A DNA stretch of 26,224 nucleotides, taken from a virus (lineage: Duplodnaviria > Caudoviricetes). The stretch is from IMG/VR virus record IMGVR_UViG_3300032319_000730, positions 1 through 26,224 of that record. One strand, 5' to 3'. Shown piece after piece: positions 1-26,224 of the stretch; within the stretch, counting starts at the first letter, position 1; each line of letters opens with the position of its first letter. The notes under the pieces are model-generated. The model was not told where the DNA came from and made no database searches. It worked only from the letters and a program-made list of their open reading frames with translations. The position numbers and the translations under genes were made by a program.

Positions 1-2
1 GG

Positions 3-167
3 GCTGAAGACAACCGTGGTCAAAGACTTGGTCAATACCTTGTCAACGACTTTTTCTCGCTGGACCCCTCTCAAGCTCAGTTGATTCCGAGGGATGTTGA
101 TCCCTTTTACGACGATAAACGCATTCCGCTGTTTCTCGCATGGTTGGCGGAAATTTGGGACGGTTAA
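3..167 (+). CDS. 5'-truncated hypothetical phage protein (RLGQ...N...DPFYDD type)
   Basis: Open frame from position 3: AEDNRGQRLGQYLVNDFF...DPFYDDKRIPLFLAWLAEIWDG*. The stop TAA (165-167) lies inside the first 75-bp element. Confidence 0.7.
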   Translation, partial: AEDNRGQRLGQYLVNDFFSLDPSQAQLIPRDVDPFYDDKRIPLFLAWLAEIWDG

Positions 168-232
168 CCGTACCTCGGAGGGCGGTCTGCCCCCTTTCGC
201 CGATGGCGAAAATGAGCTATGATTATATCATG
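158..232 (+). promoter_or_regulatory. 75-bp promoter/stem-loop element, copy 1 (putative early promoter, leaderless start)
   Basis: GGACGGTTAACCGTACC...GGGCGGTCTGCCCCC-TTTCGC-17 nt-TATGAT-TATATC-ATG. Aligns without gaps to five other copies. Confidence 0.85.
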
Positions 233-403
233 AAAGTCAAGCCCTACACCCCCACCCCGACCAACATCCCCTACCTTCAGGTCCCTGAGAACCGACTGGA
301 GCTGGCCTACAACTGGTACAGTAAAGATTGGCCACATCCCCTGAACTTTCCTTGCTTTTCTCACTGGATCAACCAGTGTGAAGGCGACGGGAGTGATTAC
401 TGA
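230..403 (+). CDS. small hypothetical protein (57 aa)
   Basis: Starts at the ATG terminating element copy 1: MKVKPYTPTPTNIPYLQVPENRLELAYNWY... Confidence 0.7.
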   Translation: MKVKPYTPTPTNIPYLQVPENRLELAYNWYSKDWPHPLNFPCFSHWINQCEGDGSDY

Positions 404-404
404 A

Positions 405-863
405 ATGACCAAACTGAACGCATACGTGATGGTCGGAGCTCCCGGCTCCGGCAAATCCACTCACGCGCACAAACTCGCTCAAATTGAAAATGCTGTTGTT
501 ATCTCCGGTGACGACATTCGCGCTGAACTCTACGGCTCTGCAGACATCCAGGGGAACTGGGTGGAAATCCAGGACCGAATTGAGGAACTGGTTTCTGAAG
601 CTTGCGGTATGCCCGTTATTCTGGACGGCACTCATTATCGAGCGTCTTACCGGAAAGAAGCTATTGCGCTACTGAAATCATACGGCTACAACAAAATCGA
701 AGCTGTTGTGCTAGAAACTTCTTTGGCAAATTGTCTGACTCGCAATTCTCGGCGCGAGCGCAATGTTCCTGAGCATATTATTCAAATCATGCACCAAAAG
801 CTGCAAGCTTCTTTGAAAACGATCGACCAGGAAGATTGGGACCATATCACTTATGTTTATTAA
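405..863 (+). CDS. P-loop kinase, AAA_33 / polynucleotide 5'-kinase (PseT kinase-like)
   Basis: Walker A GAPGSGKST, ISGDDIRAEL, VILDGTH, lid motif RNSRRERNVPEHII. ATG 405 chosen because it directly follows the stop at 403. Confidence 0.85.
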   Translation: MTKLNAYVMVGAPGSGKSTHAHKLAQIENAVVISGDDIRAELYGSADIQGNWVEIQDRIEELVSEACGMPVILDGTHYRASYRKEAIALLKSYGYNKIEAVVLETSLANCLTRNSRRERNVPEHIIQIMHQKLQASLKTIDQEDWDHITYVY

Positions 864-866
864 ACC

Positions 867-1562
867 ATGCTATTCAACCCACAAATCAGTCCGGGCGACG
901 TAATCGTCGTGGGCGACATACACGGAAGGTTCGACCTTTTCACAGACTTTTTGAACCACGTGCGAGACAGCGAAGCCAGCGTAGTTCTTCTCGGCGACAT
1001 GATTGACCGAGGCCCCCAAGACGTCGAAGTTCTTTGCAGGGTAAAGGAACTTCTTGACGATCCGGAGTCCTGGGGTCTTCATTCTTTCTATGCCCTGATG
1101 GGCAACCACGAGCTTATGATGCTGACTGCTGCAGAAGACTTTTCTGGTCAAAGCATCTATCACTGGGTTGTTAACGGGGGGAATTTAGAAAGACGCCAAG
1201 AAATCTTCGCTCATACCGAGTGGGTGAAAGAACTCCCACTTTACATGACGGTTGAAGATACTATGCTGATTCACGCAGGTTTCTGCCCCGGCCACGACCC
1301 GGCGAAAGCTGTAAAAGAGAAAAAAATTCAAGATCTTCTCTGGATGCGCCAACCGTTTCTCACTCTGGGTCCGGAGTTTGAAAAATGGTCGCCCAATCTG
1401 AAAAGAGTTGTGTTTGGTCACACACCGAAAGGCCCCCTTCCTTACACGATTCCCGGTGGCGGGATTTGCATCGATACTGGTGCTTATTCGACAGGCATTC
1501 TTACTTCTTACAACTTAAACAAAAACACTTTTTGGTCTTACGAGAGTGACACTCATGCTTAA
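867..1562 (+). CDS. PPP-family Ser/Thr phosphatase-like metallophosphoesterase
   Basis: GDIHG, GDMIDRGP, GNHE, HAG, FGHTP and IDTG motifs. Confidence 0.92.
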   Translation: MLFNPQISPGDVIVVGDIHGRFDLFTDFLNHVRDSEASVVLLGDMIDRGPQDVEVLCRVKELLDDPESWGLHSFYALMGNHELMMLTAAEDFSGQSIYHWVVNGGNLERRQEIFAHTEWVKELPLYMTVEDTMLIHAGFCPGHDPAKAVKEKKIQDLLWMRQPFLTLGPEFEKWSPNLKRVVFGHTPKGPLPYTIPGGGICIDTGAYSTGILTSYNLNKNTFWSYESDTHA

Positions 1563-2460
1563 CCGACTTCTTCTAATAGATTGCTCCGCGTTGTTTCACC
1601 GGTCTCGATCAGCGTTGATGCGGAGTTGTGGAGAGTTAACAACTTCTGCGGGAATGCCTGTAACGGGAACAATGTCGTTCCTAAATGCTATGTTTGCCAT
1701 TCTCGGTAAGACGGAGTATGATAGCGTAATTCCTTGCGCAGAGGGCGGAAACAACTGGCGCAAGAAAGAGTCGTCCTCATACAAAGCAAATCGAGACTCT
1801 AGCGATATCGCCCACTATGCCGACCAAAGTCTGCTGTTGGAAGAAGTTCTTCCTACGCTTGGTATGACTGTAGCAAAGGCACCCGGATTTGAAGCCGATG
1901 ACGTAATCGCGCATATCGCACGGCATTCTCCAGCATTTCAGGAGATCCACATTCTGACTTGTGACAAAGACCTTCTCCAGTGCGTATCAAACAAAGTCAA
2001 AGTGTTGCTGTTCTCCTCGACGAAGAAGATGGAGCTTGTCGACATTGATGGCGTAGTTCGCCACTTCGGCGTGTTTCCTTCGGAAGTTCGCTACTTCAAG
2101 GCTCTTGCCGGTGACAGCAGTGATAACGTGGCGGGGATCAAAGGAATCGGCCCGAAGACAGCGGTGAAAATTATCGAGGAAAGCAGGCCGACTGAAATCA
2201 ATCCGGAATTCACCGGTGCTGATCGTATTGTGTTTCATCCGAAAGTTCGAGAGAATGGTGCGACTTTCCTCGCAAACTTGAGACTGGTTTCCCTTGACAT
2301 GGCGATTCCGGATTTTCGCTGGTTTACCAATTCTCCGCCGTCTGCCCAACAAGTTGAAACTTTGTTCGAAGCACTTGAGTTTAAAGCACTTCTGAAGCGA
2401 AAGCAAAAAATCTTCAATGTTTTGCGCTGTCCTGCAACAACTCAGAGTTTGGGCGGTTAA
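1555..2460 (+). CDS. 5'-3' exonuclease / flap endonuclease (Pol I N-terminal-like)
   Basis: LLLIDCS, YKANR, GFEADDVIA, TCDKDLLQ, and helix-3-turn-helix ALAGDSSDNVAGIKGIGPKTA. The stop lies inside element copy 2. Confidence 0.92.
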   Translation: MLNRLLLIDCSALFHRSRSALMRSCGELTTSAGMPVTGTMSFLNAMFAILGKTEYDSVIPCAEGGNNWRKKESSSYKANRDSSDIAHYADQSLLLEEVLPTLGMTVAKAPGFEADDVIAHIARHSPAFQEIHILTCDKDLLQCVSNKVKVLLFSSTKKMELVDIDGVVRHFGVFPSEVRYFKALAGDSSDNVAGIKGIGPKTAVKIIEESRPTEINPEFTGADRIVFHPKVRENGATFLANLRLVSLDMAIPDFRWFTNSPPSAQQVETLFEALEFKALLKRKQKIFNVLRCPATTQSLGG

Positions 2461-2525
2461 CCGTACCTCGGGGGGCGGTTTGCCCCCTTTCCCTTTCGAA
2501 GGAAAAAAGCTATGATTATATCATG
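2451..2525 (+). promoter_or_regulatory. 75-bp promoter/stem-loop element, copy 2
   Basis: GGGCGGTTAACCGTACCTCGGGGGGCGGTTTGCCCCC-TTTCCC-17 nt-TATGAT-TATATC-ATG. Confidence 0.85.
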
Positions 2526-2558
2526 AAAACAAAAACTTCCCCGACACGCCTCCCATGA
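2523..2558 (+). CDS. 11-aa leader mini-ORF (MKTKTSPTRLP)
   Basis: Begins at the element's ATG. Its TGA overlaps the next ATG (ATGA, 2555-2558). Confidence 0.45.
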   Translation: MKTKTSPTRLP

Positions 2559-2755
2559 AAACCTGGCACTACGGATTCATCGACGATCAGCACCCAGCCT
2601 TCGCCGTCTTCCCGGAAGGCGGTATCGTGTTCTCCCTCATCGAAGACGAAGACGGAATCATTTTGGATGGCACGTTCGACGAGTTCGCCGCCTTCGCCAA
2701 CACCGAAGATGCCCAGTTCTACGCCGATATCCTCAACACCTTTCGTGATCGCTGA
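2555..2755 (+). CDS. small acidic hypothetical protein
   Basis: 66-aa ORF MKTWHYGFIDDQHPAF..., in a tightly packed + strand run. Confidence 0.65.
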   Translation: MKTWHYGFIDDQHPAFAVFPEGGIVFSLIEDEDGIILDGTFDEFAAFANTEDAQFYADILNTFRDR

Positions 2756-2765
2756 CGCCATAGAC

Positions 2766-3212
2766 ATGAACTCAATGACTTACACACTTACCGTTACAGA
2801 AGAGCAGGCGAAGGTTATTTCAACCGCTTGCGAACTTCTGGCTCGTATTCAAGGTGGGCAAATCAAAGAAGCATTTGTTCACCTTCCGCTTGACAAGAAT
2901 CTTGATTGGAGCGTCTATCACGAAATTCAAGATAATCTCACTGAGCGGATGCCCGAAATTCTGAAAGGTGGGATTGACGGATGGTGTTCTTCCTTTGGTG
3001 TAGGAAGTTCAGAACTCCCCAAATCTCACGACATCGCCTGGGATCTGTATCAAGTTGTCAGGCACAGACTTTCGTGGGAACGAGCAGTAGAAGATGGTGT
3101 TGTAGAGAGCGTCGACTCTCCCCGCAAATTTCCGGAAATGATGTTTGTTTCTTTTGATGAACCCATGCGGTTTGGAACAGAACCCCTTGCCAAGATTGAG
3201 GTGAACAAATGA
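2766..3212 (+). CDS. hypothetical phage protein
   Basis: Start moved to ATG 2766 (MNSMTYTLTVTEEQAKVISTACELLARIQGGQ...) to avoid overlap with the upstream gene. Confidence 0.75.
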   Translation: MNSMTYTLTVTEEQAKVISTACELLARIQGGQIKEAFVHLPLDKNLDWSVYHEIQDNLTERMPEILKGGIDGWCSSFGVGSSELPKSHDIAWDLYQVVRHRLSWERAVEDGVVESVDSPRKFPEMMFVSFDEPMRFGTEPLAKIEVNK

Positions 3213-3367
3213 CTGAACTGTCCCCTTTCGCAAAAGAACTTCTGACTGATTGTGAAGACATCTCCATAATCTGTAATATCCTACGCACCGTTGCTACATA
3301 CACCTGTGACGAGTTTGATTACATCATGAACGTTGTTTCCGAACTAGAGGCCCTGTCAAATGACTGA
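3209..3367 (+). CDS. small hypothetical protein (52 aa, LSP...LR...ELE family)
   Basis: Read manually: MTELSPFAKELLTDCEDISIICNILRTVATYTCDEFDYIMNVVSELEALSND*. ATGA overlap with the upstream gene. Confidence 0.65.
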   Translation: MTELSPFAKELLTDCEDISIICNILRTVATYTCDEFDYIMNVVSELEALSND

Positions 3368-3629
3368 ACTGTTCCCCACCGAACAAAAACCACCTAGAGT
3401 AATCAAGGTAGCCGACTGTTACTTTTTCCAGTCTTTTGTGATCGAGTTAGTCGATGAGTTAAAAAGAAAAGCGTTTCTGGTAAAAACGGGTCTCGACACC
3501 GTTTCCAAGTCAGATCAATTTACTTACTGCGTCTTGGAGCGACTTGGTTATTTTGAGATTGAAAACTTAGATCCGTATTCCCAAACCGCTGAACTTGAAG
3601 GAGCAAACGCCGGAGGCACTTCCCAATGA
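3360..3629 (+). CDS. hypothetical protein
   Basis: 89-aa ORF overlapping its neighbours at both ends, with GAGG upstream. Confidence 0.65.
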   Translation: MTELFPTEQKPPRVIKVADCYFFQSFVIELVDELKRKAFLVKTGLDTVSKSDQFTYCVLERLGYFEIENLDPYSQTAELEGANAGGTSQ

Positions 3630-3862
3630 CCAATTTCCGCCCTACAACGCTGTCCCCCGAAGCCTTGGTGGCATGGGACGAGGCAGAAGCAAATATCCTA
3701 GCAAGTATGCAAAGGATTCGAGAACTTTCCGCTCCCATACGCAGAGTTGCGGAACCGGGCTTGAAGAAACGGGCGCTGAGGGCACTTGACAGACACGAAA
3801 CCTTTATGTTGGATTCCGACAGGGACATTATCACTCGCGCACTGGAGGCACTTCCCAATGAC
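3612..3862 (+). repeat. 19-bp direct repeat GGAGGCACTTCCCAATGAC (3612-3630 and 3844-3862)
   Basis: Exact match. Each copy contains an SD (GGAGG) plus the next gene's ATG, and the pair brackets gene 3626-3865. Confidence 0.85.
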
Positions 3863-3865
3863 TGA
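3626..3865 (+). CDS. hypothetical protein
   Basis: 79-aa ORF with GGAGG SD and ATGA coupling, ending LEALPND. Confidence 0.7.
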   Translation: MTNFRPTTLSPEALVAWDEAEANILASMQRIRELSAPIRRVAEPGLKKRALRALDRHETFMLDSDRDIITRALEALPND

Positions 3866-3929
3866 CTATCAAGCAACACTTCTCTTTGCTGTTGCGCTTA
3901 TTGCCATCGTCGCGTGGTCCACACGATGA
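3858..3929 (+). CDS. 23-aa single-transmembrane microprotein
   Basis: MTDYQATLLFAVALIAIVAWSTR*. GGAGG SD; fills the gap and couples by ATGA to 3926. Confidence 0.55.
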   Translation: MTDYQATLLFAVALIAIVAWSTR

Positions 3930-4123
3930 CTATACGAGCACAAAAGATTATTGAAGCCACTCTTCCTTACACTCTTCGCCCGAGAGGTGGTATGAGAGAG
4001 AAGGTGGTTGCCGCTGTTCTTCGCGAAGCAGCAGATAGGCTTTGCACTGATTGGGCGGAGTTGAAGCATCCCGCCGATGTTCTTCGAGAAATTGCCGATG
4101 AGGTGGAGGGTTCCAATGGTTGA
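3926..4123 (+). CDS. small helical hypothetical protein (AAVLREAAD...IADEVEG family)
   Basis: ATG 3926; motif shared with the ORFs at 4116 and 7856. Confidence 0.7.
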   Translation: MTIRAQKIIEATLPYTLRPRGGMREKVVAAVLREAADRLCTDWAELKHPADVLREIADEVEGSNG

Positions 4124-4583
4124 GCTTTCCCCCGCCGCACAGGAGGTATTGACTGCCGCAATTTGCGATGGCCCAGAGCTGGAATATCGCATCGCCGCCG
4201 CCCTGCGGGCTGCTGCTTGCTTGGAAGTTTCCAGCAACTTTGATGGGACACTTTACGAGACAGGCGAAGACGAATTCCGTGCTTTCCTGCATGCCGTCTC
4301 CGCCGAGCTGGAGGGTGGTTCAAAAGAAAACGAACGACCGGACCGTTTAATTGCGGGCGATGTTTGGGAATTTGAGTGGGAGGTTCAAGTCAAAGGCAAA
4401 CGCAAACCCCAACCTCAGAAACTTAAGTTCAAAGTCATCGGCTATCATCCGTTCGAGTGCGCTTGGCAGTTGAAGTCTTTGGATGGAGAGCATTACTGCT
4501 ACCTGTTGGAATTCGCCCCGCAGTACGAGGATATGACGTACATCGGCCATCTCGATCAAGACGAGTCGGAGGGTTCCCTGTGA
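4116..4583 (+). CDS. hypothetical protein (LSPAAQ helical N-domain plus beta-rich C-domain)
   Basis: ATG 4116 with GGAGG SD: MVELSPAAQEVLTAA...IAAALRAAA...SAELEGG, then a WEFEWEVQVK...FKVIGY...WQLKS region. Confidence 0.7.
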   Translation: MVELSPAAQEVLTAAICDGPELEYRIAAALRAAACLEVSSNFDGTLYETGEDEFRAFLHAVSAELEGGSKENERPDRLIAGDVWEFEWEVQVKGKRKPQPQKLKFKVIGYHPFECAWQLKSLDGEHYCYLLEFAPQYEDMTYIGHLDQDESEGSL

Positions 4584-4747
4584 AGTTACTTCTCGCACTC
4601 ACAATGCTCTTCACCATCCCTACTGTCACCGCCGCACTTCGCGTTGTGGTTCACAACGGTATCTGCTTTACTAGCCAAGGGCAATATGACGAGTATATGG
4701 GATGGGGCACAAAACAACAACAACTCGAAACTGAGGCAAATCGCTGA
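4580..4747 (+). CDS. small protein with hydrophobic N-terminus
   Basis: GTG 4580 (GTGA overlap, GGAGG upstream): MKLLLALTMLFTIPTVTAALRVVVHNG... Confidence 0.55.
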   Translation: MKLLLALTMLFTIPTVTAALRVVVHNGICFTSQGQYDEYMGWGTKQQQLETEANR

Positions 4748-5239
4748 TTAAGCGCGTAAAGCTTTCCATCCCTTATGTTGTTTTCTGGCACCTGCGGCCA
4801 CCGCGCACATCTTAGACTTTTGCAGACCGTTTTCTCGGCAAAACTTGGCCATGTTACGGATTCTAAAAGTCTGGTCGTCCGGTGAAGTGACAATCCACTC
4901 CTTTTCGGCAACGGTTCTTCCTTCGGCGTCAAACTTCTCTCTTTGAGCTTTGTTTCCTTTAACTCCTATCTGAACCCAGTAATCAGACCCAGGTGGATAC
5001 TTCTCCAAGAGTGCATCCGCACCTTTCTTACCTGCCCACCTAGCCATAGCATTCCGCCAACCTGGACTATTCACATCGCCTAATATCATTTTGAACGCAC
5101 AAAAATCCTCCCAATTTCCTTTTCGTTGCCACTCTGCAAAATGCCACATGGCGTGCTGTTTGGGTGTTAGTTCCACTATATTTGAAGCGTCGTCGCTCCC
5201 GCCTTCGTACTTCGGGGTGATGTGATGTTTGTGAATCAT
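4748..5239 (-). CDS. HNH homing-type endonuclease with C-terminal DNA-binding domain
   Basis: HKHHITPKYEGGSDDASNIVELTPKQHAMWH (HNH) and C-terminal WIVTSPD...NMAKFCRENGL...QHKGWK. The only credible minus-strand gene. Confidence 0.85.
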   Translation of the reverse strand: MIHKHHITPKYEGGSDDASNIVELTPKQHAMWHFAEWQRKGNWEDFCAFKMILGDVNSPGWRNAMARWAGKKGADALLEKYPPGSDYWVQIGVKGNKAQREKFDAEGRTVAEKEWIVTSPDDQTFRIRNMAKFCRENGLQKSKMCAVAAGARKQHKGWKALRA

Positions 5240-5261
5240 ACTTGTCTGTAAGTCTCCAAAG

Positions 5262-5269
5262 TTTTACCC
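5262..5269 (-). promoter_or_regulatory. GGGTAAAA motif (putative late promoter) upstream of the HNH gene
   Basis: TTTTACCC on +, i.e. GGGTAAAA on -, 22 nt before the HNH ATG. Confidence 0.55.
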
Positions 5270-5286
5270 TTACCCAAAGTTACCGA

Positions 5287-5592
5287 ATGATTACTTCTAG
5301 CCGTAAAAAACAAGAAAACCTGAATGGCAACTTCGGTGCCGCTCGCGTCCAAGGTAAACGCGAGAGTCTGGACCTCACGAAAGAAATTCTCTCGCGTGAA
5401 AACCTTCGCATTCCGGATCGCGACGAAGCCTTTACGAAATTGGTTCTTGCCTATAATACAACCACTGACGCTCGCCTGAAAGCTGGACTCTGGGAAATCC
5501 TGCGCAAGCGCAAAGCCACTCTTCAACCTATCGTTGTCAAACATGAACGTCCAGTATCTGAATTCTGGGAGATGGTCCGTGCAGTACGGTAA
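5287..5592 (+). CDS. basic hypothetical protein
   Basis: ATG 5287: MITSSRKKQENLNGNFGAARVQGKRESLDL... Confidence 0.7.
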   Translation: MITSSRKKQENLNGNFGAARVQGKRESLDLTKEILSRENLRIPDRDEAFTKLVLAYNTTTDARLKAGLWEILRKRKATLQPIVVKHERPVSEFWEMVRAVR

Positions 5593-5599
5593 TCCTTTA

Positions 5600-5824
5600 G
5601 TGTATCAATCTTCTCTTCGAGCCGTTGAGGAATCACCAACCAAGGTCACTTACTTGGACGGATTAACTGGAAAGACCGCAGGAAGAGTGGAAAAGTTAGG
5701 GTCGGAAAAGAAATGGTATGTCAGCTCACCCTTCTTCCCCCATGGGCGAATGATGTACCCTGTCAAGTCTAAGTACGAAGGCTTCCTGTTCCTTCTTTCG
5801 TTTCTTTCCGAAGCCAATGCTTAA
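5600..5824 (+). CDS. hypothetical protein
   Basis: Part of ORF 5534-5824. GTG 5600 is the first non-overlapping start; the true start is uncertain. Confidence 0.55.
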   Translation: MYQSSLRAVEESPTKVTYLDGLTGKTAGRVEKLGSEKKWYVSSPFFPHGRMMYPVKSKYEGFLFLLSFLSEANA

Positions 5825-6062
5825 CTCCACCCTTCTCACCTGGTTAATTATCGGGGGAATTTTAACGTATATTGTGGCAATAGACGCCAATGTCTTGATT
5901 TGGCTTGTTCTACAATCCAAACTAACAAATCTTTGGTTTCGCAAACAATGGTTTCTTATTCGGTATAATCCGGATAGTCCGTGGGTTCGATACGAGATTA
6001 AACGGAACGCTGATCGTCAAGCCACCGAGATGCTCAAACACTTTGAAAACAAGGGAAAATAA
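5817..6062 (+). CDS. small membrane protein of a type seen in cyanophages
   Basis: N-terminal TM (LLTWLIIGGILTYIVAID) followed by WFLIRYNPDSPWVRYEI. Confidence 0.7.
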   Translation: MLNSTLLTWLIIGGILTYIVAIDANVLIWLVLQSKLTNLWFRKQWFLIRYNPDSPWVRYEIKRNADRQATEMLKHFENKGK

Positions 6063-6311
6063 ATGGATGCCGATCTCACCATCTTTCTTGAAGAGTCCGA
6101 GGAAATCACTCGATCAGTCACTCTTACAAACGACCAGTGGCTGATTCTTTCGCAGTGCGTTGAATCGTTCACAAGTACGTATCGCAACCAACATTCTCAA
6201 ACTATCGCCACCTACGTCACTCGTGGCCAACTAGCTGAGGCTCAAGCCGAAGCCGTCAAAATGAACGATCTTCTTTCCACACTGGATAATCTTCAAAGCA
6301 AAATTCTATGA
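6063..6311 (+). CDS. hypothetical protein
   Basis: 82-aa ORF abutting both neighbours. Confidence 0.65.
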   Translation: MDADLTIFLEESEEITRSVTLTNDQWLILSQCVESFTSTYRNQHSQTIATYVTRGQLAEAQAEAVKMNDLLSTLDNLQSKIL

Positions 6312-6784
6312 AAAAACCGATCGTCTTTGACATCGACGGGACGCTCACTTCTGAGCGGTACGACGAGAGCAATTTGCGCACACTGAAAGAAAACCCAACC
6401 ATGGTTATTCTTGCTTTGGCGTTGCAAAACCAACAACCCCTACTTATCTCAACTGCCAGACCGGAGTACTTGAGAGAAGACACGGAATACTGGCTTTCCT
6501 CTCATGGTATTGTTCCCGACAGAATCTACATGCGCCCCAACGAACTTCAAGGAGTTGCGGACTATTTGATTAAAGCAGAACACTTAGATGATATTTTGGA
6601 AAGTTACGGGCCACCGCAAGCCTGGGTCGACGACCACGACGAAAATTGCGAAATGTTGAGAAAAAGGGGAATTCCGGTTATTCATGTGAAACAATTATTT
6701 TCTATGGAACAACAGGATTGGGCGGTTTCCCGTACCTCGAAGGGCGGTTTGCCCCCTTTCGCCGGAGGCGAAAATGAGCTATGA
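6308..6784 (+). CDS. HAD-family phosphatase, PNKP/PseT 3'-phosphatase-like
   Basis: IVFDIDGTL, STARPE, IYMRP, K, WVDD motifs. The C-terminus reads through element copy 3. Confidence 0.85.
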   Translation: MKKPIVFDIDGTLTSERYDESNLRTLKENPTMVILALALQNQQPLLISTARPEYLREDTEYWLSSHGIVPDRIYMRPNELQGVADYLIKAEHLDDILESYGPPQAWVDDHDENCEMLRKRGIPVIHVKQLFSMEQQDWAVSRTSKGGLPPFAGGENEL

Positions 6785-6794
6785 TTATATCATG
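6720..6794 (+). promoter_or_regulatory. 75-bp promoter/stem-loop element, copy 3
   Basis: GGGCGGTTTCCCGTACCTCGAAGGGCGGTTTGCCCCC-TTTCGC-17 nt-TATGAT-TATATC-ATG. Confidence 0.85.
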
Positions 6795-7145
6795 GAAAAC
6801 GAAACCGCTGTGACCACTCTCTCCCCCTTTCGTGCGCTGTGCCAAGAGCTGATGGATGCCATCGACTCCGGTATTCCTTGTGGACGCATTAAACAGTCAC
6901 CGCTTGCTGTTCGTGTTGACGCCGCCCTGGCCCAGCCCGAGCCGCAGGGGGCGCCTACGGATGATGAGTTGCATCAGCTTCTCTTTGACGATCATCGCAG
7001 CGCGATTGAGTTTGCTTGCGATTCCGAAGGGGAAGGCAACATCATCATTCGCAACCACATAGCGTTTGCCCGCGCCGTCCTTGCCCGCTACGGCAGCGGT
7101 GCCAGCTTTGAACAAATCGCCGACGTAATTGAGGAGCACCTCTGA
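6792..7145 (+). CDS. hypothetical protein (FRALC...PTDDEL...FARAVLARYG type), apparently chimeric C-terminus
   Basis: Starts at the element ATG (MENETAVTTLSPFRALCQEL); ends SFEQIADVIEEHL, similar to the next gene. Confidence 0.7.
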   Translation: MENETAVTTLSPFRALCQELMDAIDSGIPCGRIKQSPLAVRVDAALAQPEPQGAPTDDELHQLLFDDHRSAIEFACDSEGEGNIIIRNHIAFARAVLARYGSGASFEQIADVIEEHL

Positions 7146-7567
7146 TGAACCCCGCCATCAAAGCCCAATGGGTTGCAGCCCTTCGCTCTGGTTACTACCA
7201 GCAAAGCAAACACACCCTCCGCTCCGCCGTAGGTTTTTGCTGCCTCGGTGTTTTGTGTGACCTGGCAGTCCAACAAGGTATCGCCAGCTGGAGCGAACCA
7301 GCCGACGAAGACCCCATTGGTGACAAAAACGTTATCCCAGGCGTTCAAGCCTGTATAACAAAAGCAACCGATCTTTACGAAGAAGAGGTAGAAATGGGTA
7401 TCTTGCCTGTGGCCATACAGACATGGGCTTCACTGAATAGAGGTAATCCATGTATTACCTTTCAACCTGATGATGACAAGCAGGGTGACCAACACTTCAC
7501 CTACCTCAATGACATTCTGCACCTTTCTTTTTCCAAAATCGCTGACCTTATCGAAGCGCAATTATGA
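7145..7567 (+). CDS. conserved phage hypothetical protein (WVAALRSG...CCLGVLCDL...SF..IAD.IE family)
   Basis: Recognisable motif pattern; GAGGAG SD; TGATG overlap. Confidence 0.8.
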   Translation: MNPAIKAQWVAALRSGYYQQSKHTLRSAVGFCCLGVLCDLAVQQGIASWSEPADEDPIGDKNVIPGVQACITKATDLYEEEVEMGILPVAIQTWASLNRGNPCITFQPDDDKQGDQHFTYLNDILHLSFSKIADLIEAQL

Positions 7568-7677
7568 CCTACCCAGCTATCATCTTCGCATCAGCGCTGC
7601 TACCTGAATACGGCCCACACATGACTCCACCACCTTTTAACGCCAACGGCACCTGCCCCGAGAGGATTGCACCATGA
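7564..7677 (+). CDS. 37-aa hypothetical protein
   Basis: MTYPAIIFASALLPEYGPHMTPPPFNANGTCPERIAP*, with ATGA overlaps at both ends. Confidence 0.45.
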   Translation: MTYPAIIFASALLPEYGPHMTPPPFNANGTCPERIAP

Positions 7678-7859
7678 TTGTTTGCCTTGATTCCAACAGC
7701 GGACGCATTGGCCGCTTCTTGTGGTTCAACGGCGTTATGCACTCTTTTGAGATACATGGTTCTACCTACAACGGATCAGTGCATAGGGTTTGGCGCGAAG
7801 GCGTGTGTGGGTGGGGGAGTTGCGTTAGCAAGCCTTTTTACTGGAGGACGATTAAGTGA
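7674..7859 (+). CDS. small hypothetical protein
   Basis: 61-aa ORF with GAGG upstream and GTGA overlap with the next gene. Confidence 0.6.
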   Translation: MIVCLDSNSGRIGRFLWFNGVMHSFEIHGSTYNGSVHRVWREGVCGWGSCVSKPFYWRTIK

Positions 7860-8107
7860 CAGCACCACTCAGCCCAGCCGCTCAGGCGGTGCTGGATGCT
7901 TACCACACCCACGCCTTCCTGCTCAATCGTGACGTTACCCACAAAGAAATACTTGCCGTCCTGCTGCGGGCTGTGGCGGATCAGGTGGTGCCGGAACAAC
8001 TTGCAGAGCCCCAGGGCACTGGGTTTCGCTGGGGCGGATGGGCTGCGAAGCAGGGGGTTCGCCGCCAACTCCTCGCCATCGCCGCCGAACTTGAGAATAC
8101 AAATTAA
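7856..8107 (+). CDS. small helical protein (LSPAAQAVL...LRAVADQVVPE...LAIAAELE family)
   Basis: GGAGG SD plus GTG; paralogous motif to 4116. Confidence 0.75.
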   Translation: MTAPLSPAAQAVLDAYHTHAFLLNRDVTHKEILAVLLRAVADQVVPEQLAEPQGTGFRWGGWAAKQGVRRQLLAIAAELENTN

Positions 8108-8295
8108 TGTTCAAATTTCTTCACTTCCTTTTTATGGGCGATTGGCCCGTACCTCCTCATACGCATGAGTGGGAGACGATAAGGCAAGTCCCTCTCGATA
8201 CAAGACGTAATGATGGTTCCGTAACCGCGAGCGGAACCCGGTATACACTGAGGTGCAAGGTCTGCGGGGACATAATGAAGAGGGATATTATCTAA
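8107..8295 (+). CDS. small Zn-ribbon-like protein
   Basis: HTHEW...RCKVCGD (HxH plus CxxC). Confidence 0.65.
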   Translation: MFKFLHFLFMGDWPVPPHTHEWETIRQVPLDTRRNDGSVTASGTRYTLRCKVCGDIMKRDII

Positions 8296-8296
8296 A

Positions 8297-8551
8297 ATGT
8301 TAATTGAGAGAGATCAAATTTGTTTCTTCGTGGAGAATAACCTCCGCTTCACTGGAAAGACTTTTTTTCAAGAAGAAAACAAACTGACAGTGTTACTTGA
8401 AAGTGCTCCCGAATGGTATTCAGTCGGGGAAAACGGCATAGTCACAATCACAAACAGGGCTAAGGCCGAGGAATACTGGGGCGAGCTTCTTAGTGTGAAC
8501 AAAACATATCACAAATTCACTTACGCAACTCTCCTACTCACGAAAAAGTGA
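8297..8551 (+). CDS. hypothetical protein
   Basis: 84-aa ORF, tightly packed. Confidence 0.6.
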   Translation: MLIERDQICFFVENNLRFTGKTFFQEENKLTVLLESAPEWYSVGENGIVTITNRAKAEEYWGELLSVNKTYHKFTYATLLLTKK

Positions 8552-8558
8552 GTAACTG

Positions 8559-8566
8559 AGGTAAAA
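8559..8566 (+). promoter_or_regulatory. AGGTAAAA, variant of the GGGTAAAA putative late promoter
   Basis: Intergenic, 23 nt before ATG 8590; one mismatch to the consensus. Confidence 0.4.
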
Positions 8567-8589
8567 CTAACAGTCATTGCGGAAACTTC

Positions 8590-8907
8590 ATGCTCTCAAC
8601 CAAAGTTCGTCTTCGTCTCGAAGATATCGCCGCGCGAATTGTTGCCGGTATCGATGTCTCCTTTGACGAAATGACTTGGGCTCAAAAGTGGGCGGATCAC
8701 AATCGGAGCGCAGCCGATATTCTCAAACAGGCTCGCCGCCGTGCTATCTCAGGATTTCCGGCTCAGAATACAATTGACGGGTTGATCGACCGCCTTAATC
8801 TTGGCGATCCCGATCCTTCCAATCATCTGATTGGACCCCAAGACCCTTCCGACCTTGCCAACTGGTTTACACAAAACAAAACTGACGATTGGAGGCAACA
8901 TGACTGA
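8590..8907 (+). CDS. conserved cyanophage-type hypothetical protein
   Basis: MLSTKVRLRLE...ARR...LGDPDPSNH...WF...DDWRQHD pattern, recalled from cyanophage hypothetical proteins. Confidence 0.8.
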   Translation: MLSTKVRLRLEDIAARIVAGIDVSFDEMTWAQKWADHNRSAADILKQARRRAISGFPAQNTIDGLIDRLNLGDPDPSNHLIGPQDPSDLANWFTQNKTDDWRQHD

Positions 8908-9106
8908 AATTCACGATGAATGTTTCAAGGTGACGAAGAACAGAACCGGCACCTATCAATCTTTCGATTTGGAAAACAAACCACTCGTAATTTCGCTCTC
9001 GGAGCAAGCCTGTGTGAACGCCACCCGATTCTACCTGAAAGGTAAGGAGGGCGGTTTCCTGGAAGAGGACCGGAGCTATGCTGGTACTGTAGACGGAAAG
9101 CTGTAA
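8900..9106 (+). CDS. conserved cyanophage-type small protein
   Basis: GGAGG plus ATG 8900; DECF...SL.E..C..ATRFYLKG..GF...Y.GTVDGKL. Confidence 0.75.
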   Translation: MTEIHDECFKVTKNRTGTYQSFDLENKPLVISLSEQACVNATRFYLKGKEGGFLEEDRSYAGTVDGKL

Positions 9107-9258
9107 TGGGGTCGCTCGACGACACAACACCATGGTTTGAATTTCTTTCCTACTGTGAGTGTTGTTGGTCACTCAAGGTTTCCCCATCCGTAGGGCGATT
9201 TACACGTTACCAAAACTACAAACTTAATTATGACCAACATTTCTCAAAGTCAAACTGA
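9106..9258 (+). CDS. 50-aa hypothetical protein
   Basis: Read manually: MGSLDDTTPWFEFLSYCECCWSLKVSPSVGRFTRYQNYK...; TAATG overlap. Confidence 0.6.
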   Translation: MGSLDDTTPWFEFLSYCECCWSLKVSPSVGRFTRYQNYKLNYDQHFSKSN

Positions 9259-9526
9259 CATTTGCACCGTTGTAGAAGAGGTAAAAGAGTTACTTCTAGA
9301 AAAAAATAAACGCTATGGGGATTCGGCCTTGAGCCCGGTGCGAATATTCAGTAAATGTTCGTCCGATGAAGCTATTCTTGTGCGTATGGATGACAAACTT
9401 AGCAGAATTCGCACAGCAGACCCAGAGGACGCTGAAGATGCTTACTTAGATTTACTAGGCTACTTAGTCCTATTCAAAGTTGCTCAAATGCAAAAACGAC
9501 GGGCCGAGGATTTCATTATCACATGA
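9230..9526 (+). CDS. nucleotide modification associated domain 1 (Nmad1/DUF1599) protein
   Basis: LLEKNKRYGDS...ILVRMDDKLSRI...EDAYLDLLGYLVL. Confidence 0.8.
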   Translation: MTNISQSQTDICTVVEEVKELLLEKNKRYGDSALSPVRIFSKCSSDEAILVRMDDKLSRIRTADPEDAEDAYLDLLGYLVLFKVAQMQKRRAEDFIIT

Positions 9527-9690
9527 CCCCGGAAGAATCTCGAGAAATCTTTCTTGATGGAATTCTCACTAAGAAAGACAATAAACTTATCGACAAATCT
9601 CCGCATTTGACAAAATTGTGCGCTCTTTATTGCGCCGGAAAAATTGGCATTGACGAACTTTATCCTTTACTTCGAACAAGCGGAGAATGA
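9523..9690 (+). CDS. 55-aa hypothetical protein
   Basis: MTPEESREIFLDGILTKKDNKLIDKSPHLTKLCALYCAGKIGIDELYPLLRTSGE*, with ATGA overlaps at both ends. Confidence 0.6.
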   Translation: MTPEESREIFLDGILTKKDNKLIDKSPHLTKLCALYCAGKIGIDELYPLLRTSGE

Positions 9691-9914
9691 CTAACCAACC
9701 AAACAACTGGGTCGAAGAAGATCGTCCCGAAGTCGTGGAAGCGATTGTCAGCGGCATGATGCTAAGTTTCTCCCAAAAAGATCTGCGAAGAATGGTTTGG
9801 GACATGCTGTATGACGACTTGATCTTTCAAGATTGGTCTGAGTTGTTCATGCATGCAGAACAGTACGCTCCAGCTCTTCTGGACGACTTTAACGAGCCCT
9901 CGTCTAAGTTGTGA
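9687..9914 (+). CDS. small acidic hypothetical protein
   Basis: 75-aa ORF with ATGA coupling. Confidence 0.65.
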   Translation: MTNQPNNWVEEDRPEVVEAIVSGMMLSFSQKDLRRMVWDMLYDDLIFQDWSELFMHAEQYAPALLDDFNEPSSKL

Positions 9915-9926
9915 AGTAGTCAAGAA

Positions 9927-10001
9927 GGGCGGTTAACCGTACCTTTTAGGGCGGTTTGCCCCCTTTCGCTTTGGGCGAAAATGAGCTATGATGAAATCAT
10001 G
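9927..10001 (+). promoter_or_regulatory. 75-bp promoter/stem-loop element, copy 4
   Basis: GGGCGGTTAACCGTACCTTTTAGGGCGGTTTGCCCCC-TTTCGC-17 nt-TATGAT-GAAATC-ATG. Confidence 0.85.
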
Positions 10002-10205
10002 AATAAAACCTACATCTCGCCGCTCACCGGCACCACCTACGAATACTCCTTCAGTGACGCTTGTCAATGGGAACGCTGGGATATCTACCAAATCGAAGGC
10101 GATTCTCGTAAGTGGGTGAATTTCACTTTGGCCGAGGAAAACATTCCCAACAAAGTGCGGCAGTTCGAAGTGCCTGAGCCCGATGTCAGCAGCCCGTGGG
10201 ACTGA
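9999..10205 (+). CDS. small hypothetical protein (single-gene cassette between two elements)
   Basis: Starts at the copy 4 ATG; its TGA ends at 10205, directly abutting copy 5 at 10206. Confidence 0.75.
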   Translation: MNKTYISPLTGTTYEYSFSDACQWERWDIYQIEGDSRKWVNFTLAEENIPNKVRQFEVPEPDVSSPWD

Positions 10206-10280
10206 GGGCGGTTTCCCGTACCTAACAGGGCGGTTCGCCCCCTTTACTTTTCGACCGAAAAGGGCTATGATTATATCATG
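10206..10280 (+). promoter_or_regulatory. 75-bp promoter/stem-loop element, copy 5
   Basis: GGGCGGTTTCCCGTACCTAACAGGGCGGTTCGCCCCC-TTTACT-17 nt-TATGAT-TATATC-ATG. Confidence 0.85.
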
Positions 10281-10889
10281 ATCAATACTGAACTCAAAAC
10301 CACTCTGTCCACCTCTTTTTTCCGGCGGTTTTGCCCGGACCCGACGGTGATGTACGACCTGGGCGACCTGTACGCTGAGCTCAACGCAAAGTTCTTCAAC
10401 GGGCAACTTCCCGTCTTGGCTGAAACGGTACGCACTGTGGACGGTGTGGAAAGAAAGACCTATCCTTCTCTGAAGTGGGACGGTCGGCTCGGTCGTCGCA
10501 CCCTTGGTGTTTACACCCCGGCTCGCAAACGTGGTCACGGTAAAATTCGCCTTGCCCGCCGAATTGCGGAGGATCCGGCAAAGACTCGCAGTGTTCTTCT
10601 TCACGAGATGCTTCACAAATTTCTTGACCTGAACAGCCTCGATGACGGAATTGCAGGCCATGGTCCGAATTTCATCTCGGTAGCAAAAGCGATCAACGAT
10701 CATTGTACCGAATGGGGCGTGAACTACCGTATCCACTTTTATGACGAGGAAATCACTCGTGAAGACCCTGTTTTCTACAGCGATGTCCTGAAGATGGAAA
10801 TTGACTGCCGCAAAGATCTCGACTTCGCGCGGAAAGTCCAATCCGTAATTCGCGCAGCATTCGACACCAACTACGAGTACCACCAGTGA
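10278..10889 (+). CDS. SprT-like zinc metalloprotease
   Basis: LNAKFFNGQLP, W.GRL.RRTLG, IRL, VLLHEMLH (HExxH), HGPNF. Confidence 0.85.
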   Translation: MINTELKTTLSTSFFRRFCPDPTVMYDLGDLYAELNAKFFNGQLPVLAETVRTVDGVERKTYPSLKWDGRLGRRTLGVYTPARKRGHGKIRLARRIAEDPAKTRSVLLHEMLHKFLDLNSLDDGIAGHGPNFISVAKAINDHCTEWGVNYRIHFYDEEITREDPVFYSDVLKMEIDCRKDLDFARKVQSVIRAAFDTNYEYHQ

Positions 10890-10893
10890 GTAA

Positions 10894-10948
10894 GGGGCGG
10901 AAATCCGCCCCATTCGCGTGTTTACTCACCCTTGGGCCAAGCTATCCT
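10894..10948 (+). promoter_or_regulatory. GGGGCGGA-AA-TCCGCCCC inverted repeat followed by TTTACT-16-TATCCT promoter-like sequence
   Basis: Perfect 8-bp inverted repeat (10894-10911) containing the GGGCGG box, upstream of the modification cluster. Confidence 0.55.
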
Positions 10949-10991
10949 GAAACGTGGGTACAAATGTGAGTGAACCACCGAATCTGCTACT

Positions 10992-12365
10992 ATGGTCAGA
11001 ACTATTAAACTGGATCAGCTGCAGTCGTTTGACAAGAACAAGTTGGGTGACCGCCCGACTTTAAACGACTGCAAAGAACTGATCAATGAAGATTGCGACA
11101 TTTACGCACCGGACGGAACTTTGGTCGTTGCTTTTCGCAAAGCTGCCGTGAAGTCCGCGAGCGAGATTTCCCCCGGTAAGAAAGATTATGAGTATTGGCG
11201 CTGGGCCTGCCGCTCCCTTCTTTCCGACCAACGGGGCATGGCATCCGGGAAAGAAATCTACACAAACATTGAAATTCGTACGACTTACGGTCAGAACGAG
11301 TTTCTGAGCCTTGCAGCGAAAGGTAAAGTTTCCTCTCTGGAGGAGGCTCTTGAGATCATTGAGGCGGATTCGAGACCTTCCCGTACCACGTACTACGTCG
11401 GAAAGGCAGAAAAAGCTGGATACGTAGATTTACAGGAAGTCGAGAAGTGGGACTCCCTTGTTCGCAAGAAGAGCACACCATTTGAACTTCGCACGGAAGC
11501 GATTCTGAAGAGGAGAAGTGCTAAACTCGCGTGGTTTGATTATTGGCTTCGCAATGAATGGGCTACCGCAGAGGATAAAGTTTCTGCTGCGAAACAGTGT
11601 AAGAAAACGTTCGTAACGAACCAGCCACGGTCAAACAAGACCTACTCTGCCGTGCTTGGAACGATTGATCGCAGCGGACGGACGCCTTTTGGGCGACTGA
11701 CTTCCCCTACGATGGAACGCTACTCGGACTTTGAATCGTTCGCCCCGTTCTACAAAGAGGTTGACAGTCTTGTGAAGAGCCTGTTTCCGAGTGAGTGGGA
11801 CATTCTCTCCAACCGCTTCAATACGGTGAAAGACGAGCGTTACAACCTCTTCGGGACGATTTATACCTCGATCACTTGCAACTACAACTTCCCAACTTTC
11901 TACCATCTCGACGGAAACAACGCCAAGAACGCTGTGGCTGCCCTGGTCACGTTTGACAAAGGCGACTACGAGGGAATGGACTTTGTGATGCCAGAACTTG
12001 GCTTCGCTTTCCACATGCGCCACGGGGACATCTTGATCGGTGACAACCAAGGTTACGTTCATGGGCAAACTGAGTTCATCGCCAAAGACGACACTGCCGA
12101 AAACTTGACTCTTGTATTCTATCAACGGGACTCCATTACTCTCCTCGACGATCTAGATTGCGAAGCTTGTCGCAGAAGTTTCATGGCTTACGTTCTTGAA
12201 AACCACCCTGAGAGGAGCAATGGGGAAGCGAAGTGGACCGGTTCATTCCCGGGAATGTGGTCCAGCCCCGAATGGCTGACATACAAGAAATTACAAGATA
12301 AAGAACATTGCTCAAACACGAACATCAAAGGTCATCTCGACACATACAACACCCTTGAAAACTGA
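10992..12365 (+). CDS. TET/JBP-family Fe(II)-dependent dioxygenase (5-methylpyrimidine dioxygenase-like)
   Basis: YTSITCNYNFPTFY-H305-L-D307, G.YEG...V.PE.G, GDILIGD...H357-GQT, LTLVFYQR. N-terminal DCDIY.PDG.LVVAFRK also fits the family. Confidence 0.85.
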   Translation: MVRTIKLDQLQSFDKNKLGDRPTLNDCKELINEDCDIYAPDGTLVVAFRKAAVKSASEISPGKKDYEYWRWACRSLLSDQRGMASGKEIYTNIEIRTTYGQNEFLSLAAKGKVSSLEEALEIIEADSRPSRTTYYVGKAEKAGYVDLQEVEKWDSLVRKKSTPFELRTEAILKRRSAKLAWFDYWLRNEWATAEDKVSAAKQCKKTFVTNQPRSNKTYSAVLGTIDRSGRTPFGRLTSPTMERYSDFESFAPFYKEVDSLVKSLFPSEWDILSNRFNTVKDERYNLFGTIYTSITCNYNFPTFYHLDGNNAKNAVAALVTFDKGDYEGMDFVMPELGFAFHMRHGDILIGDNQGYVHGQTEFIAKDDTAENLTLVFYQRDSITLLDDLDCEACRRSFMAYVLENHPERSNGEAKWTGSFPGMWSSPEWLTYKKLQDKEHCSNTNIKGHLDTYNTLEN

Positions 12366-12366
12366 A

Positions 12367-13194
12367 ATGGATTATCAGATTGCCATCCCAACTTACGGAC
12401 GACCTGACGGAGTCAAAAAGCATGTTCTGAATTATCTTGAAAAAACCGACGTCGATCTGTCGCGAGTGACTTTGTTCGTCGCAAACAGCGAAGAGGAGGA
12501 AAAATATCAAAGTTCAAACCCCACATACAATATCGTTGTTGGTGAGAAGGGTTTGACAAATCAGCGCCACTTTATTTCTAACTATTACGACAAAGGAACA
12601 GCTGTTTTCTCATTTGACGACGATGTTAGCGCCGTTGAGGAACTTGAACTCCTGAAAGAGCTGTCTGGGACGCAAAAGCCGCTCGACCACCCCTGCCGCC
12701 TAAAGCCTGTAGAAGAACTCTCCGCGCTAATTGAGCGTGGATTTCGCATGAGCCAGCGTCGAGAGATCGGTTTGTTTGGTTTCTACGCTGTGCGAAATAA
12801 AGGGTTTCTTCACCCGAAAATCACGACTGGCCTGAAATTTATTATGGGCCATGCTTTTGGTTTCTATGCAGGCGACCCTGCTTTTGAACGGATTACAGAG
12901 TACAGCATGAAGGACGATTATTTCCTTTCGCTCTATCACAACGTTCACGGGAATGGTACTCTTCGGTTTGACAACATTTGCGTGAAAGCAAAACAGCACA
13001 CCGGAAGCGGTGGAACCTGCGAAGATCTCGAGAAGAAACTTCAGATCAACAATAGCACTGTTGAAAAAATTTGCGCAGAATTTCCAGAGCTTGCGAGCCC
13101 CAAATCTCGAAGAACTCAGGATGAATGGCTTTCGCGTTATTCTGAAATTCGCCTCAAGCCACAAACGAAAGAAACAATCGCACTCACTAACTGA
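12367..13194 (+). CDS. TET-associated GT-A glycosyltransferase (TAGT/GREB1-like)
   Basis: YQIAIPTYGRP, GLTNQRHFI, FDDD, LFGFY...LKFI.G, KDDY..SL...G..RF, GG; immediately downstream of the TET/JBP gene. Confidence 0.85.
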   Translation: MDYQIAIPTYGRPDGVKKHVLNYLEKTDVDLSRVTLFVANSEEEEKYQSSNPTYNIVVGEKGLTNQRHFISNYYDKGTAVFSFDDDVSAVEELELLKELSGTQKPLDHPCRLKPVEELSALIERGFRMSQRREIGLFGFYAVRNKGFLHPKITTGLKFIMGHAFGFYAGDPAFERITEYSMKDDYFLSLYHNVHGNGTLRFDNICVKAKQHTGSGGTCEDLEKKLQINNSTVEKICAEFPELASPKSRRTQDEWLSRYSEIRLKPQTKETIALTN

Positions 13195-13200
13195 ACGAAT

Positions 13201-13243
13201 GGGCGGTTTTCCGCCCTTTACGACTGACTTTGAAAACTATACT
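13201..13243 (+). promoter_or_regulatory. GGGCGG-TTTT-CCGCCC hairpin plus TTAC-N15-CTATAC promoter-like motif
   Basis: Inverted repeat 13201-13216; TTTACG 13217-13222; TATACT 13238-13243. Confidence 0.55.
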
Positions 13244-13264
13244 TAGAACAGCTTCTGACTTTTC

Positions 13265-13621
13265 ATGATTCCTGACCCTAAGAAAACTATTGTCTTTGAC
13301 GTTGACGACACGATTCTGAGTACGGTGAATCGCGATTACGAAAATTCGCGACCGAAGATGGAAGTTATCACGGGTATGCGAACAATGAAGGAGGCTGGCT
13401 GGACAATCATTCTTCATACGGCTCGTGGAATGGGTCGCTCAAACGGAAATATCGAGAGTGTTCGCAAAGAAGTTATCGAAGAACTCGAAAAGTTCTGCAC
13501 TAACTACGATGTGCCCTACGATGAGATTCAGATTGGAAAACCTTGGGCGGCGTACTACGTAGACGACAAAGCGATGACCCCTGAGCAATTTGCCGCAAAA
13601 TACACTCAAATCGCACAATGA
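13265..13621 (+). CDS. HAD phosphatase, EcbF/BcbF (capsule biosynthesis phosphatase) type
   Basis: IVFDVDDTI, G..IILHTARGM, VPYDEIQIGKPW..YYVDDKAM.PEQF. Confidence 0.88.
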   Translation: MIPDPKKTIVFDVDDTILSTVNRDYENSRPKMEVITGMRTMKEAGWTIILHTARGMGRSNGNIESVRKEVIEELEKFCTNYDVPYDEIQIGKPWAAYYVDDKAMTPEQFAAKYTQIAQ

Positions 13622-14331
13622 AGAACGCACTCATTCTTGCTGCCGGTCGTAGCACTCGGTTCGGCCGAAATAAACTTGAGGAGAAGTTTGACGGGATGTC
13701 ACTCCCTTACCTGGCAGCCAAGTTCGCTCTTGAAAACGGTGCGGAAAACATCTATCTGACGCTTTCACGTTCAGCGGTGAAAACCGATGGCGCACGAATC
13801 TACCACCCTGTTCTTGAAGAGGTATCAAAGATTTGTGACCCGATTGTGCGCTTCCAGAGTGAAGACACGTATGGCCCTGGGGCTGCCATTACAACGTGGG
13901 CCGGTGTGATTGATGGGCCGTTTACCGTATTGTTTGGGGACAACTATTATCAAGGGGTAATGCCAATTGCAGAACGAGTTCTGCTGAATTCAGATCTTGA
14001 CGATTCAGTTTATTTCACCTACCTGCACAAATCACTGAGTCCGCGGAACCTGCAGCTGGCTACCGTGATTGAAGATTATGTGGTTGAAAAACCCCATGGC
14101 CAACTGGAAGGTCGTTACTTCTGCGGCTTCGCGCGTTTTCCAGCCGGTTACTTGAACACGATTGGTGAGCTGCGTAAGAGTGATCGTGGCGAGGTTGAAA
14201 TCACGGATATGATCAACATGGCCAAGACGCGGGAGGCAATCTCGCTTAGTTCCTTTCGTGTAACTTGGGGCGACCTAACTTACGAGGCTGATTGCGCCCG
14301 GATTCGGGAGCTTATTCGTGAAGGGAAGTAG
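13618..14331 (+). CDS. sugar-1-phosphate nucleotidyltransferase (RmlA/RfbA-like)
   Basis: ALILAAGRSTRF..NK, Q....GPG, LFGDN, VVEKP, SDRGEVEITD, W.D motifs. Confidence 0.85.
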   Translation: MKNALILAAGRSTRFGRNKLEEKFDGMSLPYLAAKFALENGAENIYLTLSRSAVKTDGARIYHPVLEEVSKICDPIVRFQSEDTYGPGAAITTWAGVIDGPFTVLFGDNYYQGVMPIAERVLLNSDLDDSVYFTYLHKSLSPRNLQLATVIEDYVVEKPHGQLEGRYFCGFARFPAGYLNTIGELRKSDRGEVEITDMINMAKTREAISLSSFRVTWGDLTYEADCARIRELIREGK

Positions 14332-15064
14332 TGGTGCGACCCTCGATTTTTCCGGGGATTTTATAAGGAAGAAATGCAAAGACGCGAAGGAGCAGTGCGA
14401 ATGGTTTCGCATTGTTTCTCGGTATCCGTTGGAGCCAGGAATCCGTTTGCCTCGGACTATTCGTGCCTCGGACGAAGAGTATGACATTGAGTTTATTGAG
14501 GGTGTTTGTGGAACTCAGATTGAGTCTACAAGGTTGATTGACACATTGGTGGATCAGATACTTGTCTGGTCGCATATACCCGCTGTACGAACTTCTGACT
14601 GGAATTCGTATCTGGACCGTCTACACGTTGAGCATGTGGCGTTAACCGACAGCGACATAGTTCGACGGATTTTCGAATATATCGACGATATACCACCTCT
14701 GCCTTCCTCTCTATCGCATGGTGATCTGACTCTTGAAAACGTGATCGTGGAAAATAATGGGGGAATCGTTCTGATCGACCCAAATTTCAAGCAAAATTTG
14801 TTTCAGTCTTACGTGCTTGATCTTGGAAAGTTACTTCAGTCCGTGCACAGTGATTACCACAGGTTGTTTAACTCACATCCTGGGGGCGACCCTGCGCCTC
14901 TCTGCTCCCACCTTCGCCAAAGGCTGGGCAAACCCCTGTGGACCCAAGCCCTGGCAGCTGAGATGTCGCACGTGGTCCGCCTGCGCAAGTACCGACCCAG
15001 CGCCCAGCGCCCGGAGGTAGACCGCCTGCTGGCCCGTCTGCTGGCTGAGGCTCAGGGCGGTTAA
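14318..15064 (+). CDS. APH/choline-kinase-like phosphotransferase
   Basis: YDIEFIEG, Brenner motif HGDLTLENVI, VLIDPN, DLGKLLQS. The stop lies inside element copy 6. Confidence 0.85.
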   Translation: MKGSSGATLDFSGDFIRKKCKDAKEQCEWFRIVSRYPLEPGIRLPRTIRASDEEYDIEFIEGVCGTQIESTRLIDTLVDQILVWSHIPAVRTSDWNSYLDRLHVEHVALTDSDIVRRIFEYIDDIPPLPSSLSHGDLTLENVIVENNGGIVLIDPNFKQNLFQSYVLDLGKLLQSVHSDYHRLFNSHPGGDPAPLCSHLRQRLGKPLWTQALAAEMSHVVRLRKYRPSAQRPEVDRLLARLLAEAQGG

Positions 15065-15129
15065 CCGTACCTTTTAGGGCGGTTCGCCCCCTTTACTTTC
15101 CGGTCAAAATGAGCCATAATAAAGTCATG
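15055..15129 (+). promoter_or_regulatory. 75-bp promoter/stem-loop element, copy 6
   Basis: GGGCGGTTAACCGTACCTTTTAGGGCGGTTCGCCCCC-TTTACT-17 nt-CATAAT-AAAGTC-ATG. Confidence 0.85.
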
Positions 15130-15444
15130 AATCAAAGCTACTCCACCCTCTCCGCCACCGACCGCTGCCTGGTCGCCGTTCCTTCCCACCCCTGGACCGT
15201 GAACGTTACCCGCCACGGCGAAGACCTCGCTGTAGATAACGTCCTCGAAGCCGAAGTGACGAACTTTCACGGTGCGACCAAGATGTACGCCACCAAAGTT
15301 GGAAACGACTGCTACGATGTTGTATTTACCAAGTTTGCCCAAATTTACGGCAAACTTCGTGAAACTGCCACAGTTGAGTTCACTACCACTCGTAGCTGGA
15401 TCGATCAGTGGATCGAGATGGCTTACGCCTCCTACTGCGTTTGA
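15127..15444 (+). CDS. hypothetical protein
   Basis: Starts at the element ATG: MNQSYSTLSATDRCLVAVPSHPW... Confidence 0.72.
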   Translation: MNQSYSTLSATDRCLVAVPSHPWTVNVTRHGEDLAVDNVLEAEVTNFHGATKMYATKVGNDCYDVVFTKFAQIYGKLRETATVEFTTTRSWIDQWIEMAYASYCV

Positions 15445-15451
15445 TCACCTG

Positions 15452-15664
15452 ATGATTAAAGCCTATACCGACTACCCGTTCCCTGAGTTAGGTGATGAAG
15501 TGGGTCTCGGCCCTGTCCGTCATTGCGAAATCTTAACTTGGGATCGCGACAAATATTGCACAATTCTTGTTTTTTATGTGAATGAGGATGGCGATGTAAT
15601 GGGACACATTGCTAATATCAAACAGCACTACCTCTTCAAAACCTCGACGCCTTCAAGACCTTAA
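15452..15664 (+). CDS. conserved phage hypothetical protein (AYTDYP..ELGD...D.DKY family)
   Basis: ATG 15452: MIKAYTDYPFPELGDEVGLGPVRHCEILTWDRDKYC... Confidence 0.72.
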   Translation: MIKAYTDYPFPELGDEVGLGPVRHCEILTWDRDKYCTILVFYVNEDGDVMGHIANIKQHYLFKTSTPSRP

Positions 15665-15697
15665 CTTGTGACGAACTGAACTCTTTACCTTGTTAAA

Positions 15698-15907
15698 ATG
15701 ACACCCGAAAAACGAAATCAAGTCTCAGAGTTTCTGGCGACCCGCTGGCTGGAAAATACCAGTACACGTGCCCTAGAGCGTTTCTTCTATGAAACTCAAC
15801 TCGAATACCTTTCGAGTTACACTGACGCAGAACTCGTCTCCGAGCTGGAAGATAACACCACTGAGGAAGAGTTCGCAGCTTTGCAATTCGGATGCTCTTA
15901 CAAATGA
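15698..15907 (+). CDS. small acidic hypothetical protein
   Basis: 69-aa ORF with ATGA overlap with the next gene. Confidence 0.65.
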   Translation: MTPEKRNQVSEFLATRWLENTSTRALERFFYETQLEYLSSYTDAELVSELEDNTTEEEFAALQFGCSYK

Positions 15908-16143
15908 TCTCTCGTGAGTTATTCTCCAACGGTTTCGGAATCTCTGTAATCCGGGAAAGGCATGCAGGGGATGTACCTCTGTATGAAATCGCAGTGTTGC
16001 GTCACAAGAATGGCAAACACGCTCGTGTTTGTTACGACTCCGGAATCACGGACGACGCGATTCGTTTTTTGCCCGAAGACGTAGTATACTCGTTGAGGGA
16101 TAAGATTCGCAGTTTACCCCTTGAAACGCGCACTATACAGTAA
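15904..16143 (+). CDS. conserved phage hypothetical protein (F.NG.GISVI...LYEIAVL...YD..IT.D...L family)
   Basis: ATG 15904; recognisable small phage protein pattern. Confidence 0.72.
   Translation: MISRELFSNGFGISVIRERHAGDVPLYEIAVLRHKNGKHARVCYDSGITDDAIRFLPEDVVYSLRDKIRSLPLETRTIQ
16113..16139 (+). promoter_or_regulatory. TTAC-N15-CTATAC promoter-like motif before the topoisomerase
   Basis: TTTACC (16113-16118) ... TATACA (16134-16139), 6 nt before ATG 16146. Confidence 0.5.
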
Positions 16144-16145
16144 GC

Positions 16146-18146
16146 ATGACAGAACAACTCACCTCGACCAGCCTAACCTCCCAAATGAAGGAGGATTACA
16201 TGGCTTATTCGATGGCCGTCCTACTTGGTCGCGCCATCCCAGACATGTATGACGGTCTGAAACCCGCTCAGCGCCGAGTCCTCCAGACAATGTTTGAAGA
16301 AGGTCTGGCACCCGAGAAACGCTACGTAAAGTGCGCTCGCGTCACTGGCCTCGCGATGGGTTACTACCACCCCCACGGCGATTGCTACGGCACTCTCGTA
16401 AACATGGCAACATCTTGGAACAACAACGTTCCTTGGGTCGACGGCCATGGTAACTTCGGTAGCACCGTTGATGGCCCAGCCGCAGCACGATACACGGAGT
16501 GCAAACTTCGGCCTTCAGCTGTTGACCTGCTTCTGCAAAACAGAACAACGTGGGAAACAAAGGATAACTACGACGGATCCCGGCAAGAAGCAGTACGCTT
16601 TGATAGCGCTATTCCTTCGGTGTTGCTTAATGGCGACAGCGGAATCGCTGTGGGATTCGCTACCAAATTGGCCCCGCACAGTCTTCGCTCGATTGTGGAG
16701 GCAATGCAACTGGCTTGCAAAATAGGAGCCAAACCTGAAGAAATTGCCAAAGCACGAGAAATCCTGGTTCCCGACTTTCCGACCGGTTGCGAAATTGTCA
16801 GAGATGAACAACTTACTCTTTACACTCAAACTGGCAGCGGCAACATCCGCTGTCGTGCGCGCCATGAACTGGGTGTTCAGAAGCGAGACGGTAGGGCCAA
16901 AGATCGCCCGACAGTATCGTTCACTCATTTACCGCCTGGGGTCAACCCTGAAAAACTCGGTGAGCAAGTCCGTGACGGTCTCGAGAAAGGAAAACTTGAT
17001 GGAATTGCCGAAGTCGTCGATGAGTCTGATCTCACCGGAGATCGTTTCACAGTTGTGGCAAAGCCCGGTGTCGGAATGGAATCGCTTGTTAAGCAACTCT
17101 ACACTTACACCGACCTTGAAGTTAAGTATTCAGCGAAAACGCTGGTTATTGACGGTACAAGACCCATCGAGCTCAGCCCAGTTGAAATTTGTCAGAAATG
17201 GTTCAACTGGAGGATGGATCGCATGGCGGTCCAATACGAACACGAACTGAAAGTTACTGAAGCTCGTTTCCATATCGTCGAAGGCCTGATTAAAGCCATC
17301 GATAAATTAGATGCGATTATCAAGAAGATTCGTGCGGCGGCAAATAAAACAGAGGCGTTGACGGCACTCATGGGTGCCCCCTTTAAGTTCAGTCGCGCCC
17401 AAGCAGAAGCAATTCTAGAGATGCGACTGCGACAGCTGACAAACCTGGACCAGTCTGAGTTGGAGGATGAAGCAGCTGGTCTGGAAGAAAGTATCGAGAA
17501 TTTGTTTGAACTAGCGAATAACTCCTTGACCCGGCAAGTTCGGCTGTACAAGCAAACTACAGAGCTGGCCAAACGCCACGGAGAGGCTCGCAGGAGCCCT
17601 CTGGTGGAGCCTCCGGTGGGCTACTCGGCCCCTGGCCCACGCACTGGGCAGAAGCGCCCTCCAGCGCCTGCCAAACCACGGTTTATGAAGGTGGACCTGA
17701 AGAAGGGCACAGTGGAACAATCCAAGGGTCCAAGAGGGGCCATGGTTGTTGATCCCAAGGAGAAAGTTATTCTGATGTCGGAAGACGGAATCCTGAAGAA
17801 AGTCCCCGCCAATTTCAAAGGACCTGTGTCCACCGGATACAGTCCGGTTACGCTGGCAAAGCGTGAAGCGGAAGTCACTCTGCGAAAGTACCTCGCCGTG
17901 TTTAAGCTCGACGGGCAACTCAAAGCGGTTTCGCTGAGCGGAGAAGACCTTTGCAAAACTACGAGCAAAGGAAAACCTTGGCTGCCCAAATTGGCCGAGT
18001 TGGTTTTCTTCGGTGAGGGGAACTACACTGTCCCTTGGGCTTCTTCGCGGAAAAAGCAGGTTGTGTTGAGCTTGTCCTCGGTGAAAACTGGGCGTCCTGG
18101 CTCAAAAGGGGTGAAAGTAGCTAATCTAGACGAAGTGAAATTGTGA
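16146..18146 (+). CDS. gyrA: type IIA topoisomerase subunit A (GyrA/ParC family) with short C-terminal domain
   Basis: RAIPD..DGLKPAQRR, VKCARVTG, YHPHGD, DGHGNFGS, AAARYTE (catalytic Tyr), GIAVGFAT, PDFPTG, QAEAILEMRLRQLT. GyrA versus ParC cannot be resolved from motifs. Confidence 0.92.
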   Translation: MTEQLTSTSLTSQMKEDYMAYSMAVLLGRAIPDMYDGLKPAQRRVLQTMFEEGLAPEKRYVKCARVTGLAMGYYHPHGDCYGTLVNMATSWNNNVPWVDGHGNFGSTVDGPAAARYTECKLRPSAVDLLLQNRTTWETKDNYDGSRQEAVRFDSAIPSVLLNGDSGIAVGFATKLAPHSLRSIVEAMQLACKIGAKPEEIAKAREILVPDFPTGCEIVRDEQLTLYTQTGSGNIRCRARHELGVQKRDGRAKDRPTVSFTHLPPGVNPEKLGEQVRDGLEKGKLDGIAEVVDESDLTGDRFTVVAKPGVGMESLVKQLYTYTDLEVKYSAKTLVIDGTRPIELSPVEICQKWFNWRMDRMAVQYEHELKVTEARFHIVEGLIKAIDKLDAIIKKIRAAANKTEALTALMGAPFKFSRAQAEAILEMRLRQLTNLDQSELEDEAAGLEESIENLFELANNSLTRQVRLYKQTTELAKRHGEARRSPLVEPPVGYSAPGPRTGQKRPPAPAKPRFMKVDLKKGTVEQSKGPRGAMVVDPKEKVILMSEDGILKKVPANFKGPVSTGYSPVTLAKREAEVTLRKYLAVFKLDGQLKAVSLSGEDLCKTTSKGKPWLPKLAELVFFGEGNYTVPWASSRKKQVVLSLSSVKTGRPGSKGVKVANLDEVKL

Positions 18147-18152
18147 GGTGCC

Positions 18153-18199
18153 GGGTAAAATCACTTCAAACGATTACCAAACAACCCAGCCCCTATACT
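18153..18199 (+). promoter_or_regulatory. tandem GGGTAAAA (18153-18160) and TTAC-N15-CTATAC (18174-18198) motifs
   Basis: Both recurrent motif classes sit in the intergenic region before 18219. Confidence 0.55.
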
Positions 18200-18218
18200 A
18201 GACCGGTAGAGGTCCGCC

Positions 18219-18773
18219 ATGGATGAACAAAAGCTGATTTACCCCGTTGCTCGCTTGCTTGCCAATCCTAGACTCTTTCATGCGATCTCAGAGTATTTGG
18301 GTGGACCTGACTCGGATACCGTGCGGGAAGCATTCTACGATCTCCTAGAGTACAGTATCACGAACGCAGATTCCCCTGAAGAATGTATCTTTGAAGCCGA
18401 GGAAGTTTGCTTCCAGGCAAGCAATGACGGGATTAACTTCGATATTATTTTTGATACGGGGTACGCTTCAAACCTCTGCGCAGTTGAAGGCGAACTTCAC
18501 GCGAGTATAACCAACGATAGCGATATGGCTGCGTCTTTCGCGATCTATCAACGTTTGGTTCGATCAATTGAAGAGTCGCATCCTGAACTTGAGGGGAACA
18601 TTGTTCTTTGCTCACCACCCACTCCCGGCAATTCCTACCTTCGCTCAAATGACGGTAACCGGTTCGAGGGTAGCTTCCATTTACTTAGCGACCCTGAGAA
18701 GCTGTACTCATTCAACGTGGAGGTTATCGACGTCGCAACCGACCAGCTGAAAGCCACTATTTGCCCTGAATAA
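18219..18773 (+). CDS. acidic hypothetical protein
   Basis: 184-aa ORF with GAGG SD. Confidence 0.78.
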   Translation: MDEQKLIYPVARLLANPRLFHAISEYLGGPDSDTVREAFYDLLEYSITNADSPEECIFEAEEVCFQASNDGINFDIIFDTGYASNLCAVEGELHASITNDSDMAASFAIYQRLVRSIEESHPELEGNIVLCSPPTPGNSYLRSNDGNRFEGSFHLLSDPEKLYSFNVEVIDVATDQLKATICPE

Positions 18774-19579
18774 TGACCGCTGACAACATTGTATTTGCAA
18801 CCAACTCAATACGCTCCTCTGTAACTTCGCTGAAGAAAAAACTATCAAACGTCAAGATCGCGATCGAACAACTTGACGCCGAGATGGAAAAGTTCGAACC
18901 GAAGTTCGACAATTTGCTAACACAGACAGAAATCTACAAGTCCAAACTTGAACGCGAGACAGGTCGTGAAGTGCGTCGACTCGAACGAGAGTTGGCGCTT
19001 TTGCGTAAGGGGATGGTGAACGAGGAACCGAAGTTTGTGGTATCCACCGAAGAGACTCGTATCGCTACAACCATGGCGATCCTTAATGTTATCCTGCGAT
19101 TTGCTAGCGACGGGGCGGAAGATTTTCGACTCATGTCTGAAGCATTCTTGTTTCCCGCCGTTTTTGAGCGTGTAGTTCGGGGTTCAGACGAGGCTTATTT
19201 CCTTGACGAGATTCCCACATGTGCCACGTTGGTTATCGAGCGCGGAAAGAGTTATGTGAAGTGGGTGCGGGAGAATTGCGAAACGCATCTCACAGACCCT
19301 CTCGCTTGGGAAGAATACGTTGAGCCGGTAACTAACTGGTGGCGCAATGACGCTCTTCCCTTGATTTACTCTTCGCGAGATGAACAGTGGGATATCGACG
19401 TTCCCTTGTCAATGCAGGAGATGTTGATCTGGCGAGACAATCCGGGCGAACGCCCTCTTCATTTCCCGGCGGTGTTTGACGCTTACGAGATCTTTAAGAA
19501 GAACAAAGACGCTGTTTACGAAAGTTCCGGTGTTCGCAACTTCGAAGTTAAAATGTTTTCTTTCCCCAAATCCGACTGA
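18773..19579 (+). CDS. hypothetical protein with N-terminal coiled coil
   Basis: 268 aa; heptad-rich in roughly residues 12-80; TAATG overlap. Confidence 0.78.
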   Translation: MTADNIVFATNSIRSSVTSLKKKLSNVKIAIEQLDAEMEKFEPKFDNLLTQTEIYKSKLERETGREVRRLERELALLRKGMVNEEPKFVVSTEETRIATTMAILNVILRFASDGAEDFRLMSEAFLFPAVFERVVRGSDEAYFLDEIPTCATLVIERGKSYVKWVRENCETHLTDPLAWEEYVEPVTNWWRNDALPLIYSSRDEQWDIDVPLSMQEMLIWRDNPGERPLHFPAVFDAYEIFKKNKDAVYESSGVRNFEVKMFSFPKSD

Positions 19580-19836
19580 TGACAAAAGCACTCCGAAAAG
19601 TTGACCACCTAATTGGCAAAGTTGGAATCGGCATTGTCCAAACTGTCGAGACGAAATACCAGAAGTACCTCGAAGATCCCTCCGAACGTAATGCGAGAGA
19701 GTACGTCCTCTGGCGTTTGCGGTTGCATCGCCGTCTCAAGAATGATCGAGAAACTCTTGATTCAATCAACGAAGCAAGAAACCTTGGGCTCTACAATGAG
19801 GAACCGGGTAAGCTCTGCTGGGACTGTACTTTTTGA
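19579..19836 (+). CDS. hypothetical protein
   Basis: 85-aa ORF; TGATG overlap. Confidence 0.65.
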   Translation: MTKALRKVDHLIGKVGIGIVQTVETKYQKYLEDPSERNAREYVLWRLRLHRRLKNDRETLDSINEARNLGLYNEEPGKLCWDCTF

Positions 19837-19844
19837 GGGTAAAA
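19837..19844 (+). promoter_or_regulatory. GGGTAAAA putative late promoter
   Basis: Intergenic, 25 nt before ATG 19870. Confidence 0.55.
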
Positions 19845-19869
19845 TTGACCCATCAGCGATTCAATTAGT

Positions 19870-20241
19870 ATGAACCCTCGTGCCGTTCAAATGGCGAAAG
19901 CCGTTGCCGAATTTGATTCCGGGTCTATTGATACCGAACTCTTGGGTAACATCCTGGCCCCCCAATACAGAGGTTGGACAAACAACAGTGCAAATTACTA
20001 CACACGTTCTGACGGAATCCCTTTTATAGAAGTTTGGGTGCACGGTTTACCTTTTATGGGGCAACCTTGCGTATATGGTTATCTAGATGATGGTACACCC
20101 TTATACAGGTGGTTCCCTGTGAGACCCTCAAACTATTGGTTTAACTCCTCGTACCCTGTGCGCGGTATTGTCCCCGGTTATGTATCTGGCACACCTCTTC
20201 CGCCTCCGATCGATAATTTGGACCCATACTTCACCCCCTGA
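19870..20241 (+). CDS. hypothetical protein (Pro/Tyr/Trp-rich, possibly virion-associated)
   Basis: 123-aa ORF behind a GGGTAAAA motif. Confidence 0.7.
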   Translation: MNPRAVQMAKAVAEFDSGSIDTELLGNILAPQYRGWTNNSANYYTRSDGIPFIEVWVHGLPFMGQPCVYGYLDDGTPLYRWFPVRPSNYWFNSSYPVRGIVPGYVSGTPLPPPIDNLDPYFTP

Positions 20242-20268
20242 TTTACAGCGGTTGCACCCCGCTATACT
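20242..20268 (+). promoter_or_regulatory. TTAC-N15-CTATAC promoter-like motif before the DNA polymerase
   Basis: TTTACA (20242-20247) ... TATACT (20263-20268), 5 nt before ATG 20274. Confidence 0.55.
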
Positions 20269-20273
20269 AAACC

Positions 20274-23057
20274 ATGAAAAACTCAACGTCCGTGAAAAAA
20301 ACACAACTTGGATACCCCGTCTTGTCCGACGACCTGCACGAAAAGATTTTCGGTGCACAAAAACCAAAAGAAATGTCTCGGCAAGCACTTCAGAAGGCTG
20401 AGAGCCTTCTTAAAGAATTCAATATTACCACCCCTGTTGATTACCCTGCCGGTCTATACGACGGCCCACTGCCCCTACCAGACCTGAAAGCCAGGTCGTT
20501 GAACAACCATTTCAACAAGATCGCACAAGAGCAAGTTGATCGCTATAAGATTCTGGGAAACAAGTTTTCCCAGTGCGAACTTCCTCCTCTTCCGCCAGCT
20601 GAACAGTTTCGGTTTGAAGCAGGCTGGACTCGTTATGAACTGGTGGAAGGCGAGTGGCAAATCACGAAAGTAGAGTTTCCTCAAGAAGAAGCCTTCACTT
20701 TTGATACGGAAACCTACGTTCACGGCGGTTCCTTCCCGATCATCGGAACAGCACTCAGCGAGAAAGCAGCCTATGTTTGGCTGGCTGCTGAGCTAATTGA
20801 TCCTACAATTCCCGAGGACGAGTGGGACCAGCATGAGCTGATACCGATCGGGACCAACCGTTTTATCCCAGGTCACAATATTAGCTACGACCGAGTTCGT
20901 GCTCGTGAGGGTTACAACCTTGACAGAACTGAGCCAGAGAATTTCTATTTTGATACACTATCCGCTCACATTGGTGTGTCTGGCCTTGCTAGCGGCCAAC
21001 GTTGGCTTTACGTTCTGGCAGGTAAAGATCCAGATGACCTCACAGCAGAAGAAAAGCGAAAGCTAAGGTACGCACCAAAGTGGCTTGACCAAGGTTCCAC
21101 TAACAGTCTTGTGCAGTGCTACAACTTTCATGTGGCGGCTGTGCGAAAATACTTCGGCGAGAATGTGAAAGAGTTGGGTGCGGATGACAAGAAAGTTCGT
21201 AACATCTTCGTCGATGCAACCAGTCTGACCCAAATTCGTCAAGTTCTGACTTCGGCGCTTGATTACGCTCTGAAAGATGCTTTCTACACTGCCGAGTTAT
21301 TTCAAGCCCTATGGCCAAAGTACCTGGACAGCACTCCTTCTCTGGTCGCTCTCTGTGGGCATTACCATCTAAATGGTTCGATAGTTCCACTTGTTGAAAA
21401 CTGGTCGGAGTGGATTGAGAACGTCGAGGTCGTTTACAAGAAATACAACGAAGAGATGACTCAGATTTGCAAAGATCTGGTTTGGAAAACGTACGAAGAG
21501 TGGCGCATTCTTTATCTCAACGACCCCGAGAAAGCTGAGAGGTGGACTCAACGCGACCCCTGGATTTCTCAACTCGACTGGGAAGTGAAAGCGACGAAAG
21601 GTAAGTACGCACACATTCCTACGTGGGTTCGTCCGTTCATTAAGGATGAAAATCAGCACATCGGCGTTAAGTCTAACCTTGCCCACTTGATGCTGAAACT
21701 CAAGTATGAAGGCACTCCGATGGTGCTCACAAAAACCAACGGCTGGTGTTACCACGACTCTGATTCAAACCTTGTTAAGATTCCGCACCCGAAAGGGAAT
21801 GGCGACAATGTTGGCGGTGTGCTGAGCAAGGATTTCGTCGAAGATATGGCTGTGGGTCGGTTGAGTAGCGATCTCCCTGAGGCGAAACGGGCACTGGAAA
21901 TTGCCAATGCTGTGTCCTACTGGACTTCCGTGCGCAAACGTGTGATGGATCGCATTGTTATGGGGGTGCAAAACCCTTATGGCGAAAACGCTCTCGTTAC
22001 TTTGCCGGAGATTCTGTGCCACGGCACCGTTACTCGGCGAACGGTAGAATCGCTCATGGTTACCATGTGCTCTACCAAGAATTGGCGTATCGGAACTGAA
22101 CTGAAAACCCGAGTGAAAGCACCGGATGGGTGGAAGATTGTCGGTGCCGACTTTGACGGTCAAGAAATGCAGATCGCCTCGATCTACAGCGACAAGTGGG
22201 AAGGCGGCCACGTCGGTTGTTCACCCTTTGGCTACAACGTCCTGAGTGGCTCGAAAGAGGCAGGCACGGACCCACACAGCGCCCTCGCCAAGCTGGCTGG
22301 AGTGGATCGGGACACGGCTAAGATCGCCGGTTTCGCCGTTCTATACGGGGCTGGTGTCCGTGCTGTGCAGACCTACATTCGCCGCAAGTACCCTGAAAAG
22401 TCGCCTACAGAGGTGAAGAACTTTGCGTACCGAATTCTAGAGGGCAAGAAGGGCAAGCAGCGGTCAGGCTTGTATGAAGGTGGCTCGGATTCCGGTTGTT
22501 TCAACTATATGGAGGAAATTGCGATGAGAACCCGCGTCCCGCAACTTCCTTGCCTGGGGACAAAGATCTCGACCGCGATGCGACCCTCGGCTGTGGGGAA
22601 CGATTTCAAAACTGGGCGGGTGAATTGGACGATCCAATCCTCGGGTGCGGAGATTCTTTCGATCTTCCTAACTTCGGTTCACTGGCTTGCCGCCGAGTAC
22701 AAGATCCCGGCCCGATTCATTTTGAGCATCCATGACGAGATCTGGTTTATGACTCCAGATCGTTACGCGGAGCAGTTTGCTGTTCTGTTCCAAATCGCTC
22801 ACATGTACACCTGGTCGCTGTTTCAATCTTCGGTGGACATTCCAGAATTGCCCCTGTCTCGTGCCTATTTCTCGAGCGTGGCGATTGATACTCGCATTCG
22901 CAAATCTCCGAAAGAAAGAACTGTTACACCGTCGAATCCTGGTGGTGACAAAGAACCTGGTGGGACTGAGTACTCGATGCAGGAACTCTCCGAAATCGGT
23001 GCAATCGACAAACTGACCACCCGTTACAACGCTATTCAAAAAGGTTTGATCAAATGA
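20274..23057 (+). CDS. family A DNA polymerase, mitochondrial Pol gamma (POLG/MIP1)-like
   Basis: Exo motifs FDTE, GHNISYDR, YALKD; pol motifs GADFDGQE, R..AKIAGFAVLYGAG, SIHDEI; gamma-specific blocks LS..LHEKIFG, GWTRY, DPWISQLDW, KIPHPKGNGDNVG, GTVTRRTVE, RVNWTIQSSG, TPSNP. Confidence 0.95.
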   Translation: MKNSTSVKKTQLGYPVLSDDLHEKIFGAQKPKEMSRQALQKAESLLKEFNITTPVDYPAGLYDGPLPLPDLKARSLNNHFNKIAQEQVDRYKILGNKFSQCELPPLPPAEQFRFEAGWTRYELVEGEWQITKVEFPQEEAFTFDTETYVHGGSFPIIGTALSEKAAYVWLAAELIDPTIPEDEWDQHELIPIGTNRFIPGHNISYDRVRAREGYNLDRTEPENFYFDTLSAHIGVSGLASGQRWLYVLAGKDPDDLTAEEKRKLRYAPKWLDQGSTNSLVQCYNFHVAAVRKYFGENVKELGADDKKVRNIFVDATSLTQIRQVLTSALDYALKDAFYTAELFQALWPKYLDSTPSLVALCGHYHLNGSIVPLVENWSEWIENVEVVYKKYNEEMTQICKDLVWKTYEEWRILYLNDPEKAERWTQRDPWISQLDWEVKATKGKYAHIPTWVRPFIKDENQHIGVKSNLAHLMLKLKYEGTPMVLTKTNGWCYHDSDSNLVKIPHPKGNGDNVGGVLSKDFVEDMAVGRLSSDLPEAKRALEIANAVSYWTSVRKRVMDRIVMGVQNPYGENALVTLPEILCHGTVTRRTVESLMVTMCSTKNWRIGTELKTRVKAPDGWKIVGADFDGQEMQIASIYSDKWEGGHVGCSPFGYNVLSGSKEAGTDPHSALAKLAGVDRDTAKIAGFAVLYGAGVRAVQTYIRRKYPEKSPTEVKNFAYRILEGKKGKQRSGLYEGGSDSGCFNYMEEIAMRTRVPQLPCLGTKISTAMRPSAVGNDFKTGRVNWTIQSSGAEILSIFLTSVHWLAAEYKIPARFILSIHDEIWFMTPDRYAEQFAVLFQIAHMYTWSLFQSSVDIPELPLSRAYFSSVAIDTRIRKSPKERTVTPSNPGGDKEPGGTEYSMQELSEIGAIDKLTTRYNAIQKGLIK

Positions 23058-23242
23058 AAAAAACTCGCAAGTCTCGCGTCACATCCGCAACAATTGAAAC
23101 AATGGTCGGCTTGACCGGAGTTTACTATTTGGTGACACCCTATGATAAAAAGGGACGGGAAATCCCCTCCTCCGTTCATTGTGCTTACAACTCAGAGTAT
23201 TTCTCCCCCCAACAAACTTTCACGATGTCTCGAGCCCTCTAA
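23054..23242 (+). CDS. small hypothetical protein
   Basis: 62-aa ORF with ATGA overlap with the polymerase. Confidence 0.6.
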   Translation: MKKTRKSRVTSATIETMVGLTGVYYLVTPYDKKGREIPSSVHCAYNSEYFSPQQTFTMSRAL

Positions 23243-23463
23243 TGCCGTTTCCTCTTCCCCTCGACCCGTATTTCCGAAAAGAAATTGTTTTCATATGGAT
23301 CTGCGATATTGACGATCGCCTAAAGATAGACGACCTGGAAGGCGCTAAAAAGAGCTGGAAAAATGCCAATGACATCTACCTTTCTTTACCTCCTGGGGGA
23401 GGGTCCGAGACCATCGAGAAACAACTTGTGGAGGCAAGGGTAAAACTTGACAGATTCACTTAG
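23242..23463 (+). CDS. small hypothetical protein
   Basis: ATG 23242 (TAATG overlap): MPFPLPLDPYFRKEIVFIWICDIDDRL... Confidence 0.65.
   Translation: MPFPLPLDPYFRKEIVFIWICDIDDRLKIDDLEGAKKSWKNANDIYLSLPPGGGSETIEKQLVEARVKLDRFT
23438..23445 (+). promoter_or_regulatory. GGGTAAAA putative late promoter for the tail genes
   Basis: 26 nt before ATG 23472, the first tail gene. Confidence 0.55.
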
Positions 23464-23471
23464 CAATTACT

Positions 23472-23801
23472 ATGCGAACCATTTCAACTGACGCTGAACA
23501 ATCTACTCCAGCAACCGGATCAAAACAAAAGAAACTCGAATCATTTTCTACCAAAATCTCCGACGGTCGAGAGATTCACATTCGTGAAATGACTGGCCGC
23601 GATCTCCTGTATATGGAGAAAGAACTTGGTAAGGCTGGCGACGTCGAACGAGGAATGAAGATCATTGAGCGCCTAATCGTGGGCTCCGACAAGATCACGT
23701 ACGAAGAAATCCTTGACCTCGGAGTGAAGGATTTCAAGAAACTGAGCGATCTTGTTGCCAAAGCCAGCGGATCGGACGAGGAGGATGCCGGCCCAAACTA
23801 A
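23472..23801 (+). CDS. tail assembly chaperone (gpG / P2 gpE / Mu gp41-like)
   Basis: SDGREIHIREMTGRDLL...ITYEEILDLGVKDFKKL pattern; ends at a slippery site. Confidence 0.8.
   Translation: MRTISTDAEQSTPATGSKQKKLESFSTKISDGREIHIREMTGRDLLYMEKELGKAGDVERGMKIIERLIVGSDKITYEEILDLGVKDFKKLSDLVAKASGSDEEDAGPN
23792..23798 (+). other. -1 programmed ribosomal frameshift heptamer C-CCA-AAC
   Basis: X-XXY-YYZ in the correct phase, immediately before TAA 23799. The -1 frame is open from 23798 to 24220. Confidence 0.8.
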
Positions 23802-24220
23802 TTGTCGAAGACCTTGAAGATTTCACTTACCTCTTGAATTTCGGTGGGGATGTTTCCATTCACGTTCGCGAAGTTTGTCCGAAAGATTTTTATTTCGCGC
23901 AGACCCTTCGAAACAAAGAAAGTGGGTTAATTCCTTTGGTCTCCCGTCTTGTTCAAAATCCCGACGATTTAGTTTATTTCTCGTTGCCCCAGACCGAGAA
24001 AATCTTTAAGTGGGTTGGGGAAGAGCTGATCAACGAGAAAATTCTAACGGTTGAAAATTGGCTCGAAGTTTCGTTTCACCTCTGCAAACAACGCTGGGAT
24101 AGCACTGTAGACTGGTTGGAAAAACAACCGATGAGCAAAATTCTTCAAATGATTAGCATCTTAGAGGACTTCGCCGAAAAACAACAGCAAGAGATTAAAA
24201 AGGGTTCAAAGGGTAGATGA
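23798..24220 (+). CDS. frameshift extension of the tail assembly chaperone (gpGT-like T portion)
   Basis: The -1 frame reads LIVEDLEDFTYLLNFGGDVSIHVREVCPKDF...; only a TTG start (23834) is available otherwise. Confidence 0.75.
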   Translation, partial: LIVEDLEDFTYLLNFGGDVSIHVREVCPKDFYFAQTLRNKESGLIPLVSRLVQNPDDLVYFSLPQTEKIFKWVGEELINEKILTVENWLEVSFHLCKQRWDSTVDWLEKQPMSKILQMISILEDFAEKQQQEIKKGSKGR

Positions 24221-24630
24221 TCAATTTTCAGGTCAAGAAAGATGGTTTCACCCAGTTTAACTTGGACTGGTGGAAACCCACTCAGAAAGAGTGGGCTCCT
24301 GTTCTTCTAAAAGATCAGGCCGTACCCTGGAGGCAGGAGTCCGATCCCACAACCGGAAGGCCCTGGGTTTCCCTGACACCAAAGTACGCACTTGCGAAAC
24401 TCCGCAAATTCCCCGGTCAACCGATCTTGAGGGCAACCGGAAAAATGCAAGACGAGGCCAAGATTCTACCGAAAGGAGAAGGCTTCGAGGTGAAAGCATC
24501 TCCCTACGGGGCATATCACCAATTTGGAACTTCGCGTATGGCTGCGAGGCCATGGGTGGGAATTCCGGACAATTCTCTCAAGCAGCTCTCGCCAATTGCT
24601 TGGAAACACATTCTCTCTCGTAAATCTTAA
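24217..24630 (+). CDS. virion morphogenesis / tail completion protein (Mu gpG, P2 gpS-like)
   Basis: DPTTG.PW..L...Y, ILRATGKMQ, YGAYHQFGTSRMAARPWVG. Confidence 0.85.
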   Translation: MINFQVKKDGFTQFNLDWWKPTQKEWAPVLLKDQAVPWRQESDPTTGRPWVSLTPKYALAKLRKFPGQPILRATGKMQDEAKILPKGEGFEVKASPYGAYHQFGTSRMAARPWVGIPDNSLKQLSPIAWKHILSRKS

Positions 24631-24632
24631 TC

Positions 24633-24944
24633 ATGGCAACAAAGAAAGCAATCGACAAGGAAGAAATTTCTTCGGTCGTTCAACCGGCTCCCGCAAATAT
24701 TGAAGTGAAATCCCTAACTGAGGAGCCAGTTCCCGCACCAGAAGCTACTCCAAAAGAAGAAATTGAAACCGATGTTCGCACAAAGTTGCAAAGTCGGACA
24801 ACTGAGGAAGATATTTTTGTTCCTACGAGCCCCGCTGTTCTTGAAGCCGCTGCCAAAAAAGTGGCTGAGCAGGAAGGTTTTGACCTTAACAGAGGTACAT
24901 CAATCGGTGCTCGGCTTTTAGCTCGATCCCGTAAGATGGTCTGA
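24633..24944 (+). CDS. hypothetical protein (Pro/Glu-rich, probably largely disordered)
   Basis: 103-aa ORF within the tail module. Confidence 0.7.
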   Translation: MATKKAIDKEEISSVVQPAPANIEVKSLTEEPVPAPEATPKEEIETDVRTKLQSRTTEEDIFVPTSPAVLEAAAKKVAEQEGFDLNRGTSIGARLLARSRKMV

Positions 24945-24945
24945 G

Positions 24946-25308
24946 ATGATTACACTTCCCTTTCAACCTCAATTTACTTGGAGAAAACTCGGGTACCAAT
25001 ATTACACGAACTCACTAGAGTATCGTGCGGTTCTTGAGTTAAACCCACAGTGGGCAGTTACCGAGTTGCCACCGTTGGGGGCGCAACTTCTTCTGCCCAA
25101 TCCTGAGAGCCCGTCGGGAAGTTTAACCCAAGCGACTTTCATTTCAGGCAGCGCCGAGGGGGAGCAAGCAGATGCAATCTTCCCCTTTGATTCCGAGAGC
25201 GAGTATGTTGCCTCGTTGAGTAGGTACACTTTGCAAGGAGTTGTTCTTCGCGAGCAACTGAACGGTTACACTTCTGAGAGTCTTCCGGCAATCACCGGAA
25301 ACCAGTAA
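24946..25308 (+). CDS. baseplate protein with LysM-like / P2 gpX-like N-terminal domain
   Basis: TWRKLGYQYY.....YRAVLELNP.......LGAQLLLP pattern. Confidence 0.7.
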   Translation: MITLPFQPQFTWRKLGYQYYTNSLEYRAVLELNPQWAVTELPPLGAQLLLPNPESPSGSLTQATFISGSAEGEQADAIFPFDSESEYVASLSRYTLQGVVLREQLNGYTSESLPAITGNQ

Positions 25309-25316
25309 GGGTAAAA
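25309..25316 (+). promoter_or_regulatory. GGGTAAAA putative late promoter for the sheath gene
   Basis: Immediately after the stop at 25308, about 100 nt before the sheath ATG. Confidence 0.55.
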
Positions 25317-25333
25317 ATAAGTACACGTTCGTG

Positions 25334-25393
25334 TCCCAATAGTAGCTCTACGGAGACCACGCAGGAATCCTCCTTGCCTGCACTACTACGGGA
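25334..25393 (+). ncRNA. candidate structured 5' leader (three-way junction) of the sheath mRNA
   Basis: TCCC/GGGA plus TAGTAG/CTACTA closing stem, CTC-TACG-GAG hairpin (cUACGg), GCAGG/CCTGC hairpin. Confidence 0.45.
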
Positions 25394-25418
25394 AAAGTAG
25401 GAACACTTACTCTTAAAA

Positions 25419-26224
25419 ATGGCCACTTTCTCTCTTGGCAGCGGAACAACTCCCGGCGCACCTGGTGTATACATCAATGAGCGCGCAGGTCTTGTCGCAA
25501 ACGCCGCCGTCGCTAATTTTAGCACTGTTTACATGCTGGTGGAAACCGAGGAAACAACCCCGGTTACACTTTTCCCTTTTAACACACCGACTCCAATCAC
25601 TTCTCTGACTGATTACACGGCGCTGATTGGCGGTGTAATTCCTGAGAACCGTATTCCCCTTCTGAGCTACAACTGCGTTAACGAGTTTTTTCAGAATGCC
25701 CAAATCGGTGACCTTCGGGTTGTTCGCGTAGGGACTCCCGACCAAATCGTTGAGATCGAAATCCTTCCCAACGGCACAAAACAGGGCAACTCCGGCCTTC
25801 CTTCACAGCTGAATGCTGGCGATATCGTATACGCTAAGCTCGTTCTGAACGGAAACCGTCTTGTTGCTGGCGATGGCGCCACAGGGTTCAATGCCAATGG
25901 AGAGTGGCTTGGTGTTCCGGTTACAATCCCCGTAGATTACATCTCTGGCGACGAAGTCAACAACCGCCAGATTTCACTTGCGATTGTCACTGCTATTTCG
26001 GATGCGATCGAAAGCAACCCGAGCGTTCGCAGTTCGATTTACGTTCGTGACTCCGGTTTGGTGATTGACCTGGATCCTCTGTCAAATTCCGAAAACGGCT
26101 ATGTGAGCATCGCCGCCACAACTTTCGATGCCAATGTCAGCGTAATTCCTATCACTGTCGCAGTTGGATCGCAAGAAGTTCTGATGCAGAATGTCTACGA
26201 TATTCAGAATATCGTGGGTCAACA
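25419..26224 (+). CDS. contractile tail sheath protein (3'-truncated by the window)
   Basis: Not in the ORF track. Read manually: MATFSLGSGTTPGAPGVYINE...PTPITSLTDY..LIGG...VNEFFQNAQ...RVVRVG, a classic sheath N-terminus. Confidence 0.88.
   Translation, partial: MATFSLGSGTTPGAPGVYINERAGLVANAAVANFSTVYMLVETEETTPVTLFPFNTPTPITSLTDYTALIGGVIPENRIPLLSYNCVNEFFQNAQIGDLRVVRVGTPDQIVEIEILPNGTKQGNSGLPSQLNAGDIVYAKLVLNGNRLVAGDGATGFNANGEWLGVPVTIPVDYISGDEVNNRQISLAIVTAISDAIESNPSVRSSIYVRDSGLVIDLDPLSNSENGYVSIAATTFDANVSVIPITVAVGSQEVLMQNVYDIQNIVGQ

What the first reader, a model, noticed from the sequence alone, without database searches (positions are those of the whole stretch)
10992..15064. Five-gene DNA hypermodification cluster with its own NDP-sugar synthesis trio
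Seen: contiguous co-oriented TET/JBP dioxygenase, TET-associated GT-A glycosyltransferase, EcbF/BcbF HAD phosphatase, RmlA-like nucleotidyltransferase and APH-like kinase; the last three overlap each other. Established: phage TET/JBP plus GT pairs hydroxylate T or 5mC in DNA and then glycosylate it (base J-like chemistry), and kinase -> phosphatase -> nucleotidyltransferase is the logic of NDP-heptose synthesis (HddA/GmhB/HddC). Inference: the phage makes a donor sugar-nucleotide the host may lack and installs an unusual glycosylated base as restriction/CRISPR armour. From memory, and needing verification: the Pasteurella bcb/ecb and E. coli K4 kfo capsule loci that carry similar enzymes make fructofuranose-decorated polymers, so a fructosyl or other ketosyl base is one concrete hypothesis.
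Basis: partly seen in the sequence, partly recalled or inferred. Interest (0 to 1): 0.9.

Follow-up and report, generated by a model that had tools for sequence, protein, structure and literature searches.

The report
Cyanophage sugar-thymine cluster, atypical TET oxygenase
A freshwater virus, probably of cyanobacteria, carries five genes that likely oxidise thymine in its own DNA and cap it with a home-made non-glucose sugar (best guess a seven-carbon one), and its oxidising enzyme lacks an arginine that studied relatives use to hold their co-substrate, so both the modified base and the chemistry may be new.

Summary
Observation confirmed: five intact genes, TET/JBP, TAGT, EcbF-like HAD, RmlA-like nucleotidyltransferase, APH-fold kinase. 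The cultured Synechococcus phage S-CBWM1 (gp8-12) has the same order. The transferase subclade is tied to the trio (14 of 16 close loci complete, 2 cut by contig ends; 0 of 44 distant loci). The target is most likely thymine: no C5-methyltransferase in 5 whole records, and sister loci swap transferase plus trio for known T-hypermodification enzymes. The concept is in print: HAD+APH+nucleotidyltransferase sets make heptosyl-5hmC (Pyle contig 53) and UDP-arabinose (AfhE/F). New here: a thymine target, a GT-A transferase, a separate RmlA-like enzyme, no isomerase. The sugar is unresolved. The kinase is nearest HAD-kinase fusions of the heptose-type layout, not the fructose (BcbE-like) or arabinose enzymes, so heptose (possibly sedoheptulose) leads, about 35%. 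The nucleotidyltransferase gene has been swapped alone between strains. The scan earlier noted a distant GT-B version of the sugar module and the promoter cassettes on other DNA, not this cluster. New variant of a known kind.

The parts
10895..10910 (+). GC hairpin right after the SprT-like gene stop, head of the TET-GT block (cassette-type element)
   Evidence: 2 matches, 0.01 expected
10992..12365 (+). TET/JBP-fold oxygenase, 457 aa; Fe ligands H305, D307, H357; N371 in place of the 2-oxoglutarate C5-binding Arg; long helical insert about 95-210; likely makes 5hmU from T in DNA
   Evidence: pLDDT 92.6; Foldseek: CcTet, CMD1, TET2, NgTET1
12367..13194 (+). TAGT (GT-A) glycosyltransferase, 275 aa, invariant D84-D85-D86 and D184; likely transfers the sugar to 5hmU
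13201..13243 (+). GC hairpin (13201-13216) followed by promoter-like TTTACG..TATACT (15-nt spacer, not reported by the 16-18 nt scan); likely gives the trio its own transcript
   Evidence: a similar element upstream of the HAD in 6 of 7 related loci printed
13265..13621 (+). EcbF/BcbF/AfhF-like HAD phosphatase, 118 aa, D12-x-D14, T52, K92, D100-D101 conserved; likely removes the distal phosphate of a sugar bisphosphate
   Evidence: (38% to Bas47 AfhF-type gene)
13618..14331 (+). RmlA-like nucleotidyltransferase, 237 aa; R14, K19, G107-D-N, E157-K-P, D219 kept; the Tyr-Gly of RmlA's sugar loop reads Leu-Gln; exchanged as a single gene between strains
14318..15064 (+). APH/choline-kinase-fold kinase, 248 aa, invariant H134-G-D136, N141, D154; likely phosphorylates the anomeric OH of a sugar phosphate
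15077..15120 (+). Hairpin (15077-15089) and sigma-70-like site (15092-15120) closing the cluster and opening the next block
   Evidence: repeated elsewhere in the phage (table 5)

Best explanation
The cluster likely modifies thymine after replication: the oxygenase would turn some T in phage DNA into 5-hydroxymethyluracil, the kinase, phosphatase and nucleotidyltransferase would turn a host sugar phosphate into a non-glucose NDP-sugar, and the TAGT would attach that sugar, giving a base-J analogue that likely shields the genome from host nucleases. Shown: genes, families, linkage, absence of C5-MTase/isomerase/thymidylate-synthase-type hydroxymethylase in the records searched. Inferred: T as target (about 85%), order kinase then phosphatase then nucleotidyltransferase (about 85%), a donor taken straight from central metabolism without a phage isomerase (about 75%). 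Sugar, my odds given the pathway: heptose, most simply sedoheptulose from sedoheptulose 7-phosphate, 35%; fructose 20%; arabinose 15%; ribose or another pentose 15%; glucose/mannose 15%.
For: Order conserved in S-CBWM1 gp8-12 at 36/64/41/49/44% identity. GT-anchored loci: 14 of 16 with >=58% identity have the whole trio directly downstream, the other 2 end inside the cluster; 0 of 44 with <=40% have any trio gene. NTase-anchored: a kinase lies in 63 of 63 viral and 76 of 80 metagenome loci, and 61 of the 63 viral loci hold a recognisable glycosyltransferase of a DNA-modifying type. 64 of the 150 best kinase relatives are HAD-kinase fusions, 1 is a full NTase-kinase fusion. TET-anchored: 10 of 26 loci carry an amino acid:DNA transferase (ADDT), 9 of these with a P-loop kinase, enzymes shown to act on 5hmU (PMC8989533); 0 of 26 hit my C5-MTase-like profile. 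Whole records: C5-MTase 0 of 5, SIS 0 of 5, SIS_2 0 of 5, thymidylate synthase 0 of 5, ThyX 4 of 5. Precedents: Pyle contig 53, AfhE/F.
Against: No biochemistry. The oxygenase lacks the C5-binding Arg, so ordinary 2-oxoglutarate turnover is not assured. In several relatives 2-3 other genes lie between TET and GT (L033-L039), and a hairpin cassette splits TET-GT from the trio. Loci are redundant (near-identical contigs count separately). Only 2 of the records searched are complete or nearly so. The same kinase/NTase subfamily serves a cell-surface glycan locus in 3 Paenibacillus genomes. A host C5-MTase could supply 5mC.
Confidence: 0.72

Rival explanations
1. The oxygenase does not use 2-oxoglutarate. 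With Arg replaced by Asn and the pocket relined (F331, Q359, T373), it would use another 2-oxo acid or reductant (CMD1 uses ascorbate) to make 5hmU or a different T adduct that the GT then glycosylates. This is a variant of the main model, not exclusive of it.
For: N371 aligns gap-free with the Arg of hTET2 in the PDB alignment; spacing to V375 (+4) and Y377 (+6) equals R1896/V1900/Y1902 (PMC8256090; PMC7854593). 130 of 143 distinct long homologues have N/S/C/A; all 130 have F331, all 13 Arg-bearing ones L331, N359, S373. The Arg-less proteins form one branch (support 90), keep HxD..H, and are the only TET found in G001 and G002. No compensating Lys/Arg on the inner strands.
Against: Conserved basic residues in the insert (K138, K178, K204/205) or neutral N297/Q359/N371 could still hold the carboxylate; no coordinates were available to test it. 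2-oxoglutarate ligands are subfamily-specific (PMC7854593). G001 and G002 are only 52-61% complete. Arg-less and Arg-bearing enzymes sit next to the same GT and ADDT partners, so the product is probably the same hydroxyl handle.
Confidence: 0.3
2. True base J or a plain hexose: the trio is a bypass that makes NDP-glucose (or mannose) from the hexose 6-phosphate, and the GT is an ordinary JGT-like glucosyltransferase.
For: The NTase keeps RmlA's E-K-P and G-D-N motifs and is closest to glucose-1-phosphate thymidylyltransferases. The GT has weak similarity to phrog_842, a glucosyltransferase.
Against: 44 of 44 distant TAGT loci do without the trio. The Tyr-Gly sugar loop is replaced. Paenibacillus L094 keeps this module beside a normal RmlA. 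Both characterised HAD/APH modules make non-glucose donors.
Confidence: 0.12
3. Fructosyl base: fructose 6-P to 2,6-bisphosphate to 2-phosphate to NDP-fructose.
For: bcbE and bcbG are needed for the fructose side chain, bcbF predicted (PMC13552107). The HAD scores higher on TIGR01689 (89 bits) than Bas47 AfhF does (50). No isomerase is needed.
Against: BcbE-like proteins are NTase-kinase fusions like AfhE; window kinase profile gives them 10-22 bits, NTase profile none. BcbE itself was not compared, only two plasmid capsule homologues of unknown sugar.
Confidence: 0.15
4. The target is 5-methylcytosine made by a host or unlinked methyltransferase.
For: Some phage T-dioxygenases also oxidise 5mC (PMC13229309 abstract). 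The trio occurs beside C5-MTase-like genes in other phages.
Against: No C5-MTase in 5 whole records incl. complete S-CBWM1; ADDT/P-loop kinase partners in the same oxygenase clade; no CpG or GpC depletion in the window (1.07, 0.94).
Confidence: 0.1
5. The trio feeds virion or host-surface glycosylation and sits beside TET-GT by chance.
For: Own promoter-like cassette; bacterial homologues lie in a GT2/GtrA/membrane-protein surface-glycan locus.
Against: The trio travels with four different base-modification settings (long TET+TAGT, ParB+short TET+TAGT-like, AGT-like GT-B, GT-B+C5-MTase-like) and no other GT is near in the window.
Confidence: 0.06

Closest known systems
Pyle et al. contig 53 (bioRxiv 10.1101/2023.12.21.572611; sections 7, 9, 30 part 1 and passages read)
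   Same: TET-made hydroxymethyl handle plus HAD, APH-like kinase, nucleotidyltransferase and GT, all required; product mono- and di-heptosyl base
   Different: There: 5hmC from a C5-MTase, fused HAD-APH, cytidylyltransferase, GT-B. Here: no MTase (likely T), three separate genes, RmlA-like NTase, GT-A TAGT. Sequences of contig 53 not seen.
AfhE/AfhF UDP-arabinofuranose module of RB69, DLP3, Bas47, HY126 (PMC13326640; sections 25, 27-29 read)
   Same: Kinase, HAD phosphatase, NTase make a donor for phage DNA; HAD 38% identical to the Bas47 gene
   Different: Needs a phage arabinose-5-P isomerase (none here), NTase-kinase fusion with an NTase unrelated at profile level, pre-replicative 5-hydroxycytosine, GT-B transferases
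Phage T-dioxygenases, clades C1/C2 (PMC13229309; sections 5, 6, 11, 12 read; PMC8256090 part 2 of 6)
   Same: TET/JBP without C5-MTase, with GT or AADT neighbours, making 5hmU after replication
   Different: 457 aa against about 290-300; no ParB; lacks the C5-binding Arg that those papers report as conserved; glycosylated T products not described in the parts read
Base J system of trypanosomes (JBP + JGT)
   Same: T to 5hmU, then a GT-A transferase
   Different: Glucose from a common donor (recalled); here a dedicated donor pathway
Pasteurella BcbE/F/G fructose side chain (PMC13552107; abstract and passages read)
   Same: EcbF-BcbF-like HAD, APH-fold kinase, NTase
   Different: Capsule, fused BcbE-type enzyme, distant kinase and NTase
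CMD1 (PMC7854593; passages read)
   Same: TET fold, HxD..H kept, no basic residue for the C5-carboxyl

Membership tests
TET/JBP (5mYOX) superfamily | Pfam PF12851 above cut-off and TET-type DSBH fold | tested here: met
   65.4 bits vs 34.9; Foldseek top hits all TETs
TET/JBP (5mYOX) superfamily | HxD...H iron triad | tested here: met
   H305, D307, H357 in 179 of 179 aligned rows
Canonical 2-oxoglutarate-dependent TET/JBP | Arg binding the C5-carboxyl (hTET2 R1896) | tested here: not met
   N371
Canonical 2-oxoglutarate-dependent TET/JBP | Arg binding the C1-carboxyl (hTET2 R1261) | tested here: inconclusive
   R81, R227, R230, R235 are conserved; which one corresponds was not established
Phage 5mC dioxygenases (clades A/B) | Linked C5-methyltransferase | tested here: not met
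   0 of 5 whole records; 0 of 26 loci
ParB-dependent T-dioxygenases (C1) | Adjacent ParB | tested here: not met
   none beside long TETs; present beside short TETs in L046, L068, L079, L082
Phage T-dioxygenases | T to 5hmU activity on DNA | not testable with these tools
   context only
TAGT glycosyltransferases | PF20691 above cut-off; DxD-type motif | tested here: met
   36.8 vs 27.5 bits; D84-D86 invariant
EcbF-BcbF (TIGR01689) | Score above curated cut-off | tested here: not met
   89.2 vs 162; a plasmid capsule HAD reaches 197
RmlA glucose-1-phosphate thymidylyltransferase | Curated score; Tyr-Gly sugar loop | tested here: not met
   25.8 vs 320 bits; Leu-Gln in the loop
Afh arabinosylation system | Arabinose-5-P isomerase, 5-hydroxy-dCMP synthase, NTase-kinase fusion | tested here: not met
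Contig 53 heptose system | C5-MTase, fused HAD-APH, cytidylyltransferase, GT-B | tested here: not met
   separate genes, RmlA-like NTase, GT-A
GDP-heptose pathway GmhA/HddA/GmhB/HddC | GmhA isomerase; GHMP-fold kinase (recalled); GmhB phosphatase | tested here: not met
   no GmhA; kinase is APH-fold; no GmhB model hit

The most novel reading that the evidence does not exclude
A widespread cyanophage clade of TET/JBP enzymes has abandoned 2-oxoglutarate, the host's nitrogen-status signal, for another co-substrate, and makes a thymine handle that is capped with sedoheptulose drawn straight from the Calvin/pentose-phosphate pool (or, in sister phages, with inositol): a ketosyl base J and a new oxygenase chemistry.
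Probability: 0.15. Interest if true: 0.88.

Novelty: new variant of a known kind. Interest (0 to 1): 0.6.

Why it matters
It points to a sugar-capped thymine in a phage that can be grown (S-CBWM1), so one mass-spectrometry run on virion DNA would name the base. It defines a portable three-gene donor module plugged into four different base-modification systems and a bacterial surface-glycan locus. And it exposes a large TET/JBP branch without the arginine that the papers read call conserved, which makes co-substrate choice in this enzyme family directly testable.

Tried and rejected
Composition: dinucleotide and 4-mer counts show palindrome avoidance (CGCG, GTAC, TGCA, GGCC) but no signal that names the modified base. 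Promoter/terminator scan: 4 and 6 sites against 3.5 and 4.9 by chance, no evidence by itself. PDB sequence search with the kinase profile: nothing under E 0.01. Atlas searches named only APH and TAGT/GREB1-related viral clusters. Kinase and HAD trees are largely unresolved at depth, with long branches; not used to assign a sugar. A search of 401 genomes of the Paenibacillus order found no further NTase of this subfamily beyond the 3 known. No RNA holder listed. No structure of the kinase was obtained, and no coordinates of the TET model were available, so the pocket was judged from alignment and secondary structure only. Iyer et al. 2013 (recalled as the source of TAGT) and the Cell Reports version of Pyle et al. 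are not held; bioRxiv supplements are closed and the PMC8256090 supplement was too large: they may already show this gene order or an Arg-less enzyme. Literature searches that did not return this cluster: (listings only); supplements of PMC13229309 have no 'CBWM1', 'EcbF', 'Synechococcus' or 'R1896' but do count APH, HAD and NTP-transferase domains near 5mYOX. Rejected: membership in the Afh, Bcb, GDP-heptose and contig 53 systems.


Full report
Observation. The five ORFs are real and intact. Pfam places 10992-12365 in Tet_JBP and 12367-13194 in TAGT above their cut-offs, and 14318-15064 in APH; 13265-13621 hits TIGR01689 below its cut-off, and 13618-14331 hits RmlA/GlmU-type models below theirs. 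The GT starts at the ATG at 12367. The trio overlaps by 4 and 14 nt. A GC hairpin lies before TET and another in the 70-nt gap before the HAD (2 found, 0.01 expected); a similar hairpin with a promoter-like pair precedes the HAD in 6 of 7 relatives printed, so TET-GT and the trio likely form two transcription blocks. A contig from an independent freshwater study spans 10800-15083.

The phage. The window is a 26-kb virus fragment. Its DNA polymerase is 57% identical to that of Synechococcus phage S-CBWM1, and the 8 listed of 11 hits are all cyanophages. S-CBWM1 gp8-12 repeat the five genes in order at 36, 64, 41, 49 and 44% identity. A cyanobacterial host is inferred.

Linkage. Three anchors were used; loci are redundant, so counts are contigs, not independent events. 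GT anchor (60 loci): of 16 loci at 58% identity or more, 14 have HAD-NTase-kinase directly downstream and 2 end inside the cluster; none of 44 at 40% or less has a trio gene. NTase anchor: a kinase is present in 63 of 63 viral and 76 of 80 metagenome loci. Among the 63 viral loci, 14 have long TET + TAGT, 4 have ParB + short TET + a TAGT-like gene, 1 an AGT-like GT-B, 42 a GT-B mostly with a C5-MTase-like gene, 2 neither. TET anchor (26 loci): 8 have GT + trio, 10 have ADDT, 2 GT only, 1 a P-loop kinase only, 5 none of these (3 of them cut short). Among the 150 best kinase relatives, 64 are fused to this HAD type. The trio is thus one portable donor module, tied here to this GT subclade. Against: in L033-L039 two or three genes separate TET from GT, and three Paenibacillus genomes use a related HAD-kinase + NTase in a GT2/GtrA surface-glycan locus.

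Which base. No C5-MTase, SIS or SIS_2 isomerase was found in S-CBWM1 (complete) and four IMG/VR records (51-98% complete), no thymidylate-synthase-type hydroxymethylase in a similar set of five, and ThyX in 4 of 5 (positive controls rang). Sister loci with the same oxygenase clade carry ADDT and a P-loop kinase, which act on 5hmU (PMC8989533, passages). Phage TET/JBP without a methyltransferase oxidise T (PMC13229309). T is therefore the likely target; the product would be a base-J analogue.

Which sugar. Two modules of this logic are published. AfhE/AfhF make UDP-arabinofuranose from arabinose 5-P supplied by a phage isomerase (PMC13326640). Contig 53 of Pyle et al. has a HAD-APH fusion, a cytidylyltransferase and a GT-B, all needed for mono- and di-heptosyl-5hmC. 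Pasteurella bcbE/bcbG are needed for fructose (PMC13552107). A profile from 19 window-type kinases scores HAD-kinase fusions 70-150 bits, among them gp4 of Agathobaculum phage AB434P2, which has the contig 53 layout with an RfaE-like cytidylyltransferase, against 18 for Bas47 AfhE and 10-22 for two BcbE-like capsule proteins. The NTase profile hits neither AfhE nor BcbE-like N-domains; the enzyme is RmlA-like with the Tyr-Gly loop replaced by Leu-Gln. No isomerase lies in any locus other than Bas47. Of the three Paenibacillus drafts, one has a GmhA-like gene near cut-off and none a KdsD/KpsF; the control S. elongatus did not ring for gmhA. This favours a donor drawn directly from central metabolism. 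Sedoheptulose 7-P gives the heptose mass without an isomerase and is a Calvin-cycle intermediate (own knowledge). I put heptose at 35%, fructose 20%, arabinose 15%, other pentose 15%, hexose 15%. This is inference; the trees do not resolve it.

The oxygenase is atypical. The model (pLDDT 92.6) matches TET structures, and H305, D307, H357, N310, V375 and Y377 are invariant. But position 371, which aligns with the Arg of hTET2's last strand and sits 4 and 6 residues before V375 and Y377 as R1896 does before V1900 and Y1902, is Asn. Of 143 distinct long homologues 130 have N, S, C or A and 13 have R (the set was seeded with the window's protein, so the ratio is not a census; 36 of 179 rows were dropped as duplicates or short). 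All 130 have F331; all 13 have L331, N359 and S373. The Arg-less proteins form one branch and are the only TET seen in two partial genomes. PMC8256090 states that all its phage TETs keep this Arg. CMD1, which has no basic residue for the C5-carboxyl, uses ascorbate. A changed co-substrate is possible (30%); compensation from the insert cannot be excluded without coordinates. S-CBWM1 gp8 keeps the Arg.

A single-gene swap. The window's NTase is 97% identical (DNA) to that of L005/L096, whose other four genes are 66-84% identical, but 75% to L103/L104, which match 97-99% elsewhere; runs X4 and X5 show the diverged allele too. The gene was exchanged alone, with breaks near its ends; the reason is unknown.

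Verdict. Real, coherent and testable, but a new combination of known parts: TET/JBP + GT + HAD/APH/NTase donor synthesis is published for cytosine, and PMC13229309 tallies APH, HAD and NTP-transferase domains near 5mYOX. I found no description of this cluster, of a glycosylated T made this way in a phage, or of the Arg-less branch in the searches listed under Tried and rejected; supplements and papers I could not open may hold one. New variant of a known kind; interest 0.6.

Noticed in passing
L008 11443-14281; also L009-L013, L018, L019, L027: Same Arg-less oxygenase clade followed by ADDT, an inositol-3-phosphate synthase (TIGR03450 362 bits), a 129-aa unknown and often a P-loop kinase: suggests inositol linked to thymine; 'inositol' does not occur in PMC8989533 main text.
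   Followed up: partly
window 13618-14331: Nucleotidyltransferase gene exchanged on its own between strains (97% to a distant phage, 75% to the closest strain).
   Followed up: partly
L022, L023, L024, L026, L028, L029 (e.g. L028 9503-10990 and 11378-12865): Two tandem long TET/JBP paralogues, both with the Arg; in L029 the second is split in two ORFs.
   Followed up: no
L046, L068, L079, L082, L118: ParB + short TET + the same trio + a distant TAGT-like gene: a ParB-dependent T-dioxygenase with a sugar module.
   Followed up: partly
L043, L107, L109: AGT-like GT-B + trio between gyrA/parC and psbA, with no TET or hydroxymethylase in the locus.
   Followed up: no
L047-L090 (most): HAD + kinase + NTase + GT-B + epimerase + C5-MTase-like gene in large phages, with a KdsA-like synthase in 27 of 63 viral loci.
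   Followed up: partly
L093-L095 (Paenibacillus): Bacterial HAD-kinase fusion + this NTase subfamily + GT2 + GtrA + 530-aa unknown in a surface-glycan locus; sugar unknown.
   Followed up: partly
L236 1314-4500 (Agathobaculum phage AB434P2): Cultured phage with HAD-kinase fusion, RfaE-like cytidylyltransferase, GT-B and a thymidylate synthase homologue: a growable test case for the heptose pathway.
   Followed up: partly
window 10278-10889: SprT-like metalloprotease lies upstream of the oxygenase here and in S-CBWM1 (45%) and many relatives.
   Followed up: no
window 9230-9526: phrog_1485 protein (98 aa), recalled as a nucleotide pyrophosphatase-like domain; not tested.
   Followed up: no
window 20274-23057 and 16146-18146: Mitochondrial-type DNA polymerase gamma and a GyrA/ParC subunit, as in S-CBWM1-like cyanophages.
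   Followed up: partly

Follow-up and report, generated by a model that had tools for sequence, protein, structure and literature searches.

A clade of cyanophage TET/JBP-family proteins without the arginine that binds the C5 carboxylate of 2-oxoglutarate

A TET/JBP-family protein of a cyanophage belongs to a clade whose members have all lost the arginine that in this family holds the C5 carboxylate of 2-oxoglutarate (2OG). The loss is real, inherited and clade-wide. What is new, as judged from alignments, is that the co-substrate site of a TET/JBP enzyme appears to have been rebuilt across a clade. The C5-carboxylate arginine is currently taken as a hallmark that phage and eukaryotic TET/JBP enzymes strictly keep, and the only characterized exception to 2OG use found in the literature searched is CMD1. 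We lean slightly toward the view that the whole clade modifies DNA without 2OG, for example on pyruvate or glyoxylate. The Arg-less proteins diverge to as little as 37% identity with the protein described here and are still wired to hydroxymethyl-tailoring genes; they constitute a clean comparative experiment for which the cultured, Arg-keeping Synechococcus phage S-CBWM1 provides the control.

The protein and its genomic setting

The DNA analyzed (the window) is the whole 26,224-nucleotide stretch of IMG/VR record IMGVR_UViG_3300032319_000730. It is co-linear with S-CBWM1 from topoisomerase through A-family polymerase to tail genes, and a close relative (G002) carries a photosynthetic reaction-center gene; the virus is thus placed as a cyanomyophage of the S-CBWM1 group. 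Its A-family DNA polymerase (20274-23057), 57% identical to that of S-CBWM1, has a mitochondrial-type exonuclease domain. Freshwater metagenomes are the best independent datasets with the window sequence, no RNA dataset is among the listed holders, and none of the 155 candidate stretches in genome_contigs gave a relative. An 88-nt repeat, in which a stem-loop precedes promoter-like sequence and a start codon, occurs six times in the window (at 157, 2450, 6719, 9926, 10205 and 15054), and two of these copies flank the sprT-TET-sugar block (Table 1).

Table 1. Features of the TET/JBP gene and its neighbors in the window
Feature	Position	Strand	Basis or remark
88-nt repeat copy at the head of the sprT-TET block	10205..10292	+	further copy 15054-15141, after the kinase
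SprT-like gene, upstream of TET	10278..10889	+	Pfam, neighborhoods; S-CBWM1 and other relatives carry one upstream too
TET/JBP-family dioxygenase gene (457 aa; long form, with an insertion inside and an extension at the C terminus)	10992..12365	+	ORF, Pfam Tet_JBP, hhalign vs canonical phage TETs
R81 in D-Q-R-G-x-A-x-G, retained	11232..11234	+	R in 124/127 clade rows, 3 gaps
~105-residue insertion (residues ~91-196) relative to short phage TETs	11262..11579	+	boundaries approximate
T295, N297, H305-x-D307 (iron), N310 (base edge; TET2 N1387 position)	11874..11921	+	each 127/127
D330-F331	11979..11984	+	[ED]-F in Arg-less clade, mostly Y-L in Arg-keeping relatives
H357 (iron) and Q359 (canonical N)	12060..12068	+	H 127/127
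Last core strand N371-L-T373-L-V375-F-Y377-Q-R379	12102..12128	+	Arg and Ser of the C5-carboxylate site replaced; V, Y and R/K, which bind the base, kept
C-terminal extension; C390-x-x-C393 and C440 conserved	12147..12362	+	common to Arg-keeping sisters
TET-associated GT-A glycosyltransferase (TAGT), DDD and KDDY motifs	12367..13194	+	S-CBWM1 gene 64% identical
HAD phosphatase, capsule-biosynthesis phosphatase-like	13265..13621	+	match below cut-off
Sugar-1-phosphate nucleotidyltransferase-like gene	13618..14331	+	matches below curated cut-offs
APH-fold kinase	14318..15064	+	Pfam APH over cut-off

The window protein is a TET/JBP family member: it matches Pfam Tet_JBP (PF12851) at E 4.7e-18, with 65.4 bits against a curated cut-off of 34.9, and aligns by hhalign with 78 canonical phage TETs at probability 100, gap-free from H357 to R379. 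A PDB search with the single sequence gave no matches and profiles were required; an ESM Atlas feature search led to Tet_JBP clusters and one unannotated eukaryotic set. Profile alignments set the last core strand in register with RISLVFYQH of human TET2, with N371 in the place of the canonical arginine, just as the first-pass annotation of this DNA had proposed. The iron triad H305-x-D307 and H357, which it had called intact, is present in all 127 clade rows, and the residues that it had located in 11904..12128 all lie where it put them, with codons at 11904 (H305), 11910 (D307), 12060 (H357), 12102 (N371) and 12126 (R379); those of T373 and Y377 were likewise confirmed. By this register N371 is equivalent to TET2 R1896, T373 to S1898, V375 to V1900, Y377 to Y1902 and R379 to H1904. 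S1898 and H1881 are presumably the right numbers, counted in part from cited residues. R1896, V1900, Y1902 and H1904 are numbered as in the available text of PMC7854593 and PMC8256090. Human TET2, Naegleria TET1 and trypanosome JBP1 share with the Arg-less clade the fold family and the register of catalytic and base-binding residues; they differ in using R1896, R289 and R255, respectively, for 2OG, where the clade has no arginine. At the other end of the site, R81 aligns with the invariant R78 of the canonical phage TET alignment and is the probable equivalent of TET2 R1261, which serves the C1 carboxylate of the 2-oxo acid and base stacking.

In its working the window protein would be most like the phage T-dioxygenases of 5mYOX clades C1 and C2 (5mYOX89, 97 and 176; PMC13229309, PMC8256090, as far as their accessible parts go). 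Common to both are the N-terminal RG-x-A-x-G arginine, the TxTxN strand, HxD...H, the terminal V-x-Y-x-R, and thymine-tailoring neighbors (glycosyltransferases, P-loop kinases, GATases and amino acid:DNA transferases, ADDTs) with no adjacent C5-methyltransferase, as far as the partial contigs extend. The tested enzymes carry a "variable insertion" (PMC13229309, in part), and the insertion of the window TET sits at that position. The differences are in length (~210-335 aa, with the C5 arginine, as against 457 aa without the R/S/N site), in the asparagine at position 310, and in the adjacent ParB-like gene of the ParB-dependent subclass, for which there was no match among the scanned window and neighbor proteins.

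Among cultured phages in the collection, the closest relative (36% identity) is S-CBWM1 HOU61_gp009 (YP_009816366.1, "putative SNF2 DNA repair protein"), which shares the long architecture, N310, the cysteine motifs and the SprT-TET-TAGT-HAD-nucleotidyltransferase-kinase block but keeps H-A-N and E-R-V-S and belongs to the group that is sister to the Arg-less clade. The TET/JBP genes of S-CBWM1, Cr30 and DLP6 (L001-L003) are all misannotated as "SNF2 DNA repair protein". C390, C393 and C440 are cysteine in 124, 126 and 124 of the 127 clade rows (window 12159-12311) and may form a metal site.

The Arg-less lineage and its C5-carboxylate site

Among the 120 matches listed of 149 homologues, position 371 is occupied by N (62), S (47), C (7) or A (4) and never by R; outside the Arg-less clade, arginine is found there in 128 of 129 full rows. 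The alignment pooled the 120 listed homologues, the best 150 of 812 representatives and ten locus proteins, leaving out proteins of <250 aa or >=700 aa, P0001 and P0260 (a TET relative in which a large intein-like insert adjoins the first iron histidine). Of its 260 rows 256 have a filled core, 128 with arginine and 128 without. One of the latter, P0221 (R to Q, with N and S kept), is an unrelated single change and was dropped, so that clade counts refer to 127 Arg-less rows, which are clusters with their kin and should not be counted as separate events. One-clade status was read from branch support in a midpoint-rooted tree of 72 rows chosen by hand, from which the insertion had been removed: all 35 Arg-less rows group on a single branch (100/96) that sits inside the Arg-keeping relatives and has the Arg-keeping proteins of S-CBWM1, P0125 and L041 as its neighbors (97/91).

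The Arg-less TET genes are under purifying selection. For eight pairs, dN/dS is 0.04-0.16 over the whole gene and 0-0.12 over the core, several dS values being near saturation. Twenty clade positions are fully invariant, and seven of these (295, 297, 305, 307, 310, 357 and 375) are iron ligands or second-shell residues. Contigs from 4 runs span the TET gene, and the near-identical (99%) loci L094 and L095 also carry ENLTLVFYQR. Sequencing error was considered as the source of N371 and ruled out by the homologues that also lack the arginine; a private change or a dead allele, which the first-pass annotation had left open beside it, is refuted by the homologues, the clade and the dN/dS values together. 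What is inherited is the loss of arginine; asparagine itself is not conserved, the position being N, S, C or A. The window TET is 65% identical to those of G001 and G003, as against 83-88% for the polymerase and 84-98% for the TAGT, HAD, nucleotidyltransferase and kinase, which suggests exchange of the TET gene, or its faster change, relative to its neighbors (window 10992-15064).

The change extends over the whole C5-carboxylate site and the whole clade, and is thus wider than the single arginine first remarked on. Positions 359/371/373 are N-R-S/T in 120 of 128 Arg-keeping rows, as against MSW, MNM, QNT, IST and other combinations in 127 of 127 clade rows. R371, N359 and S373 are each absent from all 127: N359, found in 122 of the 128 Arg-keeping rows, has given way to M, Q or I, and S373 (100 of 128) to T, M, W, V or I, with W373 in 33 clade rows. 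F331 stands in place of the canonical L331 in 126 of 127 clade rows (19 of 128 Arg-keeping rows), [ED]330-F331 occurs in 123 of 127 (5 of 128) and V302 in 86 of 127 (1 of 128). The summed side-chain volume at 359, 373 and 331 is 450-581 cubic angstroms in the clade and 316-446 in Arg-keeping proteins, two ranges that do not overlap. The window subclade has Q359, N371 and T373, all polar; in 68 of the 127 rows, those of the MSW, MCM and MNM subclades, the distal site retains almost no polar group.

Whether another basic residue takes over at the C5-carboxylate site, a check that the first-pass annotation had put forward, was followed up by alignment, which points to no conserved K or R among 20 positions alternating along the barrel (at position 361 two of 127 rows have one, at the other 19 none do). 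The conserved basic gains, K138, K178, K204, R243 and R275, fall in the insertion and in helices, outside the barrel. V375, T295 and Y/F377 are each kept in 127 of 127 clade rows, as is R/K379 in the clade; the C1/C2, iron-chelating end of the 2-oxo-acid site thus appears intact and the C5 end filled in. Pocket membership of positions 331, 359 and 373 is taken from alignment to TET2 and CMD1.

The arginine is retained in all phage TETs of PMC8256090, according to the accessible text of that paper, and, read by eye, in 49 of 49 wild-type tested enzymes (Dataset S11 of PMC13229309, available in part). JBP1 R255A fails to restore base J in vivo (PMC1874643, in part); as this single substitution of Ala for Arg is enough to inactivate JBP1, an Arg-less enzyme that works must solve the problem in another way. 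The literature search, PMC8256090 and preprint supplements lying outside its scope, found no description of an Arg-less phage TET clade, and the clade motifs and six related-locus sample numbers were not found in the 12 supplements of PMC13229309, in which alignments are pictures.

Tailoring modules beside the Arg-less genes

With near-identical copies merged, there are 34 Arg-less loci, and in 30 of them a base-tailoring gene lies downstream: TAGT in 17, ADDT in 13, both in 2, P-loop kinase 3 only in 1 and a GATase-amidoligase only in 1 (at a contig end). The other four have <=763 bp of downstream sequence. TAGT and ADDT modules also stand beside Arg-keeping TETs, and are better conserved between the two kinds of locus than the TETs themselves. 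The TAGT of S-CBWM1 is 64% identical to that of the window, against 36% for the TET, and between L041 and L103 the ADDT and amidoligase are 59% and 62% identical, against 36% for the TET. The kinase/transferase route begins at 5-hydroxymethyluracil (5hmU) in DNA (PMC13458397, in part), and in a phage cluster that was put to the test the heptose used by a glycosyltransferase came from HAD/APH/CTP-transferase genes (10.1101/2023.12.21.572611, in part). By analogy, the handle made by the Arg-less TETs is most likely 5hmU; from the same precedents and the shared modules, it is most likely the glycosyltransferase, not the oxygenase, that the sugar genes supply. A co-substrate supplied by the adjacent sugar-phosphate enzymes had been suggested for the window protein. 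That suggestion has little support: S-CBWM1, which keeps R-x-S, has the same TAGT-HAD-nucleotidyltransferase-kinase block (41-64% identical), and most Arg-less loci carry other modules.

In four Arg-less contigs of 68-136 kb, for which CheckV gives 31-61% completeness, there is one TET each and neither a ThyA-type enzyme nor a C5-methyltransferase; ThyX is found in two. An outside source of 5hmU is made less likely by this, an argument weakened by the partial state of the contigs. Neither the window nor any of 5 related (partial) contigs gave a C5-methyltransferase; no hydroxymethylase turned up among 103 of the 126 larger ORFs of G002, and in the genomes compared no special co-substrate gene travels with the Arg-less clade. 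SpeD (AdoMet decarboxylase), matched in 5 of 21 records and present in 4 of 4 Arg-less genomes, was considered as a hint of a methionine-derived 2-oxo acid and dropped because the Arg-keeping G005 carries it too.

Co-substrate and chemistry

The inherited loss of the arginine, together with a concerted rebuilding of the C5 site without a compensating basic residue in the alignment, makes a different co-substrate a serious reading; to this extent the initial proposal of a changed co-substrate or chemistry stands. Its sugar-enzyme product and its CMD1 chemistry are weakly supported. Our best explanation, tentative and rated a little short of an even chance, is that these proteins are active thymine hydroxylases that make 5hmU with a shorter or uncharged-tail co-substrate in place of 2OG. 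The enzyme of the S-CBWM1-like cyanophages would act post-replicatively on thymine flipped from phage DNA by Y377, R379, N310 and R81; O2 would be activated at the H305/D307/H357 iron and 5hmU written, which the adjacent GT-A enzyme would glycosylate with a sugar from the kinase/HAD/nucleotidyltransferase trio. The tailoring of 5hmU in relatives would fall instead to a P-loop kinase and an amino acid:DNA transferase. The holders of the C5 carboxylate, R371, S373 and N359, would have been lost together in the ancestor of the clade and exchanged for bulkier, mostly apolar side chains; their replacement next to an unchanged C1/C2 end makes a 2-oxo acid with a shorter or uncharged tail, or else a small reductant comparable to it, the most likely co-substrate. 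Candidates picked by size and polarity are pyruvate, glyoxylate, 2-oxobutyrate, hydroxypyruvate and 4-methylthio-2-oxobutyrate; no precedent for a pyruvate-driven enzyme of the TET/JBP fold was found in the literature. The data establish the sequence changes, their inheritance throughout the clade, the purifying selection and the gene context; that the enzyme is active, that it targets thymine and makes 5hmU, how its pocket is shaped and which co-substrate it takes are what we infer.

If this is true, the TET/JBP fold can change its co-substrate and keep its product, and the clade would supply a DNA oxidase that may resist 2OG competitors. Phage DNA protection would also be freed from the tightly regulated 2OG pool of the host, although this as a motive is speculation.

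The chief competing account retains 2OG: the same enzyme would make the same 5hmU with 2OG held weakly or differently, by way of the iron, R81 and polar side chains or water, and with a high Km. We consider it unlikely, if by no means negligible. The unchanged C1-side residues speak for it, as does the interchangeability of the downstream modules with those of canonical enzymes, and the polar Q359/N371/T373 of the window subclade could hydrogen-bond a carboxylate. TET2 R1896 mutants reportedly show a raised Km instead of loss of activity, a result that the literature search did not find. Yet the 68 rows of the MSW, MCM and MNM subclades have nearly no polar group to offer, and the incoming side chains are larger, not smaller; the failure of JBP1 R255A and the arginine of all 49 tested phage enzymes also weigh against it (PMC1874643 and PMC13229309, each in part). 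That the replacements differ between subclades also fits relaxed constraint, and with it an inactive or nearly inactive protein that flips bases or serves as a scaffold for the tailoring enzymes, the hydroxymethyl base coming by another route. 5hmU from elsewhere is possible, since the contigs searched are 31-61% complete; equivalent loss of the arginine kills JBP1, the distal pocket positions vary freely, and the TET diverges more than its neighbors. Such a role is nevertheless improbable for a protein with iron ligands and second-shell residues so prominent among its invariant positions and a core under stronger selection than the whole gene, in viruses where no second TET or ThyA-like gene turned up in four partial genomes and no hydroxymethylase among the G002 ORFs covered.

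Comparison with Chlamydomonas CMD1 (PDB 7CY4-7CY8) bears on a more radical chemistry, in which ascorbate or a sugar acid would be cleaved and a fragment joined to the base, giving a hydroxylated adduct to be decorated downstream. In the parts of PMC7854593 available, CMD1 requires R244, H249, T337, W358 and T399 for its use of vitamin C, which V342 and F371 also touch; it acts on 5mC and not on T. CMD1 had been cited as a TET homologue without the normal 2OG site. The site is indeed unusable and has no effective basic residue, but not through loss of the arginine: Arg410 is kept, pointing away, and Trp358, a leucine in the window protein, fills the site (PMC7854593, in part). By alignment, with CMD1 numbering counted from H345, T337, W358 and T399 map to N297, L318 and 359 (M/Q/I), and R244 and H249 would map to R81 and G86. 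One of the five essential residues has an identical counterpart on this (partly inferred) mapping, and W318, H86, T297 and S375 (CMD1 S414) each occur in 0 of 127 clade rows. Convergence is seen at the hydrophobic contacts: V302 and [ED]330-F331, strongly enriched in the clade, match V342 and E370-F371 (the window protein itself has T302 and F331), R379 corresponds to R418, the terminal arginine at the base edge, and W373 could fill the arginine site as W358 does. Cyanobacteria contain little ascorbate, which counts against a CMD1-like reaction, as do the absence of a C5-methyltransferase from the five related contigs and the sharing of tailoring modules with Arg-keeping enzymes. A CMD1-like chemistry, raised when the sequence was first annotated, is therefore a minority reading with quite a low probability. 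Just as low is the share that, within a 2OG-independent clade, we allot to its extreme form, in which a fragment of the co-substrate is joined to thymine to yield a new base.

Least probable, in our estimate, is an active oxygenase with another target: 5mC from a host or distant methyltransferase, another base, or RNA. N310 is the residue that prompts this thought and also tells against a thymine target: it matches TET2 N1387 and not the aspartate of JBP and the tested phage T-dioxygenases, although the Arg-keeping sisters share the asparagine. Asn is able to bond to thymine O4 (PMC11804724, in part), and the tested T-dioxygenases oxidize 5mC as well (PMC13229309, in part). Against another target stand the missing C5-methyltransferase in the window and the five related contigs, the terminal Y-x-R, as in T-dioxygenases, and the kinase/ADDT modules, which are thymine-pathway genes (PMC13229309, PMC13458397, both in part).

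The neighborhoods also predict sugar- and inositol-linked thymine hypermodifications, undescribed so far, in freshwater cyanophages. In L009 (3887-8121), L013, L016/L017, L022, L032 and L104 the Arg-less TET is followed by ADDT, inositol-1-phosphate synthase and a small HAD-like gene, with P-loop kinase 3 where the contig is long enough and an extra inositol-dehydrogenase-like gene in L022; an inositol-linked thymine is predicted from loci of this type, and the literature search found no description of such a base. At L020 (1813-3183) the Arg-less TET is followed by P-loop kinase 3 and a 215-aa protein, with neither ADDT nor TAGT within the locus. L041/L042 (8508-11431) has two tandem Arg-keeping long TETs, followed by a cluster of ATP-grasp, GATase, amidoligase, ADDT and GT4 genes.
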